Both the position numbers and the translations under genes were made by a program. Of a stretch of DNA of 64,000 bases, positions 1 through 64,000 are shown piece by piece. Every line of letters begins with the position of its first letter. The stretch's first letter is position 1. The notes below the pieces were generated by a model. That model saw nothing but the letters and a program-made list of their open reading frames with translations. It ran no database searches and was not told the origin of the DNA. This stretch comes from Sarea resinae. Lineage: Eukaryota. Location of the stretch: the NCBI GenBank assembly GCA_026026165.1, contig JAPEUD010000096.1, forward strand, positions 1 through 64,000. The letters are read 5' to 3'.

Positions 1-3000
1 GGAAAGGTCCATCCAAAAATTCGATCCACGAAGGAAAACAGAAGGAAACCTACTTTGCAACTCATATTCACCGGCTCGGCCCGCCTCTCTCTCAAATTCA
101 GCTCGCACCTGATCCAGGAGTTCGGACAATCTGCTGTTTGGCACGGGTATCCCGCGATGCCCCGGGTTGTACATTCTGGGTAGGTACTAGCGAGCAACAC
201 CTCTTACGCTCGCGCGACGTGGCCTTGCGAAGAGCAGATTGGTGATAGGAATGCGTTCTTTGGCCACGAGCGAACGATGAATGGATTCGCTTGTCGCAAG
301 AACGACCTCCTTCGTCCAGCGCAAACGCTGTCCTGCGATGAAGACAACCGAACAGGTGCTGGATCTCAACCCTCTAGAAGATCGATGGAACTCGATTGCG
401 TGTGTGCAGCTTGGTGGTTGAAAGCCGGACTGGTCGACGAAAGATACGGATGAGCCTCACGTTCACGGTTTGGCGAGTCGCGCGCGCGCACCCACAAACA
501 ACAACAAGGCTGTAATCCACCTCACCGCCTACAAAACCTATGCACGGCCCACGCCAGGATATGGCCGTCGATAGGATTGACTGATGGCGATATATCGCGA
601 TATGATCGATTGAGATTGGGCGGCTCGTCGGTCGATGGAAGGGTTGATGGAATGGTTTTGCGTGTGGGATATGACGAGGGAAGGGAAAGAACGGTTGCGG
701 AGATCAGGAGCGAAGAGATTGACGAAGAGCGAGCGGTGCGGTACGGGACAGGTGGTACCTTACCGTAGTTAGGGTCGAGGGGGGGGGTTCGATATGTTAG
801 TGTCAGAAGGAAAGAGGAGGCAAGGCAAGGCCCAGTCCCAGCAGCAGTCGTGTACTATGAGTATGTAGGCCGGAGCAGGCGGACTGCGGGCTACAAGGCA
901 ATTTACCACTCACTCCCGGGCACGTTACCGCTACTGCAAGCACGGAGTTAGCAGTAATAGTCAGCAATCGCAGTAGCATACGGTTAAGCTGGCAGTCGCA
1001 GTGGTGATACTGACGGCAGGGTTGGTAGGCAGGTGGGCAGGCAGGCAGATAGCTAGAGGTAGATGGTAGACAGGGAACGAGAACGGGTCCGGCGAGAGAA
1101 GGAAGAGAGAGAGCGCGAGACGAGACGAGACATGTCTGTACCTCGCGTAGGTACATTAACAACCCTAACCTTGAACAAGGTACCTACCTTGCCTTGCCTT
1201 GCCTGCCAGCCTGACTTGCCGTGCGTCGAGAAGTACATAAGGCAAGGCAACCGGGAGGGCAATATCAATCCGGGCATCTACCGTACTAGCTTCAAAGGGG
1301 AGTAGGGAAGTAGACTGGCTGACGGTCTCCCGCAGTAGCCTTACTACTTACCTAAGGTAGGTAGGCACTTCGTACAGTACGTTAGGTACTCTACTCGTCC
1401 TAACATCCATGAATATGAGCGAGTGATCTGGCGCATCCTCCGTACATCCACACCTGATGATGGTAGTAGTACCAAAACGGGGACCATGGATTCAATCGTC
1501 CTGCCCCAATTCAGTGAGGAACGTGCAGAGTAGAGATGGAGGAGATACTCGGGTACTTGGAGTACTGAAAGAAGGCATGGATACTGCATGGGATGCGGAT
1601 GGAGAGCCTCAGGGAGTGCTCGAGTATGATAGTTCGTCATGGATGGATGGCTGAGGTGGAATGGGACGGGAGGTACCTAAAGCAGCGTACCGCGAAGTCG
1701 TGGACCGCCCTACCTCACTCTACCTACCTTAGCTTCCAATTGAGTAAGGTATTGCAGGACAGTGGGAAGACGAGACAGACAGACAGGCAGGCGGCGGGCA
1801 GACCAACTCCCCTAACCCTACATCTAGCCTCGTACCTTAAGTACACCGCAGTATTGATCCAGCGGCTAATGTACTTTCGTCCTAATCGATTGCATCTGAT
1901 GCTCAAGGTTGCAAGTGGAGCTAAGGCAAGACAGCCAGCCAACCCAAGCCCGAAGCAGGAAAGAGGGCGCTAGATGCCAATCTGGCATGGCTCAGGTCGA
2001 TGGAGGTACTGTGAAGGGTAGGGCAAAGTACCGCTGTCTGACTCTCTTACTTACATTAGCCTAACACACAGACAGAGTGACCAGTCCTGATCAACCTCGA
2101 GACTCCCTTTGCTGTTTCGTCCATCTCGTCAAAGCAGATGCCGAAGCTTTGGCGCTTCAGCAAACGATGCATGGATTCCCCCGCCACTGAGTCGTGCGAG
2201 AGAGGCGCTCGTTCCAAACCCGAGTAAGGCCCACACAGAAGTGATCAGTTACGGCTTACTCTCTGGCGGCAAGCAAACAACCTGGATCGCTTCGGTCCTT
2301 CAGCCATGACCTACTTATGCAGACGGACGCCCAGCTCAGCCATACCTGTGCTCTAAATGTCATTTGCGGGATGCAGATCACCCACTGTGCGGAGTGCTCC
2401 AATATGATGAATAGCGCGTGCCAGCACAAATGAGATTAGCGGAGCTTTGTCCTTCAGTAAAGAGACATCATCAAACCTTTCGAACAGGAGCTGATGAGCA
2501 ATTTTCGTCAAGCATTAAACTAACGCATCTACCCAATTCTTCCGCGAATGCCGGAGTGCACGAAGGGGACACTGAGATGTGCAAATGCACTGCAGGGCCG
2601 ATGGTATCGGGATATCCGGGATCGGCCCCTCAGACTGTTGATGCGACATGCAGTTAGCCGATGGACGCTGCAAGTATCTGTGCGTGCGCCGTCCACACTA
2701 ACACCTAGAAAGGAAACCCAGAGATGTCTTCAGGCACCTATCTTGTTTGCTGTATGCTTAGAAGGGATTACGTCTTGAGACAACCTTATGTAAAAACGGT
2801 TTAGAAGAAAAAAAATCCAAACTTGCTCCGTAGGATTTCGAGGGCATAATCAAACATTGAACTCATCTAGGTACAATCCGGGGGGGTTCTTTTTGTCGAC
2901 GAGCTTGGAGCGCTGTAGATTATGCTGGACAAAGGCCAAATCGCGATCGATCTACGCGCGCATCACGGAACATCTCTAGACGGACAAACTTGGTTTAATG

Positions 3001-4631
3001 GTATAGATCAGTAGCGTATTGCCTCAATGCCTGATATCAACACTGTACAACTTGTCATTTACCAGGATTACAAAGGAATAGGAGCATATGAACAATCCTA
3101 AGCAAGCATACGCCTTCTAGGGATGATCCTCAGATATCACTTGGGCTATTTCGTCGAGTGTAAAGAAAAGGTGATAATAGTAAAACATAATTTCTCTCTA
3201 TTTGAAATACGAGAGTATACCTTAAATTAGAGAATTTGGTTTGTTTCATGTCATATGAAAAATAAAGACCTCAAAGGCAACAATACTATGACTGGCAATA
3301 TTGCCAGCCCGATAATACTGCTGACTTCATTAGATGGCCTTAGGTGGCATGAAAAGCTTCCACCTGCAAACGTAGATGCTGTCAATTTGCCGTACCAAGT
3401 GGGCGTATGATGTGTTTACCTACCTACCTTAGGTTGTAGTCGAGAATCTCGATACCTGCCTAAAAGGAGCTTCCCAGTGTCATTGTAGGCTGGGACGTGC
3501 GACGGGAACAGCACCAAAGTCATACTTGCGCCCTGCAAGGAGCGATGGCCTTTCTTCATGGCTACAAAGAAGGATTGCCTGCCTTTTGATAGTATCCTTC
3601 TGCTCATGAGCTGTCAAATGTACTGGCTGAGTGATGCCATTTATAGCGTCTGACCTGTGGAGTCGCTGTGGGGACGGCACAGGGAGAGTAGAGAGACCAC
3701 AAGGCCATCTGAATGGTCGCAGGATAGAAAACATTTCCATTGAGCTGTCGTGCCCTGCCGTTCGGACGACTAGTGACTCCATTGTAGAGCCCGAAGCAGG
3801 CGACGAAACTACAGGATATCAAGTATCTCGTACGACGATGGGCTGATCAGGTTACAACGGAGAGAACAAAAGCGTTGGGAATCCAACACGTTGGATATCA
3901 CGAATGTGAAATGCCAAAGCGACAGTCGTGACTCTGGACGGATAATAAGGAGAAGCGTTGAAGCCCCGCTCGACAGGCATCCGCGTCAAGGAGCGTTGAC
4001 GGTCTGACTGGAGGATTCTGACGCCAGCGATGGTCACAAGGGGTGTCTATTGCACCCTCTACTTTCGCAATTGGGTCATCCAGGTCGCCGTGATGAGAAA
4101 TATTTTACACGGGGGACTGGGGGGAAGGATCTGATAAGGGACAACCAGCACCGACACGGCGAGCAGGGGGCCAGGGGGGCCGGCGGCAGTACTAAGGGCT
4201 GAGGTATCGGCATATGGTTGGGGCAAACTAGCTGTGCCGAGTTAGAGGGCAATCGTTCGCTCGTGGCTGAAGAAGACGATGAAGAGGTACCTCCACGGCT
4301 TGTACTGTGAGTACATGCAACACTCGTGTCTCTACTGCGCAGGATGTCGCTCCTCATTTCTGTCTCCTCATGGTTCGTGCTCTTGATCTGCCAGCAGCGA
4401 GTACTTCACACCCGAGCGAGAACAAGTGCTGGAGAGAGGTGCCGACCGTGCCTCAGGTACTGTGAGTAGACTACGTACTCGATGGTGCACGGAAGGCGGG
4501 AAACCGAGATCGAGATAATCAGACCATCGCCACCCATCGCTCTCCGGCGTCGACAGTCTCTCACTCGGGAATCGCGGAGCAGCGCGCCAGGACAGCCCAC
4601 CCGCCCAGCGAAATTGTCACCCTCAAGCCAC

Positions 4632-4663
4632 ATCGTGCCTCTCGGTACGGCGAGGCTCCGAAT
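4632..4663 (+). promoter_or_regulatory. Candidate composite sterol-regulon element (SREBP/AtrR/CCAAT-complex-like) upstream of ERG3
   Basis: ATC-N8-CGG-N12-CCGAAT (ATCGTGCCTCTCGGTACGGCGAGGCTCCGAAT) about 440-470 bp upstream of the ERG3 ATG. Same fixed bases and spacing as the A. fumigatus cyp51A 34-bp element, as recalled. Confidence 0.55.
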
Positions 4664-5100
4664 GGTCTACCGGTGAAAATGGCCCTTTCTACACAATCCA
4701 TCCGTACCTTTCCCTCACCGTCCCTAATGATCCCCGCGTAGAAAGCGTCAAAAATGGGAAAGGAGTTTACCCAACGTGTCAGGGTCTCTTGCCTCCAGCT
4801 TCCTTGTTAGATGGGAACCAAGCCTGCAGTACCGGGCTCCGTAGTAGAGTAGTGGAGCCCTCTCCAGCCACAGGAGCATCCCTCCACCTCCCCAGAGACC
4901 TCGTCCTGGCTGATTGATAAACTCTCGCATATCTTCTTTCCCATCACTACTTATCTTCTCTTTTCTTTTCTCTTCACTCTCCCTCCTCTCCTCCTCCTCC
5001 TCTACTCCACTCACTCCACTCTACCCCCCTCTCCTTCCCCCGAGACAAAGTCAATTGGGAGCCACTCGTCCTGAGAGAGGGTCCGTCGGCCACCGCCAAC

Positions 5101-6279
5101 ATGGATATCGTTTTAGAAGTTCTCGACACCTTCTTTTTCGATCGCGTCTACGCCACTTTGCTCCCCGCTTCATCTGCCACCGTCGTCGCCAACTCATTCA
5201 AGGATGGCGCCGCCAATGCCACTGTCACCGGCCCCATCCCGCAGAATTATCAATATCACCCGTCGACGGAATATTTTCAGTTGAAGCCATCCCAGTGGGC
5301 GTACATGAGCGCATGGCCGAGAGACAACATCGTCCGCCAGTCTGTTAGTCTGTACTTCATCACCTGGTAAGTCCTGGTAGAACATCTCAGAAGGCTCGAA
5401 ATCACCTCTCACTGACTTGAATGAAAGGTTCTTCGGGTTGGTTGTCTACTTCGTGTGCGCCACCGCCTCGTACGTTTTCGTCTTTGATAAGACGACCTTC
5501 TACCACCCCAAATTCCTCAAGCACCAAATTCGGAAGGAGATTAAACAAACCATGATCTCAATGCCCATCATGGCCATCTTTACTGTTCCCTTCTTCGTCG
5601 CCGAGATCCGCGGCTACGCCAAACTCTACGACACCACGGAGCAAGGACCTGGCCTTTGGTACAACTACTTCCAGTTCCCGCTCTTCATTGCTTTCACGGA
5701 CTTTTGCATCTACTGGATCCACCGCTGGCTGCATTGGCCGGGTGTCTACAAGGCCCTGCATAAGCCTCACCACAAGTGGATCATGCCGTCGCCATTTGCT
5801 TCGCACGCTTTCCATCCACTTGACGGGTGGTCCCAGAGCGTGCCTTACCACGTCTTCCCCTTCATCTTCCCCCTTCAAAAATTTGCCTATGTGGTCCTCT
5901 TCGGCTTCATCAACATCTGGACCGTCTTGATTCGTAAGTTCCCCAACTAGCCGCATCACTGCTTAATAGCAACTGACGGCAATCTGTGACAGACGACGGC
6001 GAATACGTTGCCGAATCGCCCATCGTTAACGGTGCAGCGTGCCATACGCTTCACCATCTCTATTTCAACTATAACTATGGCCAATTCACCACCCTCTGGG
6101 ACCGTCTGGGAGGTAGCTACCGCAAGCCCAATGATGAGCTCTTCCGTAAGGAGACAAAGATGGGCCAGAAGGAATGGGAGCGCCAGGTTGCGGAGATGGA
6201 GAGAATCGTCAAGGAGGTCGAGGGCGAGGATGACAGACAATACAGTAGCCAAGGCGTGGCCGCGAAGAAGGTGCAGTAG
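5101..6279 (+). CDS. ERG3: C-5 sterol desaturase (lathosterol oxidase)
   Basis: Exons 5101-5366, 5428-5933, 5993-6279 with GT-AG introns. His boxes HRWLH, HKPHH and HTLHH, plus [10 protein letters not shown]-terminus [18 protein letters not shown]. Confidence 0.96.
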
Positions 6280-6832
6280 ATTGGCAATTTGGTGGTGGAT
6301 GATATTGATATGAACGGGTGCATGTGCAAATGATGCGGGCTGTGGGGGTAGAGAATGCACAAATACAAGAGCGGTTGATAGTGAAGGCGCAAAGGAGAGC
6401 GAAGCATTTCTTTCTGTTGAGGCTCTGCTTTTCCCTCTTCAAAGAGGGCCTAAGGACTAGTCAGGCAGGCAACTGGAGTCATTGAACCCTTCTGGTTGTC
6501 TTGACAGGGCTTCTGGAGCACATTTACTTCGACTGACTGGGTAATTGAATACCTACCTAGGTAGAAAACATTGAAACTTAGTCTCATCATACAAGAGATC
6601 ATATTAAGTAGACCGAGCTAGCCAACCATGAAACATGGAAACTGCCGCGGAGAAGCATATTGGGACATCGACGAAGCCCCTTTTGCCATCTCTTTCTGCC
6701 TTTTTCCATCCTCTCCTGTCCGATATAAAGGTACATATTCAAGAAGGCACGATGAAGAACAGAATCGACGGAAAACAACGAAAAAAAAAAGGTAACAGCC
6801 TTGCAACCTCCGACAGCAACTATACCTCACAA

Positions 6833-9746
6833 TCACTCGATCCCCATGCCAACAGGACCACCCTCAACATCACCATTTTCAAGCCCGTTCTCATTTCCGT
6901 CGGCGACCGCCATCCCTTCAATGCCGTCTTTCTTTCCCTGTGTCGCCAATCTCTGAGCCTGCTCCTCCACAACCTGCGCAGCCGCTTCCTCGACGGCAAA
7001 CACCCTCCTAAAAACCCTCAACCAACTCTGTCCCCAAGCTTTTAAGAATTCAGCCTCGAGCTTCCCTTCATCTGCATCCATAGCCCCAGCCTCGAGTTCT
7101 TCATCTGTCACCCCGGCAGCAACGCCCACAAGCGCATCTTCAATCACTCGGAACAGATTTCCTAGCTCCGGTCTCTCTCTATCGACAGTCTCATCCAGCA
7201 CCTTAACCTCCGCATCAGAAAGCCCCGGGCGGCGTCTCGCGGCTAGGATATCTCGAAGGCGTTTGGTGACCTTATGCACAGTCGTCGCGACCATTTCGTA
7301 GATATGGCTTTGAGCTAATATCTTGCCGCCGCCGAGATGGTCAATCAACACCCACTCGACTACAGATAGGGGGGTCAAGATTGTGTAATTGAGTAGTTTA
7401 TCGACGATATTGACCCCTACTCCAGGTTGGTCGTGCCAATATTCCATAACACTGGAAATGATTTGGCGGCGGGCAGCGGTTGGAGACTGGGCACCGATGG
7501 CTAGAAGACGGTCTTTGCAGCGCTCGATGCAGGAGAGGACGTGGGAGAGAGATTTGGAGCCTAGATGGCAGATAGCAGTGACGTAGGCATCTGTGGAGGG
7601 CACAAGGGTGTCTGCAACGCCGAGGGTGGCGGCTTTCGCATGGATAGTGTTGATGACAGATTGAATTTCATCTTCGGAGGACTTTTTGCGGAGGAGTGCG
7701 AGAAGTTCGCGACCTTCTTGCGCGTAGGGGGTTTCTTTTTCAATGGAATTAGACAAAAGCTTTAGGCACCGGAGATGAGTATTGTGGGGGATGAAAGAAG
7801 ACGTACGGTCAGAGTCATATTTGAAGTCGGGCGCGTCTTTCTCTTTTGATTCCGAAACAAGGGGTTGATAGGGTTCAGGTAGAGTCCCGCGGATGCGCTG
7901 GGCGAAGCTGAGTCGGACCTCTTTCTCTAGCGCACCCATGATGAAGGCCTTCTTTGGGTGCACATCTGGAAGCTCCACATCATCGATCCTTTTAAGCCCG
8001 TTAGCGAAGCGGGCCGTTATCTCCACTGTAAATTGGTCACTCACCACTCGGTCCATTTCCACGTAAAACCAAAATTACTCAAATGGTGGGAGAACCAGTC
8101 AATGAACCTATAAGCCAATTCCATATCCATAGAAATGACGTTCTTATACAGATAACGGATCGCTCTGCCGAGACTAGGCGCAATGGCAGCAGGCGCAATC
8201 TTGCAGGCCTCGGTGAGCACGGAGTGATAGTAGACGAGTTTGTGTTCTGGGACGGGAAGCTGGAAGAGCTGCGAAAAGACCGCATCGACAGCAACGTCTT
8301 CAGGTTTCCAAGTCGATTTGCCTTCGGGGATCTCCTTAAGCTTATCGAACGGAGTTGCTCGCTTGACAAAAGTATCCGGCGAGAAATAGCAATCGACATC
8401 GATGAGATATCTGGCGGTCGCGATACGGTTGAAGTCGAGGATGTTAATGGTATCCACAATCGAGTCACGCAAGATTGAAGATGCGATATCGGTGGTCGGT
8501 GGAACAGTCTACATTTGGTAAGTTTGAGAAAAGCAACATTCTAGCAGAAGCCTGGCTTACAATAACATCCTGTTCTGAATAGACAGAGATATACATCTCA
8601 GGCAACATTGTTTTCGGTCCGGGGTTCACACTCTGTGGCACAGTGATAGTAGGAAAATCGTGTTTCGGGGCTGAAGCAAGAGGATCTGCAGCATCTTCTT
8701 CAAGATGCATCTTCCACGACCGAGGAATGCAAGCTAGAGGCCAGCCACGAGAGGCCTCGCTTTGCAACTGCTTCTGTAGAAGGCCGATAACGCTTTCTGA
8801 CTGGCCTGGTTTGCTGGGATCACTCGACGGGTATGGGTCCACCAGAGTTTCCAGAGCATGAGGTGTCGAAGCGATGATGTCTGTTTTTTCTAGCAGATTA
8901 GACGCTAAATCTTCCAACCCCGTAGCAGATGATGCGAGGACGTATGGGATCGTGACTAGAATGATCTTGACGAGCTCGAGCCCCATGGCCTAATAATAAC
9001 GTTAGCCTAGATTAGACAGACTCGCGAGGTCAAAGACCTACGTCCTCAGATGAAGCAGTCTGTAGATCTACGGCCCTATTGAATAGCTCCTCGAGAAGTG
9101 GAAAGACACCACTCTCTTCGTAGAGGCCTTGCAAGCATCCTAAAAACCTCAGAACGAGTTTGAACTCCCTCCACGCCCCAGCCTCGATATGCGCCTGAGC
9201 GATATTACCCGCCTTCTTGAGGATTTCCGTAGTAATCTCAGGTTTCTGAGGATTGGCAACGAGGATGATGGCCGCGGCGAATGGAATCTTGAATGGCTGC
9301 TCGATAACACTTGCCCGACATTAGCTGGGGTGGCAATATAGAGAGCTAAGAGGAGCTCACAGCTGCAGTAACAGATCACAGAAATTATTACGGAGCTCCA
9401 CGTCTTCATAGTTCTCGGTTACTATCTTCGCGATGGTGCTGATCTCGTCTTCGACTCTCTTCAAGGGCTGTCGACTGGTCAGTAAAGAGGCCCTAGTAGC
9501 GGGCCCATTAGTGCAGCGCGTACAGATTCAGCAACTGAGAGCAGTTGCTTTCGGACCTTGACCACCCACGGCTCCTCATAACGTCGCCGTTGAGGGCGGC
9601 GGTCGAAGTCGTCCTCATCTGTAGAGAACAAAGTCAGTTGGTGGCCTTGTTCGTTCGCGCAATCAGAATTCACCTCTATAGCGTCGTTTGCGGTTGTTAT
9701 ACTGGCCGCCACGACCACCCCGTTCACTTCTCTCATAGTCTGCCAT
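6833..9746 (-). CDS. CBC1: Nuclear cap-binding complex large subunit (CBP80, MIF4G domains)
   Basis: Multi-exon. Starts MADYERSERGGRGGQYNNRKRRYR (NLS-like); internal DWFSHHLSNFGFTWKWTEW, EVRLSFAQRI and GSKSLSHVLSCIER are typical of Cbp80/Sto1. Confidence 0.92.
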
Positions 9747-11122
9747 TGTACACAATGTACAAGATGAAGTCTGGATGAGACGGGAAAGCTTCGGGTGTCA
9801 GGGATTTGCGAGGAAAAGAAGCGGGTTGGACGAACTGTGGGCTTGCGTTCAGTGCTTGCGTTCAGAGCTCAAGTTGACCCAGGTCGACGCCCAGCGGAGA
9901 TGCACATTTCGAGGTTGTTTAGTGCTACCAAGTACTTGGTACCGTCCATGATAGCACAGTGTAGGTACCTTAGGTAAGCTCAATTGAGAGACAATTCAGT
10001 TACGTGACTGGATATTCAGTACGAATGACTGCCACAACAGAGTATGAGAGCAGGGCCGAGAGCCAAGAGGGCTCTACGAAGTACTACGGTACAGTATATC
10101 CTAGGTACGGTACCCTCCAGCTCGTACGGAAAACCGTACCTTGGTAAGGGGTCGCTACTTTCGGTCAGAATTTCATCTTGGCGCATGTATGCATAGCTTC
10201 CGATCTATTTCTCAGTCATCATAGAGGAGTTCTGGAAGAGTCAAAAGAGGAAGGGCTGGTATGAGGTAAAGCTAAGACTGAAGCTCTCACCATTCACGGG
10301 ATCTAAAGGAAGAGGCGCAGAAAAGGACAAGGGAAAGAAAAAAAAAGGGCTCTTCATGAGTCAAAAGCCCCAATCCAAGCATGATGCCGGGGAAATACTG
10401 ATAGAGGCCTATGGTATTAGGCAATAGGCACCCTCCTAGAGCTCTGCAACCAGAGAATGCCACTCGCTCACAACAGCCAGCTGCTCCCTTGCTAGAACAA
10501 CAATCACGAGAAAAGTCACAATGAGCTTTTGAGACGCTGCAGCGGAGGTAATATGCCGCCGTCTCCCCATTCCTCGTTCAGCACCTGCAACACGGGTAGG
10601 AAGATCAAAAGGCTGATAAAGCCCTCAACGGGTAGCAAAAAGATACAGGCGCGAGATCAGGATAGATCGCTCATTTAGAGCCAGGGAAGTAAAGGCAGGA
10701 CTAGCTGCTGCGTGATTTTGATGGTAACTCAACAAGTCAATTCGTGAAACTGTGACAGCCGTATCGCGTGTATGCACCCAAGGTTGAGTCGCAGCCGACA
10801 TTTCAGACAGTTACAATCTGCCAACAATGTGCCCTTTTTTTTCACCGAGGGCTCCAGAGCCGGGCTGCATAAGAGTCATACTACTCTGCCGTAACTTCGC
10901 CTTGACCATAACCATTTATGCGTGAACTGTGCCGCTGGAAGCGCGTCTGGCGTCTGGTGAATTCAACCCTATCGATCCTACCATGATATTGGCGCGTATC
11001 GATATTTATGATACCACATGCTCCAGACAACAGCAAACACCATAGACTCAAGGTGGTCTAGATGAGACGAGAAAGACAAGGCTGATGACCACATGTAAAG
11101 ACACAAGATTTGTAGCGTGACC

Positions 11123-12647
11123 TTAATCGAGGCGCGCAATCATCTCGTCCTTGGTCATCGGTACGAGCTTGTCAAGGTCCAGGCCCCGTTCGGCTAGTAT
11201 TTTACGAGCATGAGGTGGTACCAAGCGTGAGTTCAGCTCTGGCGCGATTGACAGCTCTACGGAAATGATCAGCAAAACCGGCTCGCTCCAGAGTGGGGTA
11301 GGCTTACCATGTCGTGAAAAGTCAAAGAGATCGGGTAGATCTTTCGGCGCTCCATTGGCATGACGCGAATCCGGAAATCGTGTATTAGGGTCCCGCAGTT
11401 CGTCGAAGAATGGATGGCACATGGCCTCGATGGCAGATAGTCTCTGAGTGGGCGTGTACTCCAATAATCGCGATATGAGGTCAATTGCTTCTGGAGAGGC
11501 TTTGCGGAATACCTGGTTGATTCTTAGCATACTCTTCCGCGCAATGAAAGAGCCATACTGAAATTGAAATTACCTTGCTAAATGGATGCGGCTTGATCTG
11601 AGGAAATTTGTGCTCCATGTAATTTGGATTCATAGTGCGAATTTGATCCCTTGTTGGTGTCCCTAGGACTTTGATGATTTCCACTAATTGGTCAATACCC
11701 GATTCACCAGGAAAAAGCGGTTGCCCAAGCATCAATTCTGCCATGACACATCCTGTGGACCAGACATCTACGCATTATCTTAGTGGTTGCGGTTTTTTGG
11801 GTAGAAAAGCTTCCGCAAGACTCACCAATCTTAGTAGTATAATTCGTAGCCCCGAAAATCAATTCGGGAGCCCTGTAGTAACGAGAACAAATATATGAGA
11901 CGTTTGGCTCGTTCTCTACGAGAATCTTCGCACTTCCAAAATCGCAAAGTTTCAGCACACCAGTGTTCGGATCCAAGAGAAGATTCTGGGGCTTGATGTC
12001 TCTGTGGCAAATCCCTTGGGAGTGAATATAGGCGAGAGATCTGAAAAGTTGATAGATGTAGAGCTTGACCTCCAAGATGGGCATTGTGGTCTTCATCTTG
12101 TTGAAGTATCGCGACGCACGATAGACGGTCTCTGGGACGAACTCGAGAACGAGGTTCAAATAAACCTCATCTTTCTGTTGTAGCAAATGATGTAAGCTTG
12201 ACTTCCGTAATCGAGGCAACGGATATTGCACATACCCTTTCGCCGTTTGAGTAATAGAAAGCTTTGAGCTCAACGATATTTGGGTGTCTTACGATCCGCA
12301 TAATTTGTAGCTCACGATTCTGTTCTCTGTCAGGACCTGTAAAGCATGGTTCACGATTGAGCTGAACGACGAACCTTGAAACGTTTGTCTTGTAGAACCC
12401 GCTTGATGGCTGCGTCTTCTCCACTAGGTGACAATTTCGTTTGGAAAACCACGCCGAAAGATCCGTTCCCTACTATCTTGCATTGGGTATACTGCATCTC
12501 CCTCGTCTCACCTGATAAACCATCTTGGACCTTTTCGCGAATGACCTCTGGCAAACGGTTAGCATGCAGCTGAGACCCGATACCGCATTGAATCGACTTA
12601 CCACCCATTCTCAAGCTCGAGAACGCTGCTGGCCGACTCTGTGACAT
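11123..12647 (-). CDS. GSK3: Glycogen synthase kinase 3
   Basis: Multi-exon. [36 protein letters not shown] and activation loop [14 protein letters not shown]. Confidence 0.97.
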
Positions 12648-15600
12648 GGCGGATAGAGCACGACTTGATAGACCTTGCAATCGGTATTTGCTATCGAGAG
12701 TATGAAAGGCTTGCGTTAAGTAATTGACGAGCAAACTTGGTGGAGACCGCGATGAACTCCGTCGTGGCCGGCGCGTAGAGTCGGAACTCTGCCCAAGAGG
12801 CGGATTGATACAGCACGGCTAACAAGTCCACCTGATACCTGGGGAAATTTGAGGTCTTGAGCTAGAAAGGGCGCGCTTTTGGCGATGGCCAACGAGTCGA
12901 AGTAGAGGAGTGATAGGCAATCGTCGAAGTGGATTCCCACACAATGCGACAGCGAAATCAAAATGCCGCCCGACAGGATTTCGCAATGTTTACTTTCTGA
13001 GGTTGCGGACTGTGATCGATATCCAGATGGTAACAATGCCGTCCGCGTACGAGCCCCAATCCGATGATCTTCCGAGCTCTCGTTCTTGTGCGTGTGCAGT
13101 CGCTAGATCCAGAGTTCGGAGGTGGCCGGAGAGACACAGCGAAGTCGATTTACCCGAGTCGTGAAACGTATAGATCGTGAGGGAAGGAGAGGTCCAAATT
13201 GCAATCAAAGGAGCAGAGGACACGATGGGTTTGTTGAATGGAATGCTTTTTCGTGGGTTCGACGGGCGATTGTGGAAGGCGGTTGATGAAGTAAGTTTAA
13301 GGCACCAGACTGGGAGTGGCACGCGCACGATCTGGACGACGAATGAGGCGCCGTCTAATGAACGAGAGGGGGATTGGCTGCGGACAGGCGGGCTCTGCTC
13401 TGCTCTTGTCGCTTAGGGGGATTTAGACGCTGCTGGGGTGGGTGTGGTAAGGTAAGGTAAGCTAGGTAAGGTATGGATGGAAGTCGTCACAGCGACTGCG
13501 AGGTACGCAAGTGTAGTAATGTACGGGCGGGAGAATAAAGTAGATATAAAAGCCTCGAGTCCAGTTTTAGAGTTGACTTCCAGATTCAAGGACAAGAGGA
13601 GAACGGGACTAGCGTTACTGCTCTCTGGCTCGAGGGCGAGCAATTTTCTGGGTTTAGATGTCGCGGTGCGTCGTGCGTTCTTTCTGTGTCAGGATGGTGA
13701 TGGGTATGTAGATGTGGATGTGGATTTGATGAGGTAAGAAGGTGGTCGGTGGTCGGTGGCAGGGACGGGGCGGAGGTAGGAGTAGTATTGTAGATAGGTA
13801 GGTGAGAAGGTAGGGCAGGGGAGGTAAGGCTGGTTTGGTGACGCGGAGACGAAAGTGAATAGGAAAAGGAAATTGGGCCAAAATATGGGATGGACAGGGC
13901 AATGGAAGGCAGGCAGAGGGGAACGAGAAGAAGAAGTAAAGAAGCCGGAGGGGGACCAACGAATAATAGGTCAAAAGTCAATAGAACGGGCGACGAACGA
14001 GCGAGCGAGCGAGCGAACAAACGAACGGGGGAGCCAAACGAATATTGGCGGCCCCGCGTCGTTCAGGTAGCGTCGGTAGAGTCAGGTAGTATTATTAGTT
14101 GAGGGATAAGGCCCTTCTTCTTCTTCGTGCTGCGTGTCCAGGTGACAATCATCATCGCGTCAAATCGGCCTAGTCCTACTGCAAATTGCACTGTTGAAAT
14201 CGATAGGGTTGATGCGTGTTGTACCATGGTTATTGCAGTACGATTTCATAGCACTCTTGCTGTTGAGCATCCAATTTGATCCTCTTCTTCTCCCGTTCAT
14301 GCTATATGCTCAGGCCTTAATCGCGTTCAACGTGCCTGAGGAAGGTTCCAAGGTTGGCTGAGGCTACTTTACAGGAGGAAAAGAAACATCGTCATCTCTG
14401 CCTTCCGGGCTGCGGTAGGTTAGATCCCGTTCCATGGTACATTTCCTCACCAAAGGAATGTCTGATGCCGCAGGCGCAGAGTACAGTCAATCGACAATCC
14501 AAAGAAGCAAGCAGCTGATCAATTGCATCCAGCTTGCCGATTATGGACAGAAGTGAAGAGCATCCATTCAGGCTACGACCAGAGGAAACAACGAACATCA
14601 GAATCCTTCGAAATTGGTAGTGCTTGTACCGTCGATGATCACTGGGCACCCATGGAAAGTGATGATACGCCTGGTAGGAATACCTAGCATGACAGAGGTA
14701 TCGTTTCCGTACCGTTGGTACCCCGGCACCTTGGCTAAGGTAATGGGAGACTTCAACCGCACCGCCCTAGCCAGCAGCAGCCACGTCTCGCTGGATCCAG
14801 TCGGCCTCGAACATGATTCCTGCCGCTCATAGTAATTTCCACTTCATGTACGAAGTTACTTCGTACGAAATATACCTACGCTACTTACTTGCATGGCTGT
14901 GGTGTTCGTCTGGGAGCGGAGAAGTTGCTTCTAGGCTTAAGAAGAGTAACTGCAGAAGAAGTCTTTCGAGAGTCTGGCCATTTTTACAGGAGATCACAAT
15001 ATCATGGTCTTCTGAGCATTGAATCACTAGATCACTGGACCACTGGACCAACGTCAACGCAGGGATAGATCATCCTCCTCCGCCATCAGTAGTGTCGAGG
15101 GTCGCAGTGCATGCAGATATGTATGTATGTCAATGCAGGTCGATGGAGTCCTGAAGTGTTGCTTTTGTGTTCGTAAAGACATACATGGTGCCCATGCCTA
15201 CCTATGTACCTACGATCAATCGGCCCGCTACGAGACCCAGTATGTTTACTTGGATAGGTACGTAACTCGGACCAGCACGCTGCTACTCCAGTCTCGCCGC
15301 CGCCGCCGCCGCTGCTGCTTGTGCCGCCAATTGCTTCTGCTTGAGCCCGCCGTCTGCCCTACACATCGTTCCACAAGCCAGAAGAGCAATGCCCCGGTCC
15401 GTGAGACATGCTGACCCGACCTACCGCAATATAAAGAGATCAAGGACTCGCACATGTGGGACGACCAGAGAGAAGCCCTGAAGATGCACCCTCATCCCAC
15501 AAGAGTTTAGGGTGTGGATCCCAAATGGCGGCAGATGTGTTGATCTATGACACCTGAGGCAGTATTCTGGTGGAAGATCTGTGACTGTCTTCTGCATCCA

Positions 15601-17146
15601 TGCCGTAAGCTTCCCACTAGCAAAGCGGGTGATGATTGTTGCTTGTACGCCCCGAGCAGACGGAAAATGAGGGGTCTACTTCGTAATTCGTATCATTTTC
15701 ACGGCAATTCTTAGAGTATGCGCTTCATTGCGACGCTCGCTGCAAACTGGCATGACAATATGACGATGGCTTGGTAGGCACGAGTGAGTACTGCGTACCT
15801 TATCCACGGAAGCTGGTGCTCGGGTCTAGGAGAGGGCGCTAAGAGTGCGCGTGACTGAGCTGGCCCTGCTCTTGGTCTCCAGCGCGAAACACGCCAGGCG
15901 AGGTTGGCCCCACCGAAGATTGGCCCTCTGCTCTAGAGCACATACCTACCTACGTATGTGTACCTCCATGGAGTAGGTACCCAAGACTGGTAGATAGGTA
16001 GGTACCTAGAGCAACGGGTACGTCAGAGTTCAGCCTTTAGCATCTTTCAGATACGGGCTTACCCACCTTACCTGGTAGACCTGGTACCTTCCACAATACC
16101 CTACCTACTACTAGGTACCTAGTTGCATTCATACGGTAAGCTCGGTAAATCCTACTCCAGTACAGAATTACATCATCCGCTAGCACGAGAATACTTCCGT
16201 ACTGGGTTACATCTATTCAGGTACCGTATGGGTGTGAGCTACTTTTATCCGTATACTTGAATTATTGAGAATCAAAGCACTTGAGTATTGGCCAGCGAGA
16301 GGGGTAATGAAAGGCCGATTGACAGTTCAATCGAAATAACAAAGTTGAGAAGAGTTATCATTCTATCCTCAAGCTGGCCGCCAATCCCTGTTTCCGTAAC
16401 ACAACCCAGCGGCTACGTCCCTCATTCGAGATACCTCGTCTTAACGTACCATTCTTCGTACGTCCCGCCATCTTCATCAGCCATCCAGTTCTTCCCATGT
16501 CTTCCAAATTAGCGGCCTACTTACGATTGCCGAGCAGATCGCAAAAGCAAAATATTGACGCCGGGAACGAGCCGTTGATGATGCATCCCAATCATTCATT
16601 CATCTCGTGGCTCGAATCTCAAGCAAGTTTAATCATCATGAGCGCTGTTCAATATTAGGGAGGTAAGTGTGCATCCTTAATTAGGGCACACGCGCGTGCT
16701 TGCCCCGCAGCAAGCGTCTTCCCTTGTCTACCTATGTAGGTAGGTAGGTAAGTACGCCGCCCCGGTAGACCAGAATGACGACATCAAAGCTATCGCCGCG
16801 CAGCAAAAATCCGGAGGGGGGGGGAAGGGGGCAAGACAGATTCAGGCCATGCTGTCTGCAGATCCAAGGATGTTCGTATGTATGGACATCCGCCATCGGA
16901 CTGTATCTAGCTCGGGCAGAGAGAATACAAACCCTGACACCATCGCAGTTCTTGTCATGGTAGAGGAGAATGTATTCGTGGTGGATGTTCCATTGGCCTC
17001 GCTGTTGCTGAGTTGCCAATTAGGTACTCCAAGAGTAGAAGATCATAGTAGCACGATATTATTATGTCCTCAAAAGCGAATCTTCTTCCTATACACACCT
17101 CAAAACAACACTAGGTGTACCCATCGCCAGTGGAAGCCTGGAGCGC

Positions 17147-17186
17147 CAGCACAGCACAGCACAGCACAGCACAGCACAGCACAGCA
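17147..17186. repeat. (CAGCA)8 microsatellite
   Basis: Direct reading of a tandem pentamer in intergenic DNA. Confidence 0.9.
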
Positions 17187-19050
17187 CGTGGGGAGTAGGT
17201 AGACGACGTCCCTAAATGTGAGCCATCGCATGTGGATCACAAAGAGGCCCTGGCCCCGTTGTAGCTGTCACTGAACGTCATACATACCCTTACTTCTTTG
17301 CAGCAGCATCGGTACTCTAGAGTAGGCGTACCTTATTACATGGACATATTGAGGATGCTTCCAATGCATGCTTGCATGCTTGCTGCAGGTCGCCCGAAGA
17401 GGTTTCCGAAGGGGTGGTTCTGGGGCCAGGGTGCAATAGCGGGGAACGGCGGTGATGGGAAATTCAAAGTCTCTGCTGACTGTAACTGTGAGTCTTTTAC
17501 GGTGCTGCTCTTTCTGTATGTCCATGGAGAGATTGTTCCCCGATACAGATGGCAGTGCATTTGCAAGTCGCATCAAAGGGAGAAATTATCTCATCAAGCC
17601 CCAAGCCGTTGCCGTGGTCTACGCCAAGGACTTGCGTGTCATGTATTTTGGGGATGAGGAGACTAATACCTGGCGGTCTGTGCCACATAGGGTAATCTCT
17701 TGACTGCTAGTGTCATTAAGATGTTGACAGAATTATCGGTCGACCTGGTTCTAGGGGATCCCGTGATATGGATGCCGGCTTCTGGCTGACTCAAGGCAAA
17801 AGACAAGCTGTGGGAGCCGCGAACGGCCGATCGACTGCTGCCACCGCTGCTACTGAGAAAGCCCCTGCATCCATTAGCGGCTGCTTCTTTTTGAGATTCG
17901 TAAATTTTGAAGAAAGATCTACGAATTATAGTAGAAAGAAAATAAGTGAGAGGAGTACGGACTGAGCTGGTAAACGACAATACCGATGGCGAAAGAAAAG
18001 GATGGATGCTGGATGCTGGATGCTGGTTGTTCATATAGGTAGTATCCATATAGATTAAATTATAAGATAGCCACAGCTAATAGCCCGTTAAACGAGACCT
18101 CGTGCAGTCCAGATACTCCGTACTACCCCGGACCTAAGATGAAGATCTTTGACAACAGCCGCGGAGGACTTAGTTGGATGCAGATATTGACCCGACCTGA
18201 TCCTACAAGTCCCTACCTCAGGCCACCCGTTACCTGTGCCTTGCCGCCAAAGATCTGTGAAGTAGTGAGTGTTAATTAGCGCGTCTCAACTGATATCAGT
18301 CTAGGTATCCGGGAACCTTCTGTGGTAGGCTGTCTAGATCGTTGGTAAGACATGTCAGCTAGGTCGATGGTACCAATTCACCGCAAAACAGCGGCCGGCG
18401 TTGTTGGAACAACGTCCGGCGGTAATTGAAGCGTCAGTGCAAGGTATACTCCAAACTACACAAGACACGCGACAGGGCCCGGCACCAGTATCTTTACACT
18501 TATGAACCATGTTTCTTAATGAGGTAGTTTTATATACAGGATGCTTGCGATCGAGATAATCGAAAGCCTTCAAGATCCTCGCCCACGACATACGCAAAAG
18601 GAAGAAGGGGGAAACAAGAAGACCATTGGTAGTACATCGCCACCGAGATCTGATCCTGACCTGCAGAGGATTTGATGAAAAGAAATAGAGGAGCTCAACC
18701 TATTCAATCAATCCATTCATCGGCTAATCAGTTGCGGTGAAAAGCAAGTCTATCGATGGTGGATGAAGTAAGATAGTCCCAAGCGGTCGCTTTCATAGAC
18801 ATGACGAGGATCACATGGCAAATCCCAGCGCATTCGAGATGGGAGGTGTGAGATGTTGTAAGGGGTAGGAAGGGGCAGGAGAGCCTCATTTATTTTTTTG
18901 GAGAGCGTAATGATGATAAGACAGATGAGAAGAAGAAAGGGCGATTGATGAATCCGTTCGCCTAGGAAGCTGGAGCGGTTGAGAGAAGTAGGATTATGAT
19001 CGAGTACGGTCTAGGATGCTCGTTCCATACCAAGCGGCTATGGATGGCAT

Positions 19051-20412
19051 CTAGAACGGAGGTGGCGTGGAAGGCCCTTGCTGCTCCATCAGCTCTTCTC
19101 CGGCAGCCTCGATAGATACCGCTAGTCCGACCTTCGCTTGTTGCTAGAATTTTGCGAAAAGGTCAGTCATCTTGACGAATGATAATTTTACACTTCTTTA
19201 TGTCGAAGCATTCGAGACGGATTGGCAGGTCCAAAGACATGGGAGGAATAGGAGGCAGCGGTAGTCCACTAAACCGAAAATGTGTGGTAATATGCAGGGA
19301 AGTCAAAGAGAAATGAAGGCCCAGGCCATCTCAAGGGCGGAGTCTTACCTTGAAGTGATCGATCTCACCGGCAAAGGTTAGTTGTACTGGTGGTGCTACC
19401 CGTTTCTCCAGCAGACAGCTCAGTTTTCCGGTGTTGTCAACTTGAGCTCTGAAAGTGGACGCTCTAAAATCGTACTTGGCGCCCAAAGTCGTGACGCCTT
19501 CTTTTCGCATTGGGCCTCCCATTAGACCTGCTCCTCGACCCATGCCAGCGAACTGCAGATTCAAATCAACTCCGGCCTCAACCTTTTCAGTTAATTTGCG
19601 CCAGTAAGAGGTGTTAACTGCGCCTTGTGCCTGCAGCTGCGCACTGGCAATCCAATCATCCCCTTTGTACCGCGCAACGTAAGAGATAGCGGCCTCTGGT
19701 CCCGCATTGAGAGCTGCCCTCTGCCATATAGCTTCCAATCCGAGGGCGATCCTGGGTGTGACCGACTGAAGGTAGCTGGCCATGAATATCCCGGTCAAAC
19801 CGCCCTCGAGCATTGAAGGGTTAAGAGACTTGAGAGAAGCGCTGAAATCGTTGCCGGTATAGTCGTTGTCGACGGAAAGCATTGCTTGACCACCACCTAT
19901 TTGGACATTGGTTTTCGTTACGAAGGCTGCATTCCACCGATAGTTCGCACGAGCAGACAGTTGCCCATCGTTGTCAACATTGGCTTGCAAAAAGACCTGA
20001 TGAAACATGATGTTAGTGGCATGGAAAGCATAAGGCGTCAAACCCAGATGCTAAGCTTGATGCTATTTAAGGTATTCTGGTCGACCAAACATACCTTGGG
20101 AGTTCCGTATAGGGCAGCGAATGTGTATGGGGGCAGACCTTGCGAGCCCATAGAAAAGGCATGCGAAACTTGAAAGAGCGGCGCGACACTGAAAGCCTTT
20201 GTGAGATCCGCTCGCAGACCAGTGAAGGTGTAATTGTTGAGAAAGACGTCCTTCTGAACCTCCCTCGCAATGTTCTCTACGGTCCCTGGATTGGACAAAC
20301 CCAATGCTTCTCTCCTCTCGGAGAATGACACATATGTATCTTTCAGTGCTGAGACCGCAGCATTGTCCGTCACAAAGCCTAACGCCGGCTGTTTCTCCTC
20401 TACCAAAGCCAT
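19051..20412 (-). CDS. TOM40: Mitochondrial outer membrane translocase pore Tom40
   Basis: MALVEEKQ... with [22 protein letters not shown] and [10 protein letters not shown]; beta-barrel body; last exon [30 protein letters not shown]. Confidence 0.95.
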
Positions 20413-21191
20413 TTTGAAAGACGGTAGCGAAAAGAGATGAGGCGGAGGAAAGAGAAAATGGAAAAGGGAATAGAAGAGACGGATCAAGAGGGCGCGATCC
20501 TAGTCCGTTTAGTAAGAGCAATACGAATTGGGGAGATATTTAGATGATGGCGATGAGGTTTCCCGTGGGGGAGATGGGGAGAGCTTCTTGCGATGGAAGA
20601 GGTGTGCTTTCTCTCTGTCTGCTCGTCACGAACAAGTTGCTGTAATGACTTTTTAGGAGTTGGAGTGCTCGGACTTTGATCCGCGTCTACTTCTAGTCCA
20701 ATGTGTGCGCCTATTGCGCATAGCTTGCAGCACAGCATACTAGGAGGGCTGTGTCTTCCGTACATTGAAAACATCAAAATACCATACAGCCACCCGCCGC
20801 ATACCGTAATCATTATCGCGTCCACCCGAAAGAATACTACCGCGCCTATTTTGCTGCGACTTAATGTGTGCAACACCTAGAAAGCATCTATCACATCACC
20901 TATCAGCTCACCATAATTTACGCAATTACGGACCTCAAATCACCTCGAGCGGATTCTAAACGGATATCTCGACCTCCCTTCCCTCATCCACTGTATATCG
21001 CCCTCGCTATCTCGCCAAATACACATCACGAAACCCCAATAAAGACTCAAGACAGCTGTCTGCAATACATTCCCACTTCAATCAAACGGCTCAACGAGCC
21101 ACTCCATTCTACTTGGCCCAAGGCCAGAGCTGCGCTACCAGCCAGCATTGATCTTTCCTCTTTTTAGAATCTCGTGTGTCAATATCCAGCT

Positions 21192-23678
21192 ATGGATACC
21201 CTACTGTATGTATTTCGACATTATATCACATGTCTTCTTTTCGGCGAATTGCACGTACAGTGCTGCACGACGCGAACGGCCCCCTGGAACCTGCGTTGCT
21301 GACGGGAATCGTCTCCACCATGTAGGACCGCAGATGAATTCGTGGCTTCAGCCCCTCGGTTTCGGCGTAGATCAAGTACTTTTGTTGATGCAATTCATGA
21401 CCTACCAGAGACCTTAGAGTTGGCACCCGCTCAGCTCTACAGCACCGAATCTGGCCGACTATTCCATTCAGGTAGAATGGTAGTCGCCACCGTAGGCCTT
21501 CCTGCGAGAGGTAAAACGTAAGCACTGATCGGCTCTATTTGGCAATCGATTCAGGATCTTTTCGCTGACATGGAAATTCGTGCAGTCATATATCCGTTGC
21601 CTTGGCCAGATATCTGAGATGGTATGTTTATCGTGCTTTTTCGTTAATATGATCTCTTCTCTGTTTTGGCTTCATATATCTCATATTCATTGGCCTAGGC
21701 TCGGAGTCAAAACCCGCGTATTTCATCTTGGTGATTATCGACGAGCCACAGTTGGCCAGGAGCATGACGTCCCGCAAGATTACTTTTTTGTCAATGGTAA
21801 GAGAAATCTTTCTTAGTAATCACTAGACGATCGTAGCGTTTTCATGTCTCGCATTAATGACCTCCAATGCTAGTCGGTGCTGACGGCTCAACAGCTTCGG
21901 CGTCCTCGGTGCTTTTGCGTCAAAAAATCCTCAAGAAATGCCGAGAAGATATCTTCAACTTCTTGAACCATGAGAATGGGCAGGTCGCTATCTTTGACGC
22001 AGTTAATCCACTTTCAGCTGGCCGAAGGTCACTGGCCAAGGAGTTTGCAAAGCATGACGTCCAGGTCCGTACAAGATCAATGTCTCCACGCGTGCATGGT
22101 TTGAGCTGGACAAGGAAATCTGGATCAATAATACGAAACATTCTGACAGCTTGCAGACCATGTTCATCGAGTCAGCCTGTGACGACGAGCGAATAATAGA
22201 AGAAAATGTTCGCAGTGTAAAAATCTCCTCGCCAGATGTCTGTAAACCCTTCGTTTCGTCTGAGTCTTCTCTATCCAACTGACAACAAACTTAGTACATC
22301 GGATACCAACCTGAGGACGCTGTAAAAGATTATCTAGCAAGGATTGCGGCGAAGATCCCTCATTTTGAGACGATGGACGAGCCTGAACTAAATTATATCA
22401 AGGTAGGGCTGTTGTCTACGATATTGCTAGTATCTTATGAGGGGCATGGCTCACTTTCATTTCTGTAGATGTATAATGCTGGCGAACGGGTGACGGTCAA
22501 TAATTGCAATTTTGGATACCTTTCCCACCGTATAGTATTCTACCTACTGAATCTACACATAAAATCACGGCAAACATATTTCGCTCGAGTAAGTCTCACC
22601 TGATTTGACGATAAGTACCAGAAACTAACCACTTCCCAGGCTGGATCATCCCGAGAAGAAGACTACAAAGCGGATGCATCTCTCTCCCCCGAAGGCCACG
22701 AATATGCCAAAAAGATGACTGAAACGCTGATCCGCCACCGCATTGAAGAAAGGCAAGCCCTCATCGATCGCGGTGGCTCCGATGCTCCTCTACGACCCCT
22801 AAGCATCTGGACCTCCACTCGTCGTCGTACCATCGAAACAGCAGCTTACCTCGCCAGCTCGGGCTACAAGGTCCGTCAAAGGCCGCAATTGAGCCAATTG
22901 AATCCAGGCGTGTGTGAGAAGATGTCCGAACGTGCTATTAGGGCCAAATATCCGGACGAAATCGCAAAGCATGAGGCTGATCCTTATCATCATCGCTATC
23001 CGAGAGCTGAGGTGCGCTTGCTTGGCTCACTGACTCTGGTCATGTGCTGACGTGAGAGTAAACAGTCTTATCATGATCTGGCCGTGCGCCTCGAGCCCAT
23101 TATTCTAGAGCTTGAACGCGAAGAAAATGATCTCTTGATCGTGGCTCACGAGAGCGTGCTAAGAGTGTTGTATGCCTACTTAATGGCCTGCAACGCGGCA
23201 GACATACCACTCCTCGCATTCCCTCGGAATCAAATCATCGAGGTATGCCCCTCGTCCTATCTTCTATGAAAGAAAATAGGTAATTAAGCGTCACCACCAC
23301 TAGATCATCCCTTCAAGCTATAACAACGAAGCAAAACGGATCGAGGTACCAGGTCTTTCAGGCAAGAATATTGCCGATAGTCCTGAGGATATCAAGTTAG
23401 CCAATCTTCTTCTTACATCGCCTCTCTCCCATCATCTCCCTTCGTTCTTATCTTTCCCAACTTTTCGTATTCTTCACAGGACTGGATCCTAACCTGGGCC
23501 GCTGTAACTAACCGCTTTGCATCACACGCACAGAATCCCTGTCCCAGCCAGCGGTACTGTCTCCCCCATGCCGGGCCTCGGAACACCCCAAATTCCTAGC
23601 GGATCGACGACTCCTCACACAGTACTGAGCACGAACGGCAATCTGCAGCCGAATATAAACGGATCCTCTAGTAGGTAG
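21192..23678 (+). CDS. 6-phosphofructo-2-kinase/fructose-2,6-bisphosphatase-like protein (YLR345W-type)
   Basis: About 11 exons assembled by eye: MDTLLTADEF...RRRSSTFVDAIHD, P-loop VGLPARGKT, RYLRWLG, GDYRR, C-terminal RYPRAESYHDLAVRLEPIILELER and AHESVLR. Confidence 0.9.
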
Positions 23679-24795
23679 ACGTTCTATGGCTTAGCTAGTA
23701 CTGTGGCGGTATGATGATTACGGCCGACTAGAGTATTTACGAGACACATGAAAGCGTGTTGTTTCATGCATTCATTCGTTCATTAATTCATTCAAAGGCG
23801 TTCTGCATCTGGAAGTCGAGGAGGGCGAGAAGGCGTATCTAAGCATATCATAGATCTCCAACGATAGGCTCGCCATGAATTGGTTCATGCGGTGTCATGG
23901 TATTTACTCCATAAGAATCTTTTGACAATCATCGTGGGCATGCATCCCAAGCAGCATCATTAGCTGTTGTAGCCCACTATCACCTTCTCAGTCCCACGAG
24001 TGATGGATCCAGATTCTCGAACCTCCTTCAGCCTCCATGCAACGTCGACACGAATAAAACGTCATCTCCGTTTTGTAATTCATAGGCATCTTCTCCTTCT
24101 AATTCCCAATCTGCATCGTTGATGAGAACCAAAATACCCGCACGCCTAACGTAGGATACACATTGTGCTCACATCAGTTGGGTGGGCTTCTCTGTACAAT
24201 GAGCAATTGAGTCGAACGTACACACTACCATCCAGAACAAACATTTCTTTCCTCCGATCTTGCATCAGATTATCGCAGAGCCATCGCACAAGGAAGGCTA
24301 TGTTGGCCGCAGAGCCAGATTCGGTTTTGCGCGGGAGCAAGATTTGGTGCTTGCGGTTATTAGAGAAGAGAGCCTCGAGCCCACCGCTGGCGGGGTCGAA
24401 AAAGGTTAGATAAAATAGAGGTATTGAGGGACATTAGATCTGGGAGAGAAGGGGGACGTACGTAAACTCGACTGTAACGGGAATGCTACCCTCCGACACT
24501 TCTACCATTTTTCATGAGAATCCTTGTCGAGCCTCTGTGTGAAGTTTGGCAGTTCGATGAAGACTCAAAGACGGGGGCTTGACGAGTAGCTAGCTTATCG
24601 ATAGGGCTGAAGGGACGATTTGCGCGCGGAGCGACACGAAGCGCACGGACCACTTGGGGGGAGTTTTGTCAAGCCTATTTGTGTCTACCTTAAGAGGTCG
24701 GCACGGCTTTTGAGAGTCGGTATAAGAGCCACAAAGGCCGCACAAGACGAGATTTCAGTCGGGAATACATCATGGCAGAAATTTGAACATTGCTA

Positions 24796-27399
24796 ATGCC
24801 AAAGGTCGAGAGCGAATTCATTGCCGTCGGCGGCAACAGGCACCCTGCTGCTGCCGACTGGGACCCCAATTGCCTCTTGCTTGCTTTCGGCGCTGATAAT
24901 GATGTCGCCCTGTGGGATCCCTTGGTACCATCTATCTCAGGCTTCATTGAATAGCCATTGTGCTCATACTTACTGCTTTCTACAGGATGACACGCACCCT
25001 GGCGTGCGGGCGCTTCTCTCAGGCCACACGGATAAGGTCACGGCGGTGAAATTTTTGCGCACCGAATCATCGGCGCAGCCCATCATTCTCAGTGGCTCGG
25101 TCGACAAGACAATACGAGTTTGGAGACCTGATCCTGATTCCCCAACAGCATGGCTTTCGGCAGCGGTAATCGTCGGCCATGAAGGATCGATCAATGCCAT
25201 TGCGGTGCTGCCAGGATCGAACGGCATCTTTGCTACAGGGGCTGCGGATGCAACGGTCAAAATATGGCAAATTAGCCTTACAGACGAGGGCATGTCGAAT
25301 GTTCTTCTGCAGACAATTGAGATTACCCCGCGCTTCTTTCCACTTGCGCTGGATTTGGGGCGACTGGACTGTGAGGGGTCTTGGATATTGGCAATCGCGG
25401 GAACGAAGTCGATTGTGCAGATATACGTCGCGAACTGTAATGAGTCGGGTGTCCGGACATTTCATCTTGCAGCAAACTTGTCAGGGCACGAAGGCTGGAT
25501 CCGGTCACTGGCCTTCGTCTATGAAGAGGAGGACGACCCTACTAGCGATCTTCTACTCGCGTCAGCAAGCCAAGATAAATACATACGGCTCTGGCGCGTG
25601 CACCAGGGTCCAGAATTACCGGCTGCCAATAATGCTGGGAATGATCCTGCGCTTGGCGCTCTAGGGAAATCGTTATCAAATAAGGCACATCGCTTCGAAT
25701 CGGGGGGGAAAAGGTATTCGGTCACTTTCGAAGCGCTGCTTCTGGGTCATGACGATTGGATCTACACAGCCTCCTGGCGGCCTTGGAAGGGTGGCTTACA
25801 ATTACTCTCCGCCTCCGCTGATAACTCGCTCGCCATCTGGGAGCCAGATTCCAGCTCCGGCGTTTGGGTGTGCATTGCGCGCCTTGGTGAAATAAGCGCG
25901 CAAAAAGGCTCGACGACGGCCACGGGGAGCACTGGGGGCTTCTGGCAGGGGCTTTGGTCGCCCTCAGGAATGTCGGTCGTCAGCTTGGGGCGGACAGGCA
26001 GTTGGAGACTCTGGACACTCGACGAAGCTCAGGATCGCTGGATCCAAGGCATTGCCATCAGCGGGCACGTCAAGCCTGTAAACGGGATTGCGTGGGATGT
26101 CAATGGTGACTATCTCCTATCTACTAGCTCAGACCAGACGACTCGACTATTTGCGGAGTGGCAGCGTGGCCAGAAACGTTCCTGGTACGAATTCGCCAGG
26201 CCTCAGATACACGGCTACGACCTCAACTGCATTGACAGTCTTGGCGGGTCAAGCTTTATCTCCGGCGCTGACGAGAAGCTGCTCCGCGTATTTGAGGAAC
26301 CCAAGGCTGTGGCAAATTTGTTGTCGAAGCTGTGTGGTATTGACGCCGGAGCAGAAAACGAGGCCATGCCTGATGCAGCGAACGTGCCTGTTCTAGGCCT
26401 TTCCAACAAAGCCATTCAAGCCGTCGAGGATGGATTACTTGTGTCAAATGAAGACCAGGACGCCCGAGAGCGAGTGGACCCTGCATCTGTCGTACACAAA
26501 TCCACTCTCGACCTCGCCCATCCCCCCTTCGAAGATCACCTTGCGCGACACACCCTGTGGCCTGAGAGCGAAAAGCTGTACGGTCACGGCTACGAAATCT
26601 CCACCGTGGCGGCAAGTCATGATCGCAGTCTTGTGGCCACGGCATGTAAAGCCAGTTCTGTCGATCATGCGGTCATACGATTGTACGATACGCAGGAGTG
26701 GCGAGAGATCAAACCGGCTCTGATGGCGCATTACTTAACGGTCACCAGCCTGAAATTCTCGAGTGATGATAGGTATCTGCTTAGTGTGGGACGGGATCGC
26801 CAGTGGGCGGTGTTTGAGCGAGCTGAGACCGTAGAAGAGGGATATAAACTTGTGACTTCAAATCCCAAGGGACATTCGAGGATGATTCTGGATGCGTCGT
26901 GGGCTCCCGCGGAGGCTGGTCGTATCTTTGCGACCGCGGGACGGGATAAATCTGTGAAAATATGGGAGCAGGTGAATGAAAAGGAGTTCGTGTGCAAAAC
27001 CACAATTTCGGCGACGCACCCGGCCAATGCGGTTGATTTTCTGCCGAGATTCTACGGCGCTGCAGGCAAGCTTTATCTTGCTTTCGGGACCGAGGCTGGC
27101 GGAATCACGATCTGTGGGTTAGACAGAGCGACTCTTGCCGCTGTGAATGTGTGCGAGCTAGACTGGAGGTTTGTCTCTGTTGTCCCATCAGTGCGTTTCT
27201 CGTGCTAATGATTGCTTCAAGGATCGTCCCGTCGAAATCTATCAGTCAGCTATCCTGGAGACCTTACCGGCCCGGTTCCAAAGGTGTCAATGAGACGACG
27301 ACAGATGATGGCGCAGAGGCTGAGGAGGATTATCACCTCGCTATAGGCAGTGAAGATAGTTCTTTGCGTGTCTATTCCGTATCCGATCTGGCGTTTTGA
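24796..27399 (+). CDS. ELP2: Elongator complex subunit 2 (WD40)
   Basis: Exons about 24796-24924, 24986-27168, 27222-27399. GGNRHP, SASQDKYIRLW, ARPQIHGYD and TLWPESEKLYGHGYE motifs. Confidence 0.96.
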
Positions 27400-28677
27400 T
27401 TAGTACGACTGCCCTGGAGCAATGATGGCGGACTCAATCGAGCCTTCAGAACGCAGCAATTCCGTTCAACTATGAAATTACCCACCTTGCCACGCGACCT
27501 ACTTTAACGCTCTGCTATAATAGTAGATACAGTCACGCCTTCTCAAAGTATCTCTGTGAACATGTTCCTGTGGAGATACACTAAGGTGGAAAAGTGCCTA
27601 CGAGTGCGAGTTCGTGTGCGAGTGTGTATAAGTGCTGTATGAGTGCTGTTGCAAGAGAGCTTTTTGAGTGGGTGCAGATCCAAAAAAAAAAAATATGTAT
27701 ATTCTTTCAATCCCATCTTCTCTTCTCAATAAGTGGAATTGTGTCAGAATCTCCGTTTTCCCCTGTGGAGAGTGTCAGATAAGGACAGCAGGGAAATAGA
27801 ATTTTCGACGTGCCTTGCTTAAATGTAGCACGAGAGTTCAACGAGCCGTAGCCTCACTCCCTATGAGAACCAGAAAAGGGACCTGCGCTTTTTGTTGTGC
27901 TTTTGCTGTTTTAGGGAGGATGTAGATTTCAGGGGTTGGTCACTCGAGGGTACCATCCTCGAGACATCGCCGCATAGCTGCGAGTGCGATTCTTGTCAAA
28001 GACAACACTTCAATCCGTCTCGCGAGTCAGTCCGCCATACCTGGCTGCAGCCAAAGTATTGCAGCTCATTGTAAATTCAAGTAGGTGAGTATATCACACC
28101 GAACCTGAAATGATGCCCCGGCTGACGGTCTATTACATATTATGCTAGGAAAGTGCTGATTGCTGCGCTCTATAGATGTTTGGCAAAGGCTTTGCGAAGT
28201 GAAACACTGCTGATCCTACCCACCTACTTCATGTAAGTTATTGAGTAACAAGTTTGTGAGATCACGCGCGATACAAGGCCAAATAGCAACTTTCTGTTAG
28301 GCTCAGTAATTCTTGAGTGCTAACGTGATATGCTGATGGAATCTGCCGCGGTGGTATAGGTATTTACCATCAGACAGGTTGAAAGACAGGCAGCAAACAC
28401 CGCTGTCAAAGTATTGAGACGCTGTCTTCTCCAAGCTCGATCTAATTCGTCTGCTATGACATGTTGAATTCAAAACGCCGATTCCGATGCAAACAGTCCG
28501 TTGAATGACCTGTCATGGCGCCGTTGAAGATGCATGTCCCGTCCATATGCCTCAGTATGAGTGCAATGCTGTTGAATCCCATTCACAAACCGAAAAGGAG
28601 CGCCTCTCGTCATCGCTCTAGGAACTCCCTTGAAGAGTTCCGTAGCCCTCAAAACCCACATCTTGTCCCAGCCCCTT

Positions 28678-28678
<1 letters not shown>

Positions 28679-28727
<49 letters not shown>
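28679..28727. repeat. Homopolymer C49 (G49 on the CAF16 sense strand)
   Basis: Direct count, 14 bp past the CAF16 stop codon. Confidence 0.85.
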
Positions 28728-28729
<2 letters not shown>

Positions 28730-28741
28730 TCACACAGCGCA

Positions 28742-29652
28742 TTATGTCTTTTTCTCATTGCCATAACCACCCTTCCCCTCCAAACTCTCATAGGCTTTTC
28801 CCTCCCCCTTTCCTCCTCTCCTAGGGCCCCTCTCCTTCAAATCCTCCTTCAGCCACTTCAGTACCACCTCTCCTAGCCGACTATTTCCTGTTGGGCTCTC
28901 ACCATCCTCAATAGCAGCAACCTCCTCTATGGGCCCCCACTGCTTCACCCTTCCAAGGCTCATATGTACGAGATGAGTCGGCCAGCCTGCCAGATTATCC
29001 AGTATATGCGTCGCGTACACAATCGTACATGGCCTCGTCTCGGTCTCGCGCTTCAAGAACCCTAAGAAGTCACTCCGGCTTAAAAGATCTAGATCCACAG
29101 TGATCTCATCTAGCAATAACACGGACCAAGGCCGCAGTAGTCCCATGGCCAGCTGGACTCGGCGTCTCTCGCCATCGCTGACGGTATGCATGCGCCAGCT
29201 GAGATCTATGTCGAGAATCCCCACTAGCTCGTCACGGCGCTCGGTGTAATAGTCACCGCCTACGGAGGCCAGCAGCGTGGGCACGTCGATGTCGGTGCGC
29301 ACGATGGGGTTGAGGACCCATTCGAGACCGAGGTAGGTCACTCCCTCTAGGCCGTCTTTGAAAGGATCGACGCCCGCAATTGAGACTGTGGCGGTAGGGG
29401 CGAGACGTTTGCCAGAGAGGAGTCGGAGGAGGGTGGTTTTGCCCGCTCCATTTGCTGTGAAGGAGTTGAAAAGCGTTAGAGATTCAAGGGCAGATATTGT
29501 GGACTTCAGAACGAAGTCTTACCTCCTATTAGGAGTGTGCGACTGCCTGGCGGGAGATCGAGAAGCACGTCTTTCAATCCGGAGCTTCTGTCCGGAAATA
29601 AGTAGCTAAGTCCGCGGACAGAAATCGATGGCGCGCGCGATTCGGCAGCCAT
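28742..29652 (-). CDS. CAF16: Soluble ABC ATPase, CCR4-NOT-associated factor Caf16-like
   Basis: Two exons (intron about 29455-29522). Walker [10 protein letters not shown], signature [11 protein letters not shown], Walker [13 protein letters not shown]-loop YATHI; no transmembrane domain. Confidence 0.9.
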
Positions 29653-29925
29653 TGTGGATCGAGGAGAGAGGGGATTATTTCGATCTGCCTTTGGATGAAA
29701 GAGAGGAGTTGGGCGCTGCCTGTGGTGAAGGGAGACTGGAGAGTACCAATTGCTGGTGGGCGGACTGCCCCTCCATGAGTGAGGTCTAGAGCACGGGCAT
29801 GTTTGGGTGGTGAGTCATGGACGATGCACAATCCATACCCGATGCATGATCCAATGCATAAGGTAAACTTCGTACTTTGTGCGTTCCTAACCGTGATGAA
29901 GTACGACGTAGTACGGCGATACTTC

Positions 29926-29934
29926 ATTGTCTGC
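29926..29934 (+). repeat. Left 9-bp target-site duplication ATTGTCTGC
   Basis: Identical to 37751-37759 and directly abuts the left TIR. Confidence 0.93.
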
Positions 29935-29955
29935 TTACCTCAGCATGCTCAGACC
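29935..29955 (+). repeat. Left terminal inverted repeat
   Basis: TTACCTCAGCATGCTCAGACC is the reverse complement of 37730-37750 with 1 mismatch. Confidence 0.92.
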
Positions 29956-30021
29956 TCGCTTGGTCACGTGGTCCGCTAAGCACGGACCACTATTGCCTAA
30001 CTAGGCAATTGACTAGCTAGA

Positions 30022-30060
30022 GGTCTAAGGCACTTTTGACTGACTTTGTATAGGCTAAGC
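30022..30060 (+). repeat. Left subterminal inverted repeat (pairs with about 37609-37646)
   Basis: GGTCTAAGGCACTTTTGACTGACTTTGTATAGGCTAAGC versus reverse complement AGTCTGAGGCAGATTTACTAACTTTGTATAGACTGAGC; most mismatches are G/A transitions. Confidence 0.85.
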
Positions 30061-30183
30061 AGGTTATTTATATAGAGGCGATTATTATCAACTTTAAACT
30101 ATAAGATATCTGCAACTATAACGCTGTCTGCAATAAAAAGAGGCTGAAAAGAAAGGTCTAGATCTGCTCTATATTTGATTAGA

Positions 30184-32985
30184 ATGTTAGCATCTGCTCC
30201 TTTTTCTAGAACTAGCAAGAAGCGCTATAGGATAGAGGCTTTATCTGCTATAGATACACTTTAGAGACTACAAACTCTACTATCTGCACTGCAGTTATAG
30301 CCTAATCTTAATTCGCCACTATTACTACTATTATTAATACATCTGCTATCACTGCTTAAGGTGCCTGATTTGCTATTATTGTCTTTAGATTTGCTTTTAA
30401 CACCTAAGTTATCTGATTCGCCTATATATCTACTATTATATTCGCGTTTATCGCCTAAGATATCTGATCTACTACTGTTATCTTCTCCTTCTACTTTATC
30501 TCCTAATACAACTAAGCGTTTAAGCCTAGAGGAAAAGGTCTAAGGCATCCTAAGGTAACTGCAGGAATAGCAGATAACACCTATCTGCTTTATACAACTC
30601 TAGCTAGAGAGCACTGTAGAATGTAATAAGCAGCAGCAGATAAAGAGAAGAGAAGACCTTCTTAACCTTATCCTTAGTTATAAGGGTCTTTATACACTTC
30701 TAATTAGTGCAGACAAAGGCTAAGCTGCAGTTATTAACAGCGCTATTACTCTTGTCTGTAATAAGCTAGACAGGCTGCAGAGCGAATGTCTGTTGTTTAG
30801 GCAATACAATAAGGACCTAGGTTTTAAAGAGCTTAATATCTCTAGCACTGCAGACACTATTAAGCGGATAGCGCCTATGCTTACACGTCTTATCTGTAGT
30901 GTAGCAGAGGCAAAACAGTCTAGCACTGTGTATTAGCAGAGAACTCTAGCAGATAAAGGCTGAATAGTTATAACTATATTAATACTAAGCCTTAGCTGTT
31001 TAAGGACTTCTATAAACTGTTTCGCGCGCCTGTTAGGACTATATTTAAAGGATATAAGGCTAACCTGCTAAGCGTTAAGCGTGCTGCATAGCCTTAGACT
31101 TATAGACAGATATTGCACAATTAATATGCAGAAGCTGCAGATATTAGAGCAGAGCAAGGAACGTGATATTAACGCCTTCTATTTAGCAGACCTAGCTAAC
31201 TAAAACAAGGCAAATATCTCCTCTGCAGTGCAGACATAGGATTTTATAGTGGTCTATAATAACTTTAAGTAGCAACAAAGGGTGCGACACTAGACTATAG
31301 GTAATACCAGAGATTTTTGTTTATATATGACTAGAAAGCTACTATACAAACAATGCTTGCTAAACAGACCACTTACTTAAGACATATACTATCTAGATAT
31401 CTGTATAGAGGTAATAGATCTGCTTAAGGCAGATAGGAATTTCATAGACAAGACATAGACTAAGATATTAACTCACCTTATTGCTAGTTCTATCTGCGCA
31501 GCGTTTCTAGAACAGACAGAGGCTATATTTGCAGCAGATAGTATTTAATTCCTACAGATGCTATGCGTTAATGTTCTTCTGCTCTTACAGACAGAGCATC
31601 TCACACTAGGACTAATTACTAAGAGTAAGGGTTCTATTTTAGGCACATATAATGTGCTTAACAACATATTTGTCTGCTAGCTTAGCTAAGATACAGTCAA
31701 CTTTAAGAAACAGTTAGTCTTAATATTTAGAGATTAGAAAACAGCAAGCCTTATCTGCTCTTGCTAAATTAAGCAGGTAGAGGCAGCAGATACCTACAAT
31801 CGCCTTACCTAGGCATTACTAGTGCCTAGTCTCTTCTACTTGCAGATAAACCTTTTAGCATTAATTGTTAGGTCACATTATAGTAGAGAGAGTAATATCT
31901 AGCAATACTTAACTCTCTATTCGCATATTAACTTCCTTAGCTGTTAGAATATACCTGTAGATAAAGCGCTATTCTACTACTAGCAAGAACTAGTCTAGCA
32001 TAGCTTTTAGGCGCAGATTGTTACTCTATTTATATCGGATTTGCCTGCTAGATTTAAGAACAGGTATAAAGGTTAGATAGCTAAATATATCTGCTAACTA
32101 AGTCCTACAGATTTTCTTTAACAGGTAGAGGATATCTGCTAAAGAGTCTTTTCTACTACTGCCTATTAGGAACTAGCCTAGTACAAAACAAGCAAGGACC
32201 TAGCAGATATAGCTTCTTTAGCGCCTAATCAAAAGCGAAGCTCTTATAAACAGCGTTTGCTGCATGATTTAGAGTATTCTAATTATATCTGCTTCTTACA
32301 CTACGTTAAGACATATATAACGTTAAGGCATGCTATTAAACGCGCAGATATTAAGTTGCTCTACTATGTTATTGCTTGTAGCTGTCTATATTTCAGTAGG
32401 AGTTTATTGCATAACTACTTGCAAGAAATGATTTGTCTTTAGCGGCTAATATCTACTCCTATCTGTGATTGATATCTGTAGTAAGCGATCCTTACAAACA
32501 GTCTTATCAGCAACTATACTAGATTAGACGCCTTCTTTAAGGTTGATTGATTAAACAAACTCCTAAACCTTAAGCTAAAGACTCTTTTACAGACAAAAGG
32601 CAACTTAACATTTGATGTAACAGCGCTGTTTAAATAGTTAGTGTTAATAAGCAGCTATCTTACTCTGCTGCAGGCTTAGTTCGAATTCTCGTTTAGCAAG
32701 CAGATTAACGCATCTTATCTAGATAGGTCTGCTGCAGAAGATATTAAAAGTCTTGCTAATCTAATCGCTTAAGATTTAATTATCTGCTGCTAAGATTGCT
32801 TATCTATGCATGTTACACCTAGTCTACTGCAGTTAGGCGTTAATCAATTAGCGCGCAGAGGATTACCTTTATTTAACAGCAGATATATAGAACTAGGCGA
32901 CTAAGTTGTTAGAGATATTAAGGAGGATATAGTGCAAGCCTTAGTAGGCTTAGACATAAGCATTTACTTGTATATCTGCTATTAA
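30184..32985 (+). pseudogene. RIP-decayed DUF6589/Academ-like transposase (limits approximate)
   Basis: One frame; de-RIPed residues in brackets. VVY[D]NF[E][W]QQRVRH[Q]T at about 31249-31296; F[G]D[Q]KT at 31726-31743; VP[G]LF[H]LQ[M]N at 31822-31851; LRHAIKRADI...NY..E at about 32320-32430; VD[R]LN[E]LLNL at 32542-32571. Confidence 0.75.
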
Positions 32986-33669
32986 TATACAGTTATATTG
33001 ATATCTTGTTAGGCGCAGGATATATAGCGTGTGCAGCTAGGGCACAGCAGATATTCTATAGTGTAATGTTCTAATATTATCACTCTATAATATTATGTTC
33101 GCAGGTAAAAGACTTGATTTAATACTAGAAAACGCGTGACAGCACTAACACGCTAATAAACTAACTACTAAGCTAACTACTAGGCTCTACAGCAGACAAT
33201 AGCTAATATCTTAAGGATGTTTCTAGATACCTGCGCTACTTCTACTCTAAGGTAGGTCACTTCTACACCTAGGTCTACAACCTGCTGTTCTATAGCACCT
33301 TGTCCTAGTGCAGATAGCATGATTAATTCGCTGCTAGTGCAGATATTTGTCAAAGGCGTTATAGTAGGCTGTATAGGTGCTTGCTTAGTGATATCGCTCT
33401 CCTTAACAGGCTTTTAACTGTCCTTCTTACAGCTCTATATACTACATCAGCTTATACCTAATAAGTGCAGATAGATCTGTTATACCTTCTTTTGCAGTAG
33501 ACTATTGTCTTAATTATTATTTGCTTGTTTAGCTAATTAATGTGTCACCTGCTGCAGAGGAGGTTGCTCTTAATATAGGGTTAGTGATGTTTAATATCTG
33601 CACTGCTAATCTGCTTACAGGCTGTGTATTATTGTCTTTGTTATTATTGTCTGTGTCTGCATTATAGCG

Positions 33670-33786
33670 GCACAGTTTGCCTGCTACACAGCACCCTACA
33701 CAGTTGTCCTCTAGCTTTACTATCTGCCTTTTTAGCCTACTCTAATAGATTATACATAGAATGCCCTTATTAACACACCTTTTGCA
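33670..33786 (-). pseudogene. Zn(II)2Cys6 (GAL4-type) cluster remnant inside the transposon; full gene limits unresolved
   Basis: Translates CKRC-VNKGIL-C-x17-CVGC-CVAGKL-C (C-x2-C-x6-C-x17-C-x2-C-x6-C) with one RIP-type stop. Preceded by a plausible short intron at about 33808-33849. Confidence 0.6.
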
Positions 33787-34747
33787 TTTCCTAGTGAGTG
33801 AAACGCCCTAGTACAGATTATTTACAATGAGATTAGTGTGAGTATATACCTTTTAGCAAGTCTCTAAAAGGCTATCCTACACAGCTAGATTAGGGGCTAG
33901 CTAGTCAGGCTGAATTAGACAGCAGATATCCTATGTACTATCCTAAAAAGTAGACTAGCTTAGTAGCAGACTATCTAGAGAGAGTGTCTAAGCTAGTTAA
34001 GCTAGCTAAGCTAGTAGAGAGAGTGTCTAGGGCAATAGAGATAGCGTCTAAGGCAGTAGAGACTGTAGAGACATTAGTGACTGCAGCAAAGATAGTTTAT
34101 CAGACAGCAGAGATAGCAGGCTACGCAGTATAGACAGTACAGTATTACTAGGAGAAGCAGCTATGTTCTTAACGCTTGCTAGATTATCTAAACGCAGGTT
34201 CTTATTGTAGGCAGCTACCTCTTTTGCTGCCTCTATCTCTTAGCGGCTAAAATGCAGCTGTCTTATTAGCTGCAGCTGACTAAGTCATTTATAGGGCAGA
34301 TCAATATACTAGAAGTAATAACAGTAGTCTGCTAACATTTGCTGCTACTCTTACTATCTTATTTGTCTTAACTATCTCTCTGCTGTTATTATATTAGTTG
34401 TTGTCTTAGATAATAACCTTAGGCTATAGCCTATAAGGGTCCTAGTGCTCTAGCCCTCTCCTTAATCACAGCCTTAACGTACTAGTTTAATTCATTATTG
34501 TCTGCTTTACTAGGCAGTATCTTAGTAGCTGTTTAACGCTAATATAATCGCTGCTAATAGGCTGTTAATAAGGGTAGTAATAATGTTAATAATGATAATA
34601 CTAATAATATTAATAATAATAATGCTAATAATGTTGATAAGGATGTTAATAAGGATGTTATAGTTAGGTAGGTTATAAGACAAACAAAGAGGTTAAATGC
34701 AAAGGTGTGCTGCTAACTAATGCAGCTATACAAGCAAATAGCTTTAC

Positions 34748-34849
34748 ATTCACTGTTATTTAGTCTGCCTTTGTTTACCTTCTTTGTTTGCTGTAGATAT
34801 TCACTGCTATTTAGTCTGCCTTTGTTTACTTCCTTTGTTTGCTGCAGAT
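34748..34849. repeat. 51-bp tandem duplication inside the transposon
   Basis: Two units (34748-34798 and 34799-34849) differing only by C/T transitions. Confidence 0.9.
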
Positions 34850-34999
34850 ATTTCTATTTATATTAATAGGAGCTAATAGCTGCTGTCTCTTTAGTGCCTT
34901 ATCTAACGCTAACTTGTTAATAGTCATTGATTTACAGCGATAATTAGTGGCTGTTAGCAGCTAGTTAGACAGTTGATTTAACTCTAGTAGCGTTAGTAA

Positions 35000-37270
35000 C
35001 AAAGGAGAATTAGCTATAATTAGTGCATCCCTATATAAACGCAGAACCTAACTATCTGCGCAGATAAACGCTGCTAATAAGTCTAGATCAGCCTTATTAA
35101 AGTCTCCTCTATCCTATTCTGCATAGCAAAGCAGCGTTTCTACGTTGTAGATACTATGCTTCTAATTGCATATCTGCTAAACAACATTAGATAAAATCAC
35201 ATATCCTAGGACTAGGATCTAAATTATATCGCTGTATTTTGTCTACGCCTAGTCTAATATCTATTGCTTAATCTAGCTGATTAAGTGCTTGTTGTTCTTT
35301 AACTGCAGCATATCACTGCTAAATAGTCTAAAGTCAGGCCTTTTAGACAGCTAAAGTTCTAGATTGCAGTTCGAACAGCAGCGTCTGCTAGGAACAGGCT
35401 CTTTAGTGCTATTATCTGCTAAGTCTTTGTTAAAGGTCTGTAGGAATATCTGCTGCAGGCAAGCCTTTTCCTTGTTTGCAAAGTTATATAGCAGATGTAG
35501 AAGGTCTGCTCTCTGTTTATACACGCTTCTAGGCCTTAAATCTGCAGGACAAGGCCTTAATTCAGCAGGTAGAGCTACACGCGATCCTCCTAGAGTTAAT
35601 TCTTATATAGTCTGTAGTTGACTATCTGCTTTGTCTAGTAGTGCGATTAAGGCAGAGATAGAGACATTACTTATATTGTTAGAATCCTTACTATCTCTGC
35701 AATTGTATTCTTAACTTAGCTGACTTAACTAGGATAAGGAAACAAGCGTCTGCGCTGTAGTAGCCCTAATCTGCTACTAACTGTTAGTCTTGCTAATACC
35801 TCTAAGGTTTGTCTGCACCTTTAGACCCTTACACTAGTCATTAACAAGCAGTATTGCCTTACTCTTCTAACTGCTACTGCGTGCTGCACGACTAAAACGT
35901 TGCTAGACTAGGCTTGCAAGGCGGTTGCAGAACAGACTAAAGTAGATAACACGCTTAATATCTGCAATATCTGCTCCTTATACAACTGTATTAGAGCAGA
36001 ACAATACCTAGATCCTAGACAGTTATTCTGTTTATGCTATATCTGCTCCTTATTGTTTGTTGCAAGCGTAGCATAGTATACTCTAATAGTCTGCATTGCT
36101 AGCTGCGCTAGATATCTACGCTCTTACAACTATCTACGCACCTTGTTATAAGCTTTCTTTAGCAATCGCTTGCTGTTTATAAAGACAACTGTCTTTGTTA
36201 TCTGCTGCAGAGTTAGACAATCATTCTAGTAATACTAACTAGCATATTAACCTAATGCTAAACAGTCTAGACTAAGCGCAGCTGATGCTATAGCGTCTAG
36301 TCTGCTAGTCCTAGACGTTACATCTGCAGCAGACAATAGAGTATCCCTAATACTAGCGCTACAGCCTTTAATAATAAAGTAGAGGCAATTAAACAATCGC
36401 TTATTACCTCTGCGTATATATTCTTAGACGATTACTAGTTCTAGACAATTAATAGAAGTGTAGACAACCTTAACATCTTCTCTAAAGCCTGTAAGTCAGT
36501 GTATATCTACAAACGTATCATTATCTAGCGTTGTAGTGCAGGCGAACTAGGGCTTAGTTCTAAGTAATCTGTGCAGTATACTAAGACTAGTATAAGAACA
36601 GCAGAAGAAGGACTAATTTGACACTAGATACACCTTATCTAAGACTACTAGCGATATCTGCGCCTGCAGTCTAATATCCTTCTATATCTGCTCTAATTTT
36701 AGGCTGACAGCTAGTTCTAGCGATATTAGGATATAGGTATATTTGCTTATACAGACAGCCTTAAGCAGCAGATAGTTGTTATTATCTCTTGTTATATAAA
36801 CAAGCTTTATACTAGTGAGTCCTCTTATCTATATAGTCTGCTCTTTGCTAATCTTATTTAACAGAAGGATAATAAGAACTATAGCCCTACAGACTAGGTA
36901 TAAGAGCGACTGCATTATTATACTCTTTCTAAACAAGGTCTTAGCGATAAGGAATAAGTCTTGCTTAGTATATAGCAACTAGCAGAGTGCTATTAGCTGC
37001 CCTAGCTGTCTGCTATATAGATATATCGCGTAAATAATAGCGTTAATAGCCTCTTATTGTTCCTCCTTATTTGTATTATAGAGCTGTTAAATGTTATCTT
37101 ATAGCTTCTATATTTAACGCTCTTTGTCTGTTAACAGTCTATTATAGGCTATTCTATTGCGCTGTTATTACTCTATCTCTTTATCTACCTTATAGTTATA
37201 TAACTCTCTGCAGGTGTGTTTCTTTAGCAGCATCTAACCTAAGCAATAACAGCAGATATAGTTAATAGCA
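35000..37270 (-). pseudogene. RIP-decayed RecQ-like superfamily 2 helicase (limits approximate)
   Basis: Walker A LIAKT[S]F[G]KS at about 36922-36951; motif Ia IIL[P]LNKI[G][E]EQ; ILIS[P]E; motif II VLD[E]V[H]LVSN[W] at about 36616-36645; motif III [W]FACT[A]TL; motif VI [W]QRF[G]RAAR at about 35880-35906; Zn module CCSNCN[P] at about 35360-35380. Confidence 0.85.
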
Positions 37271-37729
37271 AGGTAGTTATACAGGTGTAGCACAGATAAA
37301 AACAGCCCTTACAAGCGCTTATAATTGACCTAGAGTGTATTAGAAATCATTTACTGCAGGTATATAGCAGATATTGCTGTAGCAGTTATAAATTAGTATA
37401 TCTGCTAGAATTAAAGCTGCTTGCTTCTACTAATATGTTTTTAACTTTAAGGCATAAGATATCCTAAACTAATAATCCTTATAAGATGTAAAACAGACTA
37501 TTACATAGCCTTATATATTCTTTATAGGTGATTAGGTTTTAAAGATGCTTGCAGATATAATTGCAGAGATATACTAAGTTAAATATCTGCAACGCGTTAA
37601 TAACTCGCGCTCAGTCTATACAAAGTTAGTAAATCTGCCTCAGACTATAATCTCGTGGATTTCCCTTTTGGGAATGATTAGTCATTCATCCGAACGGGCC
37701 AGATGTTAATCCGGGTCCACGTGATCTAT

Positions 37730-37750
37730 GGTCTGAGCCTGCTGAGGTAA
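37730..37750 (-). repeat. Right terminal inverted repeat
   Basis: GGTCTGAGCCTGCTGAGGTAA, reverse complement of the left TIR with 1 mismatch. Confidence 0.92.
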
Positions 37751-37759
37751 ATTGTCTGC
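37751..37759 (+). repeat. Right 9-bp target-site duplication ATTGTCTGC
   Basis: Identical to 29926-29934. Confidence 0.93.
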
Positions 37760-37872
37760 GTGCGGGCGATCTCCTCGCGTTCCGCTTCATGTTCCGCACT
37801 CGAGGATGCCGTGACCGTCATCTCCTACTCTCGAGCAGAGAGACTGCGTGAAATCCTGTGAGAGACAAATCC

Positions 37873-39506
37873 ATGTTTCGGCCTTCCCTTCCATCTCTCC
37901 GTCTCAGTCTCAGTCTTCTGCGCCGCCTGACCATGGCGCACCAGCCTCCGCGCGAGCCCCTCATCGCCATTATCGGTGCCACTGGGACCGGCAAATCCGA
38001 GGTAATGCAGACTTCTCTCTTCAGGGCATATCCGAGCAGTGTTGATGGTTGCAGATAGCTTGCAGTTGAGATTGCCCGACGGTTCAATGGCGAGGTCATC
38101 AACGGAGATGCCATGCAGCTGTACCATGGCCTGCCAATCATTACGAATAAGATCCCCGAGGACCAGAGGAAGGGTGTACCCCATCATTTATTGGGGTGTA
38201 TAGATCTGAGTGACGAAACCTGGAGTGTGGGAATCTTCATGAAGAAGGCTTTACAGCTGGTATGCCGATGGACGCCTCTGTTCTTGTTAGCCGTGTAGCT
38301 TGCTAATGCGACGAGCAAGTCCAGATTCAGGAGATCCGGTCTCGAGGACGACTCCCAGTTCTTGTAGGCGGCACGCATTATTATACACAGGCTTTGCTCT
38401 TCAGAGATGCGCTGGCAGATGGTGATGGCGGTTGTGACGGCGACGGCGTGCTTGCCGATAGGAAAGCCCAAGAAACCCCTACAGAACATTGGCCGATCCT
38501 GGAGCGGCCGACGGAAGAAATCCTGGCAGAGCTGAGAAAAGTCGATCCCGTAATGGCCGACCGGTGGCATCCGAACGATAGGAGGAAGATCCAAAGATCT
38601 CTTGGAATATGGCTTCAGACCGGCCGTCCAGCGTCGGAGGTCTACGAGATGCAAAATAAGCGACGGGCTGCCGCGTCTAATTCAGCCACGCCAGCATCAA
38701 CGAAGCTTGAGACAAACAGTATTGAAATTGGAGACATTGACGAATTTTCATTGCCTGCCAATTGCAAGTCACGCATGCGATTTGACACCCTACTCCTCTG
38801 GCCATACGCTCCTTCCGAGATTCTCCGGCCTCGACTAGACGGCCGTATTGGCACAATGCTCAGTCGTGGATTGGTCTCTGAGGTCCAAGATCTCCATCGT
38901 TTCCTCGAATCGGAACAATCTCAAGGCCGTGCGGTCGACGACACCCGTGGCATATGGGTCTCCATCGGCTACAAGGAGTTCGTCCCTTACATATCCGCGC
39001 TCCACTCAGGAATATTGTCATCCGAAGAACTGGAAACTTTAAAGTTACAGGCTATTGAACGTACTCAGGCTGCCACGCGCCAGTACGCCAAGCGCCAGGT
39101 CAGATGGATACGCATCAAGCTCCTTCACGCGCTTGCGGATACAGAGAGCGCAACAAGGCTCTTCCCGCTCGACGGCAGCGATCTAGTTGCGTGGGCTGAC
39201 TCGGTCGAGGCCCGTGCTGCTGATATTACGCAGGCGTTTCTCAACGGGCATGCCTTGCCTGATCCGAAAAGCGTGTGCCAGCTGGCTGGCGAGTTGCTGA
39301 CGCCGAGAAGGAGTTTTGATGTTAGCGGTCGGCGAGATCTGTGGGTCCGCAGGGCGTGCGAGACGTGTGGGATGACGGCTGTCATTGAGGAGGAGTGGGT
39401 TCGACATTTGAACAGCCAACGGCACAGGAAGGCTCTCAAGGGGAAAGCGAAGCGAGAGGAGAGACTAGAAAGAGAGACTCTGTTGAAAGAGGCGTCAGAT
39501 AAATGA
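37873..39506 (+). CDS. MOD5: tRNA dimethylallyl (isopentenyl) transferase
   Basis: Exons 37873-38001, 38059-38259, 38325-39506. IIGATGTGKS, NGDAMQLY, ITNK, VGGTHYY, TRQYAKRQ and a C-terminal CETC...H...H zinc finger. Confidence 0.95.
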
Positions 39507-40518
39507 AGAAGCAATGTCTTGATACGGTCAACCGAGCTCTTGAGGGAGGGTAAATAGGTGTTTGGAAGTTGGGAGTCAGGATCAATTCAGCAACGGCTGC
39601 AATCTTCTTTGGCTTTGCTCATGAGAAGGCGTACGTTATCAAGATCTTTAGTCAGAGTCTCGACGAAATTTCTGACAATACTTTCCACAGTGCCGATGAC
39701 TAGGAGACGCATATTCTATGAAGGGAAGGAGTTCTGTGGCATCCACGGATGGCGTTTCAGTCGCTCCCAGATATCCGTACCATACTATTCTTCTCCCCTG
39801 CAGTTCCACATCAAACTGAAAGAGAATCCACGATGAGATCATTTTCGCAAAGATGACCGGATAACGATACAAAATGGTAGCCATGACGACATCTCGCGCA
39901 TGGTTGCCGCGCAGAAGAGGCAGAATTAATTAGGAGGAGGCGGAGGCTTCTAAATTATTATATCTCAGGCGGGTGATCATACAAGGCTTAATTGAGTAGA
40001 TGAAAACCTGATTCAACGAGCTGGCCGGACAGGCTTTTCGCAGCTTTATAGACGATGATGTCGAAGCAACGAACCGGAAAGTTCGAGAGATGTCTAATGC
40101 AAGCATGACAGAAGGAACGGGGCTGAAAGTGATCTCATTATCCTATGGTATTATACTTAATACCGGCAACTTACGTTTTTGATTTCACTGGCCGAGCCCC
40201 AGACGCTTTTCTACTATATACTCGCAAATCTACAAAGCGTAAGCAGTAGCTGGGAAGATGTGACCTTTCAGTCCGGCTGAGACGTTCGACGATTTTTGGT
40301 CAAATTCTACTTTTTGGAAATCAGGGCGACAAATCGTTGAGCGCCAGATCGAAAATGAAAACATTAGATAACGCCCAAATCTCAATACATAAGCTGCATA
40401 TACCATGCCGTCTTCCTTTGCAACGCAAACATCCCTCCTCCCAATGCCTGACCCTCTGCTCCGGGTACGTCTAGGTCAGAAATTCATGCTGTACAGCCCA
40501 TCGGGTCTTCATAATGAC

Positions 40519-42380
40519 CTAATGCGTCTTATTCTTCCCACTGGGCTTATATCGGACCCCATGCGAGATGAGCAGGTATTTCTTGAAGAAGTCTTCAGCA
40601 AAATCATCGAATTTGACGTAGTCGGCCCCGAGCCTATAGGCCGCTGCTATGCCGCTCACACAGGCGAGTTCGTGCATGTTCTTAGAACGTCAGTTTCCAA
40701 GTCGTTATTGGGGTTCATACTGTGTTGTGGGATACGGAAAATGGTGATGGAGCGGGGAAAGAAGCAGGGGTAGACACATACCACCAGGGTCCAACTTCCC
40801 GCAAACCAGGTCCGGTTCTTTCCATTGACCCACATCATCCCCGGTACAACACGTGTGTAATGCTGCCATCTATGCCCCAACTGATGCCACCATTTGCTCT
40901 CGATGATTTTTTCCTTATCAATCTGGTCAATTGTCCACATGTCCCGATGATTTTTGTCCAGGAAAATAGATTGGAATATGTGGCGATCATAAGGGATAGG
41001 TGCCTTTTCTGGCCCCACGTTAGAGGGGTCCGCGGGGTCCTGCCGGAACTGGTGCTGGTAATTGGTGCAGTCGAAAGCCATTTCGATTTTCTGCATGTCC
41101 TGAGGGTAGGAATGCGTATAGTACATTGGCCTAAACCCCCCTGGTTCACCATCTGAGCTTCGCGATTCGTTTTTGGCAAACTTGATTTGGTCTTCTTGGG
41201 CTTTGGACTTGGGTTCCGCACAGAGGGATGAATTGAAATGGGTTTCATAGTTGCGTTGAAAGTAATCAGCATCGGAATGGGTGATCGTGATGTCGTCGTA
41301 GAATTTGGCACCCCCTAACACAGCACGCTCTTTCCACGTGGACGCTTGACCAAGGATCTTGAGGGCGTCATCGGCGAGCACAGCGAGGACAAGCTCGTCA
41401 AAACTTGCGGTAGTTGTTTTAGGACCTGTGTGTGCACCTCCTGCGAGATCGTAATTGATGCTTGGATCGAAGGGTGCGGTCTGCAACACTACACCATTGG
41501 AGCTTCGACCTAGAATTGAAGTCACGTCCGTGTTAAGACGAATATCGACACCTTTGGACCGGAGATCTACCTCCCAGTCATGGTAAAAGTTGTGCAGATT
41601 TGGAAAAGTGACCATAGTCGGGAGATTCGGTAGGAGGGTTTCTGGGTCATAATCCCAGAGCTTCATGTTGGGGTCATCGAAAAGTCTTTCGAGAATTGCG
41701 CAAGAGACGTTCGCGGTTTGATTTCCTGCGTGGATTAGAAAAGGCTCTTTGTTTATTTTCTTTTCAAGCTTGGCATTTCAAGAATCTCACCTGTGCCGAG
41801 AAAGAGCGCAATCAGTGGGAACACCATTTTATCGCCAAAGTCCTGATTAAAGAAAAACATCCGAAGCATGATCCTAATGGGAACGATTCCGAGAATCGGC
41901 ATTGTATATTTGATCAATTTGAGGACTTTGCCAAATTTCTTGATGTCGCTGGAAAACTGATCCACAAGCTGACTCGGAAAACAGTTCGTCCAGAAGCTGT
42001 CCTCGCCCTTCCCAAATGCCACCTGAAGCTTCACTTCCTGAGGCTGATGTCCGTATCTTTGGAAGAAGTTGAAGGTATGCTTAAAGACGGGAGAACCGCC
42101 TTGGACTCCATCGTTCATCCACGACGTGCCATATTTCTCCTTGTCAAGGGATATCGTAGTTGCTTGGCCACCGCATACGCCCATACGCTCGATCATTGTG
42201 ACCTTGAACTTCTGTGGATGTTCTGCAAGCGTGGCGGCGCATGACTGAAGAATGACCACAATCAGCCTTGAGCTTACTACTGGGCCAGAGTCAAGAGAAA
42301 CATACCATTCCGGCAGCACCCGCTCCGACGATAACAACATGCTTTCTGCCATCTGCTGCCAGTCTTTCCTGAGATGACAT
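40519..42380 (-). CDS. FAD/NAD(P)-binding oxidoreductase (flavin amine-oxidase-like)
   Basis: Rossmann motif VVIVGAGAAGM, ERMGVCGGQA, and C-terminal WFAGSWTLV|NMHELACVSGIAAAYRLG; 4 exons. Confidence 0.85.
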
Positions 42381-43588
42381 TGTGAGCGTCCGAGAAGGGT
42401 CGAAGATAGGCCCTAAGAGGTTGGTTATCGCCGGGGTCGAAAAGGAAGGAAGAGATGGACACACAGGCAGATGTAGTGGGCAAAGGGAGCAGTCAATATA
42501 GCCAAGGCACACGAATCCTCCATGATGCGATTTGAGGGGTCCTAACTAGGGTAGGGCAAGGCAAGATTAAAAGCGATGATGAAATCGATCGAAGAGCGAG
42601 GCAGAATGTTGATGGATGGGACTTGTTCCGGCTCGAAACAGAATAGCATGCTCATCCTTACCGTAGAAGAGTCATCATGCGTCAAACATCCATTATCAAT
42701 CGACCTTACCTTACCTCAAGGTAGGTAGGTAAGGTAGCAGAGGTTCCTAGCAGAACAGATCAAGATCTTACTAGTGGCCATGCAGCTACCCTAGCCCCGG
42801 ACTAAGGGTCGGACTACGCCATGAGGTAACGACTCCGGGAGGTCGAGGTCCGACTAAGCTGCGAGTCCCCGTCCATTCCAGATTGGCGAGATTTACAGTT
42901 TTAGATACAGTTTCCAATTATCAACTGTGTTGCAGAACTATCGTAGAACAAAGACTGCGATGTATCTTGAAGTCCCGGACTACAGCGCTGGAGGATGGCC
43001 TCGCCCGCTCTCATCGAGTTCAGGACCTCGGGGCTGTTCAGGGTTGGGTACTTTGATGGGTAATGTTTTCTCAGTAGGATCCAACGTTAGTTGATGTGTG
43101 CATTTCAGTACACATTGAGCTACACCGTAGCCTTTCAAGCTCAGCGTTCACATGTACTCAGTCTATATGAACTTTCACTCCTTAATTCCGTCCTAATGAT
43201 ATACCCTATAATTCTGCTTTCGCTTTAACAAGAAGGAATGAAACAGAGCAAACAAGCAAAAGAAGCCATGAAGCATAAGGCCATAAAAACCTTCCTCCCG
43301 CAGGCATACCGCCATTTCCGTTACGCAGACCGATTTTGTACAAGTATATCGTTCAGAAAATGAAAAGATACGATCGCCATCTCCATGTAAGTCCGTGCTG
43401 AAGATTGCAAGAGAGGTAGACGCATAGGAAGTGAAATCGCCATACTTTGCTTAGGCAATTGAGGAGATGATAGAGTGCCTATGAAGCGCTTTTGGACGTG
43501 AAGATCCCTGTAAAATAAACGCCTTTGAATGGACACGTTAATATGATAGGTTGCGTGGAGCCGCATGGTAATCCACACTTCGATGCCG

Positions 43589-45004
43589 CTAAGCAGCGTT
43601 CTGACTCCATTGTGAAATTGATGAATTCGAGGGGTAGTGGCCATGACCGGCAGCAACGTTGCCCGGCGGATTCCAGTACTGCTTGTTCGGTGGGTACGAA
43701 TTAGGATCTTCGGAGCGAGGCGACCCCGCATGGGGTGCCCATCTCTGATCTATTGGGGGGAATGAGCTGTTCTCTGATAGGGGTGCCGAGTAATAACCTC
43801 GACCAAAGCTTTCCACGGGCTTTGCATCACCGATATTTGAAGTCTCAGCTCCGCTTAACCTATGTCGGTATTGAGCTTGAGGAAGTCCTTGAGGTTGTGG
43901 TGGCGGTGGTCTAGTGCTATGTATAGAACCAGGAGCACCCACGGAATTGCTGAAAGGGTCAAAACGTGAGGCATAGGGGGCAGAGCTTGGATATGACCCG
44001 TAGTCTTCCAGCTTTCCTGGAAGTTGTGGATTGGGGTTTGAATGCGAATAGTAGGACGTCTGGCTCGTTGCGGACGTAGGAGACACTAGAGGGTAGCTTG
44101 ATGACGTCAAGGAGTGATGTGATGTACTGCTAGAGTAAGGAACATGATCTAAACCTTGATAGAAGCCGCTGTGAGAGGCGGATGTCTGCTGCTGAGGGTG
44201 ATAATCGTGTCCAAGCACCGAAGCTGTATTTCTCTCGAAGCCACCACGGTCGAGGTACCCATACGGATTGTGCGGTCCATCGAGCTGAGTATCTAGCCCT
44301 TCGTCCACATCATCCAAAGGGGCTCGAAAATTTTGTCGAGACGTCAATTCGGGTCGAGGCTTAGTATATCTGAGCAGATTACTCTGAGACGGTGTCTCCA
44401 AGTCATTGTTCAAGACATCCTCGACTTTGTAGTAGGAAACGAGGTGGTGATGCACGCCCTGAACATTGACACTCATAGTCTTCTTCACAAGCCCTCCATC
44501 CTTGAATCCATAGGAATCAACTAATGAGCCAATGAGAGCTCGTTCCGTCTCCTTGTCAAAATTGCCATCAGGTTTGAAAGCAGGCGACGCTGACAAAGTC
44601 GGCGAATAATCTCCTGGCTGGCTAGTATTCACGGAGTCCATTGATGATCTCGAATATGGTGCCCCGGATTTCATAGGTCTCTTATTTCTTTTCGCGGCTC
44701 TCTTCTTCTCTCCGGGTGGAAAAGGCTTCAGCAACTCTCGATACACCAGAAAGTTGCCGAGTATCCTACTGGGGCTCCACGGCACACCATCCGTCCATCG
44801 CTTGATTCCGGATGCATTTTCTTCGTATATGAAGACGCAGCCACTGCGGATAAGGTTCCCACGTTCGCGGTCATGCGGCCTACGAGGAACATGGTGTAAA
44901 GTGCCGTTGAGACACGCTTCGAAAAGAATCAACGCATCCTGAGTAGTAGCCACATGACCCTGGAAAGTTGGCTGAAGAGAGCCACTACCACCCATGCTCC
45001 CCAT
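43589..45004 (-). CDS. Gti1/Pac2 (WOPR) family transcription factor, Wor1/Ryp1/Sge1-type
   Basis: Single exon, 471 aa. PTFQGHVATTQDALILFEAC, SGIKRWTDG, WSPSRILGNFLVYREL, GLVKKTMSV and HHLVSYY; low-complexity C-terminus. Confidence 0.93.
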   Translation of the reverse strand: MGSMGGSGSLQPTFQGHVATTQDALILFEACLNGTLHHVPRRPHDRERGNLIRSGCVFIYEENASGIKRWTDGVPWSPSRILGNFLVYRELLKPFPPGEKKRAAKRNKRPMKSGAPYSRSSMDSVNTSQPGDYSPTLSASPAFKPDGNFDKETERALIGSLVDSYGFKDGGLVKKTMSVNVQGVHHHLVSYYKVEDVLNNDLETPSQSNLLRYTKPRPELTSRQNFRAPLDDVDEGLDTQLDGPHNPYGYLDRGGFERNTASVLGHDYHPQQQTSASHSGFYQGLDHVPYSSSTSHHSLTSSSYPLVSPTSATSQTSYYSHSNPNPQLPGKLEDYGSYPSSAPYASRFDPFSNSVGAPGSIHSTRPPPPQPQGLPQAQYRHRLSGAETSNIGDAKPVESFGRGYYSAPLSENSSFPPIDQRWAPHAGSPRSEDPNSYPPNKQYWNPPGNVAAGHGHYPSNSSISQWSQNAA

Positions 45005-46458
45005 CTTCAAGCGGTGACGAAGTCGTGTCAAGAATTTGACTGTGCGGCACTCGTTCGAGTTTCTTGGTGTCCAGCTATTGCTTGAACTGACAACGTGATC
45101 GAGAAAGCAATCGGGTTGGCTTCGAAGAGTAGGTTGAATTAGTCTCAAAACGATGGTTGATGAATGCACCAAATTCACAGCTCAGCGATCCTCGAGAAAA
45201 GCTGGAGCTCAGAGGCGAATCCACCAGATGTGATGTCTAGTATTTCGGGCAGAGAATTTCAGAAGACGCAATCTTAACTGGCGGTGGGATGGTTCGGTAG
45301 AGCTGAGATGGCTATAGTTTGAAGAGAAGCAGGGTAGATATCCCAGTGAGGTCGGGAGGCAATCAAGAGCGCGCTTGACTTTCCGTGAACTGGTCAGACC
45401 TTTCGAAGGCTGACGCAACGAGCGAATGTTGAGGAGCTTCCCGTGCCTCTATCCGGCCATTACGGCACAATGGACGACGCAATGCGGGAAGCGCAGAAGG
45501 TCCCAGATGGTCGGAGCTCCTTCACGCACATACATGTCAACCATCTCTCCTTCGCCATTCGAACTGACGGCAAGAATGTACGATAGAACGCAGTTGACTC
45601 CGCTGCAATATTTGAAAGGAAGCACGGTCTCTCTCTTTCTCTCGGTGTGAATCGCGAGCAGTGGCAGTGGTAGGTACAGATGGTGTCGGTGGATCTGGAA
45701 TGCAACAGAAGGTGAGGCAGGGGAGAGGATGTCGTAATTTCGAATAGCAAGTGGTAATAATAATGAGGTATGAATGTATGTATGTGTATATGAACGGGTG
45801 AGTAGGTGAAGAAGCGTACAGGTAGGAGGTACCCAGGCAGGAGGCAGGTAAAGTGCGGGTATAGGGCAGTTAGTGAGTAGGCGGCAGAGTGCGTAGGTAG
45901 ACGGCAAGGTAATGTGGACAGTAAGCAGGTGAGAGAGGCAGTAGGCAGTAGGCAGTAGGCGGGCAGGTAGACGGGCAGTTAATGGCAGGGGAAAACGAAG
46001 TATCAGAGGGGCGACGAAACTCTATTCCATAGGCGAAAGTCTACTTACAAGTGTTTCGACCAGTCAGTACGATGGAAAGATAATTAACGTTGGCGATCTC
46101 TTTAAGACGTCGTAAAGCCCCGAGATGGCCAAGTATGGGGCCGTCGTTTGGAATAATAATCGAGTTTGGGTCGATAGGCAGTCGTCGGCGACGCGATGCG
46201 ATGCGGTACGTTTGCGATTCTTCGACCCTCTATTTCCTCATTCACTCCCGCCTTCTCTCTCGCCCTCTTAGTCAACCTGAACTCTTTCTCCTTTCCGTTG
46301 CTTTGCTTTCCCTTCCTTTTCTTTTCTTTCCTTGCCTTCCGCCTCTTCACCGTATTCCTTCGTTCTCAACACGGACTCTATTTATCTGTATGATAATTCC
46401 TGACTTGATCTCTCGGCCTCTCTCTTTATCCTCCTAGTTTCCCTCTCTTTCTGCCTTC

Positions 46459-46480
46459 CTCTCTCTCTCTCTCTCTCTCT
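46459..46480. repeat. (CT)n microsatellite within a long polypyrimidine tract
   Basis: Direct reading. Confidence 0.85.
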
Positions 46481-49400
46481 CCCTCTCTCTGTTCTCGGTT
46501 TCTCAGTCTCGGACTCCGTCCGTATCTCATATATCTATCGTTGCCCTTCTCTGGCGCGTCTGTCGATCACCCTTCTTTCGTTGCATGTCCCACGCCTCGC
46601 AGGATTTAGAGTTGTGAATTAAGGTGATCTAAGACAAAGAGCATGGGAAGATAAAGTGTAAAAGTCAACATGGGGGAGGGAGGGGGTGGGGGGTGGGTGG
46701 TGCTGGAGGTTGGGGTTGGATGTATGGTAGGGCCCGTATCGAAAGGATGATTGACAACGCTACTCTTTCTATACTGTGGCAAAGGCAAGAGGTTTTATGT
46801 AGCAGATCATTCCATGATAGGACCCCCCCGGTCTATGAAATGGGGGCAATGACCCAATGGCGTACGGCAAACTGGACTGGCACGTTGCAGAGGGACTTGG
46901 AACGAGATAGCAATAATGACACATTGTTGACACCACACACTGAAGGGAAGGACCTTGGACGGACCTTGCCTGTGAATGATTCTCCATGGAGTGTGCCTCT
47001 TAGCCTGTTCCGCTGCCGGCCACGCGGCGGCCTGCAAAGGACAGACGTGCAAGCCCGAGTCGGTCTGTGCGCAATTCTCCTCTGGTTGGAGGAGGGGAGG
47101 AGGGACGAGGGGAGGAGAGGAATAGTAGTCGAGAGAGGCAGCAGTAGTAGTAGTGGCAAGTATTGGGTTGAGAAACAGCCCTGGAGAGAACCTCTTTAGA
47201 GGGGATGGAGAGGTTTGAGCTAGAAGTGACTTGCCGGACTAGCTAAGCTCTCTACCTACGTAAAGTACTTTGTACACTAATCTATGTTGCCTGCCTGCCT
47301 ACCTTACCTTGCCTTCCTTACCTAGCCCACCTTGCCTACCTAATGACAACCTGAAGTGGCCTAGGTATCTATATACCTTACTTGACCCTCCATGACCTTA
47401 CCTGCCTTACCTGCCTTACCTGCCTTGCCGATTCGATACCTGGGGTCCCTCCGGTGCATCCCAATCGCAGCTGTCATTCGCTATATAACATCGCGGTATC
47501 GACGACAGAATTCTCAGGACACTGAGATTGAGAGTGAATCTAAGCGCACACTGGGCACCGATCTCCCAGTGAACGTATGAAGTACTTCGTACTTACTCTG
47601 GAGTAGACCTACACTTTACTTTCGGTACGCAGCAGAGTACGGATACGGCTCTTGAGATTCCCCCACTTTGCAATATCCTGCCCTTCCAGCCTTCCAGGGT
47701 GCTCTGCATAGCCCTGCGATAGTGCCTCGCGAAGCTCTGCGACGCCCTGCAAGGCCCGCAAAGCCCCTGTGATTGGCGTCGCCCCTAAACAGCGTCCATG
47801 TTGAACTATGCAGAATTGGGAAGTTTCCAAGCGTTTCGCTGCTCTGCGCGCTATCCTGCGCTCCGCCTTAGCCGAACATCGTTTGCTGCAAGCCCTACAT
47901 GACTTTGGGTACTCGATTGCTCGGGAGCAGAATACCGCGGAGGACCGTATGTATGATGAGGGATGAAGCCGCGGAGTTCCCGTCCAGGGACGTCCGAGTA
48001 CTCCCTACCGCTCTAAGCAGGGAAGCAAGGCCCAGGCACTCTTCGAGTTGCTCCGCCTTTCCGCGCAGAGCACCGGGCTTGCAGTGATCTACAGCAATGT
48101 ACTCCCGTATCTCACACCCTAAAGCGCGACTACTGCCACTGCTAATACGGATACTGCTACTGCTCCAACTAAATATCGACGATGCTCGATGGTCCGGTAA
48201 TTGGGCAGTCAGTTGGGCGGTACTTTGCCATTCCCGCAGAGATCGCTCTGCCTAGACTCCACACTCAGGCCAATCGTACATGGTAGTCTTGTTCGAAAGA
48301 TGGCCGTGACCCCCTCCCCCGAAATCGAGAGGCCCGTTCTCCGTGCCGCTTCCTATCTAATATCGAATCCCTTTCCTTACCTTACCGTAAAGAAGATGAT
48401 CATCACAGTAGGGACCAACTTGAGCCGAAAAGATATCATCGAGCTGGTGACCGACCTAAGCATTGCTCCCCACCTACCTCATGGGCGAAACGTCCGAGCC
48501 CCACGCTGGCGCGTCCTGGAACCGGTGCTTGGAGAGAGAAGATGGCGAAAGTGGCGGTGTAGTGGAGGCGCTCTGAGGCGCCTCTTCCTTCCAGAGATGA
48601 TCAATATCTACCATGCAATATTCACGCGCAGAATCCGATGCCATGGACGACGCATGATCTTGGTGTTACCTCGCTGACGCGGATGAGCGTAGAGCTCTCT
48701 TCGACACCCGCCGTGAAGTTCATGATCGACGATCCTCGTTCATGAGCATTCCTGGATTAAAGGTAGTGAAATGCCGGGCGGGTAGCCGTAGCTGGATGGG
48801 CGACCGTCGTCAGCCAGCTCGTCGTCAGCCCTTTTCAGCCTTCTCCCCTGTTCAGTCGATAGACGATGGCGCAGGATTCGGGTTAGTACAGCTGAGCAGA
48901 TCGGGCCGAAAGCTTCGACGTGAACCTTGCTTGGCGCCTCGCACCCCGGAGAATTCGGAAAGACCCTAAGTCGATCTTCTTCGGCCCATGAGCCAAAAAG
49001 CGACCAGGCGAGATGAGGGCAATGCTATTATGTAGTGTATCCCGGGGAAAAACGCGAGCAAGTGGGCGCAGTGCAGACAGAGTTCAGTATTCCCGGCCGT
49101 CGCATGACATTAGTAGCAGGAGTAGGAAACAGCCTCCGAATCGCCCATCTGCTGCCCGATTTGCTGCTCTTCGAATAGCATTCCTGGACAGAGATTTGCA
49201 GGATACGTACTGGGGAGGCGGGTCGAGCGAGGCATCTTTTAGACGCCGGCATGACGTGTAATTCTCCAGCTTCGTGGACGTGGACGTGAGAAGAGACAGG
49301 TCAGATCCACCACGCACAGAGTGGGCTCAATTCGTTACAGCTTCCTCGCCAACGTCAACGCCTCGTCTCTCCGATTGCATTTAGCCTCATCTACTCGGGT

Positions 49401-51357
49401 ATGAGAGGGAGTACGGCGGCTAAAGATATTGAAGATGCTTCCAACGAACTTGGGTCACTTCTACACATTCAATATTGTGCTCCATTCCTGCATCATTTTC
49501 ATGCATGGTTAAGGTCTCTGCCGATCGAACTGCATCTGGTAACTGGTTCAAAAATCTCCGATGCGGTCAAGTTTCAATGTCATTCGTTCATTAATTACAT
49601 GCAGGCAGAAAGAACGATTCTGTCTACATACATATGCAGGGAGATGGCTCATATCCATCCAATGCCGATCAACAACGGAGCAGCAGCAGCGTCAAGCTAT
49701 CGAGTGGTCCAGACGGTAAACCTCGGCCGAGGAGATATGGAGTCCTTGCGTTCCTTATCTGATTGGGTAGCGCGTGAAGAACCATGAAGTGTGCTGCCAA
49801 AAAGTCGCAGATCCTTGATTGACCCTGGTCGTCCGTGGGAGGCAAAACAAGATGCCTACTATGAGCTGCGCAATAGAGCAGAGACTTCTGCATACGAGTG
49901 TAATCACTCCAGCACCGAACTCGATATCTGGAGAATGGAGGTTGATCTCAAGAGTCGTCTAGAGTCTTCTGGAGTCGGGGTCGCGTCGGTGTCTTGAATC
50001 GTGAAGACAATCTCCACATCTGATTGCTTGACTCCGACTTCGGTGCTCAGATACAGAAGTATGGATCCATCTCAACGTCGCTGGCCATATATGGACGGGG
50101 GAACGTCCTCGTTATTATCGTCGTCCTTACTCTAGGTGATACTACTTACGTACGTACGCTGCTTGGAGTATCGAGGAGTTAGGGGAAGTAGCTAATAGTA
50201 GTAAGGAGAACCCATGCGACCAGTAGCCCTGACTACTACGAGTAATTGTGTGTCCCATGATACAGACATCCAAGCACCCGGCCTTTTCATAAGGGTAAAG
50301 ATCGACGCATTGGCAATGCTTACCATCCTTTTAAGGTTGAGTCGAAGGCCACGTACGACGTACCATGTAGGGAGGTACCTGGCCACCAGCATTTAAAGGT
50401 TCTGATGGGGCTTCAAGTTCTTTGCGAACCTCTTCACCTGAACGAGGCGATAGCATCGTAGAAACCAATCTTCATAGAACTTTACTGCCATCGTCGAGAA
50501 AGAAACTCTAGAATCGTGACTGTTTGGGGGGGGGGCACGGGGCGGATGGGTGTGAAGAGGGAATCGGCGGAAGTACCTCGTATATGAAGTTGATATACGG
50601 AGTACAATCGTTGAGCCTCCTACCCTGCAGTGCCCAAGCCCTCTTGCTGTACAAATCGAAAGATTATGCTGCGGGTCATCCGAAAGATCGCTTCAAGCCT
50701 AACCAAAGAGCTGGAAGGGACTATGATGTATGGAGTATGCTAGCGAAGAGCTTCTAGACCTCTAGCCTGCGCGCCAGATTTGCAGATGGACGATTGGAAC
50801 AAGGCAAATCAAAGCGACTGGTTCTCAGCGACCCTTACCACGATAATTTCCGATACCCACAACCGGAATGTCGACATGGTTTTGGGCTAAGCCGGCAATG
50901 GCATTCTGCAGAACTAGGGGTCACTTAATTTCGGTACTATGTCTGAGCTTCCACGTCTGAAATACGTGTGCCATGAATGAGCATTGGGCCTAGTGCCGTC
51001 TTCAACAGTAGACCGCATTGTTTATTGGCACTGGTAAATAGTAACACTCAAACTGATGAAAGGTTGTAATTCGTAGGATGCACGAGAGCGTCGAAATAGG
51101 AAGCAAGGGGTTGCTTCATCAGGTGCAACATCAAACCCGGGCAGGTAAACGTGTAATCGAAATGCTGTACGTCATGACGTCTATCAGACACTGTCAAGCA
51201 AGGTGCTTTCTTCTCTCCACTGAGCTTAGGAAAGGATTGAACTTGTGGCAGGGACACGACATCTTGTTGAGGCACCATCGGAGAATTTGTATGAACGCTG
51301 CGGGATGCATCTCTCGTTTCTCTTGCGAACTCTCTTGCTCCATCTCTCTCGCTGCAT

Positions 51358-53874
51358 CTAATGTTGATCCTCGGACTCTGTATAGAACCACGGCTTACGC
51401 GCTCCATAAGGTTTGCCTGGGAAATTCAACGGCATAGGGACATGTCCGTTGAAAATGTCCATACTAGGAGTCTCATCTTGTCCAAGACGCTCTGACACTT
51501 CGGGTATAGGTATGATAACACCACATTCCCAATTTCTGCAATTGAGCTTCGGCGACTTGGTTGCTCGATCTTTTACTAGTCTGCCCCTATTGGCTGTATC
51601 TCAGTGATTGACTCCAATACGGATACTAATCATAATACTCGCAATGATCCGACTTACCATGCGCTTTCAGAAAGGTTTGCACTGCCAATATATGCCCATC
51701 CAGCGTAGGGTCGAAGTTCATGCTCCGGCAGAGTTTTTGGGATCCGTGTGAAGATCATCTGAATTATTCTATCAGCGACAATCAGATCTCGCGACCGGGT
51801 GAGTGCAAACCTTGTTATGCATCAACATTCGTTCTCTTCTGCTTTTGCAATCACGCATAACTTCTCGAGGAAAGGTGTCTGCCAAGTACCATCTGGATTG
51901 GAAACATATGGTACCAGCATTCTTCATCGGTCAGCGTCCGACTCTGTCTCCACGAGAAGGCCTTTTCGTTAACCTTCGAATATAGCTGGTGACTTACTCT
52001 TGGCCCACCTTTGCTACGCTCTACTGTCTCCATGCTAGGAAAATAAACTCGGAAATTGTTTTTTACCCACTCCTCGGTTTTTCTCATAACTCTGGACGCT
52101 TCTATCCAATCGCTCGAAGACTTTGCTTTCGCGGAAGTGTTGACTCTATAGTTATATTCTATAGAGCCGTCGTCGCCTAGGAATATTAGTTTTGCTTCTA
52201 CCTTTGGGTTCTACCGACACCCTACCTTGAGCCGCAAGGTATATTTGCTTCAAGAATCCCTCGTTGACAGCACCAATTGAGGACGCCTACAGTCGTTAGA
52301 GTGTTCGTAAGTTTTATTAGGGAGCGTACCACGAAGTCTACTTGAATGGGCGCTTTGCAATCCAATCCGAGCTTTAGTATCGCTCTTCCAAGGCCGCAGT
52401 AGCCGGTTCGGGTTCGATCATCTCGCGTATGAGAGCCACCTCTGTAGATTGATCAGTACCAGAAGACAGAAGAGAGCTGGTACCGGAAGATGTAGTTAAA
52501 CAAAACAAGACTAACATGGTATGTACGAAAGCCAAATGGCTCGTCTGAGAGAAATCAAATTTGAGTACGCCCTGAAGGACATCTTCTTGAAGGCCTTCCG
52601 CTTCTAAGAAATGGAGCAGTTCTTCACCAAAGAAAGTCAGCTTTCGTTTAGCTCGCTCGCTCTCGGCCAATCTAGGTAAATCAATAAGATACACCGTCTC
52701 GAAGATATTAGCCATGGTTTTCAAGCTTGGCTACCAGATCTCACATTCTCCATGATACCAGTCTCGCCCCAGTCGTAGGGCACAAGATTCGCAGTCGGCA
52801 CCACAATACGAAGGTAACTATCGTAGAAGAGCAGCATCAATTTAGAATGCATGCAATTGACTTGTCCATCCATCGACGGAAAGCATAGGCGTAAGTTTGG
52901 TAAATCTCGGGTCTCTGTGAGATACTGTTGTTTCTACGAGTGGTGTGAGCCATTGCGTACAGCTGAAATTGCAGAGGACATACCACTGCCTCTTCTTTCG
53001 CTTGCATAACAAAGATCAACCTTGTCCTGGGGCGGTCAAGCTTTCGCATAAGCCAGCCCACGTCCCATTGAAAAGAGCTGAAGACTGCAATATTGAGATC
53101 CTTTCTGTGGAGAACTTCTTCGATTTTGATATCATCATGCCTGGCGTAGCCTAGAGCCCAGGTTTGCTTGATGATGCCGCGGGGGTATTCCAACTCGTTG
53201 AAGGAAGACGATTGCTGGAAGGTGTCATTCTGGAAAGTAGCGAGATCCTCTGCGCTCAATCTTCCAGGGTTCGGCGGTAAATGTGCTTTAGGTACTGAGC
53301 GCTTGTTATCTGCGGTAGCTGCGTTGTCAGCGCCTATAGCAGTGCCTCCTGATATTCGGAAATGCTTCGCGACGTTTGAGTCTTCGCGGGATTTTTCATC
53401 ATCTGAAGAATCCGCTAGATTGATGAATTGAGGACTATCCTTTCGTTGGGCTTTGCTTGGCCTGCGTTCTTCTGATCCCAAAGACGGCGGAGATATGGAC
53501 ACTAGTCTCTTGCGAGCCAGCCGCTGTTCCTCATCCCGTTTACGATCCAAGCCCGAGATTCCATAAGAGGTTCTACTCTCGGGTTGAGAGGACTGGTAAT
53601 CTGAATGTATAGAGACAGCTCGATTACGAGCATCCTGACAGACGGAAGCGTCTCCGGACTCTCTAGTACTCTTCGCCATTTGTTCGGCTGTGCCATTGCG
53701 ATCTAGAACTTGGGTCTCAGGTATGTCAGCTCCTGCGGTCAAATCGATGACTGCAGATGATGATCCGCTCCTCTTGTCCGGTTTGGAAGCTGGTGACAAC
53801 AACTGCTCTTGCAAGGATAGCTGAATTGCTCGCCGGAGATCTTCATCTTCATCCGAATCCATCGTGAATTCCAT
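51358..53874 (-). CDS. Tyrosyl-DNA phosphodiesterase-like phospholipase D/nuclease with N-terminal UIM
   Basis: Multi-exon. UIM-like DEDEDLRRAIQLSLQE, DDIKIEEVL, CMHSKLMLL, TANLVPYDWGE, LMHNK, YIGSANLSESAWG, RNWECGV and PWF. The start could instead be 53862. Confidence 0.85.
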
Positions 53875-54566
53875 CAATCTGTTGCGTCTTTTTGGTGAGT
53901 ATCAAGGATAGAAGATGGAAGGAGTATGTTCGAATATGAGGTGAATGACTGCAGCACAGTGCCAAACACCTTCAAAGATTTAGTGTTACATGACCGAAGA
54001 GAATGGAAGTGGAAGTGAATGTGTGAGTCCGGGGTGTCTACATACACAGATAGAAGGTGCACTTAAGTCGCGTAAGCACCTGGGCGGTGAGGCGGGCAAG
54101 GAACGCGCATCCACGTGAGGAACAGATGGGTACTACGTAAGTCACCACAAGGAAGTTGAGCGAACCTTGGAAGCCATGATGGCCCCTCTCGCAGTTCTGG
54201 AGATGCACGCCCCACCACTCTATTTTCATTGCTACCCTACTTCAATGCTCGAAGAGGGGCTGTGTATGATTACATTCTATGTATATATCAAATGGGAAGG
54301 TAAAATTAGTGGGAGTGTCCGCCATGACAGTCCAGGTGTATGTTCCAATAGAAGCTAACTATCTTGAGTGTATAGCCGCTGTGAGTACACCGAAGACGCC
54401 GGATCGAAGAGCATATTTCTCTTCCCAATTCATCCTTCCAGATTTTGCGCCATAGTACTATCATATGAAATCAGACATAGAGTAATGGGATTGGCTAGCG
54501 CAAAGGACACTCTTAAAATGATTGCCGCCAATAACGAAGAATGTCTGGGAGCAATAGAGCAAATAA

Positions 54567-56793
54567 TCAGAAGGCTGCGAATTCGGCTTTTGCGGCTGTC
54601 ATTGCCTCAAACGCCGCTGCTTTCGCGGCCGTCTTGCGTCCCCGCCTCACGTAAGCCAGGAGACGGAGCGCCCCAGAAGGTGTCATCTACGAATTTTAGT
54701 GTAAGCATGGGCCGCAATAGTGGTAGACTATGAAAGAGGAGAAAGAGACTTACCCCCTCAATGCGCCGCGCCTGGCCCACGCTCTCTGGCCGTGTGATAC
54801 GTAGCAGAGCGCGCTCTTCCATTGATAGTCCATGAACGCGATCATAGTCTAGATCGGCGGGTAGACGCAAATTCTCGTCTTTCGCAAACACGCGCATGGC
54901 TGCCTGCTGCTGCTCCACGTAGGGAGCGTAGACGCCCTCGATGGCAACGCGAGCTCGGGCTCGGGATGAAAACCCTTCAAGGCCAGTAACATGCGGGGCC
55001 AGCATATCCAGTGTGACACCAGTCAGGCGCAGTAGATCAAACGCGGAACGGTGCAGCGAGTCCTGGTGCACACGGAATCCACGAGAGAGCCAGACAGGGG
55101 CACTGCACTTAACACCCCGTAGGAGAGCTATCAAGGCATCAATTTCGTCATTTTCCGCGATGAAGTGTGCCCAGCGGGAGTCAGAAATAATACCAGCGGC
55201 GCGGCCAGCGGGCGTGAGGCGGCGGTCAGCATTGTCGGCACGCGCACTCATGCGGTATTCGCTGCGAGCCGTGAACATACGATAAGGTTCGCTAACTCCT
55301 TTTGTGATCAAGTCATCGATCATGATGCCGATGTAACCGTCGCTTCGGGAAACAATCAATTGGGGTTTCAATTGAGAGGAGAGGCCAGCGTTGATGCCGG
55401 CTATTATGCCTTGGGCGGCCGCTTCTTCGTAACCTGTCGTACCGTTTATTTGCCCGGCGAGGAATAGACCCTTGATCCTCTTTGTCTCGAGGGTTGCGCG
55501 CAAATTGCGCGGATCGACGTAGTCATACTCAACGCCATAACCGGGCTGTAGCATCTTAACATTCTCAAGTCCTTTGACAGTCTTCAGCATCGCTTCTTGT
55601 ACTTCAGCTGGTACTGTCATGGAGACGCCGTTGGGATAAACAACATCAGTATCAAAGCCTTCAGGTTCGAGCCAGATTATGTGTTGAGCTTTGTCAGAAA
55701 AGCGGGTGATTTTAGACTCGAGAGAAGGGCAATACCGTGGACCTTTCACAGTTTCCCGGATATGGATACTCTTGTCTAGATTCGCACGAATTATCTTATG
55801 AGACTCCTCGCTAGTATAAGTAGCATAGCAATTAAGCTGATCTTTGACTTGCACAGAGTCGTTCATGTAGCTGAAGGGCATTGGTGGCTCATCCCCAGAC
55901 TGTATTTCGAGTTGTTTGAAATCGATCGACTTGCCCTCGAGTCGTGGAGGAGTGCCTGTCTTTAGACGCCCAAGCTGAAATCCCGCTTCTCGGAGGGACT
56001 TGCTGAGGCCAAACGTAGCAGCTTCTCCCATTCTACCTGACGGGAAGACTTCGAGGCCTATCTCCTATCAGCTTTGAGTCTAGTAGGAATCAAGGTAGTG
56101 CCCACCAATATGTATCTCGCCACCCAAAAATGTTCCGGTCGTGATAACTACATGGTTCGTGTCGATGATCTCTCCGGTTTCTAACTTTACGCCGGTGATT
56201 CGTCCAAGTCGACCTTCATCGTTGGAATGATCCTTCTGCACAACTATATCCGCCACGCTTCCCTCAACGACTGTAAGGTTTCGGTACCCTACGAGCTCTT
56301 CACGCATATACTTCTTGTATAATGACCGGTCAATTTGCGCTCGAGGCCCCCAAACGGCTGGGCCTTTCTTTCGGTTCAGCACTCGAAACTGAACGCCGGC
56401 TTTATCCACTATGCGTCCTGCGACCCCATCTAGAGCATCGATTTCGCGAATCATTGTGCCCTTGCCAATTCCGCCGAAGCTCGGATTGCAGGAGCAGACA
56501 CCGAGATTGTCAAGGCTAGGCGTCAGAAGAGCTGTCCGTGCTCCCGACCGGGCTGCGGCTGCGCTGGCTTCACTTCCTGCATGACCGCCGCCAACAACCA
56601 CAACGTCGAAACGTCTTCTGAGGTTTACATATCAGCATTCATGAAGGATAGGCATTATCTTCGACAACGCGAAATTATAGTACCTGGCATTGGACGCGAC
56701 CGTGGCAAGACTTCGCCGGCAGTCCAGCGTAAGCCGTGTGCGAGGGGTATGACCCCATCCAAACAAAGCTCCTGATCGTAGTGAGACCTTCAT
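54567..56793 (-). CDS. MTO1: Mitochondrial tRNA U34 modification enzyme (GidA/MnmG family)
   Basis: Arg-rich presequence; [57 protein letters not shown] and EPYRMFT; last exon [13 protein letters not shown]...AAF*. Confidence 0.96.
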
Positions 56794-57303
56794 CTTGGAG
56801 CTGAGAGATGGTTGCCAAAAGGCATGTTTGGAAGCAGTTACAAATTTACATTTGGGTGCACGACTACCGTGGCGAATGGGAAGTAGCCCAGCGGACTGGA
56901 GGACCTGAGGTACAGCGTATTGGATGTAGATTCTTCGGGTTCGGAACAACATTTCAGCGTGGGAGGTTCCGGGCTGCCCCAGGTAGGTGGATGGATTTTC
57001 GTCTCCCGTATGGTCCGGATGGCTGCATGAAAATCACAAAGTTCATGAACTCGAGTCATACGGTCTATCCATCTCACTCGATATTACCCCTAATGGTGTT
57101 TTTTGGTAGTCTAGATCTCCCTTTTAATATCAGGACACTCCACATGAAGGCGTGCTTCGAGTTCAACTTTTAGATTTCATGTCGAGGGACTGGACCGTTT
57201 CCCTCTCCGTCTTAAAGTTCCAGCAATTCAAAAACTCCTCCCCGTATATTACAAGGATATCTGCTTGAACCTGCACCAAGAACGCCGCAATAGGTCATTC
57301 CAT

Positions 57304-59362
57304 TCACCTGCCGATCGATCTGTTCAGCCTCCCCGCCGCGCTGTTTGGAGCTGGCTCTGGCCAACTGTTCGTAGCATCTTCTACTTCCGCTAAAAACGTT
57401 GAGCTGTTATGCACACCCGTCCCGCCCAATACTACCCTAACTCCGGGCGAGCTAGCATTGACTTGCGCCACCATCTTACTTTCCTCGAATGTTGTGCCGC
57501 CGACGATGAAGACTATAATATCCTGCGGTTTGTCCCTCGTGGTACCTGCGCCTTCGACGAAAGGGTACTGCTGCTCTCGCAACCGGCCCTTGATCAAATT
57601 CTGTAGGGTTAATTCTAGGCGAGGGGAATGTTGCGTGTAAACATTTTCTACCCCTTTGAGGCCCTTGAAACGATCCCGAGCGCCAGAAAATATTGATGCA
57701 GAATCGAAGAGATCGGTGAGACCACCGGCGGCAGCAGAGGATTGCAATGAGTTATGGTAAGTAAGTAATTTTGGAATCAATTCGATTCGGTGATGAGGTA
57801 TGTTTCCAGCTGCAGACAGAAGTTCCAGTAGAACAGGTAGAGCGCTTGATGGGTGCTTTTCGTAGCGGAGAGAGTAGAGAGCCACAAGTCGGAGTTTGCA
57901 ATCTCCAGGGATGTTCGGGGACGGTATCAATCTTTGGAGAGTCTAAATCTGTGAGCATTCCGAAATATCTGACAATCAACAAACAATCTCAGTATATACT
58001 GACCTTCAGGTCATTGACATGGTTGTCATTGCACGCCAAGCTTTGCTCCAGCTCACTGACATCCAGCAGATTCTCTTCACCAACCCGTCTGCTTAATTCA
58101 CCGACTAGCGTGACATGCTTGCTAACATTTCCAGACAATTTTCGGAATTCAGGATAATCTTCAACAAAGCGCTTCATATCCGCGATTGACTCGATATTCA
58201 TAGTACTTTTTGTCTTTGACTGATATTGCTCCACATAGTCTTTGATATTGCCGCCGAGGTCGCCAAAGTTGAGATACATGTTCTTCTTGAAAAAAGGATC
58301 CTGGTCTTGTGAGAGGACGATTTCCTGGGAAGCTGTCAGTTACGCTTCGTAAGCAAGACCGCTCGCGATTGTTCCACTACCTTAAGCTCTGGCCGGACGT
58401 CTGGTAGATCACTGAGATCAACTCTCCCATTATGGATGCCAAGTAGTTCATGAACCATTGCTTGATATGTCCACTGGGTCAACAATGGCGTGACTGGATC
58501 ATCTCGACGATCCAGAAGCAATAAAATAGGTGGCGTATCCGTCCTTCGGAAATCAAATAATTGCTCCTCTTGCGTCATCTGATACCTTACTTCCGTAGCC
58601 AGCTTCTTGCACAACAGACTATTCTTCTCATACCGTATAAGAGGCTTCTTCTTCAACGACAATAGCAATGCGATTACTCCCTCGGTCGCACGTTGAAGAG
58701 AATCGGTATTCCAGAGATCCGGATTGTTGCTCCATATTCGCTGTTTCGGGTATCCTAAATTTAACGAAAACAGATCCGGATTGATGACAATGTAGTCCGC
58801 AAAGTATTCTTGCACGGTTCGCACGACTTCGTGATCGTCTGCCTCCGCTAACCGCTCGAGGGAAGATTTGCGGATGATATTACTGAAATCTGAGCGGGAG
58901 TATCAGCGATACAGTCGCGGCGTGAATATTCGAAGCACTCACATATAGAATACTCTCCGTATTTTGGATCTCTGACTTCATCGATGAGAAATTGGATGGT
59001 GTCCGGCGATGGGCGCACGAAGCAGAGGCATCGAAGATGTCGCATTTTCTCTCGAGCTTGATTATCCAGCCGGCTGTTTGCGTCCTCGTCAGTATGCACT
59101 CAGGCTTTATGGAGCTCGAAAGGCACGACCAACTCGATTAGGTAGACTTCATGGTTGAGGAGCGCAGATTGTGTGATGGCAGTCGATACAATGGAGACCT
59201 AGCCCGTCATCAGTATGTGCTGCAAGGCCGGCCGCCAATCTGGCCTACAGTTTCACTATCAAGCAGAAGAATCTTCATCTTGGCGGAGGAGGTCCCGCTT
59301 GCCCCGTCCCCGGCCGAGACCATCTTCGAGACATATCCGGACACCGCTGCGACGACGTCCAT
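57304..59362 (-). CDS. VPS45: Sec1/Munc18 family vacuolar sorting protein Vps45
   Basis: MDVVAAVSGYVSKMV, KMKILLLD, DRRDDPVTPLLTQWTYQAMVHEL, ENVYTQHSP and IVGGTTFEE. Confidence 0.96.
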
Positions 59363-60010
59363 CTTGGCTCTTGGTAGCTCCCCAGTCGTGACGTGGGGTC
59401 CGTGGAGTGAGAAAGAGCTTGACCGAAAAGGCGAACATTCAAGATGCCATGTGAGGCCAAAGAGATTGGATCAGGAGGAACATGGACAGAGGATGACGCG
59501 CATGTGGACACGGCCCTGGAGTCGGAACAAATCAAATGGATATTCTAGGGATCAGGTCCGAAGTCATTACTAGGTACCTACTACTGCACGGCTGCGGTAC
59601 CCTTGTGCCGCAACAGCACCGCCCAGGTACCTCAGGCAAGGCGGGTCAGGCAAGGTACAGTAGGTACGGGGTACACATCGGCATCCACCATCCACGCACG
59701 AAGCTCGGACGCGGTGTTTGGTTGGCAAGCAGCCGCAATTCTTTGGTCCCCCTCTGTCATACCTCACCGTCATATGGCACTACCTACCTACCTAGTAGGT
59801 ACCCGTGGACGGTAGGTGGTAGGTACCTTAAGTAGGTAGGTAGGTATAACTAACTCTACTGTCCCCAACAAAGCTTCACCCCGCGACGTTTTGCTCAATA
59901 CAATATTATTACCCCCGAATTTACCAATACCGCTATAATGCGTCGCTGTCGCGGTTGATGGGATATCCACAGATAATTTCGTGAAATCGAGGCAACCTTA
60001 GTAAGCCAAG

Positions 60011-62165
60011 ATGTTGCCATACATCAGCCTCCGTGAGCAAGCGCGCGACTTCCAACTTTCCCTCGTGTTCCCTCTGACGTCGTTTGCTGTTGCAGCTTTC
60101 GATCACCTCGCCGATGCCACGGGGGCTAAATCCGACGATTGTAAGTTCCTGGGGAGTCGAGGCTGCCAAGCCGCCGGTCCACATTGTGCTCACGAATACC
60201 AGTAAAACTCGTCTTTTCATTCGTACTGTCATACCCTCTTGCTGCTGTCCTGAAGCGCATACCGGATGCCAAACCGTATCAGAAGAACCTTTTCATAATA
60301 GGGTGAGTAGCTGTCTGTCGATTGCGGAGGAGCGAGTAGCTGAGGAGCATCGAAGTGTGTCATTATTCTACCTGATCGGTCTGTTCGACCTATACGATGG
60401 GATTGGGACACTGTTCATCAGCTCCGCGGGCGCCTACGCGATCGCAGCGTTCATCGAGGGACCATATATGCCATGGATCGGTTTTGTCTTTGTAATGGGG
60501 CATATGTCTGTCAGCCATATCTATCGGCAATCCCATAATCCGTCAGGCAGGGTGGATATCTCTGGTAAGCGAGAAGAGGCCATGTTGGAGCTCGACTTTA
60601 AGGCTAATGATTTGCTCGGATTTCAGGCGCGCAAATGGTGTTGGTGATGAAGGTAGGAAAACACATCTTCCCAGGGAAATCGCGAAATTAACAGTTTTTC
60701 CAAAGCTCACCGCTTTTTGCTGGAACGTACACGATGGTCGTCTGCCGCAAAAGAATATCACCGAGTTCCAGAGAGCAAGGGCGCTTCCAAAACTGCCCAG
60801 GCTACTAGATTTCACTGCCTATGTGGTAAGTGAACTTTGGCATCCATGGTCCTCTGGACATATGTAGCTAACGATAAAGCTCTTCTTCCCATCGCTCTTC
60901 GCTGGTCCAGCCTTCGACTACATCGAATACCACCGATGGATTGAGACAAGCATGTTCGAAGTTCCTCCCGGCACCGATCCGTCTAAACATCCACCCACCC
61001 GCAAGAAGCGGAAGATTCCTCGAAGCGGCACTCCGGCCGCCTGGAAAGCCGCTGCGGGCCTCTTCTGGATCTTTGCATTCATGAAATTCTCAGGCTGGTA
61101 CTATCCCGAGCTTCTTCTCGGTGATGAATACATGAAATACGGCTTTTTGCGCCGAGTCTGGATCCTTCACATGCTTGGCTTCACCGCGCGTTTGAAATTC
61201 TACGGCGTCTGGGCCCTAACAGAAGGCGCTTGCATCTTATCTGGTATCGGCTACAAAGGCGTTGATTCGAAGACGGGCAAAGTGCATTGGAATCGTTTGC
61301 AGAATGTCAACCCATGGGGTATCGAGACGGCGCAGAACACGCGGGCCTACCTCGAGAATTGGAACATCAACACCAATCTCTGGCTACGGAACTACATGTA
61401 TCTGCGTGTAACGCCACAGGGTAAAAAACCTGGGTTCCGCGCCAGCATGGCAACGTTCATCACCAGCGCATTCTGGCATGGCTTCTACCCGGGCTATTAC
61501 ATGACGTTTATGCTCGCAAGCTTTCTCCAGACCGTCGCAAAAAGTATGACTTCTCTTTTAGTTTTGCTTTGCTTTCCCTGATTCCCCTTGTTTCCCACGC
61601 AAAAAGCATTGCCTAATGGATTCATAACGCAGATTTCCGCCGCCACGTGCGCCCCTTCGTCCTCACACCCGACGGCACGCGCCCCCTCCCGCGCAAGCGA
61701 TATTACGACTTCCTCAGCTACGTAGTAACGCAGCTCGCCTTCTCCTTTGCTGTATCCCCTTTCATCCTCCTCACCTTCCCTTCGTCGTTCCTTGTCTGGT
61801 CCCGCGTCTACTTTTACGCTATCGTCGGCACCATTGCCTCGATGGCCTTTTTTGCCTCCCCGGCCAAGAAATGGCTTATCGAGCAGCAAAAGAAGCGTGC
61901 CACCCCGCCTAAGATTCGCATCAGCAGGAGCGATAGTACGGATAGTGCAAATGGTGCGGCGTCCAGTCGAGAAACAGAGCCTATCTTGGGCCTACCAAAT
62001 GATCCTGAAAGAGAACTTGATGAGATTATCGCGGAAGTCAAGGAAGAAATGACTAAGAGGGGCTTGTTAGGTAGGGATGCGAATGGCAATGGTAAGAACG
62101 TCGGTGTCAACGTTGGGGAGGAGTTTAAGAAGGCTGTACTTGAGAAGTTGGATAAGAGGAAGTAA
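60011..62165 (+). CDS. ALE1: MBOAT lysophospholipid acyltransferase
   Basis: Multi-exon. DISGAQMVLVMK, FFPSLFAGPAFDY, NWNINTNLWLR, SAFWHGFYPGYY and C-terminal KLDKRK. Confidence 0.93.
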
Positions 62166-62736
62166 AGGGATGGCCTAAGTTTGGTCTCATTCTCTTTGGG
62201 TTGCCGGCTTGAAGAGAGCTTCTGGCCTGGAAATTATTAGACGACTTCAGACTGACACTTATGCAACGGGATGGGGTGGGAATAAAAGTTGATCATTCAG
62301 GTCTATCAGATATACATAAACTAGTACAAAGATCTTTTTTGCATGATCATCTTCTGAATCCTCCAAAACCATTACAGCCCCTATACTCTCTCTCCTCCCT
62401 CCATTGTCGGGCTATATATACGCCTATGTGTCTCGGGATTCCGGTCGAGTTCTTTGCTAGAATCTGCAGCACTCAAACAGTAACATTCATCCTGCTTTCG
62501 CTACAGGACTTTACTGCCCGGTAATTCTATCAATGCCAACTGTACCATAGGAGAAAAGATGCCGAGATATCCAAAGATGCTCGAGCTCACTATGATTGTA
62601 CTTTATCTTAGAGGAGGTGAAATCTTTGGTACAGTGGTTCAGATCGGATTTAAGCAAGATAGTTATGATATCATCAATGATGAAATATACAGCTAATATG
62701 TGTACCTAATATACTTCCACTTTCCGCGTGGAGCGC

Positions 62737-62742
62737 ACGCGT
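62737..62742. promoter_or_regulatory. MCB-like box ACGCGT upstream of the RFC subunit gene
   Basis: Exact hexamer about 95 bp before the ATG of a replication gene. The motif is short, so a chance occurrence is possible. Confidence 0.4.
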
Positions 62743-62836
62743 AAATTCGACTCCGCCCGTCACGTCCCCCCCCCCCCCCAAACGCCGACAGCACCTCAGT
62801 ATTGACGTGGCGATTTCATCCACCCACAACTTTACG

Positions 62837-64000
62837 ATGGCGAAAGCAGAATCTTCGACGGCGGCTGCCCGAAACGGCCTCAAAGCTAATTCTACTGGAT
62901 CCGGATCAAATTATGAATTACCATGGTCCGTGCATGCTGTGCTGGAGTAGCAATTCCGGACTGACAGATGGCGCCGAACTGATAGGGTTGAGAAGTACCG
63001 TCCAATTTTCTTGGACGACATTGTAGGAAACACGGAAACGATTGAGCGATTGAAGATCATTGCGAAGGATGGAAATATGCCTCATCTCATCATCTCGGGC
63101 ATGCCGGGAATCGGAAAGACAACCTCGATTCTATGTCTTGCGCGACAATTGCTTGGAGACGCCTACAAGGAGGCCGTCTTGGAGTTGAACGCCAGCGACG
63201 AGAGAGGTGTGCTATGCCAACTTCTTTGCACCCAAAAGGAGGTGCATGTAATCTAACCGCAAAGACGCGCAGGCATCGACGTCGTCCGCAACCGCATAAA
63301 AGGCTTCGCGCAGAAAAAAGTCACCCTCCCACAAGGACGCCAAAAAATCGTCATCCTGGACGAAGCAGACAGGTCCGAATCCCTATGACCTCTTCCTCCG
63401 GTATATCTGTGAAAAAGCTGAACGATGCCCTAAACAGCATGACATCGGGCGCGCAACAGGCGCTCCGTCGCACAATGGAAATCTACTCGTCAACTACCCG
63501 TTTCGCATTCGCATGCAATCAGTCCAACAAGATCATCGAGCCCCTCCAATCCCGCTGCGCCATCCTCCGCTACGCCCGTCTAACAGACGCCCAGGTGGTA
63601 CGTCGCATCATGCAGATCTGCGTCGCCGAGAAGATCGAACATTCCGAAGACGGCATCGCCGCGTTGGTGTTCTCGGCCGAGGGCGACATGCGCCAGGCAA
63701 TCAATAATCTACAGAGCACCTGGGCCGGCTTTGGGTTCGTGAGTGGGGACAATGTGTTCAAGGTCGTGGATAGTCCGCATCCGATCAAGGTGCAGGCAAT
63801 GGTCAAGGCGTGCTATGAGACGAAGGTGGACGAGGCGTTGGACACGCTGAAGGAATTATGGTGGGTGGCCCCTTTTCGCCCTTTCTCCCTTTTACGTCTC
63901 TTTTCGTACGAGTCGCTTTTTTGTAGATGCACTGTGCTCACTTACGCTTGGGGTCGATTGCAGGGATCTAGGATACTCCTCCCACGACATCATCAGCACC
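62837..64000 (+). CDS. RFC4: Replication factor C small subunit (yeast Rfc4/human RFC2 type), truncated by the window end
   Basis: [52 protein letters not shown] and [11 protein letters not shown]. Confidence 0.93.

What the first reader, a model, noticed from the sequence alone, without database searches (positions are those of the whole stretch)
29948..30029. Left end folds into a T-shaped (parvovirus-ITR-like) three-way junction
Seen: CTCAGACCTC-GCT-TGGTCA (29948-29966) pairs with TGACTA-GCTA-GAGGTCTAAG (30010-30029); both stem mismatches are RIP-type. It encloses two perfect 8-bp hairpins, GTGGTCCG/CGGACCAC (29968-29990) and ATTGCCTA/TAGGCAAT (29992-30009), joined by 0-1 nt linkers. Inference: such precise branching just inside the TIR suggests a single-stranded or cruciform intermediate, a plausible substrate for the element's own RecQ-like helicase. 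I know of no description of this for Academ elements.
Basis: partly seen in the sequence, partly recalled or inferred. Interest (0 to 1): 0.8.

Follow-up and report, generated by a model that had tools for sequence, protein, structure and literature searches.

The report
Folding ends of a helicase transposon
Both ends of this dead fungal jumping gene, and of many distant relatives, carry a stretch that folds back on itself and keeps its pairing while its letters change, which suggests the element's own DNA-unwinding enzyme opens the ends during jumping.

Summary
The fold is real: 29948-30029 folds at -22.8 kcal/mol, z -6.8. It lies in a RIP-damaged 7.8-kb AcademH-type element (29935-37750; DUF6589 transposase, RecQ-like helicase, perfect 9-bp duplication).

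The right end folds the same way. So do 21 hand-picked end types from this genome and metagenomes, whose sampled transposases are 26-93% identical. The stem always starts at the second CTCAG (nt 13-14). Beyond the shared motif its letters differ between families yet pair: 88 of 105, against at most 61 in 20,000 swaps and 31 of 105 in chance motif hits.

The T shape is not universal (7 of 21 are single hairpins). The AAV-ITR analogy fails: 0 of 106 members are flipped. There is no strand bias of G-T pairs, and spontaneous cruciform extrusion would cost 58-74 kcal/mol. CTAA sits 37-43 nt before the stem's end in 11 of 21.

Best reading: a selected DNA fold-back signal formed when each end is opened, probably by the element's helicase. 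The helicase link is inferred, not shown. I found no description in print, but could not read the AcademH paper.

The parts
29926..29934 (+). left target-site duplication ATTGTCTGC (9 bp)
   Evidence: 0 mismatches at 9 bp with 37751-37759
29935..37750 (.). AcademH-type DNA transposon, RIP-inactivated, 7816 bp
   Evidence: TIR pair I11; GC drop to about 36-40%; TSD
29935..29955 (+). left terminal inverted repeat, with two direct CTCAG copies; the first 13 nt lie outside the fold
29948..30029 (+). left subterminal fold-back unit (three-way junction in this family)
29948..29966 (+). 5' arm of the closing stem
29968..29990 (+). hairpin 1 (8 bp); loop 7 nt here, 5 nt in L042, 2 nt in L040
29992..30009 (+). 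hairpin 2; apart from one RIP change in L041, only the loop base varies among copies
29997..30000 (+). CTAA at the apex of hairpin 2; motif enriched across families
30010..30029 (+). 3' arm of the closing stem, ending in the inverted CTCAG copy (RIP-changed here)
30505..32967 (+). remnant of the DUF6589 (Academ-type) DDE transposase gene, many RIP stops
   Evidence: PF20231 at 31465-32604, E 2e-31; tblastn pieces
33655..33852 (-). remnant of a small Zn2Cys6-like ORF
   Evidence: PF00172 weak hit (E 2e-4, 21.7 bits, cut-off 21) in copy L039; tblastn to window
34856..37083 (-). remnant of the RecQ-like SF2 helicase gene, facing the transposase
   Evidence: DEAD, Helicase_C, RecQ_Zn_bind in L039; tblastn to window; translation
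37639..37737 (-). right subterminal fold-back unit (closing stem, inner stem, two arms, CTAA in the loop at 37678-37681)
   Evidence: z -5.7; covariation
37730..37750 (-). right terminal inverted repeat
37751..37759 (+). right target-site duplication

Best explanation
Each end of this AcademH-type transposon is a composite signal: 13 terminal nucleotides, then a 49-104-nt fold-back unit whose stem begins at the second CTCAG and is closed by an inverted CTCAG, often with CTAA in its interior. Shown: the fold, its fixed register, its covariation, and its presence at both ends and in non-autonomous copies. Inferred: it acts as DNA, forming when about 100 bp at each end are opened during transposition. 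Each strand then snaps back and rebuilds a duplex CTCAG site beside a short single-stranded terminus. The most likely opener is the element's RecQ-like 3'-to-5' helicase (polarity recalled). It could load on a 3' tail left by a P-element-like staggered cut, and the fold would cap or stop unwinding and present the end to the transposase. Integration itself is ordinary DDE chemistry with a 9-bp stagger.
For: Fold z -6.8 left and -5.7 right. Own-family pairing at stem positions 8-12 is 88 of 105; the maximum over 20,000 family swaps is 61. A no-choice rule finds the same closing site in 21 of 21 types and at least 3 of 5 pairs in 48 of 54 distinct strict starts. Chance motif hits in viral contigs pair 31 of 105, and 0 of 21 reach interior z below -2, against 19 of 21 Academ ends. 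Pairing starts sharply at the CTCAG, with chance levels outside it. Loops shorten while stems stay. Families with unbroken transposase frames have it too, so it is not a RIP artefact. G-T pairs are 16 on each strand, so there is no RNA-type bias. Unaided extrusion costs 58-74 kcal/mol, so an enzyme is plausibly needed, and the element encodes a helicase. The top structural match of a relative's transposase is P element transposase (Z 10.5, rmsd 6.5, 283 aligned), which leaves 17-nt 3' single-stranded tails (PMC7776569, passages).
Against: No experiment or read shows the fold in cells. No helicase-free Academ elements were available, so the fold was never tested against presence of the helicase. 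The P element match ties within 1 Z with retroviral integrase cores, and Foldseek found nothing at E <= 0.001. The apex shape varies (1, 2 or 3 hairpins), and CTAA is paired in some families and looped in others, so CTAA may be read in duplex DNA. One end type (L161, L166) lacks a closing arm. The end types are related to each other and were picked by hand. A host RecQ homologue serves in P element repair, so the helicase may act on repair and not on the fold.
Confidence: 0.5

Rival explanations
1. The ends are duplex protein-binding arrays (CTCAG copies, CTAA, CGG pairs for the Zn2Cys6-like protein). The self-complementarity is a neutral by-product of polymerase template switching between the inverted CTCAG sites.
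For: Template switching homogenises inverted-repeat arms in yeast (PMC8604942, abstract). CTAA keeps a linear distance of 37-43 nt to the closing base in 11 of 21 types. Hairpin 1 is often a CCG/CGG pair in the clade that carries the Zn-cluster ORF.
Against: Pairing does not spread outwards, although the bases there vary freely. There is no spacer inversion in 106 members. Bulges and mismatches persist across copies. The distance between the inverted sites ranges from 49 to 104 nt. The compact clade has stems without the ATATCCGC motif.
Confidence: 0.17
2. The fold is selected, but forms as a cruciform extruded from the duplex by transposase binding or local supercoiling, with no role for the helicase.
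For: Both strands fold about equally well. Short-looped inner hairpins could nucleate extrusion (inference). New copies land inside other copies' ends, at or beside the stem base: 7 events among 102 flanks.
Against: The cost of 58-74 kcal/mol, before any junction penalty, exceeds the supercoil relief computed at sigma -0.06 in a 5-kb domain (50-58 kcal/mol).
Confidence: 0.15
3. The fold works in RNA, for example in the leaders of the two inward-facing genes or as a small RNA that guides or regulates the enzymes.
For: Both genes point inward from the ends, so the strand read from each terminus is the sense strand. CTAA is strand-specific: 15 of 21 types, against 6 of 21 for TTAG.
Against: G-T pairs are 16 on the top strand and 16 on the bottom. 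As RNA the top strand is the more stable in only 8 of 21 types. The register is tied to the DNA terminus, and non-autonomous copies keep the fold.
Confidence: 0.12
4. The element replicates like a parvovirus: the T-shaped ends prime rolling-hairpin copying of a single-stranded genome.
For: T or Y shape in 12 of 21 end types and an element-encoded helicase.
Against: 0 of 106 members are flipped. The fold excludes the 13 terminal bases. The transposase has an RNase H/DDE fold. Perfect 9-bp duplications flank 13 of 13 tested copies in this genome. Seven of 21 types are simple hairpins.
Confidence: 0.04

Closest known systems
AcademH lineage of the Academ superfamily (Kojima 2020, Mob DNA 11:15; not held; known here through citing passages)
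   Same: Encodes a helicase and makes 9- or 10-bp duplications (PMC10045372, passage); found in Ascomycota among other fungi (PMC10799480, passage). This element has a RecQ-like helicase, a DUF6589 transposase and 9-bp duplications.
   Different: The citing passages I read mention no subterminal fold-back unit, no CTAA motif and no Zn2Cys6-like accessory ORF. Whether the original paper or Repbase entries note them I could not check.
Drosophila P element
   Same: Top VIA-align row for the model of relative P0001 (Z 10.5). Composite ends with internal binding sites, and long single-stranded 3' tails after cutting (PMC7776569, passages).
   Different: 8-bp duplications and a GTP cofactor. The passages read describe no element-encoded helicase, and the word hairpin does not occur in that review.
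AAV/parvovirus inverted terminal repeats (recalled)
   Same: T-shaped three-way fold near a terminus, and a helicase encoded by the element.
   Different: There the fold is the terminus itself, flips between two orientations and is cut by an HUH Rep. Here it is subterminal, never flipped, variable in shape and paired with a DDE enzyme.
IS200/IS605 insertion sequences (recalled)
   Same: Subterminal hairpins at both ends that are read in single-stranded DNA.
   Different: HUH transposase, no target duplication and no TIRs there; DDE fold, TIRs and 9-bp duplications here.
KolobokH and KolobokP (PMC9587614, passages)
   Same: KolobokH is a fungal DDE element with a RecQ helicase. KolobokP ends are themselves units bounded by inverted repeats.
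   Different: Another superfamily with TTAA targets. KolobokP ends are long direct repeats, and the word hairpin does not occur in that paper.

Membership tests
AcademH | Academ-type DDE transposase | tested here: met
   PF20231/DUF6589 in the window copy. RNase H/DDE fold by VIA-align of relative P0001. Conserved YDNF, GDQKT and E motifs. Equating DUF6589 with the Academ transposase is recalled, not taken from a call.
AcademH | Element-encoded superfamily II, RecQ-like helicase | tested here: met
   Helicase_C above cut-off; DEAD and RecQ_Zn_bind just below cut-off on fragments; GKS and DEVH motifs in one frame.
AcademH | 9- or 10-bp target-site duplication | tested here: met
   Perfect 9 bp in 13 of 13 tested copies of this genome; definition from PMC10045372.
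AcademH | Terminal inverted repeats | tested here: met
   21-nt arms, 95% complementary.
AcademH | Placement with Repbase AcademH transposases in a tree | not testable with these tools
   No Repbase sequences are held; the tree holds only unnamed relatives.
AAV/parvovirus-type ITR | Flip/flop inversion of the hairpin interior among copies | tested here: not met
   0 of 106 members closer to the flipped interior.
AAV/parvovirus-type ITR | Conserved T shape forming the very terminus | tested here: not met
   The fold starts at nt 13-14; single hairpin in 7 of 21 types.
AAV/parvovirus-type ITR | HUH Rep endonuclease | tested here: inconclusive
   No HUH hit among the ten L039 frames scanned, and the transposase matches DDE folds; short or broken frames were not all scanned.
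IS200/IS605-type single-strand transposition | Insertion without target duplication | tested here: not met
   9-bp duplications.
IS200/IS605-type single-strand transposition | Subterminal hairpins at both ends | tested here: met
   That they are read as single-stranded DNA was not testable.
Known structured RNA (Rfam) | Match to a curated family at either end | tested here: not met
   One sub-threshold hit in mid-element (E 0.14), none at the ends.

The most novel reading that the evidence does not exclude
Helicase-bearing Academ elements use a transposition route not yet described in eukaryotes. A DDE enzyme cuts, the element's own RecQ-like helicase peels open each end, and the strands refold into structure-defined ends that the transposase recognises. 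That would join IS200/IS605-like reading of folded single strands to DDE chemistry with target duplication, and give the AcademH helicase its job.
Probability: 0.3. Interest if true: 0.85.

Novelty: new variant of a known kind. Interest (0 to 1): 0.62.

Why it matters
AcademH elements carry a RecQ-like helicase, and none of the passages I could read assigns it a tested role. A covarying fold at a fixed register in both ends gives that helicase a concrete candidate substrate. It turns an open question into a simple experiment: break the stem, repair it with compensatory changes, and pair this with a helicase-dead mutant. If true, a TIR/DDE element would define its ends partly by DNA shape, which textbook cut-and-paste models do not include. 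The end architecture is also a practical marker for finding these elements and their gene-less copies in fungal genomes.

Tried and rejected
AAV-like flip/flop: 0 of 106 members.

RNA-type strand bias: none. Rfam: no match at the ends.

A fixed one-turn difference between the two ends: the distance from terminus to closing base differs by +17, +16, +14, +16, -12, -19, -3, -1, +4 and -1 nt in ten elements, so there is no rule by this measure.

Excision footprints and abutted end-to-end junctions in this genome: 0 matches to three exact patterns. Contigs of run X1 laid on the element showed no end-to-end joint; one joint 30032/37444 has only 20 nt on a side and is read as repeat mis-joining. Contigs drop rare forms, so neither result is evidence of absence. 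No RNA holder was listed.

Relatives in viral and prokaryote collections: none. The 29 viral pattern hits encode no relative and served as a control.

Low RIP in the first 100 nt (5-7% against 17-29% further in) could be an edge effect and is not used as evidence.

Covariation in the left-end alignment A4 is weak: 3 pairs, which trace to RIP double hits in L041. In A5, 7 pairs change on both sides (0 of 500 shuffles), but at least two involve L041 RIP changes.

The sigma-70 scan is irrelevant for a fungus and found nothing.

Not-in-print searches: searches returned no paper whose listing describes folded Academ ends. sought the template-switch rival and the P element mechanism.

Full report
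Observation. The stretch 29948-30029 is as described. As single-stranded DNA it folds into a closing stem with two hairpins at -22.8 kcal/mol, z -6.80, 0 of 200 shuffles as stable. Holding the 7-nt arms fixed and shuffling only the interior gives z -6.0, and no 82-nt tile of 1559 laid across the window reaches that energy. The second hairpin has a 2-nt loop on paper and folds as 7 bp with a 4-nt loop.

The element. The fold lies 13 nt inside the left end of a 7816-bp AT-rich element, 29935-37750, with 21-nt inverted repeats and a perfect 9-bp duplication. The genome holds 14 DUF6589 matches and 16 left-end matches, in three subfamilies whose transposases are 57-68% identical. All 13 copies I tested with both ends in view have perfect 9-bp duplications. 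The least-mutated copy, L039, shows a DUF6589 gene on one strand and, facing it, a helicase with DEAD, Helicase_C and RecQ_Zn_bind hits; two of these three are just under the cut-off on fragments. It also has a small Zn2Cys6-like frame. A model of the relative P0001 (pLDDT 80.3) matches DDE folds. P element transposase is first (Z 10.5, rmsd 6.5, 283 aligned) but within 1 Z of integrase cores, with Hermes, RAG1 and Transib further down. Foldseek gave only weak Hermes and Transib rows. Helicase plus 9-bp duplication fits AcademH as summarised in PMC10045372 (passage). The defining paper is not held.

Both ends fold. The right end, read inward, has the same closing stem base and a branched interior (z -5.7). 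Across three subfamilies and a gene-less copy, 7 of 26 pairs change on both sides and 0 of 500 shuffles match that. At least two of those pairs reflect RIP double hits in L041, but the changes in subfamily C are not RIP-type. The left-end alignment is too conserved to be informative. One apparent compensatory change there depends on where a gap is placed.

Relatives. A scan of metagenome contigs with a 32-protein alignment found 261 relatives and kept the best 80 loci. A terminal-motif search in these 80 and in 19 loci of this genome gave 121 hits in 32 clusters. I kept 21 clusters as end types, by hand and after seeing the folds. The 11 dropped were: seven hits inside element bodies or flanks (one of them, L161-194, does fold), two hits just outside a true end, one deletion variant that still folds at z -11.4, and one end with no closing arm (L161, L166). 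In all 21 the stem starts at the second CTCAG and spans 49-104 nt. Beyond the shared motif, each 5' arm pairs with its own 3' arm at 88 of 105 positions; 20,000 swaps between types reached at most 61. A rule with no choice of closing site gave the same sites. Applied to all 54 distinct strict starts, it found at least 3 of 5 pairs in 48; three of the six misses have RIP changes in the closing motif. As a control, 21 distinct chance matches to the same fixed motifs in viral contigs pair at 31 of 105 positions, and none folds below interior z -2, against 19 of 21 Academ ends. The 17 sampled transposases are 26-93% identical and fall in two clades; seven have stop-free matched frames, so RIP did not create the pattern. 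The types are not independent (three right ends from this genome are homologous), and many loci come from a few samples.

What is and is not conserved. The T shape is not the constant: the top strand gives one hairpin in 7 types, two in 12 and three in 2. The constants are the register and the stem. Pairing is 21 of 21 at the first stem base, stays far above the cross-family level to position 14, and is at chance just outside the stem. CTAA occurs in 15 of 21 interiors against 5.1 expected and in 4 of 21 equal-length inner controls. In 11 of 21 it starts 37-43 nt before the closing base, while rotations of the interior never exceed 8. It is looped in this genome's families but paired in some others.

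How it may work. No member of 106 has a flipped interior, which rules against AAV-type rolling-hairpin replication and weakens template switching, a process that also inverts spacers (PMC8604942, abstract). G-T pairs are equal on both strands and neither strand folds better, which points to DNA over RNA. Extruding the unit from duplex DNA costs 58-74 kcal/mol before any junction penalty, more than a 5-kb domain at sigma -0.06 would repay. So the fold probably forms only when the end is actively opened. The element encodes a helicase of the kind that loads on 3' tails (recalled). P elements leave 17-nt 3' tails by cutting the other strand inside the repeat (PMC7776569, passages). A similar cut near nt 13 would explain why the stem starts there. 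This chain from cut to helicase to fold is inference; I put it at 0.5. I put the weaker claim, that the fold is selected and functional in some form, at about 0.8. Footprint and junction searches found nothing.

Comparison and novelty. The element is an AcademH-type member by every feature I could test. The fold works like the subterminal hairpins of IS200/IS605 (recalled), but the element fails that family's test. It resembles AAV ends in shape only. Seven searches listed no paper on folded Academ ends. For five papers I read passages only (PMC10799480, PMC10045372, PMC12210899, PMC9587614, PMC7776569) and for one the abstract and outline (PMC8604942). The AcademH paper and its supplements, unseen, may bear on novelty. 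An earlier unchecked note of this scan reported hairpin ends in a gene-less Academ copy (e1-7825700); it agrees but is not independent support. Another proposed ends differing by one helical turn (e1-7787493); by my measure ten elements show no such rule, though its measure may differ.

Verdict. A real, covarying structural feature at both ends of a known kind of transposon, apparently undescribed, with a testable but unproven link to the element's helicase. New variant of a known kind; interest 0.62.

Noticed in passing
window 30106-37590; L039, L028, L114, L097, L088: The 8-mer ATATCCGC (RIP form ATATCTGC) studs the whole element: 26 copies in the window copy, 8-41 in 16 elements, and 0-2 in 10 compact elements. 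A Zn2Cys6-like frame was found in 11 of the 16 motif-rich elements and in none of the 10 others. It may be a binding site for the element's own protein.
   Followed up: partly
L124, L138, L140, L143, L146, L148, L165: Copies inserted inside another copy's end: 9 of 102 distinct flanks, 7 events, on or beside the CTCAG copies at the stem base. L124 and L140 show the 9-bp duplication on both sides, each with one mismatch. Six of the seven share one sample prefix.
   Followed up: partly
L165:8774-8858: An 85-bp outer end with an internal deletion still folds (z -11.4) and shares the 9-bp duplication with the far end, which suggests that terminus plus fold is a sufficient end.
   Followed up: partly
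L040:538-1502 (G000:C88): 965-bp gene-less copy with a perfect 9-bp duplication; both folds are kept with shortened loops.
   Followed up: yes
L043:501-660 (G000:C137): Relic in which a right end is fused, inside the fold, to part of a left end; it has no closing arm.
   Followed up: no
L166:7841 and L161:972: An end-like motif with no closing arm, 1.4 kb upstream of a normal end; the one clear exception.
   Followed up: partly
first 100 nt of both ends, copies in this genome: RIP changes are 5-7% in the first 100 nt and 17-29% further in; the step lies near the end of the fold. It could be an edge effect or protection.
   Followed up: partly
L105, L106, L108, L111, L120, L134, L148: Some families have 3 instead of 4 nt between the two terminal CTCAG copies; their duplication length could not be read.
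   Followed up: no
G000:C118:39692-59533 (L037, L081) and G000:C11 (L038): One copy spans about 20 kb between its ends, and a copy on another contig has the same left flank.
   Followed up: no
window 28742-29940 and 37800-39506: The element sits between divergent host genes, an ABC-type ATPase frame on the minus strand and an IPP transferase on the plus strand.
   Followed up: no
window 28679-28727: A long run of C next to the end of the ABC-type frame; possibly an assembly artefact.
   Followed up: no
window 34748-34849: A 51-bp tandem duplication inside the element, 92% identical.
   Followed up: no
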